Shown here: positions 1 through 64,000 of the stretch, in pieces | How the letters are laid out: every line of letters starts with the position of its first letter | Position numbering within the stretch: the stretch's first letter is position 1 | DNA from: Dehalococcoidia bacterium | GTDB lineage: Bacteria > Chloroflexota > Dehalococcoidia > SM23-28-2 > RBG-16-64-32 | NCBI GenBank assembly: GCA_034408935.1 | Contig: DAOUMV010000013.1 | Location: forward strand, 50,759-114,758 | Direction of reading: 5' to 3' | Length of the DNA stretch: 64,000 nucleotides | Position numbers and translations under genes: made by a program | The notes under the pieces: generated by a model | What the model saw: the letters and a program-made list of their open reading frames with translations, nothing else | Told to the model about the DNA's origin: nothing | Database searches by the model: none

Positions 1-51
1 GCCGCGGACGCGGTGGTGCTTCTCATACAGGATGTCCTGAAAGTCGCTCAT
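1..51 (-). CDS. Partial hypothetical protein (N-terminal 17 codons, MSDFQDILYEKHHRVRG...), continues beyond window start
   Basis: ATG with GGAGAGG Shine-Dalgarno ~8 nt upstream on minus strand; open to window edge. Confidence 0.3.
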   Translation of the reverse strand, partial: MSDFQDILYEKHHRVRG

Positions 52-93
52 GTCCTCTCCTTAGTGGAATGACGAACCATGGTCGAGGGTATT

Positions 94-169
94 GGTGCCC
101 CCAGCGGGATTCGAACCCGCGATCTCCACCTTGAAAGGGTGGCGTCCTGGGCCACTAGACTATGGGGGC
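94..169 (-). tRNA. tRNA-Glu (anticodon UUC)
   Basis: Cloverleaf read by eye: acceptor GCCCCCA/UGGGGGC, GGTTCGAATCC T-loop, anticodon loop CUUUCAA, CCA encoded. Confidence 0.85.
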
Positions 170-279
170 ATCGCTCATCCGATGGGGCCCCTCCCCAGCC
201 CACACCGGGCGCGGGGGTTGGCCCGATGGCATTCTACGGGATAGCGAGCCCGACTGACAAACGAGACTGGTGCCGGTAG

Positions 280-2145
280 TTAGTCTTGGGAGACAGGCTC
301 CGGCTCCACCGGCGGCCCTGGGTCCAGGACGTTGGCGATGACCGCTCGCAGAGAACCCTCTTTATCCCGGCTGGCCCAGATGAACACGCGGCTTCCCTCC
401 TGGGGCTCCCCCACGACCACCGTCCGTTCATCCATCTGCACTGGGATCAGGCCGACTTGCCAGGTGCCGTCCTCGTCGATCGATCCGATCTGGCCGCGGA
501 GGAGCACGAAGCCCTCGCGCTCGGGAGCGAAGGTGGCCAGCACCGTCTCCGCCACCAGAGCATCACCCACACGACGCGCCTCAACACTGACCAGGCTGCC
601 CACCTCCGGAGCCGCAGCATCGGGGGGTGCCTCCATCTTCACACCGCTGACCGTCCAGATCTCTTCGTCCCCCGCCTCGAACACCCCTTCCACACGGATG
701 GTGTCGTCTTCTTCAAGCCCTTCCCCCACCTCTTCCCCCGAGTCACCGGCAAGAACTACGATCCTCTGGGCCACCAGCTCGCCGTCTTCGACCACTGCCT
801 CCACACGGGCACGGGCGTCCATGGCCAGAGCCCCGGCCTGCGCGTCCAGCTCCGTGTCAGGAGTGACCAGGAAGCGCTGGCCACCGACAAGCCAATCGCC
901 AGCGGCGTCCGCGGTGCTAATCTCCTCCCCGATGGTGCCTTCATAAGCGAGGAGAGCGGAGGCGTGCTCCGCCGGGTCACTCACGGGCCCCTGTTCCACG
1001 CTTGCGGCGACAGGCTGGCCGCCCTCCTTCTCCACCTCCACCGTGACTTCCACCTGCTGACCGCGCAGCGGCTTGCGCTTGAGCAGTGTCGTATCGGTGA
1101 TGGCGATGCTCTGGCCGCCAATGACCACCTCGTCGTCGCTCGCTTCCTCCACGATGCCTGACAGCACATACTGCTGCTGGGGCTGCTGGCGGTCAGCGAC
1201 GGTCGTGCTGAGGGCCAGCAGACGGCCGTTTGCGCCCCTGGCAGCGATGACCTGGACCGTCTGGCCAGGCTCAAGGTCGTCCGGCTCTCCCAGCGTCCCA
1301 GGGGCCAGCCGCACCTCCACGCCACCGAACAGCCACAGCCCATCAGCCGCAGGCTCAGCCTGCCCCGCGATGTTGATGACCCCGGCGGCCAGATCGTCCG
1401 GTGCGACGGATCCCGGCCTGCCGGTGGTTCTCAGTTGCGCGTTGTGCAGGGTGGCCACCGCCTCGGCGTAGTCACCGCGCGCGGACTCCGAGAGGTCGCC
1501 CCACAAGGCCAGCAGCAGGCGTTCTTGGGCCGCCGACTGCTGTTCGGCACGTCGCAGCGCCGGCTTGTCGGGGTGATCCTCCAGAATTCGTACCGCCCGT
1601 GCGTTGCGCTCGCGAAGGGCACGGAGAACGTTTCCGGGGACCGGCTTGTCGCTGCGAACCATCTCGACTATCTCGTCCGTGCGCTCATTCGACTGGTCGA
1701 GGAGCATCTCTGCCTTGTGGACATCGTCGAAGACGAACCACAGCCGCACCTCCTCAGTTGCCAGCTTCACGCGATACAGAGGGCTGTCCGGAAGGGCGTC
1801 CTGGGACGCGTAGACAGTGGCACCACCGGACACCAGTATCGCCAACACGACTGCGGCGGCAATGGCCAGCGGCCGCATCCAGGGGATGCTAATGCTAATG
1901 GAGAGGCGGGGCCTCCGTCCCAGTCGTATGTCCTCCGCCCGTGCGCGGAAGTGCTGCCAGGCGGCGCTTTGGGCACGCGGGCGGGGCTCGTGCCGCGGCG
2001 TCAGGCTCAGTCGCTGCGCCAGGAGGAGATGGGTACGTAGCTCCTGGGCGTGCTTTGGATAGCGGGACAGGCACGCCTCCAGGCTTTCGCCCCGGCTGAG
2101 GGCGGCCAGGCATTCGTCCAGGATGGAAGCCAAGCCCTGGGCCAT
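280..2145 (-). CDS. Putative anti-sigma factor, single TM helix, large extracytoplasmic domain (621 aa)
   Basis: N-terminal anti-sigma-like region, TM segment PLAIAAAVVLAILVSGG, start overlaps stop of upstream ECF sigma gene. Confidence 0.6.
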   Translation of the reverse strand: MAQGLASILDECLAALSRGESLEACLSRYPKHAQELRTHLLLAQRLSLTPRHEPRPRAQSAAWQHFRARAEDIRLGRRPRLSISISIPWMRPLAIAAAVVLAILVSGGATVYASQDALPDSPLYRVKLATEEVRLWFVFDDVHKAEMLLDQSNERTDEIVEMVRSDKPVPGNVLRALRERNARAVRILEDHPDKPALRRAEQQSAAQERLLLALWGDLSESARGDYAEAVATLHNAQLRTTGRPGSVAPDDLAAGVINIAGQAEPAADGLWLFGGVEVRLAPGTLGEPDDLEPGQTVQVIAARGANGRLLALSTTVADRQQPQQQYVLSGIVEEASDDEVVIGGQSIAITDTTLLKRKPLRGQQVEVTVEVEKEGGQPVAASVEQGPVSDPAEHASALLAYEGTIGEEISTADAAGDWLVGGQRFLVTPDTELDAQAGALAMDARARVEAVVEDGELVAQRIVVLAGDSGEEVGEGLEEDDTIRVEGVFEAGDEEIWTVSGVKMEAPPDAAAPEVGSLVSVEARRVGDALVAETVLATFAPEREGFVLLRGQIGSIDEDGTWQVGLIPVQMDERTVVVGEPQEGSRVFIWASRDKEGSLRAVIANVLDPGPPVEPEPVSQD

Positions 2146-2771
2146 CAGCGGCCCTCCCCCGACATGATGCGTCGCAGCGAGTTCAGCGCCCGGTGCTGGA
2201 GCGACTTAACCGCGCCCTCACTGCGGCGGAGGATGCGAGCGATGGAAGGATTGTCGAACCCCTCGATGAACTTGAGGACGATCACCTGCCTCTGCTCGTC
2301 CGTCAGGTACTTCAAGGCGAGATGGAGTTGTCCGCGATCAAGAGCCCGTTCAGCCAGGACCTCGGGGCTGATCTGCACGGAGGCCAGCGGCCCCGTCAGG
2401 TCCACCTCGCCACGCCGCTTGCGGCGACGGTGCAGGTCAATCAATCGGTTGCGAGCGATGCGGAACACCCACGCCGAGAAAGGCGTCCCTCTGAATCGGT
2501 AATTGCGGATGGACTCCAAGACCTTGAGCATGACTTCGGAGGCCAGATCCTCGGCAGCCTGAATGTCCCCCAATTGGAGGAAGGCGTAGTTGTAGATCTT
2601 GGGATAGTAGGTGGAGTACAGATCGGCAAGGGCGCTCTCTTGTAGGGCCTGAGCGCGCTGAACTAACTCCCACTCCCGCAGGATGTGGTCGCTGGCGGCC
2701 TCGGCGGCTGGCGCGTCAGCCGGCAGATCCCGGGGCTTTTCCACTAATCCAGACAAAGCCTCTGCATACAT
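2145..2771 (-). CDS. ECF-family RNA polymerase sigma-70 factor
   Basis: Sigma-70 region 2 (YYPKIYNYAFLQLGD, FSAWVFRIARNRLIDLHR) and region 4 HTH; translationally coupled to downstream anti-sigma. Confidence 0.85.
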   Translation of the reverse strand: MYAEALSGLVEKPRDLPADAPAAEAASDHILREWELVQRAQALQESALADLYSTYYPKIYNYAFLQLGDIQAAEDLASEVMLKVLESIRNYRFRGTPFSAWVFRIARNRLIDLHRRRKRRGEVDLTGPLASVQISPEVLAERALDRGQLHLALKYLTDEQRQVIVLKFIEGFDNPSIARILRRSEGAVKSLQHRALNSLRRIMSGEGR

Positions 2772-2845
2772 GGCCGCACAACCACTAGGAGAACGTGCGG
2801 CCGCTGGCTACGGATACGGGTTGGATTCACGAGCGGTTACCCTTC

Positions 2846-3118
2846 CTATGACAGTCCCAACAGCGTGAGGCGCGCGCGGTCGTAGCGCTCCTTTGCGCGT
2901 GCCTCGCGGTTGAGCAGCGCTTTAAGCTTCGGGGGCTCCCGTCGCTCTCCCTCAAGCAACACACGATGGACGGCCTGGAGCTGGACCTGCCAGGCCTCGT
3001 AGGCCTTCAAGTATTCCCGCTTGCGATCGTACATAACCTTGCCTGATGGGGCTCTGCCATAGTACCTGCTGGAGGTGGAAGCATGCAAGGAAAGGGTGGG
3101 CTTTCGCTGAGTCGACAC
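2846..3118 (-). CDS. Small basic hypothetical protein (possibly starts at internal Met ~3037)
   Basis: ORF upstream of sigma operon in lower-GC patch; coiled-coil-like basic sequence; no homolog recognised. Confidence 0.3.
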   Translation of the reverse strand: MSTQRKPTLSLHASTSSRYYGRAPSGKVMYDRKREYLKAYEAWQVQLQAVHRVLLEGERREPPKLKALLNREARAKERYDRARLTLLGLS

Positions 3119-3172
3119 AGTAGGTCTGGGTAAGGACGCGCATACCGTCCAAGCGCGCCAGCTAGATCGACG

Positions 3173-4855
3173 CTACAGCCAGCGGGAGCTGATGTCGCCG
3201 TCGATGACGATGTCCACCACCCGTGGCTCCTGCGCCGCCTGCGCTTCCCGAACTGCATCACCGATCTGGTCCGGGTGCTCGACGCGGACCCCTTCGACGC
3301 CGAAGGAGGCAGCGATGCGTGAGAAGTCCAGCGGCGGGTCTGTGAGGTCCATAGCGATAGAGCGACGGCCGGGAGCGTCTCCACCCAGGTACTCCAGCAT
3401 GTTGAGCTTGAGGATGCGATAGGACGCGTTGTTGGCGACGACCCAAGTGACCGGGACGCTGTGGTGGGCAGCCGTCCACAACGCCTGGATGGTGTACAGA
3501 GCGGCGCCGTCACCGATGACGGAGAGGACGGGCCGATCCGGGCGCGCTAGCTTGATTCCGATCGGGTTGGGCATGCCCGGGCCCAGCCCGCCGCCGGCGG
3601 CCCGGTAGTGCGTTCCCGGCTCCGACATACGCAGGTGGCGCATGACGAAGCCGCCCGTCGTTATGGACTCGTCAAACAGGACGGTGCCGGGGGCGATGGC
3701 GCCAGCCAGCTCCTTGGCCATCCGGGCGGGCGCTATGGGCACGCCGTCCCACTTGGCCTGCGCGGAGGAGTCCATAGCCTGCATCGTCTGGCGAACCATC
3801 TCCTGGATCGCCTGAGCGCGGCGCTGGGCCGCGTCACGGTAGTCGGGGGTCAGGTGCTTCTGAAGTGCGGCCAGCAAATCGGCCAAGGCCATCTTGGGAT
3901 CGGCCATGATGCCGTGCTGGACGGGCCAGTTCTTGGATATCTCCCACGGATTGAGATCGATATGGATTACGGGGGCCCGCGGTGGGAAGGGCGGCTCGGC
4001 GAAGGGGAAGAGGAGGGTGAGAATCGGGGTGCCCACGGCCAGGACGACATCAGCCCCGGAGAGCTGACTTCGTAAGGCGGGCTCCGAGATCACATTCAAC
4101 AGGCCAGCATACAGGGGATGGTCGGCGGGAAAGGGCATCTCCGCGGCGAAGGAGGAGTGCACGCGGGCGCCCAGCGTCTCTGCAAGCCGGACGAGCTCCG
4201 ATTGCGCGCCTGATGTGGCGACGCCCGCCCCGCAGACGATGACGGGCGTTTGCGCATCGATCAGAACCTGGGCGATCCGCTCGACCGCCTCCGGGTCAGG
4301 GCGGATACGGGTGTTGGTGTAGGCCGTGGGGACGGTGTCTACCTCCGCCTCTTCGTCCATGACGTTGGTGGGTATGGACAGAAAGACGGGTCCCCGCGGC
4401 GGCTCCATGGCCGCCTTGAACGCGCGACGCAGCAGCACAGGGATCTCGCCAGCGTCCTCGACATGAGCCGCCCACTTCGTCACGGGTTCCGCCATGCGCA
4501 CCAGATCGCCGAAGAGGATGGGCTCCTGAGAGCTCCCGTGCTGGGGGTGCTGGCCGGCATAGACCACCATGGGGGTCTGGGTACGGTAGGCGTTGTAGAG
4601 CATCCCCATAGCGTTGCCCAGGCCGGGGTTGATATGCAGTTGGACGAAGGAGGGCCGGTCCGTGGCCCGGGAGTAGCCGTCGGCGATGCCCACGGCCACG
4701 GACTCGTGCAGGGCCAGGATGTACTGGAGTTGGGGGTAGTCCTGTAGGGCATCGATGAACGCCTCCTCCGTGGTGCCGGGATTGCCGAAGATGTGGGTGA
4801 CGCCATCAGTCACCAACTGCTCCAAGAAAGCGTAGCGGCCGGTCAGCCTGGGCAT
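3173..4855 (-). CDS. Thiamine pyrophosphate-dependent enzyme (acetolactate synthase large subunit / benzoylformate decarboxylase family)
   Basis: TPP N-terminal, central and C-terminal domain motifs (GNPGTTEE..., GxGxxG-like, GDGA...N TPP-binding motif GDGAALYTIQALWTAAHHSVPVTWVVANN); start set at MPRLTG to avoid tRNA overlap. Confidence 0.8.
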   Translation of the reverse strand: MPRLTGRYAFLEQLVTDGVTHIFGNPGTTEEAFIDALQDYPQLQYILALHESVAVGIADGYSRATDRPSFVQLHINPGLGNAMGMLYNAYRTQTPMVVYAGQHPQHGSSQEPILFGDLVRMAEPVTKWAAHVEDAGEIPVLLRRAFKAAMEPPRGPVFLSIPTNVMDEEAEVDTVPTAYTNTRIRPDPEAVERIAQVLIDAQTPVIVCGAGVATSGAQSELVRLAETLGARVHSSFAAEMPFPADHPLYAGLLNVISEPALRSQLSGADVVLAVGTPILTLLFPFAEPPFPPRAPVIHIDLNPWEISKNWPVQHGIMADPKMALADLLAALQKHLTPDYRDAAQRRAQAIQEMVRQTMQAMDSSAQAKWDGVPIAPARMAKELAGAIAPGTVLFDESITTGGFVMRHLRMSEPGTHYRAAGGGLGPGMPNPIGIKLARPDRPVLSVIGDGAALYTIQALWTAAHHSVPVTWVVANNASYRILKLNMLEYLGGDAPGRRSIAMDLTDPPLDFSRIAASFGVEGVRVEHPDQIGDAVREAQAAQEPRVVDIVIDGDISSRWL

Positions 4856-4943
4856 GGCAGGCGCTCCTTTCGAGGGATAATGCGGGCAGACGGCAGGGCG
4901 ATAGGGCGAGGCGACAGGCGCCTCGCCCCAATTTGTGGCTGTC

Positions 4944-5020
4944 TGGTGGCGCATGCGGGATTCGAACCCGCGATCTCCGCCTTGAGAGGGCGGTGTCCTG
5001 GGCCACTAGACGAATGCGCC
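4944..5020 (-). tRNA. tRNA-Glu (anticodon CUC)
   Basis: Acceptor GGCGCAU/AUGCGCC, T-loop GGTTCGAATCC, anticodon loop CUCUCAA, CCA encoded. Confidence 0.8.
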
Positions 5021-5025
5021 GCAAC

Positions 5026-5099
5026 TGGCTGCGGGACTAGGATTCGAACCTAGACTAACTGATCCAGAGTCAGTCGTGCTACCGTTACACAATCCCGCA
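5026..5099 (-). tRNA. tRNA-Gln (anticodon CUG)
   Basis: Acceptor UGCGGGA/UCCCGCA, anticodon stem ACUGA/UCAGU with loop CUCUGGA, T-loop GGTTCGAATCC. Confidence 0.8.
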
Positions 5100-5110
5100 A
5101 CGTCACGGCG

Positions 5111-5116
5111 ATTGTA
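5111..5116 (-). promoter_or_regulatory. -10 element (TACAAT) of tRNA-Gln/Glu operon promoter
   Basis: TACAAT ~11 nt upstream of tRNA-Gln 5' end on minus strand with TTGTGT-like -35 at 17-nt spacing. Confidence 0.45.
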
Positions 5117-5164
5117 TCAAAGGGCTAGAGCGGACACAAACAGGAGGGAGGGGAACGCCCAGCG

Positions 5165-5194
5165 GTTGACAAATGTGGTGATTGTGGTATATGT
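5165..5194 (+). promoter_or_regulatory. TetR gene promoter (TTGACA -35, TATATG/TATGTA -10)
   Basis: Consensus TTGACA with 17-18 nt spacer to AT-rich -10, immediately upstream of palindromic operator. Confidence 0.55.
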
Positions 5195-5212
5195 ATAGCG
5201 AGCGCTCGCTAT
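5195..5212. promoter_or_regulatory. Perfect 18-bp palindromic operator ATAGCGAGCGCTCGCTAT
   Basis: Perfect inverted repeat overlapping TSS region 18 nt upstream of TetR start codon: classic TetR autoregulatory operator. Confidence 0.7.
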
Positions 5213-5229
5213 GACGCGCGGGGCCCAAA

Positions 5230-5898
5230 ATGCCAAAACTCAAGCCGGAAGAGGTGGAGCGCCGGCGGCAGGAGATTATTGACGCCGCCCGCTGCTGCTT
5301 CCTGCGCAACGGCTTCCACCAGACCACGACCGACGAGATCTGCCACGAGGCGGCTATCACCCCTGGCGGCCTCTACCACTACTTCGGTAGCAAGGAAGAG
5401 ATCATCAGCGCCGTCATCGAGGACACGGCGCGAGCCACCGTCGAAAACCTGAGGTCAACTGCGGAAGCGTCAGGTGACGTGCGCTCGGCAATTCAGGCTC
5501 TGGCCTCGGAGTTCTTCGAGCGAGCACGCGACCCTCAGATCGAGAACACGACCCAACTGGACCTGGAGATCTGGGCTGAGGCACTGCGAAATGAGAAGCT
5601 CGCGAAGATCACGCGGGGAGGCCGGGCGCTGCGGCGGCAGTGGCTAGAGTCCCTGATCCGCAACGGGAAATCACAGGGACCCTACACCAACCAGGTCGAC
5701 CCCAAGGGATTCGCCGATCTAATCATGGCGATCTTCGACGGGTTGCGCCTGGGCAGGTTACTGTGGCGGGACGACTTCGACCTGGAGGGTGCTCTCCAGT
5801 CGCTAGTCCTGATGTACACTGGCCGCCTCACCAACGGGACGGACATCGCCCGGGCACCGGAGGTAGCACGCTCGAGCAGAGGCCGCAGATCAGGCTAG
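5230..5898 (+). CDS. TetR/AcrR family transcriptional regulator
   Basis: N-terminal TetR HTH (RRRQEIIDAARCCFLRNGFHQTTTDEICHEAAITPGGLYHYFGSKEEI). Confidence 0.9.
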   Translation: MPKLKPEEVERRRQEIIDAARCCFLRNGFHQTTTDEICHEAAITPGGLYHYFGSKEEIISAVIEDTARATVENLRSTAEASGDVRSAIQALASEFFERARDPQIENTTQLDLEIWAEALRNEKLAKITRGGRALRRQWLESLIRNGKSQGPYTNQVDPKGFADLIMAIFDGLRLGRLLWRDDFDLEGALQSLVLMYTGRLTNGTDIARAPEVARSSRGRRSG

Positions 5899-6009
5899 CG
5901 TTTAGAAAGGGGTCGCCCGGGTCGCGCGATCCTCCCTTTGGGCCATGGCGACCCGGGCGCCAAGTCGAGGCCGCCGTGGGAACAGCCACGGCGGCCTCTG
6001 AACGTCTCT

Positions 6010-6049
6010 GGGGCTGGGGTAAGCCCCTGGGGGTGCGGCAACCCCTTTT
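6010..6049 (+). terminator. Rho-independent terminator (two tandem GC hairpins followed by TTTT)
   Basis: GGGGCT-ggggta-AGCCCC then GGGGT-gcggca-ACCCC followed by TTTTG. Confidence 0.5.
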
Positions 6050-6208
6050 GCGAGACGCCTAAGTTAGGGCCAGCCCCGGCCGCCAGGACAGCCAAGACGC
6101 GCGAGGCCAAGACAGGCGGGACCGGGGACCACTTGACGGCCGAGGCTGGAACTTGCTTACGCGTTCTCAAAATCTCTCCATCCATATCATGTAATCGGAA
6201 TCATGAGT

Positions 6209-6236
6209 ATTGTAAGGCACCAGCGGCACGAGTCAA
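6209..6236 (-). promoter_or_regulatory. Strong sigma-70-like promoter on minus strand (TTGACT-N16-TACAAT) firing toward lower coordinates
   Basis: Near-consensus hexamers with 16-nt spacer in AT-rich segment just downstream of gltX stop. Confidence 0.5.
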
Positions 6237-6264
6237 GAGGTTTGAGAGGAAAAGAGAGAATTAT

Positions 6265-6302
6265 ATAGCGAGCGCTCATAATACCGAGAAAGCGCTCGCT
6301 AT
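6265..6302. promoter_or_regulatory. Second, split copy of the TetR-type operator (ATAGCGAGCGCTC ...13 nt... AGCGCTCGCTAT)
   Basis: Both half-sites of the 5195-5212 palindrome recur with a 13-nt insertion; overlaps gltX stop codon. Confidence 0.45.
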
Positions 6303-7807
6303 GTACCTCCTGACGTCGCCTCCGTGCCCAGCCGCCGTAGGGCGGATTCAAGCCGCTCCAGGGTCCGCTCGCGGCCCAGGAGCTCCATCGTCTCGAACAG
6401 GGGCGGCGCCGCTTTCCTGCCCGTCACGGCTACGCGGATGAGGCCGAACAGGTCTCCCGTTTTCAGCGCAAGCTCCTCGGCCAGGGGGCGGATGGCGCCC
6501 TCGAGCGGCTCGTGGTCCCAAGGCTGGACATCGCTGCTGCGCCGCAACACCGTCTCCAGCGCACGGCTAGCAGACGCGGGGTCGTGGGCGAACTTCTTGC
6601 CCAGCAACATCTCTGTCTCGTAATTCAGCTCCCCCTCGACGAAGAAGAAGCCCGCCATCGCGTCGGCCTCGGTCAGCAGCTTGATGCGCTCGCGGATGAG
6701 GGGTACGACGCGCCGCAGCAAGTCGGGATCCACCTGCCTCCCCGGGGCCTGCTCCAAGAAGGGCGCTGTACGCTCCGCCAGCTCCTCTGCCGGCAGCTCT
6801 CGGATGTACACACCGTTCATCCAGGTGAGCTTGTCGAAGTTGAACACCGCCGGGTTGGCGAGGACCCGGTCCAGGGTGAAGTGGTGGACAAACGTCTTGC
6901 GGTCGATGATCTCGGTGTGGTCGTCCAGCGACCAGCCGAGGAGACCCAGGAAGTTGAACAGCGCCTCGGGCAGGAAACCGCCCTCGCGGAACTCCCGGAT
7001 GGAGGTATCGCCGTGACGCTTGGAGAGCTTGGCGCGGTCCGGGCCCAGAATCATGGGCAGGTGGGCGAAGGTGGGCGGCTCCCAGCCGAACGCCTTGTAG
7101 AGGAGGACGTGGCGGGGCGTGCTGGACAGCCACTCGTCGCCGCGCAGGACGTGGGTGATGCTCATCAGATGATCGTCGACGACGTTGGCCAGGTGGTAGA
7201 CGGGGAACCCATCCGACTTCAGCAGAACGAAGTCGTCCAGGGTATCGTTCTCGAATGCGATGTCGCCGCGGATGAGGTCATGGAAGACGGTCCGCCCGGA
7301 AAGGGGCGTCCTGAAGCGTACGACGGCAGGCAGCCCCTCTGACTCGAGCCTCCGCCGTTCGGCCTCCGGGAGGTCGCGGCAGTGGCGGTCGTACTTGGGG
7401 GGCCGCTTGCGCCGCTGGAGGTCCTTGCGCACGGTCTCCAACCGCTCCGCCGTGCAGTAGCAACGATAGGCCTGTCCGGCCTCCACGAGCTGGGCGACGT
7501 GACGCTCGTATATCTCCAGACGACGGGACTGGACGTACGGCCCCCGGTCGCCGATGTCGCGACCGGGGTCGGAGGGGTCCGGCCCTTCGTCGAAGTCCAG
7601 GCCCAGCCAGGCCAGCGACTCGAATATGGCCTGCTCGGCTCCCTCGACGTACCGTGCGCGGTCGGTGTCCTCCAGGCGGACGATGAAGGCGCCGCCCTCG
7701 TGGCGGGCGAACAGCCAGTTGAAGAGGGCGGTACGGATGTTGCCCACGTGGGGCTCGCCGGTGGGCGCTGGGGCGAAGCGGACGCGAACGAACATGGCGG
7801 GGCTCAT
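6299..7807 (-). CDS. gltX: Glutamyl-tRNA synthetase
   Basis: HIGH motif (PTGEPHVGNIRTAL), KMSKS-like KLSKRHG, class I aaRS catalytic domain; alternative start at MFVRV (7795). Confidence 0.92.
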   Translation of the reverse strand: MSPAMFVRVRFAPAPTGEPHVGNIRTALFNWLFARHEGGAFIVRLEDTDRARYVEGAEQAIFESLAWLGLDFDEGPDPSDPGRDIGDRGPYVQSRRLEIYERHVAQLVEAGQAYRCYCTAERLETVRKDLQRRKRPPKYDRHCRDLPEAERRRLESEGLPAVVRFRTPLSGRTVFHDLIRGDIAFENDTLDDFVLLKSDGFPVYHLANVVDDHLMSITHVLRGDEWLSSTPRHVLLYKAFGWEPPTFAHLPMILGPDRAKLSKRHGDTSIREFREGGFLPEALFNFLGLLGWSLDDHTEIIDRKTFVHHFTLDRVLANPAVFNFDKLTWMNGVYIRELPAEELAERTAPFLEQAPGRQVDPDLLRRVVPLIRERIKLLTEADAMAGFFFVEGELNYETEMLLGKKFAHDPASASRALETVLRRSSDVQPWDHEPLEGAIRPLAEELALKTGDLFGLIRVAVTGRKAAPPLFETMELLGRERTLERLESALRRLGTEATSGGT

Positions 7808-7895
7808 TCTAGCAAGAATGGCAGGCTGGTCACAGCGTCGGCGGGGTCAGGACGCCTTGAACCAGAGGCCAGGAGTCGCTACCTTGACTCTCGAC

Positions 7896-8186
7896 ATGCA
7901 GGGCGTGATCGAGGTCGACCCTGAGCGCATCGAGACGCTGTACGCCGGCGGCATGGAGCTGCCGTACGTACAGTTCGGGCAGGTGGAGCCGGCGTTGAAG
8001 CTCGTGTACGGCGGCGAGGACTACTGGTACGTGCGCACCCTCCCCCTGAAGGGCTACGGCGCGGTGATGGCTCGGCACATCAGCGAGCTGCAAACTGACA
8101 GCAAGAAGCCGATCCTCGCCCGCTTCCACGACCGCATCTACATCTACGCCACAGGGGTCACGCCTATCGGCGCCGCCAGGAAGTAG
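7896..8186 (+). CDS. Hypothetical protein (96 aa)
   Basis: ORF with high GC3 coding bias starting at ATG after gltX; no recognised domain. Confidence 0.45.
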   Translation: MQGVIEVDPERIETLYAGGMELPYVQFGQVEPALKLVYGGEDYWYVRTLPLKGYGAVMARHISELQTDSKKPILARFHDRIYIYATGVTPIGAARK

Positions 8187-8197
8187 CGGCCCGGGCG

Positions 8198-9094
8198 CTA
8201 GCCGCGCAGGCTGCGCAGCGCCGCTCGCAAGTCCGCTGGCAGCGGCGACTCGAACTCCACCAGGCGGCCGCTAGACGGCAGCTCGAAGGCCAGCCGCCAG
8301 GCGTGCAAGAACTGCCGCCCCACCAGCGGCGAGCGCCTCCCGTAGACGCCGTCGCCGACCACCGGGTGACCGATGGCGGCCAGATGAACACGTACCTGGT
8401 GAGTTCGCCCCGTTACCGGCTCCACCTCCAGGAGGGCGAACCGGTCCAGCGCCTCGCGTACGCGGTACTTCGTCTCCGCCTCGCGACCGCCGGCCACCAC
8501 CGCCATCTTCTTGCGGTTCCGGGGGTGTCGGCCGATGGGCGCTTCGATTGTGCCCTCAGGCGGCTGAGGCGACCCCTGCACCAGCGCAAGGTAAGTCTTG
8601 TGCACCTCTCGTTCCTTGAGCTGATGGGTCAGGCTGGCCCGGGCGCGCTCGCTCCTGGCGACGACCAACAGCCCCGAGGTGTCCCTGTCCAGACGATGGA
8701 CGATCCCCGGCCGCATCGCCTCTCGCGCCTCCGCCAACTCCGGCGCGATGGCCAGCAGGGCGTTCACCAGCGTGCCGCTGGGGTGCCCCGGCGCCGGGTG
8801 TACGGTGAGCCCCGCCGGCTTGTCCACGACGATGACGTCTTCGTCCTGGTAGATGACTGTGAGCGGGATGGGTTCCGCCGCCGGTTTCGCCTCCTCCACG
8901 GGGGGCAGGGTCGCCTCGACGCGCGCGCCGGAGACGAGGTTGTGGGAGGGGCGCTCCCGCCTGCCGTCCACTGTCACCAGCCCCTCGTCGATGAGGCGAC
9001 GAGCGTGGCTGCGGGACAGGCCGTCCACGCGGCGGGCCAGGAAGACGTCCAGCCTCTCGCCCGGCCTATCCGCCGCCAGTTCCAGCGTCTTCAT
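8198..9094 (-). CDS. rluD: RluA-family 23S rRNA pseudouridine synthase (RluD-like) with S4 domain
   Basis: S4 RNA-binding N-terminus, catalytic HRLDRDTSGLLVVAR motif. Confidence 0.88.
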   Translation of the reverse strand: MKTLELAADRPGERLDVFLARRVDGLSRSHARRLIDEGLVTVDGRRERPSHNLVSGARVEATLPPVEEAKPAAEPIPLTVIYQDEDVIVVDKPAGLTVHPAPGHPSGTLVNALLAIAPELAEAREAMRPGIVHRLDRDTSGLLVVARSERARASLTHQLKEREVHKTYLALVQGSPQPPEGTIEAPIGRHPRNRKKMAVVAGGREAETKYRVREALDRFALLEVEPVTGRTHQVRVHLAAIGHPVVGDGVYGRRSPLVGRQFLHAWRLAFELPSSGRLVEFESPLPADLRAALRSLRG

Positions 9095-9572
9095 TCTCGG
9101 CTCCAGGCGGCGGAGGCTTGGCGAAGATCGAATATCCCAGCAGCAGGACAGCGATGCCTATGACGATGGAGGAGTCGGCCACGTTGAAGGCTGGCCAGAA
9201 CGGGAAGTCGATGAAGTCGGTGACTCTCCCCAGGCGCAGCCGATCCACCAAGTTGCCGATGGCGCCCCCCAGCATCATCCCGATGGCGGCGGGCGCCACC
9301 AGATGCTCGAAGGGCGGGTACCGATAGTACAGGTAGATGGCGGCCAAGCCGATTACCGTGGTAACGATGAGAAACCCGGTCTGATCCTTAAGTATCCCGA
9401 AGGCAGCGCCAGTATTAGTGACATAATGCAGGCGCACAGGCCAGCCGTCCGGCCACGCGTCCCCGCGGTCCATAAGCGTCCGTACCAGTTCCTTGCTGGC
9501 CTGGTCCAGGGCCAGGACGACGAGGGCAGCACCGATGAATAGGAAGCGGCGCAAGCGGGACGTAGTGGGCAT
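9066..9572 (-). CDS. lspA: Lipoprotein signal peptidase II
   Basis: Four TM helices; conserved NTGAAFG and FNVADS motifs; start chosen at MPTTSRL. Confidence 0.85.
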   Translation of the reverse strand: MPTTSRLRRFLFIGAALVVLALDQASKELVRTLMDRGDAWPDGWPVRLHYVTNTGAAFGILKDQTGFLIVTTVIGLAAIYLYYRYPPFEHLVAPAAIGMMLGGAIGNLVDRLRLGRVTDFIDFPFWPAFNVADSSIVIGIAVLLLGYSIFAKPPPPGAENEDAGTGGG

Positions 9573-9770
9573 GGGGATGACGGAGTTCGTCGCCTCGACT
9601 GTGGGCATCGCTTTCGATGATAGCACGGGCGAAGAGGGGACTGATGCCCAATGCGAGCGGCCAGGGGATGGGACAGCGGTTCGCCCGAGATACACCCAGG
9701 TTTGACGCCAGCTATGGGCGGTTGCTATCCTCAAGTCGACGCTTGCCGCGCGTTAGAAAGGCCACCGCTC

Positions 9771-10373
9771 TTGACTTTCGACCTCCTGTCCCGTCGCTCC
9801 AGAGACCGTGAGAGATACGGCGACCGCCTGCCCCCCGGCCAGAAGGTGGTGGAGGACTGGCCCGTCTTCACCTACGCGGGCACGCCGCAGATCGACACGG
9901 AAGAATGGCGGCTGCGCATTTACGGCGCCGTCGAGCGAGAAGTGCAGTTCACGTGGGAGGAGTTCCGAGCCCTACCTACCGCCACCGTCACCTGCGACAT
10001 CCACTGCGTGACCTCATGGAGCCGCATGGACAACCGGTTCGAGGGCGTCCTCTTCCGAGCGCTGCTGGAGCACTTCCGGCCCCTGCCGTCGGCCGAGGGC
10101 GTCATGGTCCACTGCTACGGCGGTTACACCACCAACGTCCCCCTGGCCGACCTCATGCAGGAGAACGTGCTCTTGGCCTACAAGCACGACGGTAAGGAGC
10201 TGACGCCGCCCCACGGCTGGCCCCTGCGGCTGGTGATACCTCATCTCTACTTCTGGAAGAGCGCCAAGTGGGTGCGCGCTCTGGAGTTCATAGAGAGAGA
10301 CGAGCCTGGCTTCTGGGAGAGGTACGGCTATCATATGCGTGGCGACCCCTGGAAAGAGGAGCGCTATTCGTGA
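9771..10373 (+). CDS. Sulfite oxidase-like molybdopterin-binding oxidoreductase (YuiH/MsrP-like catalytic domain)
   Basis: Moco-binding domain motifs (LPPGQ, CVTSWS, HGWPLRLVIPHLYFWKSAKWV); TTG start with GAAAGG RBS. Confidence 0.7.
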   Translation: MTFDLLSRRSRDRERYGDRLPPGQKVVEDWPVFTYAGTPQIDTEEWRLRIYGAVEREVQFTWEEFRALPTATVTCDIHCVTSWSRMDNRFEGVLFRALLEHFRPLPSAEGVMVHCYGGYTTNVPLADLMQENVLLAYKHDGKELTPPHGWPLRLVIPHLYFWKSAKWVRALEFIERDEPGFWERYGYHMRGDPWKEERYS

Positions 10374-11353
10374 CCGCCGGCTCCGCTATCGACGCTATCG
10401 ACCGGCGGCTGCTGACCCTGATCCAGAAGAACTTCCCTCTCGTGGTGCGCCCCTTCGCGGTCATCGGCGAACAGCTCGGCATCAGCGAGGAGGATGCCCT
10501 GGCACGAACCCGACACCTGAAGGGGGCCGGGATCATCCGCCAAATCAGCGCCATCTTCGATAGCCGACGCCTGGGATACTCCAGCACCCTCGTCGCCATG
10601 GACATCCCGGAGGAGCACATCGACGAGTCGGCCAATCGCATCTCGGAGCACCCCGGCGTTAGCCACAACTACAAGCGCGATCACTCCTTCAACCTCTGGT
10701 TCACCTTGACCCTGCCGCCCGGCACCGACCTGGAGGCGGAGGTGGCCCAACTGTCAGCGGGGGCGGAAGCACGGCGGGCGCGCATCCTCCCCGCGCTGCG
10801 TCTGTTCAAGATCGGAGTGGAGCTGGATGTGGAGCGGGGTGCCAACGTGGCCGAAGAGAGGCAGCCCAGCAAGGAGTCGCCCCGGAGCTTGACGGAAGAT
10901 GATCTGGACTACGTGCGCGTCCTCCAGCAGGACCTGCCCCTGGAGCCCACCCCCTTCCAGGGCTGGGCGGAAAGCCTGGGCGTCCCCCAGAACGAGATGT
11001 TCGCCAGGGCCAAAGACTTCGAAGCGTCCGGTGTAATGCGACGCTTCGCCGCCGTCCTCCGACACCAGAAGGCGGGCTTCGTGGCCAACGGAATGATCTG
11101 CTGGCGCATCCCTGAGGAGCAGCTCCCCGATCTCGGCTATCGCCTCGCCTCCTATCCGCAGGTGAGCCACTGCCTCCAGCGCCCCCTCTATCCTGACTGG
11201 CCCTACAACGTCTACTCCATGGTGCACGCTCGTAGCCGCAGAGGGTGCAAGGAGATCGCCCGGCGGATGTCTCAGGAGATCGGCGTCGACGACTACGTCA
11301 TCCTGTATAGCACCAAGGAGTATAGAAAAAAGCGGGTCCGGTACTACGTCTAG
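10370..11353 (+). CDS. Fused tandem Lrp/AsnC-type protein, siroheme decarboxylase (NirDL/AhbAB)-like
   Basis: Two HTH + ligand-binding repeats; HPGVSHNYKR and YPQVSHCLQR motifs typical of NirD/AhbA family; GTG start overlaps upstream stop (GTGA). Confidence 0.55.
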   Translation: MTAGSAIDAIDRRLLTLIQKNFPLVVRPFAVIGEQLGISEEDALARTRHLKGAGIIRQISAIFDSRRLGYSSTLVAMDIPEEHIDESANRISEHPGVSHNYKRDHSFNLWFTLTLPPGTDLEAEVAQLSAGAEARRARILPALRLFKIGVELDVERGANVAEERQPSKESPRSLTEDDLDYVRVLQQDLPLEPTPFQGWAESLGVPQNEMFARAKDFEASGVMRRFAAVLRHQKAGFVANGMICWRIPEEQLPDLGYRLASYPQVSHCLQRPLYPDWPYNVYSMVHARSRRGCKEIARRMSQEIGVDDYVILYSTKEYRKKRVRYYV

Positions 11354-11441
11354 CGAGATGAGCCGCTGGCGCTGCGCGGGCGCGCCGACGCCCGCACCGG
11401 TGTTTGACCCCCGCTGACGGCCCTCGGTAGAATCTGCCTGT

Positions 11442-11879
11442 ATGGACGACTACGGGCTCGATCTGGACGAGGTGGCGCGCGTCATTGACGGCGCCGCCGT
11501 TCTGGTGATCCGCTTCGCCATCCTGGACAAGCGTCTGCTCATCGACGCCCGCACGAGCGAGGACGAGGGCCCGCTCATCGCCATCGTCTCCAAGGCCAGC
11601 TCCGTGGAGGAGCGCTTTAAGTCCCTGAAGAAGATGCGCCCCCGCCTTCCCCTGCCTGACAAGATCATGTCCTTCATGTGGCCGCGGCAGATGGAGACGT
11701 TCCGTGCCTCCGGGTTGTGGGACAAGATCGAAGCCCGAATGGTGAGCCTGGGCGGCGAGGAGATGGTCAAGATCTGCCAGTCCGTGTTTGAGGAGCTAGA
11801 GCGGGAGGAGAAGGCGGAGGTGATGACCGCCATCCGTGGCGGTGAGACCTACCAGTCCCTGTGGGAGCGCTCCCGCTAG
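11442..11879 (+). CDS. Hypothetical protein (145 aa)
   Basis: Clean ORF with coding bias; no recognised domain. Confidence 0.45.
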   Translation: MDDYGLDLDEVARVIDGAAVLVIRFAILDKRLLIDARTSEDEGPLIAIVSKASSVEERFKSLKKMRPRLPLPDKIMSFMWPRQMETFRASGLWDKIEARMVSLGGEEMVKICQSVFEELEREEKAEVMTAIRGGETYQSLWERSR

Positions 11880-11957
11880 CGGGGGCCGATCTTGAGCGCA
11901 GGCCTGCCCGCCTGTGGCGGGGCCGCCGCATCAGGTCGGGGCCCTTTTTGTTGAGCG

Positions 11958-12989
11958 ATGAAGACGATTGACCTGAGGAGTGACACCGTCACCCTGCCGT
12001 CGCCGGAGATGCGGCAGGCGATCGCTGAGGCTGAGCTGGGAGACGACGTGTTTGGGGATGACCCCACCGTCAACCGTCTGCAGACGATGGCGGCGGAGGT
12101 CCTGGGCAAGGAGGCCGCCCTCCTCACCACCAGCGGCACCCAGAGCAACCTGGCGGCGATGCTGGCCCACTGCCAGCGCGGCGACGAGGTCATCGTCGGC
12201 GACGAGGCGCACATCCTGCACTACGAGGTAGGGGGCGCCTTCGCCCTGGGCGGACTCGGCCTGCGGCCCGTCGGCAACGACGACCAGGGACGGCTGAACC
12301 TGGAGGAGGTGCGGAGCGCCATCCGCGGCCGCGACGTCCACTTCCCTCCCACCGGGCTCATCTGCGTGGAGAACACGCACAACCGCTGCGGTGGCGCCGT
12401 CCTTGGCGAGGACGACCTGGCCGCCGTACACCACCTGGCCGATGAGTACAGCCTACCGGTGCACATGGATGGGGCACGGGTGTTCAACGCTGCCGTGGCC
12501 CTGGGGGTGGCCGCGTCCCGCCTAGCGCGCTACGCGGACTCCGTGGCCTTCAGCCTGTGCAAGGGGCTCGCCTGTCCCGTGGGGTCCGTCCTCTGTGGCA
12601 GCGAAGAGTTCATCGCCCGGGCGCGGCGCTTCCGCAAGATGCTCGGGGGCGGCATGCGCCAGGCGGGGATCATCGCCGCCGCCGGCGTCTACGCTCTCGA
12701 GAATATGGTGGACCGCCTGGCCGAGGACCATGACAACGCCCGCCTTCTGGCGGAAGGCCTGTCCAGCATCCCCGGCATCAGCCTGACGCCGCCGCCGCAG
12801 AGCGACCTGGTCTTCTTCATCGCCGAGGGGTGGGACCTGGGGGAACTGGTTCGCCGCCTGGGCGAGCGGGGCGTCCTCTGCCTGGACGAAGGCGGCCGCA
12901 TCCGCATGGTCACTCACTACGGCATCGAGCGCCGCGACGTTGAGGAAGTGCTGGTTCGAGTACGGGAGCTGATGGCAGCAGGAGCGTGA
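11958..12989 (+). CDS. ltaE: Low-specificity L-threonine aldolase (PLP-dependent)
   Basis: Threonine aldolase family signature (LRSDTVT, TSGTQSNLAA, PLP-lysine region). Confidence 0.85.
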   Translation: MKTIDLRSDTVTLPSPEMRQAIAEAELGDDVFGDDPTVNRLQTMAAEVLGKEAALLTTSGTQSNLAAMLAHCQRGDEVIVGDEAHILHYEVGGAFALGGLGLRPVGNDDQGRLNLEEVRSAIRGRDVHFPPTGLICVENTHNRCGGAVLGEDDLAAVHHLADEYSLPVHMDGARVFNAAVALGVAASRLARYADSVAFSLCKGLACPVGSVLCGSEEFIARARRFRKMLGGGMRQAGIIAAAGVYALENMVDRLAEDHDNARLLAEGLSSIPGISLTPPPQSDLVFFIAEGWDLGELVRRLGERGVLCLDEGGRIRMVTHYGIERRDVEEVLVRVRELMAAGA

Positions 12990-13729
12990 CCGTGCTGCCC
13001 AGACGGGCTTGTCGCGCCAGGCTGCTCCTGGCGGCCCTCTCCTTCGCGATCCTGACGATGGCGGCATGCCACGGGGAGACATCCATCCTGTCCGGCGAAG
13101 AGATCGTGTCGAACATCCCTTGGCGGGCACCGGAAGAGGCCCGCTACCGCCTGCTGGACGGCGAAGAGGAGAAGGGCAACGGCATGCTCCGTATCGAATC
13201 CACAGATGGGGAGACGACCTTCAGCCAGGAGTTCGAAAGCGAGAAGTTCCGCGATGAGGTAGTGGCGGTCGCGGACGCCCAGACGTTGCGGCCCAGGTCC
13301 GTTCAACGGGTGATCGAGGGGCCCGAAGGGCCGCGGCGCTGGGAGGTGGAGTACCAGGACAGCACCGCGCTGGTTATCCAGCGTAGCGAAGACGATGAGC
13401 GCCGCGACGAGGTCTCCGTCCCCGCCCACTCCTACGATAGCTGGACCGACATCTTCCTCTGGCGCACCATAGACTTTCACGAGGGGTACGAAGCCACGTA
13501 TACGGATGTGCTCTCCGCCACCCTCGCCGAGCCGCAAGTCATCTCTCAGACGCTGCAGGTGACCGGCAGGGAGACCGTGGAAGTGCCCGCGGGGACGTTT
13601 CAGGCCTGGCGGCTGGAGATCCGCACCTCCGCCGGTAGGCAGAAAGCGTGGTTCGCCGACGATGAGGCGCGGACCTTGGTCCGCTACGACAACGGGGACC
13701 TCATGTTCGAGCTGCTATCAGTCGAGTGA
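12986..13729 (+). CDS. Putative lipoprotein of unknown function
   Basis: Signal peptide with lipobox LTMAAC; start overlaps ltaE stop. Confidence 0.55.
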   Translation: MTVLPRRACRARLLLAALSFAILTMAACHGETSILSGEEIVSNIPWRAPEEARYRLLDGEEEKGNGMLRIESTDGETTFSQEFESEKFRDEVVAVADAQTLRPRSVQRVIEGPEGPRRWEVEYQDSTALVIQRSEDDERRDEVSVPAHSYDSWTDIFLWRTIDFHEGYEATYTDVLSATLAEPQVISQTLQVTGRETVEVPAGTFQAWRLEIRTSAGRQKAWFADDEARTLVRYDNGDLMFELLSVE

Positions 13730-13969
13730 GGGGGCCAGCGGGGTCACCAGCGGGCCTGGAGTCAGATGGGGTGAGCCCACCGGGCTGGGCTCGGACTCCT
13801 CGGCGGGCGAAGGCGAGGCCGTGGGCAAGGGCTGGACCGGCGGCGACGAGTGGGGCTCAGAGTTGCCGCCCACATCGGCGATGAACTCGAAGAAGATAAC
13901 AAAGGCCGCCAGCAGCAGCAGAATCGGCCAAAGCAGACGAACCTGAAGAATTCGCAGTAGCCTGGACAT
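13718..13969 (-). CDS. Small membrane protein with Pro-rich tail (83 aa)
   Basis: Hydrophobic helix LLWPILLLLAAFVIFFEFI; internal Met start; weak. Confidence 0.25.
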   Translation of the reverse strand: MSRLLRILQVRLLWPILLLLAAFVIFFEFIADVGGNSEPHSSPPVQPLPTASPSPAEESEPSPVGSPHLTPGPLVTPLAPSLD

Positions 13970-13985
13970 GGAGGCTCCCTTGCCT

Positions 13986-14008
13986 AACCGCTTTTGCTGC
14001 ATATAATA
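13986..14008 (+). promoter_or_regulatory. Putative promoter of orphan response regulator (TTGCCT-N17-TATAAT)
   Basis: Consensus -10 TATAAT 22 nt upstream of ATG. Confidence 0.4.
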
Positions 14009-14030
14009 GGCTAGTTGACCCGTCAAAGCT

Positions 14031-14708
14031 ATGCCTTGCGTACTGCTCGTCACTCGCGATCCTAGTACGGAGACGCTGGCCGAGCGTGCCCTCTCTGCCA
14101 GCGGGCACGAGGTCATTGCCGTGCGCACCAGTGAGGCCGCCATCCGCAGGCTGTCCAACGTCCACATTGACGCCGCGGTAGTGGACAGCGCCATCGGCCA
14201 ACGGGGGGTGAAGGAGTTCTGCAGCTGGCTCCGCAGCGGCAAGGACAGCTCCCCGATCGTGCTTCTCACATCCGCTGGGACCCGCTGGCTGACAGACCTG
14301 TTCCCCGTCGATCCGGGCCGCGATCAGACCGTGACCAAGCCGTGCGAAGGGAAGGAGATCCGCCGCGCTGTAGAGAAGACGCTGGCCGCCGCCGGAGGGG
14401 CACGGCCGGAGGTGATCAGTATCGGCAACCTAGCTCTGGACCGGAACTCCCACGAGCTACGCGGCGATGGCGTGACCGCGCAGTTGACGCCCACGGAGTT
14501 CCGCTTGATGTGCTACCTGGTGCAGCAGCGCGGCAGCGTCGTCTCCGCGGAGGAGTTGCTGGAGAAGGTCTGGGAGTTCTTCCCCGGCACCGGCTCGTCA
14601 GAGCTGGTGCGGTCTCACGTGCGCAACCTGCGGATCAAGCTCCGGATCGTGAACGGCACAGCGGATCTGGTGCAAACGGTACCGCGGAGAGGTTACCGTT
14701 TGGCCTGA
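14031..14708 (+). CDS. OmpR-family response regulator (atypical receiver, orphan)
   Basis: Winged-helix C-terminus (LTPTEFRLMCYLVQQRG...VPRRGYRL); receiver with D~52, T, K present but acidic pocket partly degenerate (RD). Confidence 0.75.
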   Translation: MPCVLLVTRDPSTETLAERALSASGHEVIAVRTSEAAIRRLSNVHIDAAVVDSAIGQRGVKEFCSWLRSGKDSSPIVLLTSAGTRWLTDLFPVDPGRDQTVTKPCEGKEIRRAVEKTLAAAGGARPEVISIGNLALDRNSHELRGDGVTAQLTPTEFRLMCYLVQQRGSVVSAEELLEKVWEFFPGTGSSELVRSHVRNLRIKLRIVNGTADLVQTVPRRGYRLA

Positions 14709-14737
14709 TCCGCCGCAGGATATAATGGTGTGGTTGG

Positions 14738-14811
14738 GCGGGCGTAGCTCAGTGGTAGAGCTCCTGCCTTCCAAGCAGGTCACACGGGTTCGATTCCCGT
14801 CGCCCGCTCCA
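14738..14811 (+). tRNA. tRNA-Gly (anticodon UCC)
   Basis: GCGGGCGUAGCUCAGUGGUAGAGC..., anticodon loop CUUCCAA, T-loop GGTTCGATTCC, CCA encoded. Confidence 0.85.
14767..14811 (+). repeat. attL (45-bp, 3' half of tRNA-Gly)
   Basis: CCTTCCAAGCAGGTCACACGGGTTCGATTCCCGTCGCCCGCTCCA identical to 18900-18944. Confidence 0.8.
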
Positions 14812-14868
14812 TTTGACAATTAGCCGCTCATCTGCGAATCTAAAAGTGCCAAGTTTCGGAGGTGAGCG

Positions 14869-15822
14869 ATGACCAAGCAAGACACCACCCTGCACCGGAA
14901 AGCGCCTAATGTTACCCTGCCCGACGAACCCCTTGTGACCGGCTGGGAGCTTGCCATGAGGGCGTCGGGGCGGGCCGACAAGACGTTGACGACCTACCTT
15001 GACACCCTGAATGCCCTGCGCCGCTTCCTGGCCGAGCGGGGGATGCCGGGGCTGACGGAGGTGACGACGGAGCACCTGCGCGAGTGGTTCAACGATCTGT
15101 ACCAGCGCGGGAACAAGCCCGCTACCGTCAGCGTCAGGTATCGGGCCATGCAGCAGTTCTTCAAGTGGCTCGTGACGGAGGGGGAGCGCAAGGACAATCC
15201 CCTAGAGCGAGTGGCCCCGCCCAAGGTGCCGGAGGAGCTTCAGCCCGACTATAAGCCGGAAGACATCGAGGCGATCCTCGCGGCGATCCCCGCCAACAGC
15301 AAGGACCCGCTCCTGTTGCGGGATCGGGCGATCCTTCTCACTCTGTATGACACCGGCCTGCGGGGGGCGGAGCTATGCGGCGTCATGGTCGATGATCTCG
15401 ATTGGCGCGAGTTGACGATCACCGTGCGACAAGGCAAAGCGGGCAAGCAGCGGGTCGTCAGCATCGGCCCCGTCGCGGCTCAGGCCATCGAACGCTACCT
15501 CCGGCGTCGGGGCATCGATGTTCCTTATCTCTTTGCTACGCGAGAGCAAGGCCCGATGACGCCCAACGCCATCAGGCAGATTCTAGGTCGGTTGTTCAAG
15601 CGGGCGGGCGTAGAGTTCAGGGGCACCCACGGCTTCCGGCGATCTTTCGCCCTGCAATTCCTGAACAACGGCGGCGACCCCTCCGACCTGCGGGCGATCT
15701 GTGGCTGGTCAAGCTATGCTATGCTTCGACGGTACACTGCCGCACAGGAGACGGAGCGGGCGATCCGCGCTCACCGCAAATACTCCCCTGCGTCGCATCT
15801 CAGGTTGAAGGGAAAGCGCTGA
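14869..15822 (+). CDS. int: Tyrosine-type site-specific integrase
   Basis: N-terminal SAM-like domain; catalytic R..HxxR..Y region (LRDRAILLTLYDTGLRGAEL, HGFRRSFA, LRRYT). Confidence 0.88.
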   Translation: MTKQDTTLHRKAPNVTLPDEPLVTGWELAMRASGRADKTLTTYLDTLNALRRFLAERGMPGLTEVTTEHLREWFNDLYQRGNKPATVSVRYRAMQQFFKWLVTEGERKDNPLERVAPPKVPEELQPDYKPEDIEAILAAIPANSKDPLLLRDRAILLTLYDTGLRGAELCGVMVDDLDWRELTITVRQGKAGKQRVVSIGPVAAQAIERYLRRRGIDVPYLFATREQGPMTPNAIRQILGRLFKRAGVEFRGTHGFRRSFALQFLNNGGDPSDLRAICGWSSYAMLRRYTAAQETERAIRAHRKYSPASHLRLKGKR

Positions 15823-15990
15823 GAGAGCCACGAGAACGTTAGGCCAGACGACCGGCTGGCACACCCGCTGGCCGGTCGTTCGTATCTGGGGCTGACTGTC
15901 AAGCGTGCTCCCTGAGTCGCCCTGACGCCCTGAGAAGCACGAGAAGGGCCGTGTATTCGAGGGGGCGCAGCCGAGGTCACACTTGGGCCG

Positions 15991-16422
15991 CTAGCCGCCC
16001 TCGCGGTGCCATTCCGCGATGCGACGCTGGAAAGCCTCTAGCTCGCTCTCCTCCGGCTCGTCTAGATAGATATAGATCGTGCCATCCGGCCCGACTTCCA
16101 CATCCCTTTCGGGGCGACGCACGCGACGGTTGAAGCGTTGGATCGCTACTCTCATTCGGTCGGGAGCGTTGGCATCATCGGGAGGATCGGCCACCCTGGA
16201 GCAGAGTTCGTCCCAGATTTCCTCTGCGCTCTTCTTGCGGTAGGGAGGCAGGCAAGCCGTCAACTGCTGGTGGAGCCAAGCTTGGGCATCGCGTGTGGTG
16301 TTCTTACGGGGACGGCCACGCTTGCGCCGCTCCCGTTTGGGCCGACCTACGGGAGCTTCCCACACAGTCTCCCATCTGCGCCCGTCGCGGTCGTGTCTAA
16401 CCAGTGGCCTATGCCGCCCCAT
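15991..16422 (-). CDS. Element-encoded basic protein with AT-hook-like GRP motifs
   Basis: VGRPKRERRKRGRPRKN; possibly leaderless (TAAAAT 6 nt upstream of ATG). Confidence 0.4.
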   Translation of the reverse strand: MGRHRPLVRHDRDGRRWETVWEAPVGRPKRERRKRGRPRKNTTRDAQAWLHQQLTACLPPYRKKSAEEIWDELCSRVADPPDDANAPDRMRVAIQRFNRRVRRPERDVEVGPDGTIYIYLDEPEESELEAFQRRIAEWHREGG

Positions 16423-16788
16423 ATGTCAATTTTAGCATGGGTTTCTGTTCGTGACTCCTAGGGGGAGAGCGTGCAGACTGGAGGCATGAACGCCGACGAT
16501 CCGCTGGATGCCAAGCTACGGGAGGAGCGAAATAGGCGGGCCAACCTCCGCCGCAGGCTCGCGGCCCTGGCCCAACACCGCGCAGCCCGACTGCCCGACG
16601 GCAGGTCGGCTATCGCCGTCAAGGGTGGGCTGATCGGAGGCAGGCGTCGAGCGGAGCAACACCCTGGCGGGCCGAAGGGACTAGGCACCGAGCTAGCCGC
16701 CCGGAGGTGGCATCCCAGCCTCTTCAGACACGACGGCGGCACAGGAGTTGCAGATCGTCGTGGTCAACGACCTACCCGCCGTGCCGTA

Positions 16789-16837
16789 AAAAACCGACAA
16801 GAAAACCCTCTAAGGACAGGGGCATCGTCGGTTTTTA
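16789..16837 (+). terminator. Terminator-like hairpin (AAAACCGAC...GTCGGTTTTT)
   Basis: 10-bp outer stem with inner 4-bp stem, followed by T-run; lies inside six-frame ORF 16471..16899, arguing that ORF is not coding. Confidence 0.35.
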
Positions 16838-16916
16838 AGGGCGGACAACCGAATACGCAGAGGATGGTGGCGCTAGGCGGGAGCGCCCTGCACCTGTGAC
16901 ACCGAGAGGAGGTTCA

Positions 16917-17429
16917 ATGATGAAGCCAATCGAGGTCAAGTTGACCAACGCCGAGATCGCTGCGGCGAAAGCGGAAGCGAGAATCATCCGAAAGGGGGCG
17001 GAACGGCGAGACCTGCCGACCGAGTTCTTAGGCGAGGCATGGGTGTTCATGATACACTGGGCCTTTCTCAAATACGTCGCGTTGCACACAGACCTGACCG
17101 TTGCAGGCGGCCTTCCCTACATCGGCCCGGCTGAACGCTTCCCGGTTCATTTTGTGCTCCATCGCGGGGATGAGCGGATTGAGGTAGACCTTCGCCCTGT
17201 GAGCGAGAAGCAACTCGCCAGCTACCCCTTTGTGGATTGGTCAGAGTGGAGACGCCAGCACATTCGACAATTCACAGTGATCGCCGTGGTGAGGGACAGC
17301 CATGTCACCTTTCGAGGAGCGGCAAAGGCAGAGGACTTGCTTGCAGCGATGGAACCTCACCCTGAAAGCGACTATCGGACGCGGCTCAACGTATTCCGTC
17401 TCGAAACGCTTCACGAGTTGCTACGCTAG
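16917..17429 (+). CDS. Element-encoded hypothetical protein (170 aa)
   Basis: Strong RBS GAGAGGAGG 6 nt upstream of ATG; no recognised domain. Confidence 0.5.
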   Translation: MMKPIEVKLTNAEIAAAKAEARIIRKGAERRDLPTEFLGEAWVFMIHWAFLKYVALHTDLTVAGGLPYIGPAERFPVHFVLHRGDERIEVDLRPVSEKQLASYPFVDWSEWRRQHIRQFTVIAVVRDSHVTFRGAAKAEDLLAAMEPHPESDYRTRLNVFRLETLHELLR

Positions 17430-18047
17430 CGCCTTTGACGACGTTCGACCCCTTTAGCTCCTCAGTCCGCTCCCTTACGATGTTGCGGGCTGCCCCCTGT
17501 CGATTCGGCCTTCGGCCTCTTCGACAGGCATTTCGTTGGCTGGGGCGTGTTAGTCCTGTGAGAGCGACTAGCCCAAGGTTAGCCCGCCCTGACATCACCA
17601 TGAACGCCTAATTGAGCCGTGCCGGAGGCCCGATCTGGCCCCGATTCGTATCTACGGCGGGTAGGCAGACGACCCCCTAACTGCCCAGCAGGTAGCCGTA
17701 GGGCTGTGCCATTCGGCGTGTGTGAAAGACCTTCCGGTAAGGTGGGGGTGCCCAAAAGGAAGATCGCTGAGGCCGTGCGAGCCTCTGCTGTGCAACCCGA
17801 CGCTCTTGCCGAACGCCCTCCGCCGAAATGCGTTAGTGCGGCTAGGACTAGAGGGAATTGGGAAGTAATGTTCTAGCGCAGGTCGCGGGTTCGAGTCCTG
17901 CCGCAGCGCCCCGTTGACATCTTCCCAGAACGGGCGCACAATCGGGCCAGCGGGCGGGCGTTAGGCACGGTCTTGCGTTGCGAGGCCGGAGGTTTGTCCG
18001 CCGCTGTGCAATTGGGACGCGCGGGCGCTGATCAAAGGGGGTCGGAC

Positions 18048-18542
18048 GTGCGTATCGCCGGATTGTCAATCCTGCTTTCAGCCCTGCTGACCGTGGCGTG
18101 TACCGGCGGCGGCACCAGTGATGGGCAATCACCGACTGTTGACCCTACACAACCACCGATGCAAACGATACGGGGCACGCTGACACTTACTGAGGGATTC
18201 TACCCACCGCGCTATCAACCATGGGGTGAAACGCTCTACTTCGACGGAGACCTATGCTATGGGAAAGGCGGCTATGACGATATCAAGGAGGGAGCGCAAG
18301 TGACAATTCGGGACGAGACGGATACCGTCATCGCGGCTGGACGCCTGTCGGAGGGCCAGATTAAGACAACAGAACTAGGTCTCGACCTCGTGTCTGCCGA
18401 CTGCATCTTTCTATTTGAAGTGACCGACGTTCCTTCAGCCAACTTCTACACGGTCGAAGTGAGCCACCGTGGGGGTCTCACCTATTCCCTTGATGAGATG
18501 GACGCCCTCGACTGGGAAGTCTCCCTCTCATTGGGAGACTAA
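18048..18542 (+). CDS. Element-encoded putative lipoprotein
   Basis: GTG start with AAAGGGGG RBS; signal peptide + lipobox LTVAC; Cys-rich mature domain. Confidence 0.5.
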   Translation: MRIAGLSILLSALLTVACTGGGTSDGQSPTVDPTQPPMQTIRGTLTLTEGFYPPRYQPWGETLYFDGDLCYGKGGYDDIKEGAQVTIRDETDTVIAAGRLSEGQIKTTELGLDLVSADCIFLFEVTDVPSANFYTVEVSHRGGLTYSLDEMDALDWEVSLSLGD

Positions 18543-18899
18543 GCCAACCGGCCCCACCACGCCTGCCACGGCGATGTCGAGTGAAGATGGCGGCGATAGA
18601 GGGGCATTGAAACCCGCCTAGCCCTGGCACACAATACCAGCACCATGAGATGATGGGCCGTCTGGATCACCGCAGTCGTAATCCTGGCCCTGCTCAACGG
18701 CATCGTGTGGACGCTAGTGGTAGCGCGGTAATGCAGCATGCCAGTCGGCATGATGACTTGGGAACCGTGGCCCCCGCCATGCTGTACAATGGGGTGAGAA
18801 TATCCTCCCAGTGCGCCTAACTGTCACCAGTTTGCAGATACAACAGGGGCGAAAACAAGAGAAAAACTGCGACTGATCAGCGCGCATGCGAGGAAATAC

Positions 18900-18944
18900 C
18901 TTCCAAGCAGGTCACACGGGTTCGATTCCCGTCGCCCGCTCCAG
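18900..18944 (+). repeat. attR (45-bp copy of tRNA-Gly 3' half)
   Basis: Exact copy of 14767-14811 without the 5' half of the tRNA. Confidence 0.8.
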
Positions 18945-19134
18945 GCTCAATCCCAACGATGCCGTGTCCACGGGACTCGTGGCAGCGTGGAGATCGGCGC
19001 TCGGTTCCCTGAGTCGGCGGCAGCGGCCCCGATCGCGGTGGCGCTGGACAGACCATCGCCGAGCGCATATCATTAGCCACCGCCACGTGAAACCTGTGCG
19101 GCTCAAGTCTCCCCGCGATCAGGAGGTCTGAGGG

Positions 19135-20700
19135 ATGCGACTCCACGATTACCTCGACTATCACGCGCGCGAGCACGCGGACATCGAGTTCGCGGTGCTC
19201 GGCGACCGAAGCGTCACATACGCCGAGGCCCTCGCCGAGGCGAATCGCCTGGCGAACGCGTTCGTCAGCGCCGGGCTCGAAGCGGGTGATCGGGTCGCGT
19301 TCCTCTCCAAGAACAGCATCGAGTACCCCCTGCTGTTCTACGCGGCGGCCAAGGCGGGCGTGGTTCCGGTTCCCCTCAACTACCGAATGGCGGCTCCGGA
19401 GTGGGTTTACGTGATGAACGACTCCCAGGCAAAGATGCTCGTGGCGTCCGCGGCCTACGTTGGCGTCGTGGACGGGTTCCGCAGCGAACTCAAGGGCGTC
19501 CAGAGGTACGTCGCCATCGATGCCGGCGTGACCGAAGGCTGGGATGACTACCGCCAGTCAGTCGCCGATCAGCCTCCGACCCCTCCGGATCGGGTCATCA
19601 CCGACGACGATGATGTGTACCAGATGTACACCAGCGGCACGACGGGCCACCCCAAGGGCGCGGTGCTGACTCACCGCGCGGTGACCTCCCAGATCGCTCA
19701 GATCGCCGTGGTGTACTCCGGGACGCCGGGTGACCGCATGCTGATCGTCGCGCCCCTCTACCACGCCGCTGCGGCCATCACCGCCTTCGCGACGGTATGC
19801 CTGGGCGGCACCATGTACATCCAGGAGGACTTCAACCCCCTGGAGGTGGTCAGAGCCCTGAGCGAAGAACGCATCGTCCGCACCACACTCGTGCCAGCGA
19901 TGATCCAGGCCTGCCTGGTCTTCATCCCCGACATCGGGGAGCGGCGCTACGATGACCTGGAGCGCATCTCGTACGGCGCCGCCCCCATCGCTGAGGAGAC
20001 CCTGCGCCGTGCCGCGCAGGCATTCAAGTGCGAGTTCGTGCAGGCCTACGGCATGACGGAGACGACCGCGATACTAACCTACCTGCTGGCTTCCGACCAC
20101 GAGCGGGCGCTCAAGGACGAGCCGAACCTGCTGCTCTCAGCCGGGCGACCTCTCCTCGGCACGGAGATACGCATTGTGGACGAGGATGACAACCCGGTGC
20201 CCAACGGAACCATCGGCGAGATCATCGCCCGCGGCCCCCAGATCATGCGCGGCTACTGGAACATACCGGACGAGACAGCGGAGGCGCTGCGGGGCGGCTG
20301 GCTGCACACCGGCGACGCCGGCACCATGGATGATGAAGGCTACGTGTACGTCCAGGACCGGGTGAAGGACATGATCGTGTCCGGCGGCGAGAACGTCTAC
20401 CCCCGCGTGGTGGAGGACGTGCTGTTCCAGCACCCCGCGGTGGCCGACGCCGCCGTCATCGGCGTACCCGATAAGCAGTGGGGGGAGACGGTGAAGGCGA
20501 TCGTGGTTCTGCGGGCAGAGGCCACCGCCACCGAGGAAGAGATAATGGACTTCTGTCGGGGCAAGCTCGGTGGCTACGAGCGTCCCCGCTCGGTTGACTT
20601 CGTCTCCACGCTGCCACGCAATCCCAGCGGCAAGGTTCTGAAGCGCCAACTGCGCGAGCCCTACTGGGCCGGTCACAAGCGGCGAGTCGCCGGGGCGTAG
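19135..20700 (+). CDS. Long-chain acyl-CoA synthetase (AMP-dependent synthetase/ligase)
   Basis: AMP-binding motif YTSGTTGHPKGAV, GYGMTETT, C-terminal KxxK region. Confidence 0.88.
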   Translation: MRLHDYLDYHAREHADIEFAVLGDRSVTYAEALAEANRLANAFVSAGLEAGDRVAFLSKNSIEYPLLFYAAAKAGVVPVPLNYRMAAPEWVYVMNDSQAKMLVASAAYVGVVDGFRSELKGVQRYVAIDAGVTEGWDDYRQSVADQPPTPPDRVITDDDDVYQMYTSGTTGHPKGAVLTHRAVTSQIAQIAVVYSGTPGDRMLIVAPLYHAAAAITAFATVCLGGTMYIQEDFNPLEVVRALSEERIVRTTLVPAMIQACLVFIPDIGERRYDDLERISYGAAPIAEETLRRAAQAFKCEFVQAYGMTETTAILTYLLASDHERALKDEPNLLLSAGRPLLGTEIRIVDEDDNPVPNGTIGEIIARGPQIMRGYWNIPDETAEALRGGWLHTGDAGTMDDEGYVYVQDRVKDMIVSGGENVYPRVVEDVLFQHPAVADAAVIGVPDKQWGETVKAIVVLRAEATATEEEIMDFCRGKLGGYERPRSVDFVSTLPRNPSGKVLKRQLREPYWAGHKRRVAGA

Positions 20701-20750
20701 CGGGCCCCGGCGAGCCATAGCGGCACTGCCGTCCACCGGAGGAGGTACCG

Positions 20751-21551
20751 ATGTCTGACTACACGGAGCTGTTGTACGAGGCGGCGGACGGGATCGCCAC
20801 TATCACCCTCAACCGGCCGGAGCGCCTCAACGCCATCACGCTGCCGATGCTCGAGTCCCTGAGCGCGGCCCTGCGAGACGCCGACCTGGACCGCGAGGTT
20901 CGAGTGATCGTCCTCACCGGCGCCGGCCGCGGATTCTGCGCAGGCCTGGACATCAAGGACGTGGCCGCCGGCGCCGGCATCGGAGTCGACGGCGGGGGCC
21001 TCGCCACCGCCCGCTTCGACCTGGCCGGGAGCCCGCCCGTGGTCCTGCATACCACTGACAAGCCCGTGGTGTGCGCCGTCAACGGCGGCGCCGCCGGCTA
21101 CGGCCTGGATCTCGCCCTGGGCTGCGATATCCGCGTCGCCTCCAGCGAGGCTAAACTGGCAGCTGTGTTCACCAAGCGCGCCATCCTGCCGGAGAGCGGC
21201 GGCAGTTGGCTCCTGCCTCGGCTCATCGGTTGGGCTAAGGCCGCCGAGATAGCGTTCCGCGGGATGACCCTCGGTGCCCAGGAGGCGCTGGAGTTGGGCC
21301 TGGTGAACCACGTCGTGGAGCCGGAGCGGCTGATGCCCTTCACTCGGGAGATCGCTGCCGAGATCGCGTCCAACGCGCCCCTGGCCGTCCAGGCCACCAA
21401 GCGGATGATGCGCTTGGGCCTGGAGGAGACGTTCGAGGCCAATGTCCACCACGTCTTCCTTCAGCTCTTGCCGCTATTCCAGACGGAGGACTTCAAGGAA
21501 GGCATGATGTCCTACCTGCAAAAGCGCCCCCCGCGCTTTCAGGGCAGGTAG
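20751..21551 (+). CDS. Enoyl-CoA hydratase/isomerase family protein
   Basis: Crotonase fold motifs (ITLNRPERLNAI, TGAGRGFCAGLDI). Confidence 0.85.
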   Translation: MSDYTELLYEAADGIATITLNRPERLNAITLPMLESLSAALRDADLDREVRVIVLTGAGRGFCAGLDIKDVAAGAGIGVDGGGLATARFDLAGSPPVVLHTTDKPVVCAVNGGAAGYGLDLALGCDIRVASSEAKLAAVFTKRAILPESGGSWLLPRLIGWAKAAEIAFRGMTLGAQEALELGLVNHVVEPERLMPFTREIAAEIASNAPLAVQATKRMMRLGLEETFEANVHHVFLQLLPLFQTEDFKEGMMSYLQKRPPRFQGR

Positions 21552-21707
21552 GGCCTGCCGGGCTCAGCGCTTCATCGCCTGAGGGCGACAATGCTCACGC
21601 CGCCCGACGTTCGCGTTGACAGAAGAGGCGGCCATTGTATACTCAGGCTAGCCAACAGCCGTAGCTCAAATATGGCCCGCCGACAGGCAGGTGTTGGGTA
21701 GGAGAGT

Positions 21708-22151
21708 ATGACTGCACAGGAAGCTCCAACAGAGAAGCGGATGGTGCCACTGCGAGAGGGTATCTTCAGGCTGCCGTCCAGCCCGGACGAAGAGCCCGCC
21801 CTTATCGGCAGCCGCTGCCAGAAGTGCGGCGACCACTTCTTCCCCAAGCGACACATCTGCCTGAGCTGTGGCCAGGAGGACATCGAGGAGACAACGCTTG
21901 GCCCACGGGGCAAGATCTGGACTTATACCGTAGCCCGCCAGACGCCGCCGGGCTCGCTGATGCAAGCCCCCTATGTCATCGTTGTCGTACAGTTGGCGGA
22001 GGGTGCGATGGTGCAGGCGGTGCTGAGCGACTACGATCCAGAAACGGTGCAAGTCGGCATGGAAGTGGAGATGGTGGTGGAGAAGATGGGCACCAGCGCC
22101 GAAGGCGACGATCTCATGGCCTTCAAGTTCAAGCCAGTGCAGGACGGCTAA
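21708..22151 (+). CDS. DUF35 OB-fold/zinc-ribbon protein (thiolase partner)
   Basis: CxxC...CxxC zinc ribbon (CQKCGDHFFPKRHICLSCG) followed by OB fold; immediately upstream of thiolase-like gene. Confidence 0.75.
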   Translation: MTAQEAPTEKRMVPLREGIFRLPSSPDEEPALIGSRCQKCGDHFFPKRHICLSCGQEDIEETTLGPRGKIWTYTVARQTPPGSLMQAPYVIVVVQLAEGAMVQAVLSDYDPETVQVGMEVEMVVEKMGTSAEGDDLMAFKFKPVQDG

Positions 22152-22182
22152 ACGTTTCCGTTACGGAAAGGGGACACGTTCG

Positions 22183-23301
22183 ATGGCGGCTAGAGACGTA
22201 GTGGTTCTAGGTGTGGGTCTGCACAGGTTCGGTCGCTTTCCGGAGAAGCGCCTGGAGGACATGGCCCGCGAGGCGGCCCTGATGGCCCTCAAGGACGCCG
22301 GCGTCGACTACAAGGAGATCGAGGCCGGCTTCTGCGGCCACGTGTTGCCGGGGACAGCGGTTGGCCTGCGGGTCTTCAGCGAGCTGGGGATGACGGGGAT
22401 CCCCGTCACCAACGTCGAGCTGGCCTGCGCCAGCAGCTCCCGCGCGGTCATGCTGGCTGCCGATGCCATCGCCGGCGGCATCTATGATCTCGCGCTGATC
22501 ATCGGAGCGGAGAAGATGCAGCGAGGTCTCCTCGCCGGCGGATTCGAGGCCAGCTATCAGTCCCTCATGGGCCTGTTCATCATGCCTGGCGCCTACGCCC
22601 TCATGGCCCGCCGTCACATGCACGAACACGGCACCAAGCCGGAGCACTTCGCCAAGGTCTCCGAGAAGTCTCATCGCAATGGCGCTCTCAACCCCTATGC
22701 TCAGTATCAGGAACCGCTGAGCCTGGAAGAGATCATGAACTCTCGCATGATCGCCGAACCCATCACCCTGTATCAATGCTCGCCAACCACCGACGGCGCC
22801 TCGGCGGTTGTAGTGGCTTCGGCGGAGAAGGCCCGGCAGTACACCGGTAAGCCGGTCTACCTGAAGGCGTGGGCAGGCGCCACGCCGATCTATCACAGGG
22901 ATGAGCCGGAACTGTCGGAAGGCCCCACCGACATCATCGCCCGCAAGTGCTACGAGAAGTCAGGAGCGGGACCCGAGGACATCGATGTCGTCCAGGTGCA
23001 CGACGCCTTCACCCCCGGCGAGATCCTCAGCATCGAACACCTCGGGCTGGTCCCGGAGGGCGAAGGTGGCCCCTTCGTCTGGGAAGGCGGCACAGAGATA
23101 ACGGGCAAGATGCCCGTCAACACCGACGGCGGCCTGTTGAGCCGGGGCCATCCCCTGGGAGCAACCGGCGGGGCGATGATCACCGAACTGACGCGGCAGC
23201 TACGCGGCGAGGCCGGCCCTCGTCAGGTGGAGGAGGCCAAAACAGCGCTCCTCCACAACGCCGGCCTCGGCGGCGTCAACGTGATGATCCTCCAGAGCTG
23301 A
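22183..23301 (+). CDS. Thiolase-like protein (SCP-x/lipid-transfer type, nondecarboxylating thiolase)
   Basis: Thiolase N/C domains, active-site Cys region LACASSSRAV, C-terminal GHPLGATG. Confidence 0.8.
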   Translation: MAARDVVVLGVGLHRFGRFPEKRLEDMAREAALMALKDAGVDYKEIEAGFCGHVLPGTAVGLRVFSELGMTGIPVTNVELACASSSRAVMLAADAIAGGIYDLALIIGAEKMQRGLLAGGFEASYQSLMGLFIMPGAYALMARRHMHEHGTKPEHFAKVSEKSHRNGALNPYAQYQEPLSLEEIMNSRMIAEPITLYQCSPTTDGASAVVVASAEKARQYTGKPVYLKAWAGATPIYHRDEPELSEGPTDIIARKCYEKSGAGPEDIDVVQVHDAFTPGEILSIEHLGLVPEGEGGPFVWEGGTEITGKMPVNTDGGLLSRGHPLGATGGAMITELTRQLRGEAGPRQVEEAKTALLHNAGLGGVNVMILQS

Positions 23302-23331
23302 CGCAGCGCCCTCAGAGGAGCTGCTCGTCTA

Positions 23332-24165
23332 CTATGCCCGCTGGCCTGTCTCGCGGTCGATCGCGTACCACTCACCGCGACTGACGGTTAGGCCACCGGG
23401 GTCGATCTGCGCCCGAATGATGGTGAGCTGCTCGTCAGTTGGCGGCTCCATTCGCTCCACCTTGTCAGCGATAAGGGGCTCGAACTCCATCTTGCTGAGG
23501 ACTTGCTCCACCGTCATCCACGGCATCATGGCGATGAGCCGCATTTGACGCGTCTCCTCATCGAAGTCGAAGAGAGCCTCCTGCGTGATGATCTTGTAGG
23601 GCCCCGTGTTGGCCGGCATACCAGCCCGCTCGCGAGCGCCTGGCGTGCCGTCCAGATAGCCGGGTGAGGACATGAAGTCAAGCTTGTTGACGAACTTGCG
23701 ACGCTCAAGCTTGGTCATGAGCAGGGTGCGCCAGCATTGGCTGGCGATCTCGGGAGCGCCTCCGGGGCCGCCGAAGCGCCGCTCAGGTTGCTCGTAGGTG
23801 CCGCCGATGAAAGTGGAATTGAAGTTGCCGAACTTGTCCACCTGCAGGCAAGCAAGCAGGCCGTAGTCCATGAAGCCCAAGGCGGCATGAGAATCCGCTA
23901 TGTTCATGCCGTACCAGCCCACGGCGCGGTGGTGCGAACGGCTGGCGCCCAGCATCATGCGAGGGAGGGGGAAGCTGGGGCTGGGGGTCACGGCACCCTC
24001 CTCCACCACATAGCCCACGTCCGGCGTCCGCATGTACTTGGCCAGGAGGATGGCCATCAGCGGGGCACCGGCCATCTGCACGAAATACAGTTTGTCTTCC
24101 TCGATCAGATTGGCGATGGTGCAGATGTTGGCCTCGACGTCTGTGAAGGTCAGCTGATCACTCAT
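23332..24165 (-). CDS. CoA-transferase subunit B (glutaconate/3-oxoacid CoA-transferase family)
   Basis: Family I CoA-transferase beta subunit motifs (catalytic Glu region ...GAVTPSPSFPLP..., GMNIADS); start at MSDQLTF overlapping subunit A stop (ATGA). Confidence 0.75.
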   Translation of the reverse strand: MSDQLTFTDVEANICTIANLIEEDKLYFVQMAGAPLMAILLAKYMRTPDVGYVVEEGAVTPSPSFPLPRMMLGASRSHHRAVGWYGMNIADSHAALGFMDYGLLACLQVDKFGNFNSTFIGGTYEQPERRFGGPGGAPEIASQCWRTLLMTKLERRKFVNKLDFMSSPGYLDGTPGARERAGMPANTGPYKIITQEALFDFDEETRQMRLIAMMPWMTVEQVLSKMEFEPLIADKVERMEPPTDEQLTIIRAQIDPGGLTVSRGEWYAIDRETGQRA

Positions 24166-25133
24166 TCGTAGTAGCCCTCCTTGACGGTCTCGGCCGCCTT
24201 CAGGGAGTCCAGTTTCTCCTGGCCAACGCGCTTCTCCAGCATCTCCTGGTGGGAGGCGACGCTGAACACCCACTTCTCCAGGTACTCGTCGGTCTTGCCC
24301 TGCATCTCAGCCGCCATGAACTCCAACCAGTGCTCGATATCGCCGGCGTAGAGCCCCGGCGTGCTACCCGGGTAGCAGCCGAAAGGTGCCTCCACCACGG
24401 CATCGACGAAGTAGTAGGGGATCGTCGTCCTCTGCGGCTGGCGACGGATGTCTTCCGTGTCGATGATCTCCTCGGTGGAAACGATCAGCTTCTTGCTGGA
24501 CATGGCGATCTCCATGGGGGCCACCCCGGCACCCATCACACGAGCGTTGCCATAGACGTCGCACTGATGCACATGGATGACCGCCACATCGGGGTAGAGA
24601 GCAGGCACGAGACAGACTCGCTGCCCCGTGTAGGGATCCTCGGTGATTCTGGCGCCCGACTGGGTGAAGGTATCGGTCCCACCGAGATAGCGCATCGGCA
24701 GAAAGGGAACCCCCAGGGAGCCGGCCAGATGGCGGTGGGCAAGGGCGCCATTGCTCCACTCGATGAGCTTGACCTTCCCCTCCCGGATGGCCGTGTTGAT
24801 GACCTTGCCAGCCGACATCCAGCCCACATCGACCTTGCTGACGCAACCGCCGGCCACCAAGAGGCTGGCGTCCGTCCAGGTGAACTTGGCCGTGATCCAG
24901 AGGTCTTTCTTGCGCTGGCGGATGATCTCGCGAAAGAGCGAAGTGGGGCCTCGGACGGCCACGTTCTGGTCGTAGGCCAGATAGTCCCCGTCTTCAACGA
25001 AGCGGGAAACGGCCTCCTGCTCGCTCACGACTTTGTTGACGAGGCGCCTCTCCTTGTGGGTGCGCACGTATTCCCGGAACCCGTCAGGGTCGGGCATGCG
25101 GAACTCGCCGATTCCGGACTCTAGAACCTCCAT
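24162..25133 (-). CDS. CoA-transferase subunit A
   Basis: Alpha-subunit fold (LVAGGCVSKVDVGWMSAG...), translationally coupled to subunit B. Confidence 0.75.
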   Translation of the reverse strand: MEVLESGIGEFRMPDPDGFREYVRTHKERRLVNKVVSEQEAVSRFVEDGDYLAYDQNVAVRGPTSLFREIIRQRKKDLWITAKFTWTDASLLVAGGCVSKVDVGWMSAGKVINTAIREGKVKLIEWSNGALAHRHLAGSLGVPFLPMRYLGGTDTFTQSGARITEDPYTGQRVCLVPALYPDVAVIHVHQCDVYGNARVMGAGVAPMEIAMSSKKLIVSTEEIIDTEDIRRQPQRTTIPYYFVDAVVEAPFGCYPGSTPGLYAGDIEHWLEFMAAEMQGKTDEYLEKWVFSVASHQEMLEKRVGQEKLDSLKAAETVKEGYYE

Positions 25134-25155
25134 CTGTACCCTCTTTCCTGGTCGC

Positions 25156-25983
25156 CTATGGGCTGGGCGGCTGCTGGAAGCCCATGACCTGCCTCCCCTC
25201 CTCGATGCCCAGGCCGCGGACCACGTACTCCAGTTCCGCATCGCGCCAGGGCAGGGGAGCGGGCTCCTGAATCAGTTTGGCTTGCTTCATCTCCTCCACC
25301 ACCTGGGGATCCTCCTTCATGGGCCTGCCATACTCCATCTCGGAGAAGAGAGCCTCGAAGGGGGCCTTGCCGGTCTGGCCGCCCGCCTCCCAGGACTCGG
25401 CCGGATACCCCAAAGCCTGGACGCAAACGAGGGTGGCGGTCTCCGGAAGCTTCAGGAGCTTGTTCAGTTTGTCGACCATCGTGGGGCTGCTCATGCAGCA
25501 GGTGCCGAGACCTTCATCGTAGGCCACCGCAGTGGCCTGAGCCACAGCCTGGCCCACGTCCATGAACGCCAGCGGCGCCACGGCCGCCTGCTGCCACATG
25601 GCCCCGAACACCGGCTTCAGTGCGCGGTCTACGAGGGCCTTGGTCTCCTCTGGATTCGTACCGATGCGCCGCTGGTCGGCCAGGTCCTTGATGTCGTCGA
25701 TCCACTTGTTGACCTCATAGGCCGCCGCGTCCGAGTACCAGATGAGGAAGCAGGGGGCCGTCTGCATCTGCTGGTAGCCCAGGGGAGGCGTGAGGGCCTG
25801 GATCAGCTCAGGCGATGCCTGATCCTTCCAGACGACGATGGCCCGCGTGTTGTTGACGTTGCCCACGCAGGAGGCGCGACGGGCCGCCTCCAGCATCTTC
25901 TGCACCTTGCCCCGCTCCACGGGGCGAAAGGGGAGGAAGAATCGGATGGTCCGCCTCCGGCCTAACACCTCTTTCAGTTCCAT
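25156..25983 (-). CDS. Nitroreductase-family protein
   Basis: Nitroreductase fold signature (RRTIRFF..., conserved C-terminal helix region). Confidence 0.65.
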   Translation of the reverse strand: MELKEVLGRRRTIRFFLPFRPVERGKVQKMLEAARRASCVGNVNNTRAIVVWKDQASPELIQALTPPLGYQQMQTAPCFLIWYSDAAAYEVNKWIDDIKDLADQRRIGTNPEETKALVDRALKPVFGAMWQQAAVAPLAFMDVGQAVAQATAVAYDEGLGTCCMSSPTMVDKLNKLLKLPETATLVCVQALGYPAESWEAGGQTGKAPFEALFSEMEYGRPMKEDPQVVEEMKQAKLIQEPAPLPWRDAELEYVVRGLGIEEGRQVMGFQQPPSP

Positions 25984-26210
25984 CGATGCCCTCCTTCCAG
26001 CTCAGCGAGTCAACGCTACTTTAGGACAGCCGAAGCAGGCCGTCAAACGAGAGGGGATGCCGTTTGGCAAGAGCATTCTATATTGGGGCGAGGCCGTCAA
26101 TCAGGCATCACCCAGAGTCTGGCGTGGGGCTTTCCCTGACACGTCCCCACCGACGCCAAGCGCTTGTGCTACCATCCTCTCAGGCGAGGCCAGGCGGAAG
26201 CGAGGTTGAC

Positions 26211-26885
26211 ATGTCAGAGCCGCAAGCAAGTGAACTGATGGTGCGGGGCATAGTCGTGGGCGTCTTCGCCGAGAACTGCTGGATCATCGGCTCCCAGCGC
26301 ACAGGGGAGGCCATCGCCATCGACCCGGGGGACCAGGCGGAAGACATCCTGCACCTGGCAGAAGACATGGGGCTGAAGATCAAGGTCATCGCCAACACCC
26401 ACGCGCACATCGATCACATCCTGGGGGTGCGCGGCGTCCAGGAAGCCACCGGCGCCAAGTTCCTCCTCCACGCCGACGAAGTGCAGATCGCCCGTGGCTC
26501 TGTCCAGGCGGCCGCCCACATGCTGGGCAAGGCGGTGGAGCCGCCACCGGAGCCCGACGCCCTCCTAGCCGAAGGCGACGAGGTGGAGGTAGAGGGTGTC
26601 AAGCTGAAGGTGATCCATACCCCTGGCCACACCCCCGGCGGCGTCTCCTTCTACACCAACGGCGTCGTCTTCAGCGGCGACACCCTTTTCTGCGGCTCCA
26701 TCGGGCGCACGGACATGCCGGGCGGTGACTACCGCCAGGAGATGTCCAGCATCGTCGACCGTCTACTCGAACTGCCCGACGACACGATCGTCCTGCCGGG
26801 CCACATGCAACAGACGAAGATCGGCATAGAGCGCCAAACCAACCCATTTATCCTGGAAGAGCTGGCTCACCGCCGCGGTGACTGA
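26211..26885 (+). CDS. MBL-fold metallo-hydrolase (hydroxyacylglutathione hydrolase-like)
   Basis: HxHxDH motif (THAHIDHILG), downstream His/Asp ligands (HTPGHTPG, GDTLF). Confidence 0.85.
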   Translation: MSEPQASELMVRGIVVGVFAENCWIIGSQRTGEAIAIDPGDQAEDILHLAEDMGLKIKVIANTHAHIDHILGVRGVQEATGAKFLLHADEVQIARGSVQAAAHMLGKAVEPPPEPDALLAEGDEVEVEGVKLKVIHTPGHTPGGVSFYTNGVVFSGDTLFCGSIGRTDMPGGDYRQEMSSIVDRLLELPDDTIVLPGHMQQTKIGIERQTNPFILEELAHRRGD

Positions 26886-26983
26886 GGCCAGCCACTTGAC
26901 GCCGGGTTTATGGCGATAGTTTGGGGAGAGTTTCCTGGCATACTGGCACCAGGAGATCAGAGGTGTGGGGAAAGGAGGAAGCT

Positions 26984-27169
26984 ATGATCTCCAGAATTAG
27001 CTCCGCCGTGTCGGCATTGGTCGTCCACTTGGAGCACGAATCTGGTCAGACTCTGGCGGAATATGGCCTGATCCTGGTGTTCATCGCCGCGGCCTGCATC
27101 ATCGCCCTGGGGACTCTCGGTCTGGCCGTCTCCGGCCAATTGGACGTCATCGCAACGGCAATCCCGTAA
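26984..27169 (+). CDS. flp: Flp/Fap-family type IVb pilin (61 aa)
   Basis: Consensus SD AAAGGAGG 6 nt upstream; Flp motif ...GQTLAEYGLILVFIAAACIIALG... Confidence 0.7.
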   Translation: MISRISSAVSALVVHLEHESGQTLAEYGLILVFIAAACIIALGTLGLAVSGQLDVIATAIP

Positions 27170-27199
27170 CGACGCCGCCGGGGACCGCGAGAGCGCTCT

Positions 27200-28342
27200 T
27201 CAGCGACCCACGTCCATGAACCGCACGGCCTGAGCCAGCGCCTCCTCGAACACCGTCTCGCGGCCTTGCTTCTCCAGCTCCTCGCTGAGAAGGGCAGCTT
27301 CCGACGGCATGCCGATGCGCACCACCCGCGAGTGGCCGCCTTCGGGCATCTCGACCGTGACGGTGACGCACGTCTCGTCGTCAGGCACGCGGGTGACGGC
27401 AAGAGTGGCACGGCCCGCCGCCTCCAACCAGATGGAGTGCAGTCCCTCCCCCCGATAGGTCGACTCCGGCCTCAGCTCTACCGCCACCGCTCCGGCGGTG
27501 CCCTTGAGGCCGAAGGCCATGGCCCCCGTGCGAAACCGGCGGCCGTCTTCCAGAGCCCAACCCAAGCGCGACGCTAGCCAGCCCACCGTAAGCAGACCCT
27601 CAGCGATGTCCGGCTCACGACCGTGACGAGAGGCGATCCGCACCTCCACCCGGTCCAGCTTGTCCAGATACTGGCGGCCGGGGGGAGCATCGAAGCACTG
27701 CGCCACCAGCTCCCGCCAATGGCTGAGCCGTGACCAGTTGAGATCGCTCACGGCGACGCCGCCCTCCTCGACCAGTTGTTGGAGGCCAACGAGCGTGGAG
27801 GTCGCACGCTCAGTTTCAAAGCCCGCGCTGTCCACGACCACCCGGTCGCAGGTTTCCAGCAGCTCCCGAAACAGGTGGCCCGTCAGGGGCGGCTCGTCAT
27901 GCCACCAGAGGAAAACGGGCAGGTCGGGCACCAGCAGCGGCAGTACCGTGCCGTGGAGTTCGTCCACCGCAGGGCCGGAGGCGCGAAGGGTGATTTGCTC
28001 GCTGCATACCCGCTTGCCGCCCTCGGGGGCGATCTGACAGTGGGCGGAGATGGAGGCCTGCAGCCGGGCCGACCGCGCGCCGTGCTCAGCCACCATGATG
28101 ATGGAGCGGCTAGGGTGCCGCCCGGACACCTGCGAGATCACCTCGTTGATACGACCGGCGACATCCTGGCTTGGGGCATAGGCTATCAGGTTGAGCACAC
28201 AGGCCCGGACCACGGGCTGACCCCCCAGCGTGTCCTCAGCAGCGGCCTTCCAGAGCTGTGTGATCTCGTGTTCGATAGCGGCGATGTCCACTCGCCGCGT
28301 CTGGCCTCCCAGAACTGCCCGATAGCGATTGGAGGTGGTCAT
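27200..28342 (-). CDS. opcA: Glucose-6-phosphate dehydrogenase assembly protein OpcA
   Basis: OpcA family signature; immediately downstream of zwf with 4-nt gap. Confidence 0.8.
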   Translation of the reverse strand: MTTSNRYRAVLGGQTRRVDIAAIEHEITQLWKAAAEDTLGGQPVVRACVLNLIAYAPSQDVAGRINEVISQVSGRHPSRSIIMVAEHGARSARLQASISAHCQIAPEGGKRVCSEQITLRASGPAVDELHGTVLPLLVPDLPVFLWWHDEPPLTGHLFRELLETCDRVVVDSAGFETERATSTLVGLQQLVEEGGVAVSDLNWSRLSHWRELVAQCFDAPPGRQYLDKLDRVEVRIASRHGREPDIAEGLLTVGWLASRLGWALEDGRRFRTGAMAFGLKGTAGAVAVELRPESTYRGEGLHSIWLEAAGRATLAVTRVPDDETCVTVTVEMPEGGHSRVVRIGMPSEAALLSEELEKQGRETVFEEALAQAVRFMDVGR

Positions 28343-28346
28343 ACCC

Positions 28347-29891
28347 CTAGAGCCTCCGCCACCTGCGGCCGTCGTGCTCCATGAAATCGTCGGCCTCGTC
28401 CGGGCCCCAGGTACCCGCCTCATAGTTGGGGAACTGCGGCGCCTGCGACCGGGCCCAGCCTTCGATGATGGACGTGACGAAGGCCCACGCCGCCTCCACC
28501 TCGTCGCGGCGAGTGAAGAGGGTGGCGTCCCCCAGCATGGCGTCCAGCAGCAGGCGCTCATAGGCGTCTGGAGCGGCGAAACCGAAGGAGGTGCCGTAGC
28601 GGAAGTCCATCTCCACCGGCCGGATGCGAAGGTCCGCCTGGGGCTCCGGCACTTTGGAACCGAACTTCAGAGAGATACCCTCGTCCGGCTGGATGGTGAT
28701 GCTGAGCACGTTGGGCTCAAGACGGCTGAAATCCACGGTTGGGAAGAGGGCCAGAGGCGGCTGCCTAAACACAATGGCGATCTCCGTCACCCGCTTGGGC
28801 AGGCGCTTGCCGGCACGGATGTAGAAGGGCACACCAGCCCAACGCCAGTTGTCCACGAACAGCTTCAGCGCCATGTAGGTCTCCGCGCCCGAGTCCGCAG
28901 CCACGTTCTTTTCCTCTCGATAGCCGATCACGGACTGACCGGAGATGACGCCGGACCGGTACTGGCCACGCACCGTGAACTCTCCAGTCTCCTCGGGCCG
29001 CATAGGGCGCACGGCGCGCAGGACTTTCACCTTCTCGTCGCGGACTGCATTCGGCTCGAAGGTGGCCGGGGGCTCCATCGCCGCCAGTGAGAGGAGCTGC
29101 ATGGCGTGGTTCTGGATGATGTCCCGCACGACCCCGGCCTGCTCGTAGTAGCCGCCGCGGCTCTCAACGCCGATGCTCTCGGCCGCCGTGATCTGCACAT
29201 GGTCGATGTATCGGCGGTTCCATATCGGCTCGAAGATGCCGTTGGCAAAGCGGAACACGAGGATGTTCTGCACGGTCTCTTTCCCTAGGTAGTGGTCGAT
29301 GCGGTATATCTGGTCCTCGTCGAACACGCCGTGGAGGATCCGGTTCAGCTCCACGGCGCTGTCCAGGTCGCGGCCGAACGGCTTCTCGACTATGATGCGC
29401 GTCCAGCCGCCTTCACTGCGGGCCAGACCCGCGTCGCCGAGGCGCTGAGCGATCTCGGCGTAGTAGCTGGGGGGCGTGGCCAGGTAGTACAGGCGGTTGC
29501 GAGACCCAGTCTTGCTCTCGATCTTTTCCAGTCTCTTGGCCAGATCCCGGTAACCCTCCGGGTCACTGAATTCGGACCGGCAGTAGTAGAGACGAGAGGC
29601 GAAGCCGTCCCAGACCGGCCTTCGCAGAGGCTGCGTGCGGGAGTGCTCCGCCGCCGCCCTTCGAAGCTCTGAGCGGAAGTGGTAGTGGGCTTTGGGCCGA
29701 CGGGCGAACCCCACCGCCGAGAACTCCCCGGGCAGCAGGCCCTCCAGCGCCAGGTTGTATAGGGCAGGGACCAGCTTGCGCTGCGTCAGGTCACCAGTGG
29801 CGCCGAAGATGACCAGGGTATTCGGCTCCGGCGTCCGTGGGCTGCGCATGCCCACCCGCAGCGGGTTCTCTTCCATCTTCCGAACCATCAC
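28347..29891 (-). CDS. zwf: Glucose-6-phosphate 1-dehydrogenase
   Basis: NADP-binding GATGDL, active-site RIDHYLGKE motif. Confidence 0.93.
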   Translation of the reverse strand: MMVRKMEENPLRVGMRSPRTPEPNTLVIFGATGDLTQRKLVPALYNLALEGLLPGEFSAVGFARRPKAHYHFRSELRRAAAEHSRTQPLRRPVWDGFASRLYYCRSEFSDPEGYRDLAKRLEKIESKTGSRNRLYYLATPPSYYAEIAQRLGDAGLARSEGGWTRIIVEKPFGRDLDSAVELNRILHGVFDEDQIYRIDHYLGKETVQNILVFRFANGIFEPIWNRRYIDHVQITAAESIGVESRGGYYEQAGVVRDIIQNHAMQLLSLAAMEPPATFEPNAVRDEKVKVLRAVRPMRPEETGEFTVRGQYRSGVISGQSVIGYREEKNVAADSGAETYMALKLFVDNWRWAGVPFYIRAGKRLPKRVTEIAIVFRQPPLALFPTVDFSRLEPNVLSITIQPDEGISLKFGSKVPEPQADLRIRPVEMDFRYGTSFGFAAPDAYERLLLDAMLGDATLFTRRDEVEAAWAFVTSIIEGWARSQAPQFPNYEAGTWGPDEADDFMEHDGRRWRRL

Positions 29892-29946
29892 ATCGCGCTC
29901 ATGTCGTATGAATGGCGGACAAGCGTCGCCTCAGGCCAATCGCCTA

Positions 29947-32793
29947 TCATCCCACTGCAGCCACCGAGGCCACCGCCGACCGGAGCGCCTGGGCCACTCT
30001 GTCCAGCCCGGCTTCTGCAACGTCCGACAGGTGGAGACGGACGACCCGACGCCCCCGCCGTTGCAGGGCCTCCATGTCCCCTAACGCCTGCGCCCGCTTC
30101 AGCGTGCCGAAGGTGTACGGCTGGCCAGGGACCTCCAGATCCTTGGCGTCGTCGGCGGTCAGCATGATGAACAGGCCGTGGTCATCGCCGCCCTTGTGGA
30201 GCTGGCCGGTGGAGTGCAGGTAGCGTGGGCCGTACCCCAGGGTGGTCGCCGCCCGCGTCCCATCGCGGATCGCCAGCCGCATGGACCGAAGAGCAGCCTC
30301 CGTCGCGGGCGTACGCGTGAGGTAGGCGGCCAGGGCGATGTAGTCGCCGGGCCGGACTTGACGCAGGAAGGAGGTTAGCGCCTCCACCAGGCCGCCGTCG
30401 GTCTTCTCTCCAAACAAGACGACCCCATCCTCCTGAAGGGCAGGCGAGCCCTCAGCGAGAGTCCCCTGCGAGCGGTACGCCTCCAGCAGGCGCTTAGTGT
30501 TCCCCTTGCTCTCGGCGACGTTGGGCTCGTCGAAGGGGTTGATGTCGAGCATAGCCCCCGCGGCGGCGGTGGCCAGCTCCCAGCGAAAGAACTCGCCGCC
30601 CAGGTCGTAGGCGTCCCTCAGGTGCAGGGTGACCACAGGCTGTCCCGCCGCTGCCAGCTTGCCGACGGCCTCGTCGAGGGAGTCGCCGCCGTCCAGGCGC
30701 AGGTGGACGAACAGACGGTCATCGCCGTAGGCGGAAGGGCCGCCCAGGGTCTCGCCGTCGACGGGGAGGATGCCCTTGCCCTCCTTGCCCGTGCTCTCGG
30801 CGATGAGTTGCTCCACCCAGGCACCGAAGGAGGCCACCGCCGGGGAGACGGCCAGGGTGAGCTTGTCGCGGCCAGCCAGGGCCAGCTCGCCGAGGAGGGC
30901 GCCCAACCAGAGGCCAGGGTTCTCAGGCGCGGCCACGCAGGAAGCGCTCGCCTCGGCCATGGTCAGGCCTCGGTCCAGAAGCTTCGCCACGTCGGCGCCG
31001 GTAAGGGCCGCCGGGACGAGACCGAAGTAGGACAGGGCAGAGTAGCGGCCGCCGATGTCGGAAGGGTTAGTGAAGACGCGGCGAAACCGGTGCCGACGCG
31101 CCAGCTCCTGCAGCGGCGTGCCATCATCGGTGATGGCGACGAAGTTCTCCCCTGCGGCGTCGCCCTTGGCAGCCTTCACCCGCTCCATGAAGTAGGCGAA
31201 CAGGGAGAGCACCTCCACTGTGGTGCCCGACTTGCTGGCGACCAAGAACAGGGCCTTCGCGGGGTCCAGCGCGTTGTCCACCGCTCGGATTGAGGCCGGG
31301 TCGGTGGTGTCCAGCACCACGAGGTCCGGGTAGCCGTCGCCCACGCCGAGGGTCGAGCGCAGAACCTCCGGCGCCAGGCTGGAGCCGCCCATACCCAGAA
31401 GGACGACATACCGGTAGCCGGCGGCCCGGATCTGGTCAGCAAAGGAGGTCAGGCTGTCGCAGACGTCGGTCATCTTCTCCGCCACGGTCAGCCAGCCCAG
31501 GCGGTTCTTAATCGCCTGCTGGATCGTGGCGTCAGCGGACCAGAGGGAGGCATCCCTGGCGTGGAGTCTGGCTGCGAAGCCATCCCTCTCCAGCCGCTGC
31601 AACCTGTCGCTGACGCGCCGCTGGTGCTCCCCCAGAGCGGCGGCCTGGCGTTCCTGTACGCCGGAGAGGATAGCCGTGCGCTGGGCGGAGATACAGTCCG
31701 TGAGCTGGTGGAACGAATCGGCGAAGAGCTTGACCCCGTCCTCCAAGAGCTGCGCCGTGATCTCGTCCATGTCGATGCCGAACCTGGCCAGAGCTGCCAG
31801 GCTGGCCTCGGCCTCCTCCAGACCCTCCTCGAGCGAGGGCCGCACGACCCCGTGGTCGCGGAAGGCGTCCAGGGTGGCCGGGGGCATGGTGTTGACGGTG
31901 TCGGGGCCGATGAGTGGCTCCACGTACATGACGTCGCTGTAGCTGGGGCTCTTGGTGCCGGTGCTGGCCCACAGGGGCCGCTGGACGCGGGCGCCCTTCT
32001 CCCTCAGGGCCTGGAAGCGTTGGCTGCCGAAGATCGTCTTGAAGCGAGCGTAAGCCAGCTTGGCGTTGGCGATGGCCGCCTTGCCCAGGAGCGCCTCTTC
32101 CCCCGCCCTGCGTGCGTCGTCCTCCGTCTCCCGGATAAGCGCCTCCAGCCTGTGGTCCACCAGCGTGTCCACGCGGCTAAGGAAGAAGCTGGCCACCGAG
32201 GCGACCCGCGTCACGTCGCCGCCGGCCGCGGCGAGTCTCTCCAGGCCAGCGACGTAGGCGTTGGCGGCCTGCTCGTAGGCGCTCAGGGAGAAGAGCAGGG
32301 TGACGTTGACGTTGACTCCTTCGCCGATGAGTTGCTCGATGGCGGGCATGCCCTCGGGCGTGCCGGGGACTTTGATCATCACGTTGGGTCGGTCAACGGC
32401 GGCGAACAGCCGACGCGCCTCCTCGACCGTCGCCTGCGTGTCATAGGCCAGATCCGGGGAGACTTCGAGGCTGACGAAGCCGTCGGCGCCGTCCAGCGAA
32501 TCGTAAACGGGGCGAAAGAGGTCGGCCGCGGCCTGGATGTCCTCCACGGCCAGCGCCTCGTAGATCTCGCCCGTGCTTCTCCCTTCCTGAGCGAGCGCTC
32601 GCAGCGCGTCGTCGTAGTCGTGACTGCCGGAGATCGCCTTCTCGAAGTAGGTGGGGTTGGATGTCTGACCGCGCAGCCCATCCTCCTCGATAAGCCTTTT
32701 CAGCTCACCGGAGAGCGTCTGGTTCCGGCGGATGTAGTCCTGCCAGACGCTCTGGCCCTGCCTCTCAAGCTCTCGCAACGGGTTCGCAGCCAT
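29947..32793 (-). CDS. tal-pgi: Bifunctional transaldolase / glucose-6-phosphate isomerase fusion
   Basis: N-terminal transaldolase (GQTSNPT, active-site Lys region) and C-terminal PGI (LLGMGGSSLAPE SIS domains). Confidence 0.88.
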   Translation of the reverse strand: MAANPLRELERQGQSVWQDYIRRNQTLSGELKRLIEEDGLRGQTSNPTYFEKAISGSHDYDDALRALAQEGRSTGEIYEALAVEDIQAAADLFRPVYDSLDGADGFVSLEVSPDLAYDTQATVEEARRLFAAVDRPNVMIKVPGTPEGMPAIEQLIGEGVNVNVTLLFSLSAYEQAANAYVAGLERLAAAGGDVTRVASVASFFLSRVDTLVDHRLEALIRETEDDARRAGEEALLGKAAIANAKLAYARFKTIFGSQRFQALREKGARVQRPLWASTGTKSPSYSDVMYVEPLIGPDTVNTMPPATLDAFRDHGVVRPSLEEGLEEAEASLAALARFGIDMDEITAQLLEDGVKLFADSFHQLTDCISAQRTAILSGVQERQAAALGEHQRRVSDRLQRLERDGFAARLHARDASLWSADATIQQAIKNRLGWLTVAEKMTDVCDSLTSFADQIRAAGYRYVVLLGMGGSSLAPEVLRSTLGVGDGYPDLVVLDTTDPASIRAVDNALDPAKALFLVASKSGTTVEVLSLFAYFMERVKAAKGDAAGENFVAITDDGTPLQELARRHRFRRVFTNPSDIGGRYSALSYFGLVPAALTGADVAKLLDRGLTMAEASASCVAAPENPGLWLGALLGELALAGRDKLTLAVSPAVASFGAWVEQLIAESTGKEGKGILPVDGETLGGPSAYGDDRLFVHLRLDGGDSLDEAVGKLAAAGQPVVTLHLRDAYDLGGEFFRWELATAAAGAMLDINPFDEPNVAESKGNTKRLLEAYRSQGTLAEGSPALQEDGVVLFGEKTDGGLVEALTSFLRQVRPGDYIALAAYLTRTPATEAALRSMRLAIRDGTRAATTLGYGPRYLHSTGQLHKGGDDHGLFIMLTADDAKDLEVPGQPYTFGTLKRAQALGDMEALQRRGRRVVRLHLSDVAEAGLDRVAQALRSAVASVAAVG

Positions 32794-32908
32794 CTCTGTC
32801 TCCCTCTAGCGCCGCAGTGCAGGCGTTTCGCGTTCCAATTGAAGCCAGGGGACTCAGACGAGCGCTGCGGTCACACTATTATACGGTGGCCGGCAGCCTG
32901 TCGTCCGA

Positions 32909-34120
32909 TCAGGCAGCAGCGGTCTTGGCGGGCACGTCTCCCAGCTTCTGGAGGTGCTGGCGCGCCATCAGCAGGGCGGTCACGCCCTCGCCGACGGCGC
33001 TGGCGAGCTGCTTGGTGCTCCCCCGACGGACGTCGCCGGCAGCGAACACCCCCGGGACGGAGGTCTCAAACGTCTCGTCGGTGACGATGAAGCCGTACTT
33101 GTCGGTCTCCACGGCGTCCTTGAGGAAGCCGGTGTTAGGGGTGAGGCCGATGAACACGAAGGCGGCAGCGGGATGGAGCTCCACCGTCTCCCCCGTCTCG
33201 CGGTTCCTGGCCAGGACGGCGCTGAGCTTTCCTTTGCCCCGGAACTCTATCACCTCGGTATTGGTGAGGATGTTGAACTTGGGGTCGGAGCGAATCTTCT
33301 CCTGGAGGAGCCCGCTGGCGGCAAGCTCCGGCGTGAACTCCACCAGCGTCAGGCGGTCAGTGAACTGGGAGAGGAAGAGGCCTTCCTCAACACCGGAGTT
33401 GCCACCGCCGATGACCATCAGCTCCTCGGAGTCCTTGTAGAAGGGGCCGTCGCAGGTGGCGCAGAAGTGGATGCCGGCGCCGATGAGGTCCTCCTCTCCC
33501 GGCACACCCAGCCGCCGGTAGGTGGAGCCCGTGACCACTATCGCCGCGCGGGAGCCGTACTCCTCGCCCGTCTCGGTAGTGACGCAGATGTATGGATCAT
33601 CTCGTCGCAGCGACTTGGCGCCCACGGCGGAGAGGAGCTCCACTCCGTAGCGCTGCGCCTGCTTCACCATGCGATCGGCCAGCTCGGCGCCGCCGATGCC
33701 CTCGGGGAAGCCGGGGTAGTTGTCGATGCGCTCGGTGGTGCCGGCCTGGCCCCCCAGGGCGCTCTTCTCGATGACCAGGGTATCGATGCCCTCGCGGGCG
33801 CCGTAGATCGCCGCCGTCAGGCCAGCCGGGCCGCCGCCGACGATGATCAGGTCGTAGAACGAGCGCTCCGCCTTGAGGCTGAGTCCCAGCTTCTGGGCTA
33901 GCTCGTCGTTGCTCGGCTCCGCCAGGAATGAGCCATCCGGGAAGATGATGGTGGGGATGATCTGCTTGCCGTCGTTCTTCTCGCGGACGAAGGCGGCGGC
34001 CCTCTCGTCCTGATCGATGTCGATCCACTCGTAGGGGATGCGCATCTCACCGAGGAACTGCTTGGAGCGGCGGCAATCGGGGCACCAGGGAGCCCCGTAT
34101 ACCTTGATCTTCTCACTCAT
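32909..34120 (-). CDS. trxB: Thioredoxin-disulfide reductase with N-terminal glutaredoxin-like domain (Grx-TrxR fusion)
   Basis: N-terminal CPDC redox motif in Grx/NrdH fold; C-terminal FAD GGGPAG, redox CATC, NADPH GGGNSG motifs. Confidence 0.8.
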   Translation of the reverse strand: MSEKIKVYGAPWCPDCRRSKQFLGEMRIPYEWIDIDQDERAAAFVREKNDGKQIIPTIIFPDGSFLAEPSNDELAQKLGLSLKAERSFYDLIIVGGGPAGLTAAIYGAREGIDTLVIEKSALGGQAGTTERIDNYPGFPEGIGGAELADRMVKQAQRYGVELLSAVGAKSLRRDDPYICVTTETGEEYGSRAAIVVTGSTYRRLGVPGEEDLIGAGIHFCATCDGPFYKDSEELMVIGGGNSGVEEGLFLSQFTDRLTLVEFTPELAASGLLQEKIRSDPKFNILTNTEVIEFRGKGKLSAVLARNRETGETVELHPAAAFVFIGLTPNTGFLKDAVETDKYGFIVTDETFETSVPGVFAAGDVRRGSTKQLASAVGEGVTALLMARQHLQKLGDVPAKTAAA

Positions 34121-34279
34121 CGTCTCCTCCTGCGCGGCAAGCTCCTGCGCTTCAACGTGGAATCCTCCACGAATGATCCCGCCGCTGTCATGCTCGGCGT
34201 ACCCTATGGGGGTATACGGCCGCCGGTGGATATCGGTTTGCCGGAGGAGCCCACCGGGCGGCAGCGAGTCGCCTTGTGG

Positions 34280-35656
34280 CTACCAGCCGGCGAACCGTCG
34301 CACACAGGCGATGGAGCAATCGCGTCCATGGACTCGCTCTGCCTCCGCGATCGCCTCTTCCACGGAGGCGGTGGGGATGAAGCCGACGTGGCGTGGCACA
34401 GCCGGATCCACGGCCCCGGCCACGAAGACCCGCCCGGCGTGCTTCAGGCGCTTGAGGGGGTGGGTGGCCAGGATGGCGTGCACCGGGTGGAACGCCACGC
34501 CGAAGCGATAGCGCTCGATGAAACCGGCGTGCTTGGCGTACTCTTCGCCGAAGCGCTCGCTGATCTCGTAGGGATCGCGTGACTGCGGCAGCACGCGCCG
34601 CCAGACGTCCTCATGGGCGGGATGGTGCTCCAGGTCCCAGTCATCAGGGCAAGGCGTAGCCATGATCACGGAGCAGCCGGGCTTTCCCAGCGCCTCTATG
34701 TAGCCACCCAGATAGCCCAGCCCGGAGGAGACCAGGGTGAGCAGCGGGTTCATTCGGGCGTAGGTGGCGTATGGGCTCCAGGCCAGCACGCCGTAGACGA
34801 CGATGTCCGCCGACTCAGCCTCGCTGCGCCGGGGCTTGTGCAGCGAGGTCTGCACCTCCAGGGCGGCGGCTCGTGTCTCCGTCACACCCCCCGCCCAGAT
34901 CCGCCCGATGGTGGCAGGGTTGGCCAGGAGCGTCTCCACCTTGAACACGCGTCGCCCCAGGCGAGACTCGATCAGCGCACCCATCTCATCCAGCACCTTG
35001 TGCATGCGGTTCTCTCGCACGGACATCGTCATACCGTCCGGGGTATGCGTCCAGCGGATGGAGCGCCAGGTGGAGAGACCGATGCAGACGGACTTCCAGC
35101 CGCCGTTGAATCCAAGCTGACAGCCCGCGTTGACGTAGATGGCGAGGTCGGAGTCCACCACCAGGCGGTGGACCTCCACATCGTAGCCGCTGGGCGTGGT
35201 GCCCAGGTAGGTCAGGTTCTCCGGGTCCTCTGCGTCGTGGCAGGCCAGGCGCTGACCGAACCGCTGCACCAAGTCTGGCCCCAGGATGGACGCCAGCTCT
35301 GTGGACGTCCACTTCCGGTGGAGAGCGTTGGCGCAAACCAGATTCACGTTCTCCTCAGGCACGCCTGCTTCGGCCAACTCCCCCAGAATCGCCTCGATAG
35401 CCAGGCGGCGCACGGGGCCGAAGGAGGGCACTGTGGGGTCATCGAAGGCGATGAGAACTCGAGCGCCAGGACGCACCAGCTCGCGGATGCGAGGGAGGCC
35501 AAGCGGTCGGGCCAGGGCCTCGCGCACAGCGGCATCCTGGTTGGCGACCGGCTGCAGGCGGGGCCTGTCTGAGGCGCCATCTCCGCCGATGAGCTGCGTG
35601 CGCTCGGGAAGGTTGACGTTGACGGTGCTGTCGCCAAACAGAAGCGTCGCTTCCAT
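34280..35656 (-). CDS. LarA-like (nickel-pincer lactate racemase family, DUF2088) protein
   Basis: Length and N-terminal domain pattern of LarA family; no larBCE nearby. Confidence 0.5.
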   Translation of the reverse strand: MEATLLFGDSTVNVNLPERTQLIGGDGASDRPRLQPVANQDAAVREALARPLGLPRIRELVRPGARVLIAFDDPTVPSFGPVRRLAIEAILGELAEAGVPEENVNLVCANALHRKWTSTELASILGPDLVQRFGQRLACHDAEDPENLTYLGTTPSGYDVEVHRLVVDSDLAIYVNAGCQLGFNGGWKSVCIGLSTWRSIRWTHTPDGMTMSVRENRMHKVLDEMGALIESRLGRRVFKVETLLANPATIGRIWAGGVTETRAAALEVQTSLHKPRRSEAESADIVVYGVLAWSPYATYARMNPLLTLVSSGLGYLGGYIEALGKPGCSVIMATPCPDDWDLEHHPAHEDVWRRVLPQSRDPYEISERFGEEYAKHAGFIERYRFGVAFHPVHAILATHPLKRLKHAGRVFVAGAVDPAVPRHVGFIPTASVEEAIAEAERVHGRDCSIACVRRFAGW

Positions 35657-35673
35657 CGCTGTGACCTCCTTGT

Positions 35674-36615
35674 CTAGAGCCCGCCTGCCAGGAATCGGCG
35701 TGGGTTGTCCACGGTCATCTTGCGGATAGTGGCCTCGTCCACACCATCGGCGCGCAGGGCGGGCAGCGCTGTGGTCGAGAGGAACAGGTAGCGCGTGGGC
35801 CGCTCCGGCTCGGGCCCTGATCCGTCCGCGAGGTAGGCGCCAGGTGCGTAGTCATGTCCCACCATCAGGCGGTCCGCCCAGCCGCGTTCGATGAGCGCCT
35901 TGACGGTGGTGTTCCGCTCTCGCCAGTCGGGCATCCCCGGTCGGGCGGGATAGCGGTCCATGCAGAGGTAGACGCCCTGCTTGAGCAGGCCCTCTAGGTA
36001 TTCCACATCCGTCGTGTCGGCGCTGTGGCCGATGCAGACGCGGCTGGTATCCACCCCCTCGTCAAGGAACACTTCCAGTTGCCGACGACCGATCTCATCG
36101 GGCGCCCACTGGTGGGTGGTGATGGGCACGCCGGTGGCTTTGCAGGCCCGAGCCGCCGCCCGCAGCACCAACTCAGCCGGAGGAGTGATACCCTCCTGAT
36201 CGTTGGCCACCTTGATGACTCCGGCCCTGATCCGCTTCGGCCCCATGCCCTCCTGTATCTCATGAATGAACACGTCAGCGATGAAGTCGGGGTCACGCTC
36301 CCAGAAGAAACGGGGGATGTCCCGCCACAGACCGGTGGCTACCACCACCTGCACGCCACTGGCCCGCGATACATCGGCCACGAAGTCCACGTCGCGTGAC
36401 AGGTCCATGGCCGTGGCGTCGATGATGGTGTCCACGCCTCCAGCCTTGGCCTCGGACAGTTCCCTGATGACGCGGTCGCGTGTGCGTGGTATGTCGAACA
36501 GGAAGGGGTACGTCTCGCGCACGCCCGCGGAGCCGACGATGATGTGCTCATGGCTTAGGGTGAAGCCCAGCCTGTCTTCGTCAACGGGCCCGGTGGCGGT
36601 CTGGACGATTGCCAT
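35674..36615 (-). CDS. Phosphotriesterase-family protein (amidohydrolase superfamily)
   Basis: Metal-binding HxH (TLSHEHI), downstream His/Asp ligands. Confidence 0.75.
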   Translation of the reverse strand: MAIVQTATGPVDEDRLGFTLSHEHIIVGSAGVRETYPFLFDIPRTRDRVIRELSEAKAGGVDTIIDATAMDLSRDVDFVADVSRASGVQVVVATGLWRDIPRFFWERDPDFIADVFIHEIQEGMGPKRIRAGVIKVANDQEGITPPAELVLRAAARACKATGVPITTHQWAPDEIGRRQLEVFLDEGVDTSRVCIGHSADTTDVEYLEGLLKQGVYLCMDRYPARPGMPDWRERNTTVKALIERGWADRLMVGHDYAPGAYLADGSGPEPERPTRYLFLSTTALPALRADGVDEATIRKMTVDNPRRFLAGGL

Positions 36616-36714
36616 AGCTGCCTCCCCCGTCGCCTACACTGCCTTCTTCAACTGCTCTGAGGCCTCGCCCTTGTCATGGGGTCGATTATAGCGCTAGGGG
36701 GAGGCAATTCTCTT

Positions 36715-37866
36715 TCATCGGGCGCCGGATGCCATGTCCCGACTGCCCCCCAGTTCGCTGCGGACCTGCATCAGGCGCAACACGTCCGCCCTGGTGACGA
36801 ACCCGACGAAACTACCGAACTCCAAGACCGGGAGCTGATTGACGTTCTCTCCGGCCATGATCTCCAGTGCCGCCGCTATGTCCTCTCGGGCGTCCACCTG
36901 GTGTAGCTTTTCCCGCGGTGTCATGGCCCTGAAGGCGCTGGTGCTCTCCCACTCCTCACGCGGCACTCGCTTGAGGTCCCGCATCGTCACCAGGCCCAGC
37001 AGCTCTGCGGCAACCACTATAGGGACACAGCGCTGGCCGCCGGCGAGCATGTATTCGTTGGCCAGCGTACTGAGGCTAACGTCCGGAGGCGCGGCCTCGA
37101 AGCTGCGGTTGACCAGGTCGGCCACCTTGGTGCCCCCCAGAGTGCTGCGCGACAGCAGTTGCTGGTAGGAGGCCTCCGAGACGTTGCGCAGGAACCAGCC
37201 GATGACGATGAACCAGGCGCCGCCAATGAAGTTCCCGGCCAGGATGGAAACGACACCGATGGCGATGAGCCCGAAGGCGATGAACGTTCCCGCTATTGAG
37301 GCTCTCCGCGTCGCAGTGAGCAGGTTCCGTCCCCGCGCCCAGAGCCCAGCCCGCAGCACCCGTCCCCCATCTAGCGGGTATCCTGGCAGCATGTTGAATA
37401 TGCCAACGGCGAAGTTGATGAACGCCAGGTAGAGGGCAACGGCAGCGGGCGGGCTGTCCCCCACATCGCTGAGGATGGCCACCACCGCAATGATGCCGAA
37501 GATGGCACCCAGAATGAAGCTGACCAGCGGCCCGACGATGGCCACGCGGAACTCCTGGCCGGGCGTCCGCGGTTCACCGCCCAGGGCGGAGACGCCGCCA
37601 AAGATGAACAGGGTGATGCTCTTGACAGGCAACCCCTCCCACCTGGCCACCAGGGAATGGGCCAGCTCATGCAGGAGGATCGAGGCGAAGAAGGCCAGGG
37701 CGGCGGCCACCGATGCCCCCCAGCGCTGGCTGGTAGTCCAGTCCCCATACTCGTCCTTGAAGAAGCCCTGCGCCAGCCACCAAGTTAGGAGGGCGAAGAT
37801 GGCCAGCCAGCTCCAGTGGACGAGGACGTCGATGCCGAAGACGCGCAGCAGCCGGTAGGAGCCCAT
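36715..37866 (-). CDS. Site-2 protease (M50) family membrane metalloprotease with C-terminal CBS pair
   Basis: HELAH zinc motif in TM helix, LDG motif (NMLPGYPLDGG), tandem CBS domains. Confidence 0.82.
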   Translation of the reverse strand: MGSYRLLRVFGIDVLVHWSWLAIFALLTWWLAQGFFKDEYGDWTTSQRWGASVAAALAFFASILLHELAHSLVARWEGLPVKSITLFIFGGVSALGGEPRTPGQEFRVAIVGPLVSFILGAIFGIIAVVAILSDVGDSPPAAVALYLAFINFAVGIFNMLPGYPLDGGRVLRAGLWARGRNLLTATRRASIAGTFIAFGLIAIGVVSILAGNFIGGAWFIVIGWFLRNVSEASYQQLLSRSTLGGTKVADLVNRSFEAAPPDVSLSTLANEYMLAGGQRCVPIVVAAELLGLVTMRDLKRVPREEWESTSAFRAMTPREKLHQVDAREDIAAALEIMAGENVNQLPVLEFGSFVGFVTRADVLRLMQVRSELGGSRDMASGAR

Positions 37867-37883
37867 TTGCCTCTATCATCTCA

Positions 37884-38156
37884 TTATCGCCACTGACTGT
37901 CATCGAGCCTCGCTCGCAGCTCCTCTTCGCCGAGGCCTTCCACCTCCACCAGTTTGTCCCGCGACGTCGCCCCGCGCACGATGGTGAGGTTCGCCGGGGC
38001 CACGCCGAGCCCGCGGGCGAGCAGCCGGAGGACGGCCTCATTGGCGCGGCCCTTCTCCGGCCGCGCCCGCACCTTGACTCGCAGCGAGCCGGCGCGCCAG
38101 CCGGCGATCTCATCTTGCTTGGCGCCAGGGGTCACATGCACCCTCAATATGGCCAT
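37884..38156 (-). CDS. DUF167 (YggU) family protein
   Basis: Characteristic VHVTPGAKQDEI...LRVKVRARPEKGRAN sequence. Confidence 0.75.
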   Translation of the reverse strand: MAILRVHVTPGAKQDEIAGWRAGSLRVKVRARPEKGRANEAVLRLLARGLGVAPANLTIVRGATSRDKLVEVEGLGEEELRARLDDSQWR

Positions 38157-38269
38157 CTGTCGACGCTCCAACGGCACCTGCATGGCAGGGGAAGGGGGTT
38201 CCTGCTATTATAGCCGCACCATGCCGGAACAGCCCGACCAGCTAAGACCCACGGCCTTAGGCGTCCACC

Positions 38270-38857
38270 TTACTCACTAGTTCTCGGCTGTTGCCTGGCG
38301 TCACCAGTGACGAGGTACTCGACAACCGCGGCTACTGATTCTTCGAAGTTCTCGCCCATGTCGAAAAAGGCGATTCCCAGGACTCCACAATCCCGCTTGT
38401 ATTCCTCGCTGACTGTGCGTATCGTTCTCACAATCTCCTTGTAGGTCTCCGAGGGCTTCTCGGCCAACCAGTCGCCGTGAGCCTCTGAGTAAGCCCTAAG
38501 CATACGCAGTTTCTGTTGGGGGGGAACGGTCAGTTCGCCCACAAAGCAGGCCCTCACAGCGCCGACGAACTCGTCCCGTGCTTGGGCTGCGTGTCGCGGC
38601 GATATGCCCGCTCCCTCGATGAGCAGCGGCTCATCCCTATCCAGCCGAATTGATATCAGGGCGCGGAGGAAGGGCCAGAGGGTCTCGCACTCCTCTGGGA
38701 TAGTCATCTCAAACCTCATCCCCAGTTGAGGAGCTCCGTCCAGCAACACGTGGATAATGTCGTCCGTGGAGATGACTGAGATGCTCGCGCGTTCGCGAAA
38801 TCGCCGTGCAATAAGAGACTTGCCAACGCGCATTGGGCCGCCGAGAAGGTATATCAT
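38270..38857 (-). CDS. P-loop NTPase/kinase-like protein in low-GC patch
   Basis: Walker A GGPMRVGKS; local GC visibly below background. Confidence 0.55.
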   Translation of the reverse strand: MIYLLGGPMRVGKSLIARRFRERASISVISTDDIIHVLLDGAPQLGMRFEMTIPEECETLWPFLRALISIRLDRDEPLLIEGAGISPRHAAQARDEFVGAVRACFVGELTVPPQQKLRMLRAYSEAHGDWLAEKPSETYKEIVRTIRTVSEEYKRDCGVLGIAFFDMGENFEESVAAVVEYLVTGDARQQPRTSE

Positions 38858-39019
38858 GGGCCGTCACGAATCATGGCTCACCCCACAAGCTCGTTCAAGT
38901 GAATGCCAGCCAGGCAGGTGCTCTGGCTGCTCAACGCTTCCGCCACGGCCGCTGGCCCTGGTATCCTATGCCCCGCTAGTCAGGACTCCGCTGTACTCAA
39001 CTGAAATCGTGCAACGAGG

Positions 39020-39510
39020 GTGACCATGCCAGACATGCTTGTAAGGTTGTACGGCCTACCTGACGCCTCAAACGACTACCGCCGCGTCCAGGAGGCGGGA
39101 GTGCTGATCCGCAGGGCCGATCCCTGGGACCGCGAGCGCTATCGCCGGTTCGCGGAGGAGACGTTCGGGGCACTGTGGGCAGTGGAAGCCGACCTCGCCT
39201 ACCGCCAGTCGCCCATTAGCGCCTTCCTGGCCGAGAGAGAGGAGAAGATCGTGGGGTTCGCGGCCTATGAGTGCACCCGCCGCGGCTTCTTCGGCCCCAC
39301 CGGGGTGCAGCAGAGCGAGCGTCGCCGCGGCATCGGTGCGGCGCTCCTCTTCCGTTGCCTCGAATCGATGAGGGAGATGGGCTACGCCTACGCCGTCATC
39401 GGCGGCGTTGGCCCCGCGGAGTACTACGAGAAGGTCTGCGACGCCTTCGTTATCCCCGGCAGCGACGTGGGCGTGTACGGCTCGCTCCATCGGCTCCTGG
39501 GACAGGGGAG

Positions 39511-39514
<4 letters not shown>
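39020..39514 (+). CDS. GNAT-family N-acetyltransferase
   Basis: Acetyl-CoA binding motif (QSERRRGIGAALL). Confidence 0.8.
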
Positions 39515-40368
<854 letters not shown>

Positions 40369-40423
40369 GCCGCGTCGCAGGAGTGACGTGCGTCGAGTCG
40401 GCGATGCGCGGGCGCAACCAGGC

Positions 40424-41287
40424 CTAACCAGAACGTCGAAATGGCGGCGGGATGTTCACAGGTTGCCCCTCGCCATCCGCATCCGCTTCGGCTTCAGCCT
40501 TCATCTCCACCTGGCGGAACATGGCGTCCACGCTTTCTCCGCCCCAGGGATAGCCACAAACGCCGAAGGAAACCGTGACCGCGGTGCTCAGCCCTCTCTC
40601 TTCCAGCAACGGCTGCGTGGCCAGGCGCTGGCTCAGGCGCTCCACCATCGCGTGCGCCCCCCGCCGGGAGGTGTCCGGCAGGATGATGCCGAACCCGTTG
40701 CCGCTCATCCGGGTGGGCACATCGGCGGCACGAGTGAACTCGAGCAAGAATCTGCCAAAGGCGGCCAAGAGCTGGTCGCCCGCGGCATATCCGTATGTAT
40801 GGTTGACGTGGTCAAGAGATGTGACCTCGACGGTGATCAAAGCGAGGGGACGTTGGAATCCCCTGGCGGTCTGGAGCTCCCGTTCCAGCCTCTCGAACAG
40901 GTAACGACGGTTAAACAGCTGCGTGAGCTCGTCCCGTGCAGCCACGTTCTCCAGCTCCATGTTGTGGACGAGCAGGCGGAGCCGATGTCGCTTCTCCTCC
41001 CTGACGGCCTCTTTTCGGAAGACAGCGGCCACAGCGAACGCAAAGACGACCGCGGCCAGGAACACCACAGTGTCCACGAAGAACATCGTCTCGCCGAGGT
41101 CGTCCAGGCTGATCGCCAGCCAGCCCAGGAGCAGCACGAGTGCGCCCGCGGGCCGCAGCAGCCAGCGAGTCCACAGCGATCCCTTTGGGCTCTCGCTACT
41201 CTTGACCTCTAGGGCCTCGGATGGGCTGAAGTCGTTCGGCTTCGTCATTGCGTTAGACGCGGGATCTGCGGCATGGAATCCCTCCAA
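40424..41287 (-). CDS. Membrane-anchored degenerate GGDEF-domain protein (A-site SGNGF, intact RxxD I-site)
   Basis: Two N-terminal TM helices; GGDEF fold with RAAD...RMSGNGF instead of RxxD...GG(D/E)EF. Confidence 0.75.
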   Translation of the reverse strand: MEGFHAADPASNAMTKPNDFSPSEALEVKSSESPKGSLWTRWLLRPAGALVLLLGWLAISLDDLGETMFFVDTVVFLAAVVFAFAVAAVFRKEAVREEKRHRLRLLVHNMELENVAARDELTQLFNRRYLFERLERELQTARGFQRPLALITVEVTSLDHVNHTYGYAAGDQLLAAFGRFLLEFTRAADVPTRMSGNGFGIILPDTSRRGAHAMVERLSQRLATQPLLEERGLSTAVTVSFGVCGYPWGGESVDAMFRQVEMKAEAEADADGEGQPVNIPPPFRRSG

Positions 41288-41405
41288 AGGCTCAGTGATT
41301 CAGACGCGACCCAGAAACGTGCCGTTACACGAGTCCTAGTTCAACCGTAGCGGCAGTCAGCCGCTGTTGAAGGGCCCCACCGGCGGGTATACAATTCACG
41401 ATGGC

Positions 41406-41480
41406 GGGCCCGTAGCTCAAGGGCAGAGCGACCGGCTCATAACCGGTTGGTTGGAGGTTCGAATCCTCCCGGGCCCACCA
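41406..41480 (+). tRNA. tRNA-Met (anticodon CAU; elongator or Ile2-type)
   Basis: GGGCCCGUAGCUCAAGGGCAGAGC..., anticodon loop CUCAUAA, T-loop GGTTCGAATCC, CCA encoded. Confidence 0.8.
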
Positions 41481-41594
41481 TTCTCGTGACATCATGTGAC
41501 GGCGCGAGCGCATCAGGATTTTCGAGCAGCTTGTGATCGAGCCGCATGCGCCAACCCGATTGACGGCCTCGGCCGACGGCGTAGGCGCCAACTG

Positions 41595-42701
41595 ATGGCT
41601 GAAGGACCACCAAAGCCAAGGCTGCTCTCCGATCCTTCAGCGGCGGACGGCCGCTGGTTCACCGAGGTGCTTCAGTACGCCGGTGTGCTGGATGACGCAG
41701 TGGTGACGCGGGTCGAGCGCCAGCGGATCGGCACGGGGTTGGTCGGGCAGAACGTCGCGTTCTCGCTCACCTACGACAGACCCGCGCCGGATGCCCCTGC
41801 GAGTGTGGTGGGCAAGTTCCCTTCGCCGGAGCCGCAGAGCCGAGCGACCGCGAAGGCGTTGCGCCTGTTCGAACGCGAAGTTGGCTTTTACCGAGAGATC
41901 GCCGAGACGGTGGATATCCGAGTCCCTACCTGCTACCTCGCCGACATCGATCTGGATACGCACGACTTCGTCTTGCTTCTCGAGGACCTTCGCCCCGCAG
42001 TACAGGGTGACCAGCTCGCTGGATGTACCATCGACCAGGCGATGCTGGCGATGGATGAGCTTGCAGGTCTACACGCGCCCCGTTGGGGCGACCCGATGCT
42101 GGCGAAGATTGAGTGGCTGGGCCAGTATGACGACGCACAATCGCACGAGACGATCCAAAGCATGTACCAGGCCCTATGGCCGGGCTTCGCCGCGAAGTAC
42201 GACTCCTCACTCACCCCCGATGCGCTGGCGCTCGGCGACGCGTTTGGCGCCTCGCTCAGCGATTGGCGGCGGTCATGGACACCGCCCTGCTGTGTCACGC
42301 ATGGGGACTACCGTTTGGACAACATGATGTTCGGCACTGAGGAGGGCGGCTACCCGCTAACAACAGTCGACTGGCAAACCGTCGGCCACGGGCCGGGAAT
42401 CTTGGATGCAGCATACTTCATCGGCAACGGACTCCGCGTGCCCGACCGCCGCGCACATGAGATGGACTTGCTGAAACGGTATCACGATGGCCTGAGCGCT
42501 CGGGGCGTAGACGGCTACGAATGGAACCAGTGCCTCGCGGACTACAGGCGTGCGACGCTGTCAGGCGTCCTCATGACGGTCGTCGCCTCGCAGGTCGTCG
42601 CGTCCGACGATCGCGGGGACGCGATGTTTGCGGCCATGGCGGAGCGCCACTTCGCGCACGCCGCCGATCATCATGCCGGTGACACCCTGACCCGCCCGTA
42701 G
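41595..42701 (+). CDS. Phosphotransferase-family (APH/ecdysteroid-kinase-like) protein
   Basis: Brenner motif HGDYRLDN and DWQ motif. Confidence 0.7.
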   Translation: MAEGPPKPRLLSDPSAADGRWFTEVLQYAGVLDDAVVTRVERQRIGTGLVGQNVAFSLTYDRPAPDAPASVVGKFPSPEPQSRATAKALRLFEREVGFYREIAETVDIRVPTCYLADIDLDTHDFVLLLEDLRPAVQGDQLAGCTIDQAMLAMDELAGLHAPRWGDPMLAKIEWLGQYDDAQSHETIQSMYQALWPGFAAKYDSSLTPDALALGDAFGASLSDWRRSWTPPCCVTHGDYRLDNMMFGTEEGGYPLTTVDWQTVGHGPGILDAAYFIGNGLRVPDRRAHEMDLLKRYHDGLSARGVDGYEWNQCLADYRRATLSGVLMTVVASQVVASDDRGDAMFAAMAERHFAHAADHHAGDTLTRP

Positions 42702-42770
42702 GGGCACGCCGCGCCACGGGGCACTAGCCGGGCCGCTCGCCACCGTTTCGTGGTAATATCATCCTGAACC

Positions 42771-43343
42771 ATGGTTGCGGACGAATGGTTAGAACGCACC
42801 CGCCAGGCCCTGGCGGAGTACATTCCTCATCGCTTGGACCACGCTGGCGCGACGCCTGCCGCCATCCTGATCCTGGTCTACGATTTGGACAGCGAGGCGC
42901 ACATCCTATTCACCGAGCGCACCCACCAGGTTGAGCACCACAAGGGCCAGATATCCTTCCCCGGCGGCGCCTGCGATGAATCTGACGACTGCACGGAGAC
43001 CACAGCCCTGCGCGAGACCGCCGAGGAGATCGGCGTGCAGCCCGAGGACGTGGAGATCATCGGCCAACTGGACGACATGATGACCATCAGCAACTTCCTC
43101 GTCACCCCCTACGTGGGTATCCTCAAGATGAACTCCGAGTGCCCCTTCGTCATCAACCACCACGAGGTGGTCGAGGTGGTCCAGGTGCCTCTTTCCCACC
43201 TGCTGGACGACCGCAACATGGAGCTCGAGGTGCGCCAGCATAAGGGTAAGCAGGTGCTCGTCCCCGCCTACACCTACGAGGGCCATCGCATTTGGGGGGC
43301 CACGGCCCGCATGCTGCACCAGCTCCTGGAACTGCTCGCCTGA
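42771..43343 (+). CDS. NUDIX hydrolase (CoA pyrophosphatase-like)
   Basis: Nudix box GGxxxxxExxxxxALRETAEEIG. Confidence 0.82.
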   Translation: MVADEWLERTRQALAEYIPHRLDHAGATPAAILILVYDLDSEAHILFTERTHQVEHHKGQISFPGGACDESDDCTETTALRETAEEIGVQPEDVEIIGQLDDMMTISNFLVTPYVGILKMNSECPFVINHHEVVEVVQVPLSHLLDDRNMELEVRQHKGKQVLVPAYTYEGHRIWGATARMLHQLLELLA

Positions 43344-43420
43344 CGGTGACCACCGGAGAAGGCGTTTCCCGCCCCAACCTCCAGCAGGGTCTCTTCCCAT
43401 AGCCCAGCGCTGGGGTCAAC

Positions 43421-44050
43421 ATGCGCCTCCTGCTGATCCGCCACGCGGAGTCCACAGGGAACCGCCAGCGGCGGCTCCAGGGCCGCACCGACTTCCCCCT
43501 GACGAAGCACGGCCGACGCCAGGCCGAAGAGTTGGCGGCGGCCCTCGCGCGGCTGCCTGTGACCGGTGTGTGCAGCAGCCCAATCAGACGGGCTCTGCAA
43601 ACGGCGGAGGCCATCGCCGGCCCTCAGGGGCTGAGGGTAGAGGTTCAGCCGGCGCTCCAGGAATACGACTTCGGGGAGCTGTCCGGCCTGACCTGGCCCG
43701 AGATCCGAGAGCGACGCCCTCAGCTTATCGAGCAACTGCTGAGCGATAGCGCGGACTTCCCTCACTACCCGGGGGAGGAGGGACGAGAAGCGTTCCGGGA
43801 ACGGGTATGCGGAGCGCTATGGGCGATCGCCGACAGGTTCGTGGGGGAGCAGTCCGTGGCCGTCGTGACCCACGCGGGGCCCATCGCCGTGTTCCTGCTG
43901 GACGTTCTCCAGCGCGGCTATCAGCGGCCGATCCCCTTCACGCTGGACAACGCCTCCGTGACCACGGTGGAGATCGCTGAGCCCCAGCCGTTCCGGCCAC
44001 GGGCCGTGCTGGTGGGGCTGAACGATACGTGCCACCTCACGGAAGGCTAG
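43421..44050 (+). CDS. Histidine phosphatase (phosphoglycerate mutase family)
   Basis: RHG catalytic motif LIRHAESTGN. Confidence 0.82.
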   Translation: MRLLLIRHAESTGNRQRRLQGRTDFPLTKHGRRQAEELAAALARLPVTGVCSSPIRRALQTAEAIAGPQGLRVEVQPALQEYDFGELSGLTWPEIRERRPQLIEQLLSDSADFPHYPGEEGREAFRERVCGALWAIADRFVGEQSVAVVTHAGPIAVFLLDVLQRGYQRPIPFTLDNASVTTVEIAEPQPFRPRAVLVGLNDTCHLTEG

Positions 44051-44444
44051 CCTACGCCGCGGCAGATACGGCTGTTTGGTCGGTTTAGGGCGGGCGGCAG
44101 GAGCGAAGGGAAACGGAGGAACTAGGCGGTCATCAAGCCTTGGCATCGCCGGCGGGCGGACCGCAGAGGCGTGGCGGTCTGCAGAGGGGCTCCGACATCC
44201 GAAAGGATACTCAAGGGAGAATCGAGTGGTTATGCGCCAACGTGGTCGCGCTGCCTCTGCGGCCGGCTCGCAAGTGATGAATCGTTCCTGGGACGAGATT
44301 GCGTATCGCTCCTTCGCTCCCTCGACCCATCCTCATGTTACGGGACGCACCTCCTTTCAGTTCAGATCGCTGTCGCCAGCCAGCTCTCGAGCAGGACCTC
44401 CCGGCTCGGATTCCACTATGTAGTTGCCTCTGCGGCGCCCTTCG

Positions 44445-45881
44445 TCACTCATCCCGCACTACCTCCTCCGCGGGCTTGACGCGGCCCGCGTACCAGGCCG
44501 GGACTATGCTCGCCAGAACCGCCAGTCCAACGGCGATAGCGAAGGCGTAGAGGAACACTTCCGGCGAGACGACGACGTCGACGTCCCCCAGGAAGCTACC
44601 GGCTCCCTGGAGTTGCGCCGCCGCTTGCTGCCCAGCGCCAGGGCCCGCTGGCGCCGCAGAATCCGAGACCAGCGCATTGGCAACGGTCTGCGCGAGAGGG
44701 AACGTGGCGAGGGCGCCGAGCAGCGCTGCTGCCACGCTCACCACCGCCGTTTCGATGGCGAACTGGGCGGTGACGTGCCAGTTGGAGGCGCCGCTAGCCT
44801 TAAGGATGCCGATCTCCTTGACGCGTCGTCGGGCCACCAGCCCGACCGAGACCAGGATCACGACAGCGCACGCCACGAGGCCAGCGATCATGCCGATCTG
44901 GCTGCTGTCTTCGGCATCGGCGATGGGGGCACTGATGCTCTCGAACCGGCTGGCTTCGTTTGTGACGTCTACAGTGTCCTCTCCCAGCGTGTTGCGGATA
45001 GTGTCGGCGACCGCCTCGGCATGATCGACGGTATCAACCTTCACGCTAGCGGCGCTGATCTCGCCTTCGCTGTCGAACAGGCTCTGCAGCGCCTTGAGGG
45101 GAATGAAGATGCTGTTGTCGCCGAACTGCGTGTCGGAGGAGTAGATACCGATGACCTTGATGCTCTCGCCCTGCAGTTCGAAGGTATCGCCCAACAGCAG
45201 ATCGTTCGTCTCCGCGAGGTCGGCGCCCAAGACGGCGACGTTCGCGTCGGTTTCGTCCTCCGCGAAAGTGCGTCCGGAGGTGATTTCTGCATCCTGGACG
45301 CCGGTCACCGAAAGAGAGTTGGGGTCATCTATGCCGGTGACCATAACTGAGGCGCGGAGCCCGCCAGGGGAGGCGCCGCTCGGAGCACCCTCGGGAGGCA
45401 TGGGGAGATTTCCGTCCTCAGGCATGTTTTCACCGGTAAACGGGTTTTCGCCCTCAGGCAGGTTTTCGCCGTTGAACGGAAGGTCGCCCTCAGGCGGGTT
45501 CCCCGCCGGGGGAGTGCCGCCCGCGAAGCGGTCTTCCAGATCGTCCGGGTTGATGGCCGACTCGAGTTCTTCGCCGGTGTATTGCATCGATAGTGTTGCC
45601 TGCACGCTTTCGACGTGCTCGAGCGAGGCGAGGTTCTCGATCTCTTCTTCGGAGAGAAGGTCGCCGTCGCCGCCGGCGAAGCCGCGGGAGCTGCCTGCGG
45701 GGCTGATGGCAATGTTCGTGCCCACCCCGGCTCTGATCTCGTCCAGCCGCTCTCCGAACGCTTGGTTCACAGTGATCATGATCAGGGTCAACCCCATGCT
45801 GACCGCGAGCACGGCAACGAGCAGGCCCGTGCGCAGCGGATTGCGGACGATCGTCCGGAGCGCCCGTCTGATAGTCCTCAT
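44445..45881 (-). CDS. ABC transporter permease (FtsX/MacB-type) with repeat-rich periplasmic insert
   Basis: N-terminal TM + large periplasmic domain + 3 C-terminal TM (FtsX fold); G-E-N-x-P-E-G tandem peptide repeats. Confidence 0.8.
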   Translation of the reverse strand: MRTIRRALRTIVRNPLRTGLLVAVLAVSMGLTLIMITVNQAFGERLDEIRAGVGTNIAISPAGSSRGFAGGDGDLLSEEEIENLASLEHVESVQATLSMQYTGEELESAINPDDLEDRFAGGTPPAGNPPEGDLPFNGENLPEGENPFTGENMPEDGNLPMPPEGAPSGASPGGLRASVMVTGIDDPNSLSVTGVQDAEITSGRTFAEDETDANVAVLGADLAETNDLLLGDTFELQGESIKVIGIYSSDTQFGDNSIFIPLKALQSLFDSEGEISAASVKVDTVDHAEAVADTIRNTLGEDTVDVTNEASRFESISAPIADAEDSSQIGMIAGLVACAVVILVSVGLVARRRVKEIGILKASGASNWHVTAQFAIETAVVSVAAALLGALATFPLAQTVANALVSDSAAPAGPGAGQQAAAQLQGAGSFLGDVDVVVSPEVFLYAFAIAVGLAVLASIVPAWYAGRVKPAEEVVRDE

Positions 45882-45909
45882 ACACTACCCCCTGTGAATC
45901 CTCATCGGG

Positions 45910-47157
45910 TCATTCCGCCCGCAGAGCCTCGATGGGGTCGAGGCGGGATGCTCGGAACGCGGGATAGATGCCAAAGAAGAGCCCGATCATGGCCGAGACG
46001 CCGACCGCGGCGGCGATGCTCCAGAGAGTAACCGTCGTCGTTACGGATGATCCGGTGCCGAAGTCCTGGCCGTCGGCGGCCTTCGCGATGAGCACGCCCG
46101 TGAGCACGCCGATCGCTCCACTGACGAGGGTAACGATGATCGCCTCGATGATGAACTGGAGAAGGATGTCGCCCCTGCTGGCGCCGACTGCTTTCCGGAT
46201 GCCTATCTCGCGCGTTCGTTCCGTCACCGATACCAGCATGATGTTCATGATCCCTATTCCGCCGACCACCAGCGAGATGCCGGCGATGGCACCGAGCAGG
46301 ATCGTCAGCGTACGGCTCACTTCTTTGGCTGTGGAGAGGAGATCGTCCTGGGTCTGGACCGTGAAGTCCTCGACGTAGTCGTGACGCTCAAGCAGAAGCT
46401 GTAGGACGTCGTCCTTCGTCTCGTCAACTTGATTGCCCTCAGTTACCTTGACGACGATCTGCTGAACGTTGGACTCGCCGCTTGGGTTGCGTCCGAACGG
46501 CACCCTGGTCTGGAAGGTGGTGAGCGGTATGATGATCTGGGTGTCCTCGTCGCCGCTTCCCCCCGCGCCCCTCGCCTCCATCACGCCTATCACGGTGAGA
46601 TTCAAAGAGAACGGTCCGAAGCTTTCACGTACCTCCTGGCCTATCGCATTCTCCGGTGTGTCGAAGAGCTCTTCGGCGACCGTCGCGCCGAGGACGACGT
46701 TGGTGGTCTTTCGACGCGCGTCCTCATCGTTGATGAACCTGCCGGTCGCGACCTGCCAGCTTCTCACGTACTCGAAGTCCGGCTCGGTGGCGGTTATCGC
46801 CCCTGAGGTACTGAGCCCGTTGCCGGTGATATCGTTCTCCAGATCAAGGTCGTACTGGGAGACCACCGCCTCTACAGACGAGATATCTTTGATCGCGTCG
46901 GCGTCGTCGGTGGTGAGCGTGACCGCACCGACGCCGGTCCGGTCGGCCTGCTCAGTCTCCCCCGCCTCGACAAAGACCAGGTTGCTGCCGAGTCCCCGGA
47001 CCTCCTTGGTCACGCCCTTTTGAGCACCCTGGCCGACGGCTATGAGGGCGATCACCGCTCCCACACCGATAACGATGCCCAGCATGGTGAGGCCGGTACG
47101 GAGCTTGTTCGAGGTGAGCTCCATGAGGGCCGTCCGGATCGTGTCTATGATGATCAT
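45910..47157 (-). CDS. ABC transporter permease (FtsX/MacB-type)
   Basis: Same architecture as neighbour. Confidence 0.82.
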   Translation of the reverse strand: MIIIDTIRTALMELTSNKLRTGLTMLGIVIGVGAVIALIAVGQGAQKGVTKEVRGLGSNLVFVEAGETEQADRTGVGAVTLTTDDADAIKDISSVEAVVSQYDLDLENDITGNGLSTSGAITATEPDFEYVRSWQVATGRFINDEDARRKTTNVVLGATVAEELFDTPENAIGQEVRESFGPFSLNLTVIGVMEARGAGGSGDEDTQIIIPLTTFQTRVPFGRNPSGESNVQQIVVKVTEGNQVDETKDDVLQLLLERHDYVEDFTVQTQDDLLSTAKEVSRTLTILLGAIAGISLVVGGIGIMNIMLVSVTERTREIGIRKAVGASRGDILLQFIIEAIIVTLVSGAIGVLTGVLIAKAADGQDFGTGSSVTTTVTLWSIAAAVGVSAMIGLFFGIYPAFRASRLDPIEALRAE

Positions 47158-47882
47158 TCCGGCTCCCCCTTATGGCCGTCGGGAGGCAGTGCCGCCAGGA
47201 CACGATTGCCCTCCGGCGGCGCGTCCGAGACGATGCGACCGTCGCGGAGTTGGATGACACGGCGCGTATAGGCCGCAAGGTCCATCTCGTGAGTAACGAG
47301 GGCGATTGTGATGCCGCGTTCGCTGTTGAGACGCTCGAACATCTTCATCAAGTCCAGCGAGGTCTTGGTATCGAGGGCGCCCGTCGGCTCATCGGCGAGG
47401 ATCAACGCGGGATTCGCCACCAGCGCGCGAGCGATGGCGACGCGTTGCTGCTCGCCGCCCGATAGCTGCGTCGGCCGGTGGTGGGCGCGCTCTCGCAGGC
47501 CGACCTCCGCCAGGGCACGCATCGCCCGTCTGTGGCGGTGGTTCGCGCCCCGGTAGATGAGTGGCAGCTCGACTTGGGCGATCGCGGGCAGGCGCGAGAG
47601 GAGATTGAATGACTGGAAGACGAAGCCGATGCGCCGACCGCGGATCCTGGCGAGCTGGGCCTCGCTCATGCGGCGCACGTCGCGCCCCTCCAGTTCGTAG
47701 ATGCCGCGCGTGGGCCTGTCGAGACAGCCGAGGATATGCATAAGGGTCGACTTACCAGACCCGGAGGGCCCCACGATGGCCAGGAACTCGCCGCGTTCGA
47801 TGTCGAGGTCGATGCCCCGCAGCGCGGGCACGGGCACGTCGCCGGCGCGATAGATCTTGGTGATGCCGCGCAGGCGTATCAC
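47154..47882 (-). CDS. ABC transporter ATP-binding protein (MacB/LolD type)
   Basis: Walker [10 protein letters not shown], signature [15 protein letters not shown], Walker [12 protein letters not shown]. Confidence 0.9.
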
Positions 47883-49999
47883 GGCATTCCTCCCGGGGCA
47901 GCGCCGCCGGGGAAGCCCTGTCCTTGTCCGGGGGAGAACCCGTCGGGGAAGCCGGGCTCGCCGCCTTCCTGCTCCGTAGTAGACGACGTCGACGTTGATG
48001 AGCGGCTGGGGAGCAGAATCGTCTGACCCTCCTCAAGCCCCCTTACGATCTCCGTGTTCGTTCCATCGCTGAGCCCTGCCTCAACCTCGACGCTCTGGGT
48101 CGATCCGTCCTCCATCAGGACATCGACGTAGCTTCCGCCTCTCATGGTCTGGACGGCCGACGTGGAAACCATGAGGACGTCCTGAGCCTGATCCACAGTG
48201 ATGGTCACAGAGGTGTTCATGCCGGGCAGAAGCTCCGCGACCGATTCGGAGAAATCAGGCATCACGCCGGCGCCGCCAGCCGGAGTCGCCTCCGCATCTG
48301 GAATATCAGCCGACGTCGGTGCTCCGCCAGCGCCAGCCAGTGCACCCGCTAGGTTCCCTCCCAGCGCCTCTAACTCGTCGGCGCTCATGATGGTCGCGTG
48401 TACGGCGTACGTCACCACTCCCTGAGTGGTGGTCGGATTCGTTTCGACGGAGTCGACCACGACGGGCAACCGCGTGTCCTCAAGAGCGTCGAATGTGGCG
48501 ATACCCGTCTGGCCGGACTCAATGTCAGGCACATCGGATTCGGTGACGGTGAGATCGAGACTCACCGCATCGGGAGTGTTGAGGACAATCGCTGCCTCTG
48601 TGCTTGTCTCTCCGGTTCCACCGGCCGATTCCCCTACCTCGATATTGAGCGCCGCCACGGTGCCGTCAAACGGCGCTACGAGCTTCGCTTCCTCCAGGTC
48701 CTCTTCCGCCTTCTCCAAAGAGAGCTCAGCAAGGCGTACCTGGTTTTGCTGGAGCTCGATCTCCTCTATGTCGGCGCCGTCCAACAGGTCGTTGAGCTGT
48801 GCCTGCGCCGTGACGAGTGCCGCAGCGGCTGTGTCAACGTTACCCTGCGCCTCCGCCAGTTCGTCCTCTGTCGGTTTCTCGCTGAGTTCCGCTAGCTGCT
48901 CGATCGCAAGGTCGAGCGCCTCCTGCGCCGACACAACGGCGGCGTCCACCGAGGCTATCTCTTCATCGCTGGGACCGGCCTGTGCGTCCTCGAGATCGTC
49001 CTTGGCCTCTTGCAGATCCTCTTCCGCTGTCTCAACCGCATCGTCGGCGCTGTCCTTCGACGCCACGGCGTTCTCATAGGACGTGTTGGCGGTCAAAACC
49101 TCTGAGGCCTGCTTTGCGACTTCCTTCGAGCCGGTGACCGTGGCCTCCATCAGAACAGCCTCATCTGCAGAGGAGATCGGCGCCGCTCGCTTCGTGCAGA
49201 ACGAGGGAGCACCATCAACGGCGCAATAGCCCGTTTCCACGCTCTTCAACGACGACTCGGCCGACTGAAGGCTACGTGCGGCGTCCTCGGCCTCGCCCTC
49301 GCTGTCCTCCAGCGCGTCCTCCGCCATCCTCACGGCTTCTTCGGCGGCGTCGATCGCTTCCCCGCTTGCCTCGTAGAGGTTTTCGCGAGACTCTTCCGCC
49401 TGGGCCACCTGTCCTTCCGCTGATGTTACCGATTGCTCCGCTGAGAGGGTCTCAACTTCGGTGGGCCCGTCCAGCGTTTCGTCGAGCGCACGCTGCGCCT
49501 GATCCAAGCTGACCTGCGCTTGCGCCACGCTCTGCTCGGCCGAGGCTATTTCGGCCTCGTCGGGGTCCTTCAAGAGCTGGCTCAGATTGACCTGGGCTGA
49601 AGCAAGGTTCACCTCCGCTTCTGTCGTGGCTCGCTTCAGCTCGTCTGACTCAAGCTTGGCAAGCACGTCTCCCTTCTTGACTTCCTGCCCGATGCTGACC
49701 TTCACAGCCGATACGGTCCCGGACTGGCTGAACGATATCTCCGCCGTTGACTGTGAGACGACGACGCCGCTCGTGCTGACCGTCGTAGTGATGGAGCCCC
49801 GCTCCACCGTCGCCGTCTGGGTTTCCTCCGCTGTGGAGCTGCCGCCAGCCAGCGCCAGCGACCAGAGCGCGTAGGCGCCCGCGGCGATCAGGGCTGCGAG
49901 CACCGCGAGGCCAATCAAGCGGCCACGCCAGCGGTGCCCGCCGCCATCCAGCAGATCGTCGTATTCGTCTATCTCATCGAGGACGGGCGAGTCACTCAT
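47879..49999 (-). CDS. Periplasmic adaptor (MacA/HlyD family) with unusually long coiled coil (706 aa)
   Basis: N-terminal TM anchor, beta-barrel/lipoyl segments flanking a very long Glu/Ala-rich coiled coil; Gly/Pro-rich C-terminal tail. Confidence 0.75.
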   Translation of the reverse strand: MSDSPVLDEIDEYDDLLDGGGHRWRGRLIGLAVLAALIAAGAYALWSLALAGGSSTAEETQTATVERGSITTTVSTSGVVVSQSTAEISFSQSGTVSAVKVSIGQEVKKGDVLAKLESDELKRATTEAEVNLASAQVNLSQLLKDPDEAEIASAEQSVAQAQVSLDQAQRALDETLDGPTEVETLSAEQSVTSAEGQVAQAEESRENLYEASGEAIDAAEEAVRMAEDALEDSEGEAEDAARSLQSAESSLKSVETGYCAVDGAPSFCTKRAAPISSADEAVLMEATVTGSKEVAKQASEVLTANTSYENAVASKDSADDAVETAEEDLQEAKDDLEDAQAGPSDEEIASVDAAVVSAQEALDLAIEQLAELSEKPTEDELAEAQGNVDTAAAALVTAQAQLNDLLDGADIEEIELQQNQVRLAELSLEKAEEDLEEAKLVAPFDGTVAALNIEVGESAGGTGETSTEAAIVLNTPDAVSLDLTVTESDVPDIESGQTGIATFDALEDTRLPVVVDSVETNPTTTQGVVTYAVHATIMSADELEALGGNLAGALAGAGGAPTSADIPDAEATPAGGAGVMPDFSESVAELLPGMNTSVTITVDQAQDVLMVSTSAVQTMRGGSYVDVLMEDGSTQSVEVEAGLSDGTNTEIVRGLEEGQTILLPSRSSTSTSSTTEQEGGEPGFPDGFSPGQGQGFPGGAAPGGMP

Positions 50000-50026
50000 C
50001 TCATAGCCCCCTATGTGGCTTTTTGT

Positions 50027-50095
50027 AGCTGATATTTCCAGCGTACTCTGCTGTCGTTAAGGAGGAGTTGGAGAAGGATTAGAGTTCCCTAATCC
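50027..50095 (-). promoter_or_regulatory. Conserved cis-element copy 1 (upstream of adaptor/ABC efflux operon)
   Basis: TTAGGGAACTCTAAT inverted repeat + CCAAC + TTAACGACAG block, 30-95 nt upstream of start codon. Confidence 0.55.
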
Positions 50096-50146
50096 GCGAG
50101 CGCCGCGAGACGGCTTTCTTTCATCGGCGAGTCGAGAGGTTGTGCG

Positions 50147-50365
50147 TCAAGGCGTCGCGCCCGCAAACGAGGTCTGCCGTGGCCTCGCCGGCGAAGGCGC
50201 TATCCTTGCCGCTGCAGGCTCAGTCGCCGCCTCCACGGGAACGATGCGCGCGCATTGGAGGCAGCGCCACTCCGGCTCGTCGCTGAGGTCGAGGTAGGCG
50301 TCGCCACCGCATCTGAGGCAGCAGCGAAGACGAAACGCCCGGTTCGATCCAGTTACCATCCCCAC
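50147..50365 (-). CDS. Small zinc-ribbon protein (72 aa)
   Basis: CxxC-x15-CxxC; GGAGGA RBS; directly downstream of htrA. Confidence 0.4.
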   Translation of the reverse strand: MGMVTGSNRAFRLRCCLRCGGDAYLDLSDEPEWRCLQCARIVPVEAATEPAAARIAPSPARPRQTSFAGATP

Positions 50366-50386
50366 CGCTCCTCCGGCCCCGGCAGC

Positions 50387-51505
50387 TCATCCCCTGTAGT
50401 CGCTTGGGAACGCGGCCAGAGTAGCCGACAGCTCCAGGGTGTCCTCTCCACGAACCACGGTCAGCGTCACGTCGTCTCCCGCCTTTTTGCCGTTCAGGAA
50501 GCTGATCAGGTCCTCGATGCTTTCAACCGGCTCTCCGTCGACGGCGGTGATGACGTCCCCACCTGCGTCGGGTTCCCCCTGAAACGTAGTGCCACCGCCC
50601 CGGAGCCCGGCGTCATCGGCCGGACTTCCGGAGACGACATCCAACACGTATGCTCCCCGGTCGACCGTGAGGTCTAGGGCTTCCGCCATCTCGCCGGTGA
50701 GGGTCGTGCCGCCGATCCCCAGCCAAGGGCGTTCAACCGTGCTCCCTTCCGTCAGGCGGGACAGGACTCCCTTGGCGGTATCGATTGGGACAGCGAAGCC
50801 CACTCCGTCCGCTGACTGACTTTCGATGGCGGTGTTGACGCCGATGACCTCCCCGTCAGAGTCGAGTAAGGGCCCGCCGGAGTTGCCGGGGTTGAGAGCG
50901 GCATCGGTCTGGATGACGCCGGTGATGGGGCGGCCGTCGTCACCGGTCAGGCTCCGGTCGAGGCCGCTGACGACGCCGACGGTTATCGTGCCCTCAAGCT
51001 CGTAGGGGCTGCCGAGGGCGATGGCCATCTGGCCCGGCTGCAGGTCGGTGGAGTCCCCCAAAGTGAGGGGCGTGATGTCCGAGACCTCAGAAGCGTCAAC
51101 CTCCACCAGGGCGAGGTCGTCCGCGGAATCGACCCCGAGCACCTCACCATCGAGCTCTGTGTCGTCGCTGAGGGTCACGGTCACGCTGGATGCGTCGTCC
51201 ACTACGTGACTGTTGGTGAGGATGTGCCCCGCGTCATCGATGAGAAACCCTGATCCGGTGCCTACGCCCACGCTAATCTGGACCACGGCTGGGATCGCCT
51301 CATCGTAGATGTCAACTACCTGCTGCTCTTCGACCAACGCTGGCCCCGTTGCCACGGGCTCCGCCTGGACCGACTCCTCTGCAGCAGTGTCCGCGGCAGA
51401 GGTGCCCGACTCAGAGCCGGAGTCAAGGCTCAGGGCCACGAGCGAGATGGCAAGCGCAGCGATGGCCATAAGGGCCGTCACTCCCAACGCGAGCTTCGTC
51501 TTCAT
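50387..51505 (-). CDS. htrA: HtrA/DegP-family serine protease with PDZ domain
   Basis: Catalytic triad context (TNSHVV, DLALV, GNSGGPL), C-terminal PDZ; signal/TM N-terminus. Confidence 0.9.
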
Positions 51506-51537
51506 CGCCTTCCTCCCTCTTCACTTCCCGAGTGACT

Positions 51538-51600
51538 TCTGAATCCAAGGTAAGTCCCTGACGTTAAAACGGTATTGGCGGAAGATTAGATTTCTCTAGT
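51538..51600 (-). promoter_or_regulatory. Conserved cis-element copy 2 (upstream of htrA)
   Basis: CTAGAGAAATCTAAT + CCAAT + TTTAACGTCAG + TGGATTCAGA. Confidence 0.55.
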
Positions 51601-51703
51601 GTGACGCGATCTGTTTGGCGCAGCTCGATGGGGTGCACAAGCGAAAAGGGGGGAGGCCAGGCAAGCACCTGGCCTCCGTCCATGCGCGTTTGCGAGGCAG
51701 CCT

Positions 51704-52381
51704 CTAGGCCGTCACATCGGACGTTTCGGTGGTCTCGGACTCCTCATCGTGATCGGAGAAGGGGGCGAACCACATTCCGCCGAAACCGCGCGGACCGCCC
51801 CGCATGCTGCCGAAAGCGTGGAAACACCCCTCGGCGTTGACGATTCCGTCGATCATGCCTTCGGTGTGCTGGTAGAAGTCGTCGGCCTGGTCCTGGGTGA
51901 GATCGCCGTCGGAAACCATCTCATCGAGCTGCGCCTTGATCTTGTCAAGGAGCGCCGCCTTGAAGTCGTCCACGCTCATCCCCTGAGCCTCGGCCAGCTC
52001 GGCAAGGGAGTTGCCGTCCGCGAGTTGCTCCATCAGGTCGGCGCGGGTCATGCCCAGCACGTCGGCGGCGTTCTTCATCACGTCGAAGTGGGCGCGCCAT
52101 ATTCCACCGTGGAGCCCGCGGAAGAAGAAGTTGCCTTCCCGCAGCCGCTCTCCCTGCTCCTCCGTAAGGCGCCCCTCGTCCACCGCCTCGTCGATGGTCT
52201 CGTCTCTTGCCTCGTCGATGGCGGTCTTGAGCTCGTCCTCGCTGACACCCAGCTTCTCGGCGACCTTGGCGAGGAACGACCCAACGAGCCCATCGTCCTC
52301 ATCGGCCGCCGCCCCGCTGATGGCCACGACGCCCAGGGCCAGGACGGCGACCGCCACCGCTATCATCAGCAGCCTCTTCAC
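51704..52381 (-). CDS. LTXXQ-motif (CpxP/Spy-like) secreted protein, paralog 1
   Basis: Signal peptide; LTEEQ and LTQDQ motifs; GTG start with GAGGAGG RBS (aligned to paralog 2 MKRLMIIAV). Confidence 0.7.
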   Translation of the reverse strand: MKRLLMIAVAVAVLALGVVAISGAAADEDDGLVGSFLAKVAEKLGVSEDELKTAIDEARDETIDEAVDEGRLTEEQGERLREGNFFFRGLHGGIWRAHFDVMKNAADVLGMTRADLMEQLADGNSLAELAEAQGMSVDDFKAALLDKIKAQLDEMVSDGDLTQDQADDFYQHTEGMIDGIVNAEGCFHAFGSMRGGPRGFGGMWFAPFSDHDEESETTETSDVTA

Positions 52382-52431
52382 CTCTGCACCTCCTCGCATT
52401 GCCTCTTCATGGCGTTAGTTCTCCCAAGGCA

Positions 52432-52494
52432 TCTGAATCCAAGATAGGTGGCTGTCGTTAAACGGGCATTGGAAAGAGATTAGAATTCTCTAAT
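52432..52494 (-). promoter_or_regulatory. Conserved cis-element copy 3 (upstream of LTXXQ paralog 1)
   Basis: TTAGAGAATTCTAAT + CCAAT + TTTAACGACAG + TGGATTCAGA. Confidence 0.55.
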
Positions 52495-52573
52495 GTGGGC
52501 GGTGACTTGCCCGAACGGGCGGAGGTCGGGTTCATACCCGACCCCCGCCCTGTCCGGTTCGCGGCCGCTGCGC

Positions 52574-53239
52574 CTAGGCCGTCACATCGGACGTCTCCGT
52601 GGTTTCGGACTGGTCATCGGGAGGGGAACCGAACTGCGGCCCGCCGAAACCACCTGGGCCGGGCCTCATGCCGCCGAAACCGGGGCCACAGCCCGTGCCG
52701 GCCACGATGTCGTCGATGTTGTCCTGGGTGCGCTGGAGCATCTCGTCGGCCTGGTCCTGAGTAAGGTCGCCTGCGGCAACCGATTCATCGAGCTGGGTCT
52801 TGACCTGATCCAGGAGCGCGGCCTTGAAGTCGTCTTCGCTCATGCCCTGAGCCTCGGCCACGTCGGCCAGCGAGTTGCCGTCCTGCAGTTGTTCCATGAG
52901 GTCGTCCTTGGTCATGCCCAGCACCTCAGCGGCAGCGGTCCTGATGTGCACGCGCTCATGCCCCATTCGCCCACCGCCGAAGGGGAAGTCACTCTCCTGC
53001 AGCCGGTCAGCCTGTTCCTCGGTGAGGCTACCATCAGCCACGGCCTCATCCAGCGTCTCGCTCCGGGCCTCGTCGATGGCGGTCTGAAGTTCATCCTCGC
53101 TCACGCCCAGCTTCTCGGCGACCCTGGCGAGGAACGACCCGACGAGCCCGTCGTCTTCCTGGGCGGCCGCCCCGCCAATGGCCACGACGCCCAGGGCCAG
53201 GACGGCCGCCGCCACTGCTATTATCATCAGTCTCTTCAT
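52574..53239 (-). CDS. LTXXQ-motif (CpxP/Spy-like) secreted protein, paralog 2
   Basis: ~70% identical to paralog 1 including identical C-terminal ...SETTETSDVTA. Confidence 0.75.
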   Translation of the reverse strand: MKRLMIIAVAAAVLALGVVAIGGAAAQEDDGLVGSFLARVAEKLGVSEDELQTAIDEARSETLDEAVADGSLTEEQADRLQESDFPFGGGRMGHERVHIRTAAAEVLGMTKDDLMEQLQDGNSLADVAEAQGMSEDDFKAALLDQVKTQLDESVAAGDLTQDQADEMLQRTQDNIDDIVAGTGCGPGFGGMRPGPGGFGGPQFGSPPDDQSETTETSDVTA

Positions 53240-53342
53240 CTGTCACCTCCTTGTCGTGTTGTGATCTTGTCAGCGATTCCGGCGTGGTCGGCTACGTCAT
53301 TCTCTTCATCTGCACACCTCCTTGTGTGACCTCCTGTGTGAC

Positions 53343-53407
53343 TGCTGAATCCAGCGTAGAGCGCTGTTGTTAGGGAGGCGTTGAAGCAGGACTAAAATTT
53401 TCTAATG
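53343..53407 (-). promoter_or_regulatory. Conserved cis-element copy 4 (upstream of LTXXQ paralog 2, divergent from two-component operon)
   Basis: TTAGAAAATTTTAGT + TCAAC + CTAACAACAG + TGGATTCAGC. Confidence 0.5.
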
Positions 53408-53478
53408 CAGCTAGCCTTGTTCTCTAATGATCTCTTAATCTTGGCGCCCTACAATGTGTCGTAAGGAGGAGCTTTCGG

Positions 53479-54150
53479 GTGTATGTCCTAATAGTGGAAG
53501 ACGAGCGGCGGCTGGCCCAGGTGGTAAGCAAGGTCCTGGAGGAGGAGGGCCACACGGTCGACGTCTCCTACGACGGGGAGGAGGGGCTGGCGATGGGAAT
53601 GGAGGGCTCCCACGACGTCATCGTTCTGGACATCCTGCTGCCCGTCATGGACGGACTGGAGGTGTGCCGCGCCCTCCGCGCCAACCGGGTCGATACCCCC
53701 GTGCTCCTCCTGACAGCCCTGGACGCGGTCGAGGACCGCGTGCGCGGGCTGGACGCCGGCGCCGACGATTACCTGCCTAAGCCGTTCGCCTTCCAAGAAC
53801 TGCTGGCCCGCCTGCGCGCATTGGGTCGCCGGCGCGTGCAGGTCCGTGAGCCCGATCGACTTCGCGCGGCAGATCTCATGCTGGACCTGCGACGGCGCCG
53901 CGCAGAGCGCAACGGCAAGACCATCGAGCTCAGCCCTAAGGAGTTCGCCCTGCTGGAGTTCCTCATGCGCAACGAGGGCCGCGTCGTCACACGCACCCAG
54001 ATCCTGGATCACGTGTGGGGGTACGAGTACTCGCCGGACTCCAACCTGGTGGACGTGTACGTGACATACCTGCGGCGCAAGGTGGATCGAGGCCACGACC
54101 GCAGCCTCATCCGCACCGTGCGCGGCACCGGCTACGCTCTGGAGGAGTAA
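53479..54150 (+). CDS. OmpR-family response regulator
   Basis: Receiver (VEDE...DILLP, T, K) + winged helix (LSPKEFALLEFLMRNEGRV...VRGTGYAL); GTG start with AAGGAGG RBS. Confidence 0.9.
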   Translation: MYVLIVEDERRLAQVVSKVLEEEGHTVDVSYDGEEGLAMGMEGSHDVIVLDILLPVMDGLEVCRALRANRVDTPVLLLTALDAVEDRVRGLDAGADDYLPKPFAFQELLARLRALGRRRVQVREPDRLRAADLMLDLRRRRAERNGKTIELSPKEFALLEFLMRNEGRVVTRTQILDHVWGYEYSPDSNLVDVYVTYLRRKVDRGHDRSLIRTVRGTGYALEE

Positions 54151-54151
54151 C

Positions 54152-55426
54152 ATGTTCGGCGCGGCACGCTGGCGTCTCACGCTCTGGTTCGCCCTGGCGT
54201 TCGGGGCCATCCTGCTGGTCATCGGCGCGGCGGTGTACCTCACCACCCGCGCCGTCCTCTTCGACCAGGTGAATGACGACCTCGAGTCGCGGGCGGGGCG
54301 GGAGGAGCGCGTGCTCACGCCGCGGCTGCCGGGGCGCGGTCCCGGCGGTCCTGTGCGCGACATCGTCATCGGGCCGACGTTCACGACTGCGGGCTACTTC
54401 TACGCCCTGGTCGACTCCACAGGCGAACTCCTGGCCGGGACCGCCAACGTCGACCCTGCCGGCCTGGTCAGTGAGGACGCCCTCCAAAAAGCGCTCGCCG
54501 ACGGCGTCGCCTTCGCGGACACCAAGTCGTCTGAGGGGGACTCGCTGCGGGTCTACGTGGTGAGCCTGGGGACATCAGAAGATGATGAACTGCTGATGGA
54601 GGTGGGGCGGAGCACGGAGCCGGAGGAGCAGGCGCTTCAACGGCTGCTGCTGGTGCTGATCGGCGGCGGCGGCGCCGGCCTGGGCCTGGCCCTCGTCGGC
54701 GGCTACGCCCTCGCCGGTCGAGCCCTGCGCCCCATCCGATCGGCGATGGACTCCCAGCGGGCCTTCATCGCCGACGCCTCCCACGAGCTGCGGACACCGC
54801 TATCGGTGATCCGCGCCAACGCGGAGCTGATGAAGCGTCACTCCAGGGAGCCCGTCCGCACCAACGGAGAGGCGGTGGACGACATCATCGGCGAGTCGGA
54901 CAGGCTGGCGAGGCTGGTGGGCCAGATGATGACGCTGGCCCGGATCGACGCCGGCCAGGCATCGTTGTCCCTGTCCGAGGTGGCGCTGGACGAACTGGCG
55001 GAGGAGGTTGCGCGCGGCATGCGCCTGCTGGCCGAACGTCGCGGCGTCGCGTTCGAGGCCGCTGTGGACGGCCCCCTGCCCGTACGGGGGGATAAGGACC
55101 GCCTGCGGGAGCTGATCGTGATCCTGAGCGATAACGCCATCAAGTACACGGACGCGGGCGGCCGGGTGCGACTGGAGGTGCGCCGCGCCTCCGGCGGGAA
55201 GACCACGGTGCGGGTCACGGATACGGGGCACGGGATACCCCCGGAGGCGCTGCCCCACATCTTCGACCGGTTCTACCGCGTGGACAAGGCGCGGTCGCGG
55301 CAGGCGGGTGGCACGGGGCTGGGGCTGGCGATCGCGAAGTGGATCTCGGAGGCGCACGGGGGCTCCATCCGGGCGGAGAGCGCCCCCGGTGTGGGGAGCT
55401 CGTTCACGGTAGAGCTGCCGGCGTAG
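54152..55426 (+). CDS. Sensor histidine kinase
   Basis: Two TM helices, HAMP, H-box ASHELRTPL, HATPase N/G boxes. Confidence 0.9.
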   Translation: MFGAARWRLTLWFALAFGAILLVIGAAVYLTTRAVLFDQVNDDLESRAGREERVLTPRLPGRGPGGPVRDIVIGPTFTTAGYFYALVDSTGELLAGTANVDPAGLVSEDALQKALADGVAFADTKSSEGDSLRVYVVSLGTSEDDELLMEVGRSTEPEEQALQRLLLVLIGGGGAGLGLALVGGYALAGRALRPIRSAMDSQRAFIADASHELRTPLSVIRANAELMKRHSREPVRTNGEAVDDIIGESDRLARLVGQMMTLARIDAGQASLSLSEVALDELAEEVARGMRLLAERRGVAFEAAVDGPLPVRGDKDRLRELIVILSDNAIKYTDAGGRVRLEVRRASGGKTTVRVTDTGHGIPPEALPHIFDRFYRVDKARSRQAGGTGLGLAIAKWISEAHGGSIRAESAPGVGSSFTVELPA

Positions 55427-55537
55427 CGGGGCGGCCGCCCTGCATCAGACCGCCCCAAGAGGAGAGACGCAGCCGGACTTGACATCAGCAAGTGCACATG
55501 GTGTCTACTACCTGCAGACTAATCGAGGAGGATCATC

Positions 55538-55819
55538 ATGCTGTTCGTCGTCACTCACGAGCACACGCCCGAGCTCTGCCCAACGGACGACCCGGCGCCG
55601 GTGCACAAGCTGACCGACAAGAACCACATCAAGGAGTCGGGGGTGAAGGTGGTGGGGAGCTATATAGCGTCCCTCGAGCACGTCCTCTTCTTCGTGCTGG
55701 AGGCGGACGACTACGCCCAGGTGGTGCGGTACTTGCGACCGATCATGAAGATCGGCACGCCGGACATCGTGCCGGCTCAGACGCTGTCCAGGGGCCTCGG
55801 CCCCTTCTACAAGGGATAG
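55538..55819 (+). CDS. Small conserved hypothetical protein (93 aa), paralog A
   Basis: RBS GAGGAGG; MLFVVTHEHTPELCP... ; 75-80% identical to 56073-56354. Confidence 0.6.
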   Translation: MLFVVTHEHTPELCPTDDPAPVHKLTDKNHIKESGVKVVGSYIASLEHVLFFVLEADDYAQVVRYLRPIMKIGTPDIVPAQTLSRGLGPFYKG

Positions 55820-55845
55820 ACGGCCAGGCGTCCTTCCGCCACTAG

Positions 55846-55929
55846 GGCGACGGAGGCTCCGGGGGCTCCATCCGGGCGGAGAGCGCCCCCGGCGTGGGGA
55901 GCTCGTCTACGGTAGAGCCGCCGGCGTAG
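55846..55929 (+). pseudogene. Duplicated fragment of histidine-kinase 3' end (last ~21 codons + stop)
   Basis: ~82 bp 95% identical to 55362-55443; in-frame remnant GGSIRAESAPGVGSSSTVEPPA*. Confidence 0.7.
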
Positions 55930-56072
55930 CGGGGCGGCCGCCAGGGCGAGGCTGCAGGCGGGCCTTCTACAGGCTCCCTTGACGGGCAGGCAGGACGAAC
56001 GGCGTCAACATCCGGGGGCGCTGGTCGTGTCGTATCCCGATAGTACCCGCTGACGAATCAAGGAGAGAAACT

Positions 56073-56354
56073 ATGCTGTTCGTTGTTACTCATGAGCACA
56101 CGCCGGAGCTCTGTCCGTCGGACGATCCGACGCCGGCACATAAGCTGGCGGACGAGAAGCACATCAAGGAGTCGGGGGTGAAGGTGGTGGGGGCGTGGGT
56201 GGCGCCGCCGGAGCACACCTTCTACCTGGTGCTGGAGGCGGACGAGTACGGCCACGTGGTGAGGTACCTGCGGCCGATGATGAAGATCGGGACGCCGGAC
56301 ATCGTGCCGGTGCAGGAGCTGAGCGACACGCTGAACCACTTCCCGAAGCGGTAG
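56073..56354 (+). CDS. Small conserved hypothetical protein (93 aa), paralog B
   Basis: RBS AAGGAGAG; tandem duplicate of 55538-55819. Confidence 0.6.
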   Translation: MLFVVTHEHTPELCPSDDPTPAHKLADEKHIKESGVKVVGAWVAPPEHTFYLVLEADEYGHVVRYLRPMMKIGTPDIVPVQELSDTLNHFPKR

Positions 56355-56456
56355 GGTGCCGGGGGCGCTGCGCTGCCCCGCCCCGATGTTGTCCGTCCCG
56401 CCCAGCCACCTCCGAAGGGATTCAGGCTTCGCCCCACCACCCCATGCCGTGGGCCG

Positions 56457-56651
56457 GGGAATAGAATACCGCCGACTGAAGTGCGCGGGAATGGATTCCC
56501 TGCTAGCGTAGCGGCTCAGCCCGGGCCGAGGGTGAAAGGGGAATAGAACACCGCCGACTGAAGTCGGCGGCATGAGAGAGAGCCGCGCACTTCAGTGCGC
56601 GGGAACGGATTCCCTGCCAGCGTAGCAGCTCACGCCGGGCCGAGGGTGAAG
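56457..56651. repeat. Tandem direct repeat (83-bp unit, second copy carries 31-bp hairpin-forming insertion)
   Basis: GGAATAGAA(T/C)ACCGCCGACTGAAGT...GCGCGGGAA(T/C)GGATTCCCTGC...CCGGGCCGAGGGTGAA; palindromes GCCGACTGAAGTCGGC and CGCGCACTTCAGTGCGCG; overlaps 3' end of convergent gene. Confidence 0.65.
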
Positions 56652-56992
56652 GCGTCGTCGATGACGTAGAGCCAGGTGCCGTCGGGCTGACGGCGGGCGA
56701 CCTCGACGGCGCGGCCGGACATGGCCTGCGGGCTGGCGATGCTCCAGCGGGAGTAGGAGAGGGCGATGTCGCCAGCGAGAATCACCTTGTCGGTCTCCAC
56801 GGTGATGTCGGGCTTCATGGCGACGCGGGGGGCCATGTCCTGGCGGATGGCGTCGGTACCGGTGCGGACTTCGCCCTGCTGGTTGGGCTTGCTGGCGCCG
56901 GGCTCGAAGATGGCGAGGAGGGCGTCGAGGTCCCCGTCCTTCATCGCCTGGGAGAAGAGCTGGCCGAGGTCTTCGGGCTTCTGCGCGGGCAT
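56630..56992 (-). CDS. SnoaL-like/NTF2-fold protein (DUF4440-like)
   Basis: Size and pattern (DLDALLAIFEPGA...WLYVIDDAF) typical of NTF2-like superfamily. Confidence 0.55.
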   Translation of the reverse strand: MPAQKPEDLGQLFSQAMKDGDLDALLAIFEPGASKPNQQGEVRTGTDAIRQDMAPRVAMKPDITVETDKVILAGDIALSYSRWSIASPQAMSGRAVEVARRQPDGTWLYVIDDAFTLGPA

Positions 56993-57155
56993 GAGGGGGC
57001 TCCTTCCGGATGCGGATCGTTGGGGTGAATGGTATGGGCGGCGCGGGCCGCCGGTCAAGGGTAGGGGTGGCCACCCCACCCCAATGTTGTTGGTCCCGCC
57101 CGGCCCGCCCCTGAACTCCGTTCAGGGTTGGCCCCACCCCGGGGCTACGAGCGGC

Positions 57156-58223
57156 TCAAGGGGTGGAAGGCGATGCGGATGACGCCGCCTCAACTCTGAA
57201 CGTTCGCACTTCTTCGTACGTCGCGTCATCACGGAGTTCCTCCGCAAGGAACTCAACCCAATCATCCGTATACAGATAGTCGCCGTGTGGCTCGTCGTAC
57301 TGGCAGTACTTGGTCTGGCAGTCAACTGGGTCTTGGGCACCGACAGGCGGGCGTACCTCCCAGTGCTTCCATGCCCGTGTGTGCGTGTCCATGTTGAACG
57401 CCTTTGGTGCTATCTTCGCGGCTACCAGCGGCACGACGTGAGAGGGCTTGAGCTTGCCCTTGCTCACTACAGCCACTGTTCGCGGCTTAATAAGAGCCAC
57501 CGTCTTGTCGTATTCTCGCGTGTGGTCAGGATCATAGTGCACGAACTCTACCGCTAGGGCGTCCTTTGAACGATGGCCTGCAAGCATAGGGATGAGGAAG
57601 ACCTTGTAACTGTAAGCCATATCACCCAGAACGTCTGGGCTCAGGGAACTCCGAAAGTCGGCCACGTAGGTCTTGATGTCAGCATTGGCAGGTGCAGATA
57701 GCAAGCGCCGCATCGCTTCTCGAGCCTTCGGGTCTCGCGCTCTGGAAAACTGCAGTGAGAAGGCGAGATTCGTGTCAAGCGCAAGGCGATCACTAAACTC
57801 CTGCACGAGGAAGTCTTCGAAGTTGATCAAGAGGGCCTGACACTCTCCAAAGATGTCAAGATCGATTTCGGGCGCATCAGCGTGTTCAATCAAGTTCCGC
57901 AGGCCGATGAAGAACCGCAGATTCTGCCTAGTCGCGTCGTCTTTTTGGCCCCAGTGCTGGCGAACGCATTCACTCAGATCCCAGGTCTTCGGTCTGCCGT
58001 CAATCCGCTCGAAGTGGATAGAGTTTGGCCTTCGGTACCAGGGTTTGATTCCGCGTTTCCAGAAGACTGCGTGGAAGAGGGCGGCCCAGGCCAGGTGCAT
58101 CGGAACTACGTACGTGCCCGATTTGAACGTGGTCAACGGATTGTTGTAGGCACCGACAGCGTGAAGCGCTTGTTGCCGCGCCTTGGCTACCAGTTGTCGC
58201 GCCCTAGATACGCCTCTTGGCAT
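57156..58223 (-). CDS. Low-GC hypothetical protein with Rx4H (HEPN-like) motif; possible Abi-type defence protein
   Basis: Local GC ~52-55% vs ~68% background; motif LRNLIEH; 355 aa. Confidence 0.5.
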   Translation of the reverse strand: MPRGVSRARQLVAKARQQALHAVGAYNNPLTTFKSGTYVVPMHLAWAALFHAVFWKRGIKPWYRRPNSIHFERIDGRPKTWDLSECVRQHWGQKDDATRQNLRFFIGLRNLIEHADAPEIDLDIFGECQALLINFEDFLVQEFSDRLALDTNLAFSLQFSRARDPKAREAMRRLLSAPANADIKTYVADFRSSLSPDVLGDMAYSYKVFLIPMLAGHRSKDALAVEFVHYDPDHTREYDKTVALIKPRTVAVVSKGKLKPSHVVPLVAAKIAPKAFNMDTHTRAWKHWEVRPPVGAQDPVDCQTKYCQYDEPHGDYLYTDDWVEFLAEELRDDATYEEVRTFRVEAASSASPSTP

Positions 58224-58241
58224 GGCCTGCCCCCTTCGGCA

Positions 58242-59621
58242 CTACTGGCCTCTCTTCTTGACCTCCTGATCTGGCTGCCTCCCTCGCAGTCGCTCCATGT
58301 GCTCCGCTATTCGCTTCTCCCAGCCGATGTCGCCGGGGACGTAGTAGCGGCGGCCGGAGAGCTTCTTCGGCAGGTGCTCCTGGCCGGAGTGGTGCTCCGG
58401 GAAGTAGTGGTCGTACTTGTAATCGCGGCCGTAGCCCAGCTCCTTCATCGTGTCGGTGACGGGGTTGCGCAGGTGGAGGGGGACAGGCTCGTTGCGGGTG
58501 GCCTTGGCGTCCTTGAGGGCGCGCATGTACGCCGAGCCAACGGAGTTCGACTTGGGGGCGGTGGCGAGGTAGATGGTGGCCTCGGCCAGGGGGTAGAAGC
58601 CCTCCGGCATGCCGACGAAGTGGACGGACTGCTGGGCGGCGACGGCGACCTGGATGGCGTGGGGGTCTGCCAGGCCCACGTCCTCGGAGGCGAGGATGAC
58701 GAGCCGGCGGGCGACGAAGAGGGGGTCCTCGCCGCCCTCGATCATGCGGGCGAGCCAGTAGAGGGCGGCGTCGGGGTCGGAGCCGCGGAGGGACTTGATG
58801 AAGGCGGAGATGATGTCGTAGTGCCAGTCGCCGGCGCGGTCGTAGAGGGCGGCGCGGTGCTGCAGCGCCTCCTCGATGTCGGCCAGGGCGACCGTGCGCA
58901 CGCCCTTCCCATCCGCCTGAGCGGACTGGGCGGCGAGCTCGAGGGCGTTGAGGGCGATGCGGGCGTCCCCGGCGGCGGCCTGGGCCAGCCCGGCGACGGT
59001 GTCGTCGGCGATCTCTATGCGCATGGGGGCCAGCCCGCGCTCCTCGTCGCCGAGGGCGCGGCGGAGGATGACCTCGACCTGCTCCGGGGTCAGCGCCTCG
59101 AGGGTGAACACGCGGCAGCGGGAGAGCAGCGGCGAGATCACCTCGAAGGAGGGGTTCTCCGTCGTGGCGCCGATGAGGGTGACGGTGCCATCCTCGACAT
59201 AAGGGAGGACGGCGTCCTGCTGGGCCTTGTTGAAGCGGTGGATCTCGTCGATGAAGAGGATGGTGCGCTGCTCGTGCATGCCGAGGCGGTCGCGGGCCTC
59301 GTCGACGATGCGGCGGAGGTCGGCGACGCCAGCGGCCACGGCGGAGATGGGCTCGAACTGGGACTGGGTCATGCCGGCGACGATGCGGGCGAGGGTGGTC
59401 TTGCCGGAGCCGGGCGGCCCCCAGAGGACGACGGAGGGGACCTCGTCGGCCTCGATCGCCTTGCGCAGGAGGCGACCCTCGCCCACGAGGTGCTCCTGGC
59501 CGACGAACTCTTCGAGGGTCTGGGGCCGCATACGAGCGGCGAGGGGGGCCTGGCGGGCGGCGCGACGGGCGCCGGCCTGGGCGAACATGTCGGGGGCTTT
59601 GGAACGCTTGTGGGCCCGCAT
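58242..59621 (-). CDS. rarA: Replication-associated recombination protein A (AAA+ ATPase)
   Basis: Walker A GPPGSGKTT, Walker B ILFIDEIHRF, MgsA C-terminal domain. Confidence 0.9.
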   Translation of the reverse strand: MRAHKRSKAPDMFAQAGARRAARQAPLAARMRPQTLEEFVGQEHLVGEGRLLRKAIEADEVPSVVLWGPPGSGKTTLARIVAGMTQSQFEPISAVAAGVADLRRIVDEARDRLGMHEQRTILFIDEIHRFNKAQQDAVLPYVEDGTVTLIGATTENPSFEVISPLLSRCRVFTLEALTPEQVEVILRRALGDEERGLAPMRIEIADDTVAGLAQAAAGDARIALNALELAAQSAQADGKGVRTVALADIEEALQHRAALYDRAGDWHYDIISAFIKSLRGSDPDAALYWLARMIEGGEDPLFVARRLVILASEDVGLADPHAIQVAVAAQQSVHFVGMPEGFYPLAEATIYLATAPKSNSVGSAYMRALKDAKATRNEPVPLHLRNPVTDTMKELGYGRDYKYDHYFPEHHSGQEHLPKKLSGRRYYVPGDIGWEKRIAEHMERLRGRQPDQEVKKRGQ

Positions 59622-59642
59622 ATCGCCAGTATTATCGCACGT

Positions 59643-59669
59643 TTGTGCTGAGACGACCAGAGTTATAAT
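59643..59669 (+). promoter_or_regulatory. Promoter with consensus TATAAT 8 nt upstream of ATG (leaderless-type)
   Basis: TTTGTG-N16-TATAAT then ATG at 59677 with no SD. Confidence 0.45.
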
Positions 59670-59676
59670 ACTGGCC

Positions 59677-60501
59677 ATGCAGCCGCAGGAACTGCGCAAG
59701 ATCGCCGAGGGCCGTGAGGCGGAGATGTTCGCTTTGGAGCCCGGCACGATCTTGAGGCTGTACCGGGACCCCGAGCGCCAGAGCGCGGCGCAGTGGGAGG
59801 CGGCAGCGCTGAAGGCGGCGGCGGACCGCGGGGTGCGAGTGCCCGCCGTTCACGAGCTGACGACGGTGATGGGACGGCCGGGGCTGATCATGGAGCGCAT
59901 CGAGGGGCCGGACCTGCTGACGCTGATGGGACGGCGCCCCTGGACGGTGTTCCAGGCGGGCCGCATCTGCGGCGAGGTGCACGCTCGGCTGCACGCCGCA
60001 GAGGCGCCCAGGAGGATGCCCGCCGTCCGGGACACTCTCCGACAGTGGATGGCGTCATCCTACCGGCTGCCCAAACACCTCGCGGAGTTCGCTCTGGACA
60101 TCTTGAAAGGTTTGCCAGACGGCGAAAGCCTGTGCCACGGCGACTTCCATCCGGGGAACATCTTGATGTCGGGGGAGACACCCGTGGTGATCGACTGGAC
60201 GAACGCCAGGCGGGGTGACCCGGCAGCGGATGTCGGCCGCAGCCTGGTGTTGTTCCGCGTCGGGGAGCCCCTGCCGGGAATGCCCGCCTTAGTACGTTAC
60301 CTGCATGTGCTGGGCAGCAAGATCGTGACGTGGGGCTATCTTCGGGCCTACCGTCGGGTGCGGCCCCTCGATATGGCCGTCGTCGAGCGGTGGGTGGTGG
60401 CACACGCCGCGGCACGGCTGGCCTTCGAGCACATCCCGGAGGAAGAGGGAGCGCTGCGAAGGCTGCTCGAGCGGCGCTACGCCAGGCCTGACACTCCCTA
60501 G
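59677..60501 (+). CDS. Aminoglycoside/phosphotransferase-family kinase
   Basis: Brenner motif CHGDFHPGNIL and IDW motif. Confidence 0.75.
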   Translation: MQPQELRKIAEGREAEMFALEPGTILRLYRDPERQSAAQWEAAALKAAADRGVRVPAVHELTTVMGRPGLIMERIEGPDLLTLMGRRPWTVFQAGRICGEVHARLHAAEAPRRMPAVRDTLRQWMASSYRLPKHLAEFALDILKGLPDGESLCHGDFHPGNILMSGETPVVIDWTNARRGDPAADVGRSLVLFRVGEPLPGMPALVRYLHVLGSKIVTWGYLRAYRRVRPLDMAVVERWVVAHAAARLAFEHIPEEEGALRRLLERRYARPDTP

Positions 60502-60522
60502 AGGCGTCGTACGGGCGATCGC

Positions 60523-61134
60523 TCAGCGCTGGGGGGCCTGGCCCCACTTCTCCCAGAAGACGATGTTCTCTGTCGGCATACGCATGGTAGGGCCGAACTT
60601 GCCGCGGGGCCAGCCGATGGGGATGAGGGCCATCGTTTCGACGCCATCCGGTATGCCCAGGAGCTGCTTCACCTCCGCCTCGTGGGTGCGGTAGACGGTG
60701 GTGAGGGTGGCACCGAGGCCGAGGGCGCGGGCGGCCAGCATGAGGTTCTGGACAGCGGGGTAGATGGAGGCGCCCGGCGGGGAGACGGGAGCGACCATAG
60801 AGTGGTTAACGGTGGCGATGATGAGGACGGGCACCTCCGCCAGGTGGTTAGCCAGATGGTCGGCGGAGCCGTAGGTCTTGGCGAGGGCGGGGCTAGCCAT
60901 GGCCGCTTCCCTGAAGGGGCCGTACGCCGTGTTCCAGCCATCGAGATACCACTCGGCGATCCTGGCCTTAGTGTCTGGATCCCGCACGACAATGAAGTTC
61001 CAGGGCTGGCGATTGCCGCCGCTGGGAGCCTTGACAGCAGCGTCCAGCAGCTGCCAGATGAGCTCGTCGGGGACGGGGTCGGGCTTGAGGCGGCGCATGG
61101 CGCGCTGGGTGTTGATTGCCTCGAAGATATCCAT
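60523..61134 (-). CDS. Nitroreductase-family protein (203 aa)
   Basis: Nitroreductase N-terminal RAMRRLKPDPVPDE...NRQPWNFIVV; true start at MDIF, upstream 213 codons of six-frame ORF are non-coding overlap. Confidence 0.8.
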   Translation of the reverse strand: MDIFEAINTQRAMRRLKPDPVPDELIWQLLDAAVKAPSGGNRQPWNFIVVRDPDTKARIAEWYLDGWNTAYGPFREAAMASPALAKTYGSADHLANHLAEVPVLIIATVNHSMVAPVSPPGASIYPAVQNLMLAARALGLGATLTTVYRTHEAEVKQLLGIPDGVETMALIPIGWPRGKFGPTMRMPTENIVFWEKWGQAPQR

Positions 61135-61213
61135 GGGGCAACCTCCTTGTGGGGCACAGGTTAGCACAGGCGGCCGAGATCCGCTGCGTCCCAGGCTGTG
61201 GGCGGTAGAGAGT

Positions 61214-62032
61214 CTAGAGAGAAACCTCTCGTAGGAAGGCGATAAGCGCCTCGTTGAACGCCTGCGGCTGCTCCAGCGGCGCGACGTGGCCGCAGTCCGG
61301 GAGCACCGCCTTGCGGGCGTGGGACAGGTTCTCGGCCAGAACGTCGGCCACGAGATGGAAATCGGGGATGTCCATCTCGCCGACGAGGACGAGCGTGAGC
61401 GCTCCGATCTCGTGCAGCCGCTCAATGACAGTGGGGGAGTAGGCCGGAGGCACCGCGTCCTCGCGGTAGTCGGCAGCCGGGAAGGCCAGCACCATCTCCC
61501 GCACCCGCTGGAAACGGTCGGGGAAGCGGCGCAGGCCGTCGAACAGGGGGTGGGTGAGCCACAGCCGCTCGAACGCTGCGCGCGGCCCGTCCGCTCGGAC
61601 AGCGGCCACCAGTTCCTCGATTTGAACGGAGAACTCATCGGAGTAGGCGAAGCCGGGAAGGGCGGAATCGACCAGGGTGAGGGAGAGGACGCGGGCGGGA
61701 AAGTCCAGGGCGAACTGAAGGGCGATGCCGCCGCCCATAGAGAGACCAACGACGTGGGAGGCGTCCACGCCAAGGCCCTCCATCAGGTCGCGCAGGTCGG
61801 CGGCGTAGTTCTCCCAGGTGTAGCCTGTGGGCGGCGCCGTGCTGCGCCCGTGGCCGCGGACGTCGTAGCGAATCACGCGGTAGCCGGCGGCGGTCAGCGC
61901 CGGCACCTGCTCGTCCCACAGGCGCAGGTCAGCCGAGTGCCCGTGGATGAGGACGACGGGCGGGCCTGAGACCCCAACGAGGGCGGAATCCTCGAAGTAG
62001 ATCTCGATGCCGTTGGCGTTCAGTTGGGGCAC
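61214..62032 (-). CDS. Alpha/beta hydrolase
   Basis: HGHS oxyanion region, GLSMGG nucleophile elbow, C-terminal CGH. Confidence 0.82.
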   Translation of the reverse strand: MPQLNANGIEIYFEDSALVGVSGPPVVLIHGHSADLRLWDEQVPALTAAGYRVIRYDVRGHGRSTAPPTGYTWENYAADLRDLMEGLGVDASHVVGLSMGGGIALQFALDFPARVLSLTLVDSALPGFAYSDEFSVQIEELVAAVRADGPRAAFERLWLTHPLFDGLRRFPDRFQRVREMVLAFPAADYREDAVPPAYSPTVIERLHEIGALTLVLVGEMDIPDFHLVADVLAENLSHARKAVLPDCGHVAPLEQPQAFNEALIAFLREVSL

Positions 62033-62048
62033 TGGCAGAACCTACAGC

Positions 62049-62693
62049 TTAGCGCTCCAGGAGGAAGTCACCGGTGCCAATAGCGGGCCGGGGCGGCGGC
62101 AGGGAGCCCTCGGCGGGGTAGCCCAGGAGGACCAAGAACACGGGCTCCCAGCGGGACGGCAGGTCTAGGCCCTCCGTCACCGCCGACTGGCAGAAGAGGG
62201 GAGCCCCCTTCAGATAGCCGCCGAGGCCGCGGGCGTGGGCGGCCAACAGCAGGTTCTGGAGGGCAGCGCCGAGGCTTTGCACGTACATATCGCGCTCGGC
62301 GCGGCGGCGCCGACGATCCGGCCAGCGGCGGGCGCGGTCCAACTCTAGGCAGGCAAGGAGGAGCATCGGCGCCTCCGTGAGCTGCCGACGCGAACGGGCC
62401 AGCGATCTCTCGACGGCTTCCGGCGGCTGGCGATCGGCCTCGAAGTCGGCACGCCAGGCGGCCGCCATTGCCTCAACGAGGCGGGGGCGCGAATCGGGCG
62501 TGATCTCGACGAAGCGCCAGGGGCGGCTGTGGTGGGGGGCGGGGGCGGCGCAGGCGGCCGCGACGAGCTCTCGCAGGAGATCGCGCGGCACCTCGCGGCG
62601 TGCGAAGCGGCGGACGGAACGTCGACCGGCGATCGCCTCCGAGACGTCCATCGCGTCAGGCGGTGCGGCCAGCGCCTGCCTGCCGGTAGGCAT
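62049..62693 (-). CDS. Standalone nitroreductase-like protein, FbiB C-terminal-domain-like (putative dehydro-F420-0 reductase)
   Basis: Nitroreductase fold (RRSVRRF...); immediately downstream of and overlapping cofC/cofD. Confidence 0.5.
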   Translation of the reverse strand: MPTGRQALAAPPDAMDVSEAIAGRRSVRRFARREVPRDLLRELVAAACAAPAPHHSRPWRFVEITPDSRPRLVEAMAAAWRADFEADRQPPEAVERSLARSRRQLTEAPMLLLACLELDRARRWPDRRRRRAERDMYVQSLGAALQNLLLAAHARGLGGYLKGAPLFCQSAVTEGLDLPSRWEPVFLVLLGYPAEGSLPPPRPAIGTGDFLLER

Positions 62694-63339
62694 GACTCAG
62701 CCGCTCGGCGATACGGAGTTGGGCCAGCAATCGGTGGGTGGCGGTCTCGGCGGGACGGGCCAGCAGGTCGGCCAGGTCGTCCGGCTCGTCCACGTCGCGG
62801 GAGAGCGACGCCAGGTGAAGGACGCGGGCGGGCAGGCCGCGGGCGACGGCCTCCCGCTTGTGGGACGCGGACGACCGGCGTCCGAAGCGGAAGGGGATGG
62901 CGTCCGGCGGGCGCAGGGCGATGGCACCGGTGCCTCGATCGTCGGTGGGGACGTGGGCGATGCCGCGTTCGGGGAGGGCATCCAGAAGCGCCTCGATCTC
63001 CGGGGGTGAGACGGCGGGGAGGTCAGCGGCGACGACCAGGAGGGCATCGGCGCCCCCGTCTGACAGGACAGCCGAGGCGTGGGCCAGGGCCTGATTCACG
63101 CCCCGACAGAGGGGCGGCTCGTTGAGGGGATCGGCACCCAGCTTCTCGGCGCGAGCCAGCACTTCGGCGTCGGGGCTGACCACAGCCATGTGCTCGACAC
63201 TAGGCACGCCCTGTAGGGCCCGCAGCACGTCCTCCAGCATCGCCAGGGCGAGGCGTCGCCGCTCGTCCTGCGTGAGCAGGGCGGCCAGGCGCCCCTTGGC
63301 CTCGCCGAGCGCCTTCACGGGGACGAGGGCGGCGATCAC
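62656..63339 (-). CDS. cofC: 2-phospho-L-lactate (or PEP) guanylyltransferase, F420 biosynthesis
   Basis: MIAALVPVKALGEAKGRL N-terminus and nucleotidyltransferase fold typical of CofC/FbiD. Confidence 0.8.
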   Translation of the reverse strand: MIAALVPVKALGEAKGRLAALLTQDERRRLALAMLEDVLRALQGVPSVEHMAVVSPDAEVLARAEKLGADPLNEPPLCRGVNQALAHASAVLSDGGADALLVVAADLPAVSPPEIEALLDALPERGIAHVPTDDRGTGAIALRPPDAIPFRFGRRSSASHKREAVARGLPARVLHLASLSRDVDEPDDLADLLARPAETATHRLLAQLRIAERLSHAYRQAGAGRTA

Positions 63340-64000
63340 GATGCGATTCCGGCGGCGCGCAGGGACGCGCGGGCGAGCGCGGCCTTCTTCTCCATCGAGT
63401 CCATTATGGTGTCGGTGACAGTCACCGCCAAGCCCATCGCCTCGATCTCCGGCGCGAGCTCCGCGTCCACGTTATCAATCACGATAGCGTCCAGAAAGTC
63501 GACATAAAGGCGCGCAACGGCGCTCGCGCTCGCGTCGAGCCCCTGGTCGCGAAGCATCTTAGCGGCAGGTCCCTTGATCGTCGCCCCGCCGACGATTGGG
63601 CTCACGGCGACAACCTCCGCCGCCGTCTGGCAGAGCGCGTCGTGGAGGCCGGGGACCGCGAGGATAGGGCCGATTGAAACGAAGGGGTTGGAGGGCGTGA
63701 GGATGACAGCATCGGCGTCGGCGATAGCCTCGACTACGCCGGGGGCAGGGCGGGCCTCCTCCGCGCCATCGAACAGAACCTCTCGCACGGGGTCAGCAGC
63801 GCCACGACGCACGAACCACTCCTGGAACTCGAGAACGCCGTCGCCGGTGCGGACTTTGGTGCGCAGGAAGTCGTCGGTCCCGGGGAGGACACGGGCGGGC
63901 ACGCCCAGGGCGCGGGCGATCTCGGCGGTGGCCTCGGACAGGGTACGGCCGCGCCGGAGGAGGTCGGTGCGGGTGACGCAGGTGGCGAGGTCAAGGTCGC
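63336..64000 (-). CDS. cofD: LPPG:FO 2-phospho-L-lactate transferase, partial (N-terminus beyond window)
   Basis: CofD C-terminal motifs (VLPGTDD, FQEWFV, ILTPSNPFVSIGPIL); frame open to window edge. Confidence 0.8.
   Translation of the reverse strand, partial: DLDLATCVTRTDLLRRGRTLSEATAEIARALGVPARVLPGTDDFLRTKVRTGDGVLEFQEWFVRRGAADPVREVLFDGAEEARPAPGVVEAIADADAVILTPSNPFVSIGPILAVPGLHDALCQTAAEVVAVSPIVGGATIKGPAAKMLRDQGLDASASAVARLYVDFLDAIVIDNVDAELAPEIEAMGLAVTVTDTIMDSMEKKAALARASLRAAGIAS

Follow-up and report, generated by a model that had tools for sequence, protein, structure and literature searches.

A TetR-family gene of Dehalococcoidia linked to a predicted structured RNA gene and a phased upstream operator array

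The 64-kb stretch of DNA analysed here (the window) carries a gene for a TetR-family regulator (tetR), a predicted gene for a ~300-nt RNA that is oriented toward the tetR 3′ end, and an operator array immediately upstream of the RNA promoter. From a comparison with about 30 related Dehalococcoidia and Chloroflexota loci, we consider it likely that these three elements form a conserved module in which the TetR protein would control the RNA promoter. Because the array is held at a fixed distance from this promoter, the conserved target of the regulator appears, at the level of sequence, to be the RNA rather than a pump or an enzyme.

The tetR gene and its operators

The tetR gene (5230–5898, + strand) was identified by Pfam matches of its 222-aa product, which has an N-terminal HTH domain (PF00440 TetR_N, E = 9.1e-16, 57.8 bits, cut-off 24) and a C-terminal ligand-binding/dimerisation domain (PF13977 TetR_C_6, E = 1e-10, 42.2 bits, cut-off 27). 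The protein has 562 homologues, and those that carry names belong to Dehalococcoidia MAGs. The identical tetR contig is also present in SRR14802572. No specific NCBIfam equivalog reached its cut-off with this protein, and among proteins of solved structure its best matches are generic TetR proteins and UidR. On its two sides tetR has tRNA genes and the RNA gene; the locus as a whole is flanked by tRNA-Gln/Glu and gltX.

The tetR promoter (5166–5193, + strand), read from the sequence, consists of a −35 hexamer TTGACA (5166–5171), a 16-nt spacer and a −10 hexamer TATATG (5188–5193). A consensus scan missed it because the −10 hexamer lacks T at position 6; every tetR orthologue is preceded by TTGACA and a TATAAT-like hexamer. 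Directly 3′ of the −10 and 18 nt 5′ of the ATG (5230) lies a perfect 18-bp palindrome, ATAGCGAGCGCTCGCTAT (5195–5212), which together with its flanks makes up the 20-nt repeat TATAGCGAGCGCTCGCTATG (5194–5213; repeat families D6 and D7). This operator, recognised by repetition and conservation, spans the expected tetR transcription start, and an operator over a gene's own transcription start is the classical layout for negative autoregulation. A preliminary description of this DNA had read the palindrome as an autoregulatory site, and the comparison bears this out: the operator is found at the tetR promoter in all orthologues (44–87% protein identity), at a clade-dependent distance of ~1 to ~12 nt from the −10. 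Across 33 related loci, the copy at the tetR promoter has the consensus (A/T)TA(G/C)CGAGCGCTCGCT(A/T)T.

The palindrome recurs once in the window. A search allowing up to 3 mismatches to the 18-mer found 2 matches in 64 kb where 0.05 were expected (0 of 100 shuffles reached 2), and the exact 12-mer ATAGCGAGCGCT occurs in the window only at the tetR operator and at this second site, made up of TATAGCGAGCGCTC (6264–6277) and AGCGCTCGCTATG (6291–6303). The preliminary description took the second site for a single operator interrupted by 13 nt and overlapping the gltX stop codon. The recurrence and the overlap stand, with the stop codon (6299–6301, minus strand) inside the distal part, but the split operator does not: each presumed half holds the entire AGCGCT core, so the site consists of two adjacent 20-nt units, a tandem array. 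The promoter-proximal unit (6264–6283; minus strand TATTATGAGCGCTCGCTATA) has its core at 6271–6276 and its centre at about −71/−72, and the distal unit (6284–6303; minus strand CATAGCGAGCGCTTTCTCGG) has its core at 6291–6296 and its centre at about −91/−92, both delimited from repeats and conservation.

Related loci contain 2–4 such operator-like 20-nt units (1–3 distal or internal units per array) whose AGCGCT cores follow one another at exactly 20 nt, the window representing the two-unit form. Cores with this spacing lie ~970–1090 nt past the tetR start in 28 loci and the window. Among AGCGCT pairs no more than 40 nt apart in 317 kb, 51 are spaced by 20 nt, 23 by 40 nt and 6 by all other distances. 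The proximal unit has its consensus half-site oriented toward the RNA promoter; its consensus is TATaatGAGCGCTCGCTatA (29 loci), and that of the distal and internal units is natAcCGAGCGCTtnCTCng (n = 56 units). A unit has the core but only a single consensus half-site, which leaves it uncertain that a symmetric TetR dimer would bind one unit by itself.

The centre of the proximal core is 37 nt from the −35 of the RNA promoter in 27/29 loci and 38 nt in one; the remaining locus (48 nt) has an insertion of approximately one helical turn. The unit centres accordingly fall at about −72, −92, −112 and −132 relative to the RNA promoter, on roughly one helix face, so that the predicted binding sites lie upstream at a fixed helical phase, as class I-like sites do. 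The earlier suggestion that the second site is a regulated second target gains support from this comparative evidence, which points to a conserved second target of the TetR regulator. We rejected an insertion footprint with a 7-bp target duplication (ATAGCG[AGCGCTC]-13 nt-[AGCGCTC]GCTAT), as relatives have regular 2–4-unit arrays with a 20-nt period, and also tetR as a palindrome-flanked mobile cassette, as three clades that have diverged in sequence keep tetR, the RNA gene and the array in synteny.

The array adjoins the 3′ end of gltX (6299–7807, minus strand; Pfam tRNA-synt_1c and Anticodon_2), which encodes glutamyl-tRNA synthetase. Clade-3 loci have a divergent sortase gene in its place, and by this comparison gltX is a neighbour outside the conserved module. 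The 64-kb window holds no operator copies beyond the two sites. A search for further palindrome copies had been proposed as a way to an efflux or enzyme target; none was found, either in the window or as a conserved neighbour among the related loci, where it is the RNA gene that is conserved beside tetR. Some of these genomes also contain RNA-less tetR paralogues with the same operator, so a different TetR could occupy the array. An AmtR-like nitrogen regulator was considered in view of two of these paralogues, one lying beside a Gln-synt_C gene and another beside an amino-acid ABC transporter, and of the gltX and tRNA-Gln/Glu genes around the present locus. Other paralogues lie beside GGDEF-HD genes or ORFs with no Pfam family. 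We do not favour this idea, since AmtR is a weak, HTH-level match and the paralogue and array contexts are otherwise unrelated. Other neighbours of the RNA-linked array include a luciferase-like monooxygenase and an MFS transporter.

The predicted RNA gene and its promoter

The promoter of the RNA gene (6209–6236, minus strand) has a −35 hexamer TTGACT (6236–6231), a 16-nt spacer and a −10 hexamer TACAAT (6214–6209). The earlier reading of these positions as a near-consensus minus-strand promoter is confirmed by the consensus scan, in which the site agrees at 10/12 positions and is the top promoter-like site between 4800 and 8000, and by conservation, TTGAC being present at the same place in 29/29 loci. 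In clade 3 the −10 hexamer is further from the consensus. Between promoter and array lies a conserved A/T-rich stretch (6237–6263; minus strand TATAAUUCUCUCUUUUCCUCUCAAACCUC) that we judge by eye to resemble an UP element; its conserved parts are ATAAT adjoining the array and CAAAC/CAAAA just 5′ of TTGAC.

Downstream of this promoter, nhmmer searches, a covariance model and folding delimit a structured non-coding RNA gene of ~300 nt with predicted ends at 6203 and 5905 (minus strand). The window and 31 loci have a single copy apiece (nhmmer), the covariance model retrieves it with E-values of 1e-6 to 1e-14, and its folding z-score is −4.96. The core (6001–6059, alignments A3 to A5) is closed by stem S1, in which GGCGUCUC (6059–6052) pairs with GAGACGUU (6008–6001). 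S1 encloses two short GGGG/CCCC hairpins, and the loop of the first, GCCGCA (6039–6034), is near-invariant. Helices 1–4 of the core are 80–91% paired and include double changes. The core is followed by hairpin S4 (5967–5998, inverted repeat I7), whose 13-bp stem is formed by GAGGCCGCCGUGG and CCACGGCGGCCUC and whose loop is CUGUUC in the window and UGGGCUC in most relatives; 97% of its cells are paired, and its three basal pairs change from G-C to A-U in 6–12 sequences. A terminator-like hairpin (5914–5959, arms 5948–5959 and 5914–5925; inverted repeat I15, 12 nt, 100% complementary) lies at the 3′ end and is followed on the minus strand by the U-rich ACCCCUUUCU (5913–5904). A hairpin is found at this position in all loci, with compensatory changes.

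In the RNA alignment, 90.3% of cells are paired as compared with 43–59% when partners are slid. Double changes occur at 15/26 pairs (5–8 with slid partners), the covariation score is 0.232 (≤0.098 in slid controls), and 0/500 shuffles attain the observed values. As the alignment was fitted to the structure model, these counts are biased toward the structure. The balance of G-U over A-C in the stems (47 vs 36) weakly favours the minus strand; the strand is assigned mainly because of the conserved promoter and the 3′ U-rich tail. Searching metagenome contigs with a pattern of the RNA alone, which was too G+C-rich, gave one true match among the 80 listed, and this match also has tetR, the array and gltX.

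The preliminary description placed the transcript antisense into the tetR 3′ region, with a + strand terminator (6010–6049) in between. Neither survives: the terminal hairpin and its U-rich end stop 6–8 nt short of the tetR stop codon (5896–5898), and a terminator scan found nothing at 6010–6049, which is the complement of two conserved minus-strand RNA hairpins. The transcript may overlap the untranslated tetR 3′ tail, or read through. The further proposal of the preliminary description, that the promoter drives no convincing ORF and may make an sRNA, agrees with the conserved RNA structure and the lack of a coding signature.

We searched for known families and found no match to the RNA gene of the window in Rfam 15 (4227 families) at gathering or permissive thresholds. 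At the gathering score, Rfam reported only tRNAs in the window, as it did in 4–5 related loci serving as clade representatives, and its best match within 5100–6400 is P17 on the opposite strand, whose 22.4 bits fall short of the gathering score of 45. Hallmark motifs of SRP RNA, RNase P RNA, tmRNA and 6S RNA were not seen by eye in the RNA gene, ARAGORN found no tmRNA, and a literature search for TetR-linked RNAs in Dehalococcoidia or Chloroflexi returned nothing relevant. Predicted duplexes between the RNA and the tetR mRNA leader are no better in energy than those of shuffles (z −1.8 to +2.1) and inconsistent in position. Judged from these comparisons, the RNA is conserved, non-coding and outside the described RNA families.

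Alternative readings of the RNA region and the array

The conserved region could in principle code for a small protein, either the 96-aa ORF at 5895–6185 or the 44–70-aa ORFs of relatives, since an RNA-strand ORF of 44–98 aa is open in 28/29 aligned sequences and many of these ORFs share one conserved stop in clades 2 and 3. ORFs of this length are common at 65% G+C, however, and substitutions are spread evenly across codon positions (11/11/11, 17/16/14, 9/16/12 and others). Most indels are of a length not divisible by three, and frame-shifting ones separate close relatives; clades 2–3 have another frame over the conserved core than clade 1; start codon and ribosome-binding site are inconsistent; and the 96-aa ORF has no Pfam family. 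We regard a protein product as extremely unlikely. The conserved 370-nt stretch might instead be a structured 3′ UTR or terminator region of the + strand tetR mRNA with no gene of its own. It always lies 3′ of tetR and its hairpins fold on both strands, which the G-U and A-C counts separate weakly, but such a 3′ UTR does not account for the minus-strand −35/−10 pair kept at its far end in 29/29 loci, nor for a U-rich tail that only the minus strand has after the last hairpin. A T-run behind a small + strand hairpin is limited to clade 1, and we hold the tetR 3′ UTR to be a very improbable explanation.

Two further alternatives leave the RNA in place and concern what the array does. The split palindrome may serve only as an intrinsic terminator hairpin for gltX, in which case the resemblance to the tetR operator has no regulatory meaning for the minus-strand promoter. 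Here the units do fold on the gltX strand into a 13-bp hairpin (~−20 to −25 kcal/mol, z −5.1) that begins at the stop codon, with AUAAUUCUCUCUUUUCC behind it; its loop is 12–14 nt, its tail a mixture of A, U and C, and the consensus terminator scan makes no call at this position. What is conserved is the sequence (invariant AGCGCT, 20-nt period) and not the pairing, arrays of 3–4 units form no single simple hairpin, and the same array at the same 37 nt is found beside a divergent sortase gene, where there is nothing to terminate. We give very little credence to a terminator as the sole function, and in the window the array hairpin may add a terminator or roadblock role at the end of the gltX transcript. 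Alternatively, the array might control the gene on its far side (the sortase in clade 3, gltX read-through in clades 1–2) while the RNA promoter is constitutive, and in clade 3 it does sit between divergent units, the usual spot of a shared TetR operator. Its distance from the far-side gene nevertheless ranges between ~33 and 186 nt, and which gene lies there depends on the clade, whereas fixed spacing is seen only to the RNA promoter. In the window gltX converges on the array, and at the clade-3 locus L026 the likely sortase promoter, read by eye, lies ~60–80 nt beyond it. Control of the far-side gene is unlikely, if somewhat less so than the other alternatives.

Predicted mode of control and known systems

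Under the preferred reading, in which the array serves the RNA promoter, several TetR dimers would bind the array cooperatively, each unit offering the core and one consensus half-site. Array-bound TetR would set the activity of the RNA promoter, and a small-molecule ligand would free TetR from the array. The position of the sites upstream of the −35 and of the UP-like stretch, their strict spacing and the one-turn insertion favour a contact- or phase-dependent mechanism, and strict phasing argues against simple steric occlusion. TetR could act as a class I-type activator, as TetR-type LuxR does at the qrr small-RNA genes, or repress by hindering the alpha subunit of RNA polymerase at the UP-like stretch. 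Most TetR proteins, on the other hand, are pure repressors. We consider activation and repression at the RNA promoter roughly equally likely, and plain occlusion of the core promoter less likely.

Class I activation is known from CAP, which acts when centred near −61.5, −71.5, −82.5 or −92.5. The centres near −72 and −92, the strict spacing and the single lineage with an insertion of about one turn resemble this arrangement, but the protein family is a different one, the polymerase contact is hypothetical here, and the geometry would suit an alpha-blocking repressor equally well. Filling of extended operators by several dimers is familiar from TetR on tetO1/tetO2, QacR on IR1 and EthR on its 55-bp operator. 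The present regulator shares with these an HTH and a ligand-binding domain, a palindromic operator on its own promoter and a second target region of adjacent sites where cooperative filling is possible. It differs in that the entire array, at ~−62 to −102 for the window, is upstream of the −35 and off the core promoter, is phased in 20-nt steps with one consensus half-site per unit, and faces an RNA gene instead of a divergent pump or enzyme gene.

Small-RNA genes as targets of TetR-type proteins are known from Vibrio, where LuxR activates the qrr2-4 promoters, upstream of which it binds (PMC2680268), LuxR is both activator and repressor (PMC2628434) and LuxT represses qrr1 (PMC8043402). As with LuxR/HapR, a TetR-type protein is predicted here to bind far upstream of a small-RNA promoter and, judging from the operator, to repress its own gene. 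The qrr promoters depend on σ54 and LuxO, whereas the RNA promoter described here looks σ70-dependent and has an UP-like stretch; Qrr RNAs are ~100 nt and Hfq-dependent, whereas this RNA is ~300 nt and highly structured; and LuxR has one site per qrr gene in place of a phased array. The likeness shown between LuxR and the tetR product is that of the TetR fold alone.

Comparative genomics has produced collections of orphan structured RNA motifs (PMC2864571, PMC5737381). The RNA gene resembles these in being intergenic and lineage-restricted, with covarying stems, invariant loops and its own promoter and terminator. It stands apart from them in lying outside the 4227 families of Rfam 15 and in having an apparently dedicated adjacent transcription factor and an operator array. 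Tentatively, and at somewhat less than even confidence, we propose a new class of structured non-coding RNA, confined to Dehalococcoidia-like Chloroflexota, that would be the output of a dedicated ligand-sensing TetR, acting through a phased half-consensus array on a σ70-type promoter as an activator or an anti-alpha repressor.

A regulator of the TetR family is almost always interpreted as locally repressing a pump or enzyme gene next to it. In the loci compared here, the only conserved target besides tetR itself would be a structured RNA gene whose promoter is preceded by phased sites. If this is true, the RNA represents a new structured family from a large and mostly uncultured bacterial group, and the regulator is a natural TetR acting from class I-like positions on a σ70-type promoter. 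The TetR ligand would then tell when the RNA is needed, and so provide a handle on the biology of the RNA.

Predicted operator sites at the tetR promoter and beyond the gene

The tetR gene (5230-5898, plus strand) is preceded by a TTGACA-16-TATATG promoter, and a perfect 18-bp palindrome, ATAGCGAGCGCTCGCTAT (5195-5212), begins 2 nt past its −10 hexamer. The 18-mer, allowing up to 3 mismatches, has 2 matches in 64 kb versus 0.05 expected, and the exact 12-mer arm is found at only 2 places in the window, which are both operator sites. The TetR protein has a database match of 100% identity from NCBI/Logan assemblies, and those of its relatives that carry an organism name come from Dehalococcoidia MAGs; the source genome (Dehalococcoidia-like Chloroflexota) has a G+C content of ~65%. 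By aligning TetR homologues we gathered 38 loci from species-representative genomes. Wherever the upstream DNA is present, the tetR start codon is preceded by the motif (A/T)TA(G/C)CGAGCGCTCGCT(A/T)T, which itself follows a promoter of TTGACA/TATAAT type; TetR identities to the query run from 87% to 44%. The gap separating −10 hexamer and palindrome is ~1 to ~12 nt wide, depending on the clade. This conservation at orthologue promoters bears out the autoregulation proposed in the preliminary description: the palindrome is the predicted autoregulatory operator of tetR, in a position consistent with a simple block of transcription start.

Two overlapping parts of the palindrome recur beyond tetR (TATAGCGAGCGCTC at 6264-6277; AGCGCTCGCTATG at 6291-6303), so the copies described there earlier are real. 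They had been read as one operator split by 13 nt, an appearance that arises because the window has a minimal array of two units (6264-6283 and 6284-6303). In 28 loci and the window, tandem runs of 2, 3 or 4 AGCGCT cores, each exactly 20 nt from the next, lie ~970-1090 nt past the tetR start. When every pair of AGCGCT cores no more than 40 nt apart is counted across loci and window (317 kb), 51 are spaced by 20 nt, 23 by 40 nt and 6 by any other distance. In the orientation of the minus-strand promoter, the consensus is natAcCGAGCGCTtnCTCng for distal and internal units (n = 56) and TATaatGAGCGCTCGCTatA for promoter-proximal units (n = 29); each unit is therefore a core plus one consensus half-site, and the good half-sites are the outermost ones of the array. 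In L009, an RBG_16_64_32 contig with intact tetR and RNA body, a run of ~100 Ns (~2340-2455) covers exactly the array and RNA promoter, presumably through masking in the collection.

The array is phased with the minus-strand site TTGACT-16-TACAAT (6236-6209), which the preliminary description had called near-consensus and which stands as the best promoter-like site in the region. In 27 of 29 loci, 37 nt separate the proximal core centre from the first T of TTGAC; the exceptions are one locus with 38 nt and L025 with 48 nt, longer by about one helical turn. Taking the start near 6203, the window units are centred at about −71 and −91, with further centres near −111 and −131 in larger arrays. 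Between array and −35 hexamer is a conserved A/T-rich stretch, with CAAAC adjoining TTGAC, that by eye resembles an UP element. The far flank is variable: in clades 1 and 2 it holds gltX (6299-7807, minus, in the window), transcribed towards the array, in clade 3 it holds a sortase gene, transcribed away from the array and 33-186 nt distant, and single loci have a luciferase-like or MFS gene there. This comparison assigns the array, as a putative control element, to the minus-strand promoter and not to the far-side gene.

A predicted gene for a conserved structured RNA

The ~400 nt between tetR and gltX hold no annotated gene. The corresponding stretch from the tetR stop codon to the array (328-417 nt) is alignable on the minus strand across all clades, and its profile detects a single copy in the window (6205-5891) and likewise a single copy in each of 31 loci; a core covariance model recovers the same copies (E 1e-6 to 1e-14). 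We infer that the minus-strand promoter drives a conserved structured RNA. After a variable 5′ domain, the window copy has stem S1 (6059-6052 with 6008-6001), enclosing two short GGGG/CCCC hairpins, the first with a near-invariant GCCGCA loop; the 13-bp hairpin S4 (5998-5986 with 5979-5967); and a terminal hairpin (5959-5948 with 5925-5914) followed by ACCCCUUUCU. Standard pairs occupy 90.3% of cells, versus 43-59% when partners are slid by 1-3 columns; both-sided changes occur in 15 of 26 pairs (5-8 in controls), and the covariation score is 0.232 (at most 0.098 in controls). None of 500 shuffles attains the observed values, although these pair counts lean towards structure because the alignment was fitted to the model. 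Covariation in S4 and the terminator was already visible in independent MAFFT/RNAalifold runs, the three basal pairs of S4 change from G-C to A-U in 6-12 sequences, and the window RNA has a folding z-score of −4.96 against shuffles. Four clade-3 RNAs (L021, L022, L028, L033) have an extra ~25-nt insert between the second small hairpin and S4; it repeats the self-complementary UAGCUA of the neighbouring loop, suggesting a kissing or pseudoknot contact specific to this lineage.

The comparison speaks against a protein gene here. Substitutions in the longest ORF of close pairs fall evenly over codon positions (11/11/11, 17/16/14, 9/16/12, 14/13/12 and others), and most indels measure 1-2 nt. Clade 1 reads through the invariant core in another frame than clades 2-3, and the 96-aa ORF has no Pfam family. 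The RNA appears undescribed: Rfam 15 at gathering threshold found only tRNAs in the window, a permissive search of 5100-6400 had no hit close to threshold, five loci of other clades yielded only tRNAs, and full-text literature searches turned up no account of such an RNA. The minus strand is assigned on three grounds: the conserved −35/−10 pair, the U-rich tail that follows the last hairpin on this strand, and stems with modestly more G-U than A-C (47 versus 36). The 3′ end is placed at ~5904-5906, 6-8 nt past the tetR stop codon (5896-5898), so the RNA would stop short of the coding sequence, contrary to the earlier antisense reading. The terminal hairpin, shared by the convergent RNA and tetR transcripts, could terminate both. 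A terminator scan had no call at 6010-6049, where a plus-strand terminator had formerly been placed, and that reading is rejected.

Genomic neighbourhood and paralogues

In the window, tetR has a tRNA-Gln(CTG) and tRNA-Glu(CTC) pair (5026-5099 and 4944-5020, minus) directly upstream, as it does in 10 related loci of all three clades (L001, L007, L008, L015, L018, L020, L022, L027, L029, L034; L018 has tRNA-Gln alone, at the locus edge), and gltX is frequently on the opposite side. The tetR and RNA genes therefore sit inside an old gltX/tRNA-Gln/tRNA-Glu neighbourhood. A separate minus-strand promoter for the tRNAs, TTGTGT-17-TACAAT preceded by TG (~5146-5118), can be made out by eye. The longest ORF of the adjacent thiamine-pyrophosphate enzyme gene (3173-4954, minus) overlaps tRNA-Glu, and its start is probably the ATG near 4856 (MPRLTGRY...). 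Upstream of gltX, a promoter-like GTGACC-16-TAGAAT with TG upstream (7806-7833, minus) ends at the annotated start codon, suggesting that the mRNA has no leader or a very short one, or that translation starts further downstream. A 100-aa gene (~7884-8186, plus), called in the public assembly and without a Pfam family, separates gltX from a pseudouridine synthase gene (8198-9094, minus).

Some MAGs with an RNA-linked tetR also carry RNA-less tetR paralogues, which originated within the RNA-linked clade (loci sharing a MAG are L012 with L019, L013 with L014, and L010 with L031). The ATAGCGAGCGCTCGCTAT operator stands at the paralogues' own promoters (L012 4001-6157, L010 876-4519, L014, L032), which makes cross-talk at the array possible. 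Downstream of one paralogue is a Gln-synt_C gene, an amino-acid ABC transporter is divergently arranged with another, and tRNA-Ser(TGA) adjoins tetR of L012 and L014. An RNA-only pattern scan of metagenome contigs gave nearly all chance matches; the single true match among those listed also has tetR, array and gltX.

Proposed regulation of the RNA

The motif that covers the tetR start site recurs in phased, tandem form ahead of the RNA promoter. TetR would repress its own gene, several dimers would fill the array and control the RNA promoter, and a small-molecule ligand would release the protein. The earlier idea of a TetR-controlled non-coding transcript seems essentially right. Simple occlusion of the RNA promoter is disfavoured because the sites lie upstream of −35, their spacing is invariant and a one-helical-turn insertion is tolerated. 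Two mechanisms would suit this geometry: class I-like activation, or interference on the A/T stretch with the alpha subunit of RNA polymerase. The two window units also fold into a stable hairpin where the gltX transcript ends, and may there have a secondary terminator or roadblock role.

The TetR-type LuxR binds upstream of the qrr2-4 small-RNA genes and activates them (PMC2680268), and is both activator and repressor (PMC2628434); small-RNA genes controlled by a TetR-type protein from far upstream thus have a precedent. Comparative sequence analysis, from which every functional statement made here is drawn, points to tetR, the structured RNA gene and the phased operator array as a conserved module.

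Follow-up and report, generated by a model that had tools for sequence, protein, structure and literature searches.

General features of the locus

The locus described here lies in a 64-kb window, the whole stretch of 64,000 nucleotides of a Dehalococcoidia chromosome that was analysed. The following features were identified from a tRNA-Gly(UCC) gene rightwards:

14738-14811, plus strand: intact tRNA-Gly(UCC) gene (ARAGORN; Rfam tRNA, 73.8 bits)
14767-14811, plus strand: attL core, 45 bp of identity reaching from the anticodon loop to CCA (exact repeat)
14813-14841, plus strand: left arm with the int promoter-like module (TTGACA, 17 nt, GAATCT) and the left terminal inverted repeat, conserved in relatives
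14869-15822, plus strand: Xer-like tyrosine integrase, 317 aa (Pfam PF00589, 4.8e-32; PF02899; PF13495; PHROG integrase)
15991-16422, minus strand: ORF143, basic, with two AT-hook-like GRP motifs (GC1/2/3 of 0.70/0.51/0.69, compatible with coding)
16471-16899, plus strand: small basic protein, the hallmark of the family (tblastn to related loci; alternative start ATG at 16486)
16917-17429, plus strand: ORF170, cargo protein (GC2 of 0.40, typical of coding sequence)
17430-17869, no strand: featureless spacer of about 440 bp, noncoding, unconserved and unstructured (Rfam, folding and similarity searches)
17870-17919, plus strand: putative fossil att-like site, a tRNA 3' part, possibly of Arg(UCU) (alignment with tRNA-Arg(UCU) genes of the family)
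17908-17942, plus strand: promoter-like module CCCCG-TTGACA, 17 nt, CACAAT (10/12 consensus matches), upstream of the lipoprotein gene
18048-18542, plus strand: 164-aa lipoprotein (cargo) with an LTVAC lipobox and a beta-sandwich domain
18810-18876, no strand: conserved right-arm segment with the right terminal inverted repeat (similarity to related loci L084 and L086; promoter scan)
18899-18943, plus strand: attR core, formed by the native tRNA-Gly 3' part after its displacement (exact repeat; the adjoining sequence on the right aligns with the region downstream of tRNA-Gly in related locus L003)

Attachment sites and empty site

The 45-mer CCTTCCAAGCAGGTCACACGGGTTCGATTCCCGTCGCCCGCTCCA is present in exactly two copies in the 64-kb window, 14767-14811 and 18899-18943, which share 45/45 identity. 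No further copies were found in the window with up to three mismatches allowed, and shuffled sequences are expected to contain none. The right-hand copy lacks the 5' half of the tRNA. The tRNA-Gly gene itself is not disrupted, as the element provides a new 3' part for it.

An empty site was identified in L003, a locus from a related Dehalococcoidia MAG. There, a tRNA-Gly gene identical in sequence to that of the window ends at position 2962, the acyl-CoA synthetase gene starts at 3225, and the 45-mer is present as a single copy. The sequence downstream of this tRNA-Gly aligns with the window flank to the right of attR, and synteny is conserved on both sides. In another relative, L087, a sister element sits at the same response-regulator/tRNA-Gly locus; its integrase shares 72% identity with that of the window element, and the two regulators share 78%. 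The composition of the interior is foreign: GC3 values are 0.61-0.69 for the cargo genes and 0.81 for int, as compared to 0.83-0.89 for host genes.

The initial annotation had read this locus as a minimal integrative island at tRNA-Gly(UCC), with a tyrosine integrase directly behind the tRNA, a second att copy devoid of the tRNA 5' half and a lower-GC interior. All of these points were confirmed, and every check that was run was favourable: the expected empty allele, with tRNA-Gly followed directly by the acyl-CoA synthetase gene, exists in L003, and the 45-mer, with only two copies in the window, is no common genomic repeat. The exact recurrence of the 45 bp also holds, but the position given for the second copy (18900-18944) was one base off.

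Integrase

The integrase possesses a SAM-like N-terminal domain (Pfam), and its alignment to XerD (1a0p) revealed the full set of catalytic residues, R, K, HxxR, W, and Y. It has no arm-binding N-terminal domain, although the arm motifs are conserved. Both the closest solved structures and the closest NCBIfam models are those of Xer recombinases. A chromosomal XerC or XerD was nevertheless rejected as its identity: the NCBIfam XerC/XerD scores of 156 and 149 bits are below the equivalog cut-offs of 335 and 330, and the gene is absent from the L003 empty site. The protein shares with XerC/XerD dimer resolvases the two-domain layout lacking an arm-binding domain, but its gene is located inside a foreign segment that is flanked by tRNA repeats and missing from a relative. 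A recognizable excisionase was not found in the element.

Arms and terminal repeats

The left-arm module is conserved directly after the tRNA end in eight family loci, as judged by alignment. Its -10 hexamer, GAATCT, differs from the family consensus, GAATAT. The left terminal inverted repeat, TGACAATTAGCC, occupies positions 14814-14825; its right counterpart, TGACAGTTAGGC, lies at 18815-18826 on the minus strand, within an inward-facing promoter-like module (GTGACA, 17 nt, GATATT). This 12-mer occurs twice in the window, where no occurrence is expected, and is restricted to element ends among the family loci scanned. The right arm displays 82% identity to positions 9502-9568 of L084 and 77% identity to positions 18066-18127 of L086. 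The spacing between motif and core at the right end is 72 nt in the window element and 74 nt in L086.

Related elements and the hallmark protein

Relatives of the integrase with 45-60% identity head larger elements located at tRNA-Gly, tRNA-Met, or tRNA-Arg genes. The only fully delimited one, L086, spans 9,335 bp and is bounded by 47-bp repeats derived from the 3' end of tRNA-Met, which differ by two mismatches. The identity block begins at the anticodon loop in both L086 and the window element. A typical member of the family comprises int, small regulators, the hallmark gene, a replication gene of the Prim-Pol/AAA_25 or DUF3631 type, and cargo. Most relatives carry such a replication gene, and the replication module was found in L083-L086 and L088. 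The window element shares with them the promoter on the att-core side, the 12-bp terminal inverted repeat, the right arm, and the hallmark protein. The cargo gave no Pfam match to a primase, helicase, or polymerase, and tblastn searches with the Prim-Pol, AAA_25, and DUF3631 proteins of the relatives revealed no remnants of these genes in the element; this tblastn result also led to rejection of the idea that the ORF-free stretch is a decayed primase or helicase gene.

In nine related loci, ORFs of 76-96 aa show 41-55% identity to the hallmark protein (tblastn, E = 4e-7 to 1e-19), with identity reaching 64% over the conserved core (approximately 16519-16734). The tail of the ORF is unconserved and runs through a hairpin at 16783-16842. 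In several relatives, the hallmark gene is located directly upstream of a primase or helicase gene. Profile searches against Pfam, PHROGs, and PDB gave no significant match for this protein. The ORF was missed by the Logan gene caller.

Database searches returned one copy on record of the exact element, while one other family member is present on a 4,124-bp contig. Family members were not found in the viral contig collections of IMG/VR. A second integrase was not matched in the 64-kb window. The tRNA-Met gene of the window, a target used by the family, was considered as the site of a second element and dismissed, since the adjoining ORF encodes an APH/EcKL-type kinase and a displaced tRNA fragment is absent.

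Cargo genes and ORF-free DNA

ORF143 is transcribed divergently from the next gene and is a candidate regulator or architectural DNA-binding factor. Among 5.8 billion clusters it matched only itself, and searches of Pfam, PHROG, NCBIfam, and PADLOC were empty. ORF170 also retrieved only itself from the database; its Pfam, PHROG, PADLOC, and phage tblastn searches were empty, and the sole NCBIfam match was below threshold (E = 0.022; 14 bits as compared to a cut-off of 100). The single-sequence AF2 model of ORF170 was of too low quality (pLDDT 48) for a structure search. The third protein belongs to a large, unnamed, and widespread family of cellular beta-sandwich lipoproteins, for which Pfam lacks a model; a new domain entry could be made for it. 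PADLOC identified no known defence proteins among the four cargo proteins, and the locus was accordingly rejected as an anti-phage defence island.

The cargo inventory of the initial annotation needed revision. It listed three proteins as unknown, which is true of ORF143 and ORF170 but not of the lipoprotein. The latter was also called Cys-rich; it contains only three cysteines, that of the lipobox included. The fourth, conserved gene (16471/16486-16899), encoding the hallmark protein, had been overlooked. Finally, the ~1.1 kb described as free of convincing ORFs does correspond to gene-less stretches (17430-18047 and 18543-18898), but these contain the att-like fossil, a conserved promoter-like module, and the conserved right arm.

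A hidden non-coding RNA in the ORF-free stretch was rejected in view of an empty Rfam search and of folding z-scores (-0.73 and -0.65) no better than those of shuffled sequences. The spacer at 17430-17869 gave nothing at E < 0.01 against the relatives apart from one weak, short match, of 17594-17671 to an unannotated minus-frame ORF of L084/L085 (tblastn, E = 0.004, 26 aa).

The internal tRNA fragment next to this spacer looks like a fossil att site. It reaches from a TTCTA anticodon loop across the T-arm, with GTTGACA directly behind; its identity is 80% over 40 bp to attL of L083 and 71% to the attL block of the window. ARAGORN did not call it as a tRNA. The TTCTA loop, the T-arm, and the identity to L083 attL are only suggestive of tRNA-Arg(UCU), and the acceptor strand differs. 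The promoter-like module upstream of the lipoprotein gene recurs twice in L083 (4872-4915 and 5631-5674).

Comparison with known integrative elements

Islander tDNA islands are defined (PMC4383910) by a tyrosine integrase, a split tRNA gene that the island restores, and a displaced 3' fragment at the far end. The traits by which tRNA-integrated islands of this type are recognized, namely an adjoining tyrosine integrase, a distal displaced 3' fragment, and an empty site in a relative, were all found here. In the window element, too, the integrase lies by an intact tRNA and the displaced fragment is distal; it differs in being unusually small (4.1 kb) and in its host lineage, the uncultured and poorly sampled Dehalococcoidia.

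Prochlorococcus tycheposons combine a tRNA-targeting tyrosine recombinase in a ~1-kb integration module with a 2-4 kb primase/helicase module and cargo, carry no capsid or conjugation genes, and reside in islands with scattered partial tRNAs and degenerate remnants (bioRxiv 10.1101/2020.12.28.424599). The relatives L083-L088 follow this module plan. The window element likewise consists of a tRNA-targeting tyrosine recombinase and cargo, has no capsid or conjugation genes, and contains an internal partial tRNA. It belongs, however, to another phylum, its replication module is missing, its integrase is Xer-like, and the family has a hallmark small protein and a terminal inverted repeat of its own.

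With PICIs and other phage satellites, the element shares the integrase at one end and the adjoining divergent pair of small genes, and its relatives share a primase-type replication gene. Packaging, capsid-redirection, and interference genes are absent, and PICIs, at 10-20 kb, are far larger. Only the integrase was matched in PHROGs, and the element showed no DNA or protein match to phage records and no match to plasmids or IMG/VR. A prophage or satellite was rejected for these reasons and for the size of 4.1 kb; the view in the initial annotation that the element is no prophage agrees well with the lack of detectable phage structural genes. As regards an ICE or an integrative mobilizable element, relaxase and type IV secretion genes were absent from the Pfam and NCBIfam matches and there was no plasmid similarity.

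Mobile elements of uncultured Dehalococcoidia are poorly described, and the locus offers a cleanly delimited example: its att sites are exact, a relative has the empty allele, and in another a sister element occupies the corresponding position. The cis sites and hallmark protein common to the family allow a systematic search for its members. The cargo gives no immediate functional lead, with two proteins having no detectable homologue, and the current understanding of tRNA-targeting integrative elements is unchanged.

Proposed mode of integration and alternative explanations

We consider it likely that this Dehalococcoidia chromosome carries, in the 3' part of tRNA-Gly(UCC), a site-specific integrative element of 4,132 bp, and that the element belongs, in reduced form, to a tycheposon-like family in the Chloroflexota. 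The mobile element is real and well delimited, yet ordinary in kind: the tRNA-targeting family of which it is a trimmed-down representative, though undescribed, is a conventional one. The label 'reduced' assumes that the larger form is ancestral; the alternative is the opposite direction, in which a minimal core acquired modules.

The Xer-like integrase would recombine the 45-bp attP core with its exact counterpart in the tRNA gene, which extends from the anticodon loop to CCA, and the crossover presumably falls within this block. The incoming element would bring the replacement 3' half, producing an intact tRNA at attL and displacing the native half to attR. The putative int promoter abuts the core, and the family-conserved 12-bp motif marks both ends in inverted orientation. 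The window element keeps the integrase, both arms, the hallmark protein, and a family promoter, with no replication or transfer gene. Because the integrase and arms are retained and genes of the latter two classes are absent, it can probably excise and reintegrate, yet probably cannot replicate or move between cells alone. Its present-day activity is predicted on this basis. It carries three private genes, one encoding a presumably captured cellular surface lipoprotein that may be expressed from its own promoter; roles for any of the cargo are conjectural.

Two other readings concern how far the element is still functional. It may be a decaying, immobile remnant of a 9-10 kb replicative element at tRNA-Gly that lost its replication and regulatory genes by deletion, leaving an islet of integrase and debris that is now inherited only vertically. 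The missing replication module, present in most relatives, is consistent with decay, as are the ~440 bp of featureless DNA, the unconserved hallmark tail running through a hairpin, the departure of the int -10 hexamer from the family consensus, and the single known copy. We regard this as possible though rather doubtful: the att repeats are perfectly identical, as opposed to the two mismatches in full-size L086, the integrase retains its full length and its complete catalytic set, neither arm motif is damaged, and pseudogene fragments of family genes were not detected. It seems unlikely, too, that we are dealing with a non-autonomous 'mini' element, pared down to cis sites, integrase, and hallmark protein, that depends for replication and transfer on a virus or on full-length relatives sharing its cell, in the manner of mobilizable elements or satellites. 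Such dependence on a helper would fit the absence of replication genes from an element that has kept the arms, the terminal inverted repeat, the promoter module, and the hallmark protein of its family; the exact att repeats suggest recent integration, and the 4,124-bp contig implies that small forms exist. However, a helper is not visible in the 64-kb window, where tRNA-Met is unoccupied and no second integrase was matched; family members were not found in viral contig collections, only one copy is known, and profile searches did not link the hallmark protein to replication or packaging. We give equally little credence to an extended version, in which a functional hitch-hiking element of this kind may also have its core-plus-promoter module (tRNA 3' end followed by TTGACA) internally duplicated as a portable cargo promoter; the idea arises from the tRNA-Arg-like fossil, whose place ahead of the lipoprotein gene would hint at such reuse.

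It is highly improbable that the likely integrated state is an assembly artefact in which a circular attP episome and an empty attB were joined across the shared 45 bp. At k = 31 both states do yield one graph, and the Logan assembly breaks at the repeat. The contig of about 351 kb from which the window comes, however, spans both junctions, and assemblies of this kind are normally built with k-mers or reads exceeding 45 bp. A separate 4,147-bp Logan contig was considered as evidence of a circular form and rejected, since its ends lie k-1 bases inside the 45-bp repeat, exactly where a de Bruijn graph is expected to break at k = 31. Even if the artefact were true, the biology, a tRNA-Gly-targeting integrative element, would be unchanged. 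In addition, the L087 sister element directly follows tRNA-Gly on a contig that also carries the orthologous response regulator, and L086 has both junctions in one contig.

Insertion site and allelic states

The 4,132-bp segment downstream of tRNA-Gly(UCC) is a genuine small element integrated at a tRNA gene, with exactly defined ends. The tRNA gene was located by ARAGORN, in agreement with Rfam (73.8 bits), and is followed by an ORF with tyrosine recombinase domains, as read in the initial annotation. The 3' 45 bp of this tRNA occur in two exact copies in the 64-kb window. The distal copy has no tRNA 5' half, which the initial annotation had recognized correctly while placing it one base off, at 18900-18944. 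No third copy with up to three mismatches was detected in the window and none is expected in shuffled sequences; thus, the 45-mer is not a common repeat.

Features of the tRNA-Gly element (window coordinates)
14738-14811, tRNA-Gly(UCC)
14767-14811, attL core, first copy of the 45-mer
14814-14825 (+), left copy of the 12-mer TGACARTTAGSC, 2 nt past the attL core
14869-15822 (+), int, tyrosine integrase gene, starting 57 bp past the tRNA
15991-16422 (-), ORF143, divergent from the hallmark gene
16471/16486-16899 (+), hallmark gene, coding for a small basic protein
16917-17429 (+), ORF170
17870-17919, tRNA 3'-half-like fragment
18048-18542, lipoprotein gene (lipobox LTVAC)
18543-18898, right arm
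18815-18826 (-), right copy of TGACARTTAGSC, 72 nt before the attR core
18899-18943, attR core, second copy of the 45-mer

The host, judged by the flanking acyl-CoA synthetase, is an uncultured Dehalococcoidia bacterium. The tRNA-Gly/synthetase junction was found in four allelic states across the window and its relatives: an empty site, the window element, a sister element, and an unrelated gene. The empty-site allele, which the initial annotation had proposed to seek in relatives, is present in locus L003 of the closest relative (synthetase 84% identical). This locus retains the order lipoprotein, response regulator, tRNA-Gly, synthetase; the synthetase directly follows tRNA-Gly across a 262-bp gap, the 45-mer is present once, and the sequence past the CCA aligns with the window flank to the right of attR. 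Locus L087 holds a sister element: past the same tRNA-Gly, which is accompanied by the orthologous response regulator (78% identical), comes an integrase sharing 72% identity with that of the window, and then different genes. A fragment at the end of this sister element (2544-2804, -) resembles, by eye only, a DDE transposase C-terminus (…IERFFQALKYEHLY…). In locus L004 (8498-10001), neither an integrase nor a repeat was found in the tRNA-Gly/synthetase gap, which holds a 402-aa ORF, cytochrome P450-like by eye only. The surroundings of tRNA-Gly thus differ from relative to relative; about 880 bp of extra sequence, including a 113-aa ORF, separate the response regulator from the tRNA in L003 (2011-2889).

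The codon-position composition marks the segment as foreign. GC3 amounts to 0.61-0.69 in the cargo ORFs versus 0.83-0.89 in host genes, with 0.81 in int, which agrees with the lower-GC interior noticed initially. Taken with the exact repeats, the integrase, and the empty site in L003, this supports the original reading of a tRNA-targeting integrative element.

Integrase, terminal repeats and promoters

The integrase comprises two domains, core-binding (SAM-like) and catalytic, and leaves no room for an arm-binding N-terminal domain. Alignment to E. coli XerD (1a0p) revealed all of the catalytic residues: Arg, Lys, His-x-x-Arg, Trp (where the second His would stand), and Tyr. The protein scores far under the XerC/XerD equivalog cut-offs.

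In all eight loci examined, the tRNA CCA runs straight into a TTGACA box, a spacer of 17 nt, and a GAATAT box (GAATCT in the window); a ribosome-binding site and int come next. This places the int promoter right beside the recombination core. The window contains exactly two copies of the 12-mer TGACARTTAGSC (none expected by chance). In related loci, searched with the looser 11-mer TGACARTTAGR, the motif is confined to left ends (+) and right ends (-), with a motif-to-core spacing of 74 nt in L086, a relative inserted at tRNA-Met. The TGACARTTAGSC pair are family-conserved terminal inverted repeats. The right copy lies inside an inward-facing promoter-like site, within a 65-bp segment that shares 77-82% identity with the right ends of loci L084 and L086. 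One more promoter-like sequence, CCCCG-TTGACA-N17-CACAAT, was found upstream of the lipoprotein gene and occurs twice more in L083.

Hallmark protein and cargo

The hallmark gene was missed by the Logan gene caller. Its product resembles ORFs of 76-96 aa from nine loci (41-55% identity by tblastn, up to 64% in the core) and has no match in Pfam, PHROGs, or PDB. The unconserved tail of the gene crosses a hairpin at 16783-16842 (GCCGTAAAAAACCGAC / GTCGGTTTTTAAGGGC).

The initial annotation listed three unknown proteins as cargo. This holds for ORF143 and ORF170, each of which retrieved only itself among 5.8 billion clusters, but not for the lipoprotein, which belongs to a large family; the conserved hallmark gene was not listed. 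ORF143 contains two GRP motifs, which we take to be of the AT-hook type. The lipoprotein family comprises 3,363 cluster representatives at E <= 1e-3, and neither a Pfam model nor a solved relative was found for it by sequence. The protein possesses two conserved Cys besides that of the lipobox and yielded a confident beta-sandwich model. This family, represented by the window protein and P0123-P0272, is a candidate new domain family. Since a 48% identical homologue occupies an unremarkable chromosomal location, with a short-chain dehydrogenase on one side and RelA/SpoT on the other, the element's lipoprotein is regarded as captured cellular cargo. No PADLOC model matched any cargo protein. Domain searches and tblastn with the relatives detected no replication, transfer, or packaging gene in the element, nor a remnant of one.

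The stretch at 17430-17869 shows neither conservation nor a match in Rfam, and its predicted folding does not surpass that of shuffled sequences. It is followed by the tRNA 3'-half-like fragment: a TTCTA anticodon loop, a T-arm (GCGGGTTCGAGTCCTGC), an acceptor strand, and then GTTGACA. The fragment has no tRNA 5' half, shares the layout of the real attL, and matches the attL of L083, located at tRNA-Arg(UCU), with 80% identity over 40 bp. It is possibly a fossil att site: an Arg-targeting relative may have recombined with this element or may have been its ancestor. The assignment to Arg is tentative.

A family of tycheposon-like elements

The search with the integrase yielded 656 hits, with hundreds of relatives at 45-72% identity. 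Those with available context are located at the left end of larger elements and adjoin tRNA genes.

Target tRNA genes of the family members
tRNA-Gly(UCC): window element, L087
tRNA-Gly(CCC): L091
tRNA-Met: L086
tRNA-Arg(UCU): L083, L093, L094, L096, L090

The L086 element is fully delimited: it measures 9,335 bp and is bounded by repeats of the tRNA-Met 3' end, 47 bp long and 96% identical. In the relatives, int is accompanied by an unknown protein (about 280-330 aa), small proteins of the HTH or RHH type, and the small basic protein; a replication protein, either Prim-Pol/AAA_25 or DUF3631, and other unknown genes come after these. Tycheposons follow the same plan: an integration module, a primase/helicase module, and cargo, together with partial tRNAs from older events; genes for capsids or conjugation are missing. 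IMG/VR yielded no family member, and deposited phages and plasmids show no similarity to the window element. The best description of the latter is that of a tycheposon-like element without replication genes, from an undescribed Chloroflexota family of such elements.

A 4,124-bp Logan contig (SRR15532676) encodes a family integrase (P0026) and a Prim-Pol/AAA_25 protein of 594 aa, besides three small ORFs, and may be a minimal replicative member. Several repeats were observed in the relatives. Namely, a 619-aa gene (-) of the sister element in L084 contains ten tandem copies of a 102-bp unit (7980-9197). In L086, the small HTH gene contains a pair of exact 18-bp direct repeats (CGGGACTCACCGTTGAGG; 9996-10046) 33 bp apart, and a 44-bp direct repeat (91% identical; 16560-16603 and 17961-18004) is present near the right end, with 1.4 kb between its copies. 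The window's own tRNA-Met, a family target, was considered as an occupied site and rejected: the next ORF (401 aa, within 16 bp of the tRNA; region 41406-42701) encodes an APH/EcKL-type phosphotransferase rather than an integrase.

Integration and activity

Strand exchange by the integrase would take place between the 45-bp attP core and the tRNA-Gly stretch identical to it. The anticodon loop is a common crossover sublocation for tDNA integration sites. Because the block of identity begins at this loop in both the window and L086, crossover most likely takes place in or near it. Accessory-site and accessory-factor functions, directionality control among them, could fall to the conserved arm motifs and the hallmark protein, which are the obvious candidates. 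An excised circle, having no replication or transfer genes, could presumably only reintegrate or rely on helpers.

The att repeats are identical at 45 of 45 positions, against two mismatches in L086, which points to a recent event or ongoing activity. The exact element is on record in one copy; it adds to an already known tRNA-integrated kind and is of modest interest. In the Logan assembly of SRR14802572, it forms a separate 4,147-bp contig, which ends exactly 30 bases into each repeat. Its use as evidence of a circular form was rejected, as these ends match the break expected for k = 31.

Follow-up and report, generated by a model that had tools for sequence, protein, structure and literature searches.

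The window, i.e., the whole 64-kb stretch of DNA analysed, contains a gene cluster in which an efflux-type operon, an htrA-family protease gene and two genes of secreted LTXXQ-repeat proteins lie on the minus strand and a two-component system lies on the plus strand. The earlier gene calls (MacA-like adaptor, ABC ATPase, two MacB/FtsX permeases, HtrA, OmpR-type response regulator and HisKA/HATPase kinase) stand. The cluster comprises the following features:

44445..49999, minus strand: efflux-type operon; first gene, HlyD/MacA-like adaptor (47879-49999); ABC ATPase (47154-47882); two MacB/FtsX permeases (45910-47157 and 44445-45881)
50147..50365, minus strand: small protein of 72 aa with a C4 zinc ribbon, downstream of htrA; in 16 unique metagenome instances a homologue is the gene that directly follows the element described below
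50387..51505, minus strand: HtrA/DegP-family serine protease, 372 aa (Trypsin_2 and PDZ)
51639..51677, minus strand: terminator-like hairpin GGAGGCCAGG...CCUGGCCUCC followed by CCCCUUUUCG, 3' of LTXXQ paralog 1
51704..52399, minus strand: secreted LTXXQ-repeat protein, paralog 1, longest ORF 231 aa
52510..52557, minus strand: strong GC hairpin, 3' of LTXXQ paralog 2
52574..53239, minus strand: secreted LTXXQ-repeat protein, paralog 2, 221 aa, weak DUF2680 match
53479..54150, plus strand: OmpR/PhoB-family response regulator (RR), 223 aa, proposed binder of the element described below; recognition helix SNLVDVYVTYLRRKV
54152..55426, plus strand: sensor histidine kinase (HK), 424 aa (HisKA, HATPase_c)

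The HK has two transmembrane segments and an extracytoplasmic domain of ~130 aa. The start of LTXXQ paralog 1 is placed at 52366 (220 aa) in the database gene call; a GTG at 52381, taken as the start, would yield MKRLLMI. Literal LTEEQ/LTQDQ motifs are present in both paralogs; their only Pfam match is a weak one to DUF2680, and the CpxP/Spy LTXXQ family is not matched. The label "CpxP/Spy-like" given to these proteins in the initial annotation stems from the motif: neither Pfam nor searches by PDB profile and by fold linked them to CpxP/Spy, and no solved structure was matched, CpxP, Spy and ZraP included. Homology to CpxP/Spy is not demonstrable.

Four copies of a composite element, each upstream of one minus-strand unit, were found at the places where they had been claimed:

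50032..50095, minus strand: copy 1, in front of the MacA-like/ABC operon; A 50085-50093, B 50077-50083, C 50067-50072, D 50055-50061; -10 TACGCT, 50040-50045
51539..51602, minus strand: copy 2, in front of htrA plus the zinc-ribbon ORF; A 51592-51600, B 51584-51590, C 51574-51579, D 51562-51568; -10 TACCTT, 51547-51552; predicted start site near 51540
52433..52496, minus strand: copy 3, upstream of LTXXQ paralog 1; A 52486-52494, B 52478-52484, C 52468-52473, D 52456-52462; -10 TATCTT, 52441-52446
53345..53408, minus strand: copy 4, upstream of LTXXQ paralog 2, in the intergenic region shared with the divergent RR/HK operon; A 53398-53406, B 53390-53396, C 53380-53385, D 53368-53374; -10 TACGCT, 53353-53358

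The terminator-like hairpin lies between the LTXXQ paralog 1 unit and copy 2, and the GC hairpin between the LTXXQ paralog 2 unit and copy 3. The hairpins split the transcription units, so that each unit needs a promoter of its own. All of the blocks listed previously are present; copy 4 is the most degenerate (TTAGAAAATTTTAGT, TCAAC, CTAACAACAG), and the last block (the discriminator) of copy 1 carries a 3-nt insertion (TGGAAATATCAG). In copies 1-4, the start codon follows the end of the -10 after 40, 41, 41 and 113 nt, respectively, and the earlier spacing of 30-95 nt roughly holds if counted from the last block.

On the transcribed strand, the inverted unit A (ATTAGAGAA, the reverse complement of TTCTCTAAT) is followed by the direct units B (TCTAAT), C (TCCAAY) and D (yTTAAs), which are arranged with an exact period of 11 bp. 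Unit D is followed by 11 nt, a TAnnnT -10 and GGAttCA, which could be the discriminator with a predicted C-A start site 7 nt after the -10. A -35 hexamer is absent because units C and D fill its position; accordingly, no TTGACA/TATAAT-type promoter was found in 49900-53600, as expected of promoters devoid of a -35. The initial description, an inverted repeat plus separate blocks, is correct in that the blocks exist, and is better replaced by four half-sites phased at 11 bp and followed by a -10. The exact boundaries of the half-site (YYYAAB) are uncertain, since it is short and degenerate. Four half-sites, one of them inverted, differ from the textbook OmpR-family site of two direct repeats.

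In a repeat search, copies 1-4 formed one gapless 66-nt family (61-79% identity to the reference copy). The four-copy PWM proposed in the initial annotation, run on both strands of the 64-kb window, found copies 1-4 only (79-87 bits; next best site below 0), and the sub-blocks (inverted repeat, middle, TAAC..CAG..TA...TGGA) had no further good match in the window. The similarity is therefore far beyond chance, and the element is not a dispersed repeat within the window. Repeated sequences of about 65 nt with an inverted repeat are typical of REP/MITE-like elements, and an RNA element (leader or sRNA) could be considered as well, in both cases without a role in transcription initiation. However, only four copies occur in 64 kb, all of them 5' of genes of one cluster and all pointing towards the gene that follows. 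Across genomes whose proteins are 40-60% identical, the half-sites and the -10 are conserved position by position and the flanks vary. In addition, the conserved portion precedes the predicted start site, and an Rfam search of the element matched no family. Such an explanation is very unlikely.

A fifth, shorter copy is located on the plus strand in the promoter of the RR/HK operon:

53418..53458, plus strand: two direct units, 10 nt, -10; units TCTCTAAT (53421-53428) and TCTCTTAAT (53431-53439); -10 TACAAT (53450-53455), 10 nt after the second unit

Going upstream from the distal unit of the fifth copy, unit A of copy 4 (in reverse complement, CTAAT) follows at 22 bp, in phase with it. This plus-strand copy was overlooked in the initial annotation, as were the TAnnnT hexamer between the last two blocks and the 11-bp phasing of the blocks. 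The RR promoter is kept in 54 unique intergenic regions as TCTTTAAyG-nTTCyTTAAT-N10-TACAAT. A PWM built exclusively from RR promoters of other genomes found the RR promoter of the window at 38.6 bits and, on the opposite strand, the C-D-(-10) part of copies 1-4 in exact register (ranks 1, 3, 4 and 5).

Dehalococcoidia MAGs and metagenomes together yielded 144 unique instances of the conserved element. The protein-anchored genome set comprises 25 instances, taken from the window and from MAGs of Dehalococcoidia, and shows conservation at ATT 3-5, GAA 9-11, TCTAA 13-17, TCCAA 24-28, TTAA 36-39, T51, A52 and T56; the AA cores are exactly 11 bp apart, and units A and B are conserved to the same degree as C and D. 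The metagenome pattern demanded TA...T, and conservation of the -10 was therefore judged only on these 25 instances.

In at least 13 genome loci the RR/HK genes are divergent from the LTXXQ gene, and the RR is 62-90% identical even where the LTXXQ protein is only ~40% identical; in these loci the element is also found upstream of htrA, macA and a permease-ABC operon. A metagenome scan by DNA pattern alone yielded 120 loci, 45 of which contain an RR orthologue (61-90% identity), nearly always starting 50-77 nt from an opposite-strand copy. The remaining ~60% are mostly contigs of 1-5 kb, so that a missing RR is uninformative rather than contrary. A same-strand ORF with a ribosome-binding site begins within 260 nt downstream of 127 of the 144 unique instances (LTXXQ, 53; zinc ribbon, 16; htrA, 10; macA, 4; permease, 4; other, 40); the other 17 have no such ORF or reach the contig end. 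An N-terminal hydrophobic stretch is present in 25 of the 30 "other" proteins of at least 70 aa. The recognition helix of the RR, SNLVDVYV[TS]YLRRK, is almost invariant across the lineages that keep the units.

The alternative named in the initial annotation, an ECF-type sigma promoter, would take TTAAC as the -35 ("AAC"), GGAT(TCAG) 16 nt downstream as the -10 and the inverted repeat as the site of a separate regulator. ECF sigma factors often control htrA and envelope genes, and the 16 nt from the C of TTAAC to GGAT in the window copies fit ECF geometry. However, in the 25 instances the C in question (position 40) is variable (C 11, G 9, T 4, A 1) and GGAT is weakly conserved, whereas T51, A52 and T56, each conserved in 24 of 25, would fall inside the supposed spacer. 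The RR promoter has the upstream units in common but possesses TACAAT and no GGAT. The element co-occurs with the RR and not with a sigma factor, and the Pfam-checked ORFs flanking the cluster (about 44.4-60.5 kb) include no sigma or anti-sigma factor gene. The ECF promoter is thus very improbable.

Two proteins could also share the element, the RR occupying C-D only and the near-palindrome A/B (ATTAGAGAAnTCTAAT) serving as the operator of another dimeric regulator, e.g., a repressor encoded elsewhere. An inverted pair is atypical for head-to-tail dimers of the OmpR family, and A/B is retained even in the non-divergent copies 1-3; unit A could be the site of another protein. Nevertheless, unit A coincides with the RR-promoter units (ATTAAAGAA / ATTAAGGAA) in sequence and orientation and is separated from them by 22 bp, in 11-bp phase, in the divergent regions. 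Equal conservation of A, B and C, D also speaks against a division between two proteins, and no second regulator gene beside the element is conserved in the loci examined. This arrangement is considered unlikely.

Copies 1-4 are probably (about 80%), as judged from sequence, activator-dependent sigma-70-type promoters combined with a half-site array for the adjacent OmpR/PhoB-family RR. The binding-site-plus-promoter module suggested previously is favoured by in-register conservation in front of orthologues in numerous genomes of Dehalococcoidia, by the RR orthologue that 45 of 120 mostly short contigs, selected by DNA pattern, carry divergently beside a copy, by the same units and geometry in the RR's own promoter and by the nearly invariant recognition helix. 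Adjacency and co-occurrence point to this RR as the putative ligand of the element; activation rather than repression is the presumed mode of control. The membrane HK may sense an extracytoplasmic disturbance, the presumed signal, and phosphorylate the RR. RR dimers would then occupy C-D (as at the pho box or the CiaR box) and A-B and recruit RNA polymerase. Expression of the two secreted LTXXQ proteins, HtrA with the zinc-ribbon protein and the MacA/MacB-type ABC exporter could be turned on in this way, and the two-unit module on the opposite strand could provide autoregulation of the RR/HK operon.

The RR is below every NCBIfam equivalog cut-off, and the specificity of a characterised orthologue is therefore not transferable to it. 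The pho box of E. coli PhoB consists of tandem 11-bp direct repeats and precedes the -10 by ~10 nt at promoters without a -35. This class II activation resembles the element in the tandem 11-bp repeats, the missing -35 and the OmpR/PhoB-family regulator; NCBIfam PhoB is among the top matches of the RR (205 bits; cut-off, 296). In contrast to E. coli PhoB, the half-site is unrelated to CTGTCAT and the regulon is unconnected with phosphate.

In cpxP-cpxRA and zraP-zraSR, a two-component system is divergent from the gene of a small secreted helical LTXXQ-motif protein. CpxAR-CpxP/DegP, BaeSR-Spy and ZraSR-ZraP share with the cluster the circuit logic and the presence of an HtrA/DegP protease and an efflux system in the regulon. 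The RR scores about 142 bits against NCBIfam CpxR and BaeR (cut-offs 341 and 380), the half-site is not GTAAA, and the LTXXQ protein matches neither Pfam CpxP/Spy nor solved structures. CssRS/CutRS of Bacillus and Streptomyces control htrA-family proteases upon extracytoplasmic protein misfolding (PMC12802291) and likewise combine a two-component system with such a protease. However, the motif of CutR, TAWATAAA, consists of one 8-mer whose position varies, unlike the phased array described here, and CutS senses via two conserved cysteines, while the HK sensor domain contains no cysteine.

In streptococci, htrA is activated by CiaR, an OmpR-family RR. At such promoters the CiaR box NTTAAG-N5-TTTAAG, a direct repeat with an 11-bp period, stands in for the -35 and is separated from the downstream -10 by 10 nt; the start site is immediately preceded by a C (PMC3091779). 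The element has the same geometry and likewise a TTAA core, and the recognition helix of CiaR (VVEVYVSKVRKKL) resembles that of the RR (LVDVYVTYLRRKV). The G of TTTAAG, reported to be essential for CiaR, is unconserved here (position 40 is C, G or T). Unit C is TCCAAY, the additional units A and B are present, and the organism belongs to another phylum; no csRNA genes were seen.

The box of M. tuberculosis MprA was reportedly described by He & Zahrt in 2005 as two 8-bp direct repeats with 3 nt between them. MprAB-PepD/HtrA of the actinobacteria M. tuberculosis and C. glutamicum also combines an OmpR-family RR and an HK with an htrA-family protease in one cluster, and the same sites occur in the RR's own promoter, consistent with autoregulation. 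In C. glutamicum, MprA binds the htrA promoter and positively autoregulates its own expression; the MprA motif is TKTTAAGAAM and reads TTTTAAGAGA in the autoregulated promoter (PMC12113857). This motif closely resembles the units ATTAAGAGA, ATTAAGGAA and ATTAAAGAA found here. Actinomycetota MAG loci with an LTXXQ-like gene also hold htrA, an RR (~50% identity) and an HK; they contain 11-bp phased TTCTTAG/TCTCAG arrays, and their RR recognition helix, SNSLDVYIGYLRRKTE, differs little from the SNLVDVYVTYLRRKVD of the RR described here. Unlike in MprAB, the regulon features secreted LTXXQ-repeat proteins, a zinc-ribbon protein and a MacAB-type exporter, and the operator consists of three direct units and one inverted; a sigE/sigB link was not seen in the window.

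By analogy with these systems, the cluster is best read as a case of PhoB/CiaR/MprA-style activation by an MprAB-like envelope-stress two-component system. The element is conserved across uncultured Dehalococcoidia, and the stress regulon would be of a common type, in a phylum that has received little study.

The four minus-strand elements of about 64 nt (c1-c4, found before the MacA-like/ABC operon, htrA, LTXXQ paralog 1 and LTXXQ paralog 2, respectively) are best explained as a predicted operator-plus-promoter module of the adjacent two-component system, autoregulation included. This reading proceeds from the observed sequence anatomy and co-occurrence, beyond which we infer every mechanistic step. 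The cluster includes the following features:

44.4-55.4 kb, minus strand: MacA/HlyD-like adaptor, ABC ATPase and two MacB/FtsX permeases
44.4-55.4 kb, minus strand: htrA, then a Cys-rich ORF of 72 aa (zinc-ribbon protein, 50147-50365)
44.4-55.4 kb, minus strand: two paralogous secreted proteins of ~220 aa carrying LTEEQ and LTQDQ motifs (LTXXQ paralogs 1 and 2)
53418-53458, plus strand: promoter of the regulator/kinase operon, a fifth, shorter copy of the element
53479-54150, plus strand: OmpR/PhoB-family response regulator (RR)
54152-55426, plus strand: sensor histidine kinase (HK)

The composite motif described in four copies by the initial annotation is real. A repeat search of the window returned the element as a single gapless family of four members, and the copies were aligned by MAFFT without internal gaps. 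The position weight matrix (PWM) derived from this alignment gives 79-87 bits for the copies themselves and nothing above 0 in the rest of the 64 kb on either strand, so that within the window the sites lie in this gene cluster alone; sub-blocks of the element are as unique in the 64-kb window as the whole.

Copy 3, in minus-strand reading, is ACATTAGAGAATTCTAATCTCTTTCCAATGCCCGTTTAACGACAGCCACCTATCTTGGATTCAG. The starts of its CTAAT, CCAAT and TTAAC blocks are spaced exactly 11 nt, and ATTAGA, the left arm of the inverted repeat noted earlier, is the reverse complement of TCTAAT. The element is best read as half-sites A (inverted), B (TCTAAT), C (TCCAAY) and D (yTTAAs). Between the last two blocks of the earlier description lies a TAnnnT hexamer (TACGCT, TACCTT, TATCTT, TACGCT), 40-41 nt from the start codon in three copies and 113 nt in copy 4. 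In a protein-anchored set of 25 instances, which is usable for judging -10 conservation, the conserved columns are ATT (3-5), GAA (9-11), TCTAA (13-17), TCCAA (24-28) and TTAA (36-39), and T51, A52 and T56 of the hexamer (51-56) are each kept in 24 of the 25. TCTAA, TCCAA and yTTAA (35-39) form tandem direct half-sites with an 11-bp period in these instances. The proximal one precedes the -10 hexamer by about 10 nt, and a -35 consensus is lacking. A consensus scan found no canonical -35/-10 sigma-70 promoter in the region, which fits the model and is uninformative alone.

An ECF-sigma promoter had been offered as the alternative reading. Such promoters combine a conserved 'AAC' -35 with a CGT/GTC-type -10 at 16-17 nt, usually with a linked sigma/anti-sigma pair. 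The position completing 'AAC' here (position 40) is C11/G9/T4/A1 in the 25 instances, GGAT (57-60) is weakly conserved, TAnnnT is conserved, and none of the ORFs flanking the cluster that were examined with Pfam, to its left or right, encodes a sigma factor. On position-wise conservation and the lack of a sigma-factor gene among these ORFs, the ECF reading is not supported. Since T51, A52 and T56 are conserved while position 40 varies and GGAT is weak, the sequence favours a putative housekeeping-type -10 followed by a GGA discriminator and a predicted C-A start site 7 nt downstream. Strong hairpins lie 3' of both LTXXQ genes, and therefore each unit needs its own promoter. A known RNA family or leader was rejected on an Rfam search, which at E<=1 returned no family match to the region, just a chance-level sRNA hit.

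The leader of LTXXQ paralog 2 contains an ORF of five codons (MKRMT*; 53292-53309, minus strand) with a strong ribosome-binding site, placed where a start codon would normally be expected, 43 nt past the -10. This ORF resembles a shortened version of the beginning of the gene itself: the real start lies 72 nt beyond it, the ribosome-binding site/start region being duplicated, and the same layout occurs at locus L001, the closest relative. In one Dehalococcoidia clade (loci L009, L011, L012, L013, L015 and L016), the 5' leader that connects the element to the LTXXQ gene contains a conserved GC-rich hairpin (GGAGGAGnCCnnGGGGTCTCCTTC; for example, at about 1545-1590 in L009; doubled in L016), possibly an attenuator or other leader structure.

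The RR side of the divergent regions carries a shorter form of the same arrangement. In 54 unique divergent regions among the matches listed, it reads TCTTTAAyG-nTTCyTTAAT-N10-TACAAT in RR orientation: two direct units at an 11-bp distance, followed by a gap to the -10 equal to that of the target copies. Unit A of the target promoters lies 22 bp further upstream of these units, in phase. A PWM built from RR promoters of other genomes alone finds the RR promoter of the window (53418-53458, plus strand) at 38.6 bits and, on the minus strand, the C-D-(-10) part of each of the four copies, exactly in register (ranks 1, 3, 4 and 5). All five promoters are thus built on a common plan.

The LTXXQ-repeat protein family is present in Dehalococcoidia/Chloroflexota metagenome-assembled genomes (MAGs), and the window's own protein was found in metagenome assemblies SRR14802572 and SRR14802574. 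Scanning with the family alignment gave 80 loci from species-representative genomes. At least 13 Dehalococcoidia loci have the RR/HK pair in divergent orientation to the LTXXQ gene, with RR identity of 62-90% to the window RR even where the LTXXQ protein is only ~40% identical. At these loci, the window PWM locates the element ahead of the LTXXQ gene, htrA, macA and a permease-ABC operon.

A second scan, of metagenome contigs mostly 1-5 kb long, used a DNA pattern alone and no protein (TTRRNNRANTCTARN6TYCAAN7YTAAN11TANNNT). It gave at least 120 loci with at least 180 instances, at least 144 of them unique; since the pattern demanded TA...T, this set is unfit to judge -10 conservation. Among the matches listed, nearly all loci are GC-rich, with PWM scores well over background.

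First gene downstream of the element (unique metagenome instances among the matches listed)
LTXXQ-repeat protein: 53
Zinc-ribbon protein: 16
htrA: 10
macA: 4
Permease-ABC: 4
Other genes: 40
No ORF found or contig end: 17

The products of the 'other' genes include a TAT-signal Dioxygenase_C-like protein, YceI, DUF7405, Lcl_C and small acidic secreted proteins; among the matches listed, 25 of 30 'other' proteins of at least 70 aa begin with a hydrophobic N-terminal stretch. Of the 120 loci, 45 encode an RR orthologue (61-90% identity), its start nearly always 50-77 nt from an opposite-strand copy (both among the matches listed). This linkage in loci selected by pattern only, together with the matching RR-promoter architecture, supports the earlier proposal that the element is a putative binding and promoter module for the adjacent response regulator.

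In a soil lineage (RR about 62-65% identical; loci L113, L137, L154, L176, L186, L190 and others), the element precedes the Dioxygenase_C-like protein (13 instances among the matches listed), as well as genes for YceI-like, DUF7405 and Lcl_C proteins and for small, highly acidic secreted proteins. The make-up of the regulon therefore varies from lineage to lineage and remains extracytoplasmic.

The RR contains Response_reg (Pfam, 6.9e-29) and Trans_reg_C (7.6e-30) domains, and its cognate HK has HisKA and HATPase_c. The recognition helix of the RR, SNLVDVYV[TS]YLRRK, is nearly invariant over all lineages retaining the element.

NCBIfam scores of the RR (bits; cut-off in brackets)
Heavy-metal subfamily TIGR01387 (CusR/CopR/SilR), best-scoring model, sub-threshold: 243 (279.2)
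RppA: 214.6 (250)
PhoB: 205 (296)
MtrA: 203.3 (300)
CpxR: 142.5 (341)
BaeR: about 142 (380)

Transfer of function from a named regulator was rejected: no NCBIfam equivalog cut-off is reached by the RR, and its nearest solved structure in PDB is the uncharacterised DrrD of T. maritima. The HK crosses the membrane twice and has a ~130-aa extracytoplasmic domain with conserved GGYFYA, T.SS.G..LRVYV and GRS.EPE. Cysteine or metal sensing was likewise dismissed, the conserved sensor-domain residues including no Cys and no His/Met cluster.

Directly after the two-component operon, the final 83 nt of the HK gene are duplicated (55357-55439 and 55860-55942, 95% identity), and the downstream gene for a 93-aa DUF3303 protein is also doubled (55506-55786 and 56041-56321, 80% identity), which has the appearance of a segmental duplication in tandem.

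The secreted LTXXQ proteins had been labelled CpxP/Spy-like, a family assignment that is not supported. Pfam gives a weak DUF2680 match alone and not the CpxP/Spy LTXXQ family; CpxP, Spy and ZraP are absent from the PDB profile search; and the all-helical AlphaFold model (pLDDT 71.6) has no Foldseek match in PDB at E<=0.001, a test of moderate strength. The likeness to CpxP/Spy is at most a functional analogy.

The zinc-ribbon protein has a C4 motif (R-F-R-L..C.RCGGDAFLD..DG.EWRCLQC) and lacks a signal peptide, and neither Pfam nor NCBIfam gave a match; its homologues occur at loci L085, L090, L099, L102, L115, L122, L161, L166, L170, L187 and others. Since its gene is the first behind the element in 16 unique instances among the matches listed, it is considered a core regulon member.

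The Cpx-like character of the regulon stands for the circuit logic and not for family membership. As in cpxP-cpxRA, a divergent gene for a secreted helical protein lies beside the two-component operon, and htrA and efflux belong to the regulon; however, the RR is not a CpxR equivalog (142.5 bits against the NCBIfam cut-off of 341), and the accessory protein matches neither the CpxP/Spy (Pfam LTXXQ) family nor, in the moderate-strength fold test, its fold.

The geometry of the element is that of the pho box of class II promoters and is identical to that of the CiaR box, in which NTTAAG-N5-TTTAAG, with an essential G, is separated from the -10 by 10 nt and a C stands before the start site (PMC3091779). 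CiaR also controls htrA (PMC3091779). The TTAA core is present here, whereas unit C reads TCCAAY and the position equivalent to the G is C11/G9/T4/A1. In C. glutamicum, the motif of MprA is TKTTAAGAAM (TTTTAAGAGA in the promoter of its own gene); MprA also binds upstream of htrA, at the promoter, and is positively autoregulated (PMC12113857). In a by-eye comparison of this short motif, the units ATTAAGAGA, ATTAAGGAA and ATTAAAGAA resemble it, and htrA, with a copy ahead of it, lies within 2 kb. The MprA box of M. tuberculosis reportedly consists of two 8-bp repeats with 3 nt between them. Streptomyces CutR differs from the system described here in both its motif (TAWATAAA) and its cysteine-based sensing.

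MAGs of Gaiellaceae, Thermoleophilia and Acidimicrobiia carry LTXXQ-like genes grouped with htrA, an HK and an RR of about 50% identity. The intergenic regions of these Actinomycetota loci (L020-L067) contain two to four TTCTTAG/TCTCAG units with an 11-bp period (phased arrays, e.g., at 5719-5760 and 7796-7850 in L024 and at 5671-5700 in L029), and the recognition helix of their RR is SNSLDVYIGYLRRKTE. The sequences suggest a common ancestral MprAB-like module for these clusters and that of the window, in which the half-site has drifted. Together, the CiaR, MprA, Actinomycetota MAG and CutR comparisons point to probable membership of the system in an MprAB-like clade. It is a bolder and rather unlikely proposition that it represents the Chloroflexota form of an ancient MprAB-like envelope-stress circuit shared with Actinomycetota, with HtrA, LTXXQ/DUF2680-like and zinc-ribbon proteins as its core. 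On this reading, the LTXXQ/DUF2680-like protein, always encoded beside the kinase, could be a CpxP-like extracytoplasmic chaperone and sensor feedback modulator, and the cytoplasmic zinc-ribbon protein of ~72 aa, whose gene directly follows the operator in many lineages, might be a novel partner in regulation. If true, Cpx-like logic would exist outside Proteobacteria, having arisen independently or very early.

The general picture of two-component regulation is unchanged: this is a well-defined envelope-stress-type module of an already known kind in an under-studied phylum. Sediments, aquifers and the deep ocean harbour large numbers of Dehalococcoidia and related Chloroflexota, most of them uncultured; to our knowledge, almost nothing has been reported on their transcriptional regulation or on the monitoring of their unusual cell envelope. 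The analysis provides a concrete, testable operator model (half-sites, phasing, -10 and predicted start site) and a regulon defined over many genomes, comprising HtrA, secreted LTXXQ-repeat proteins, a MacAB-type exporter, the zinc-ribbon protein and assorted exported proteins. The promoter architecture is usable for reading metatranscriptomes, and two uncharacterised protein families, the LTXXQ-repeat and zinc-ribbon proteins, are flagged as conserved members of the stress response.
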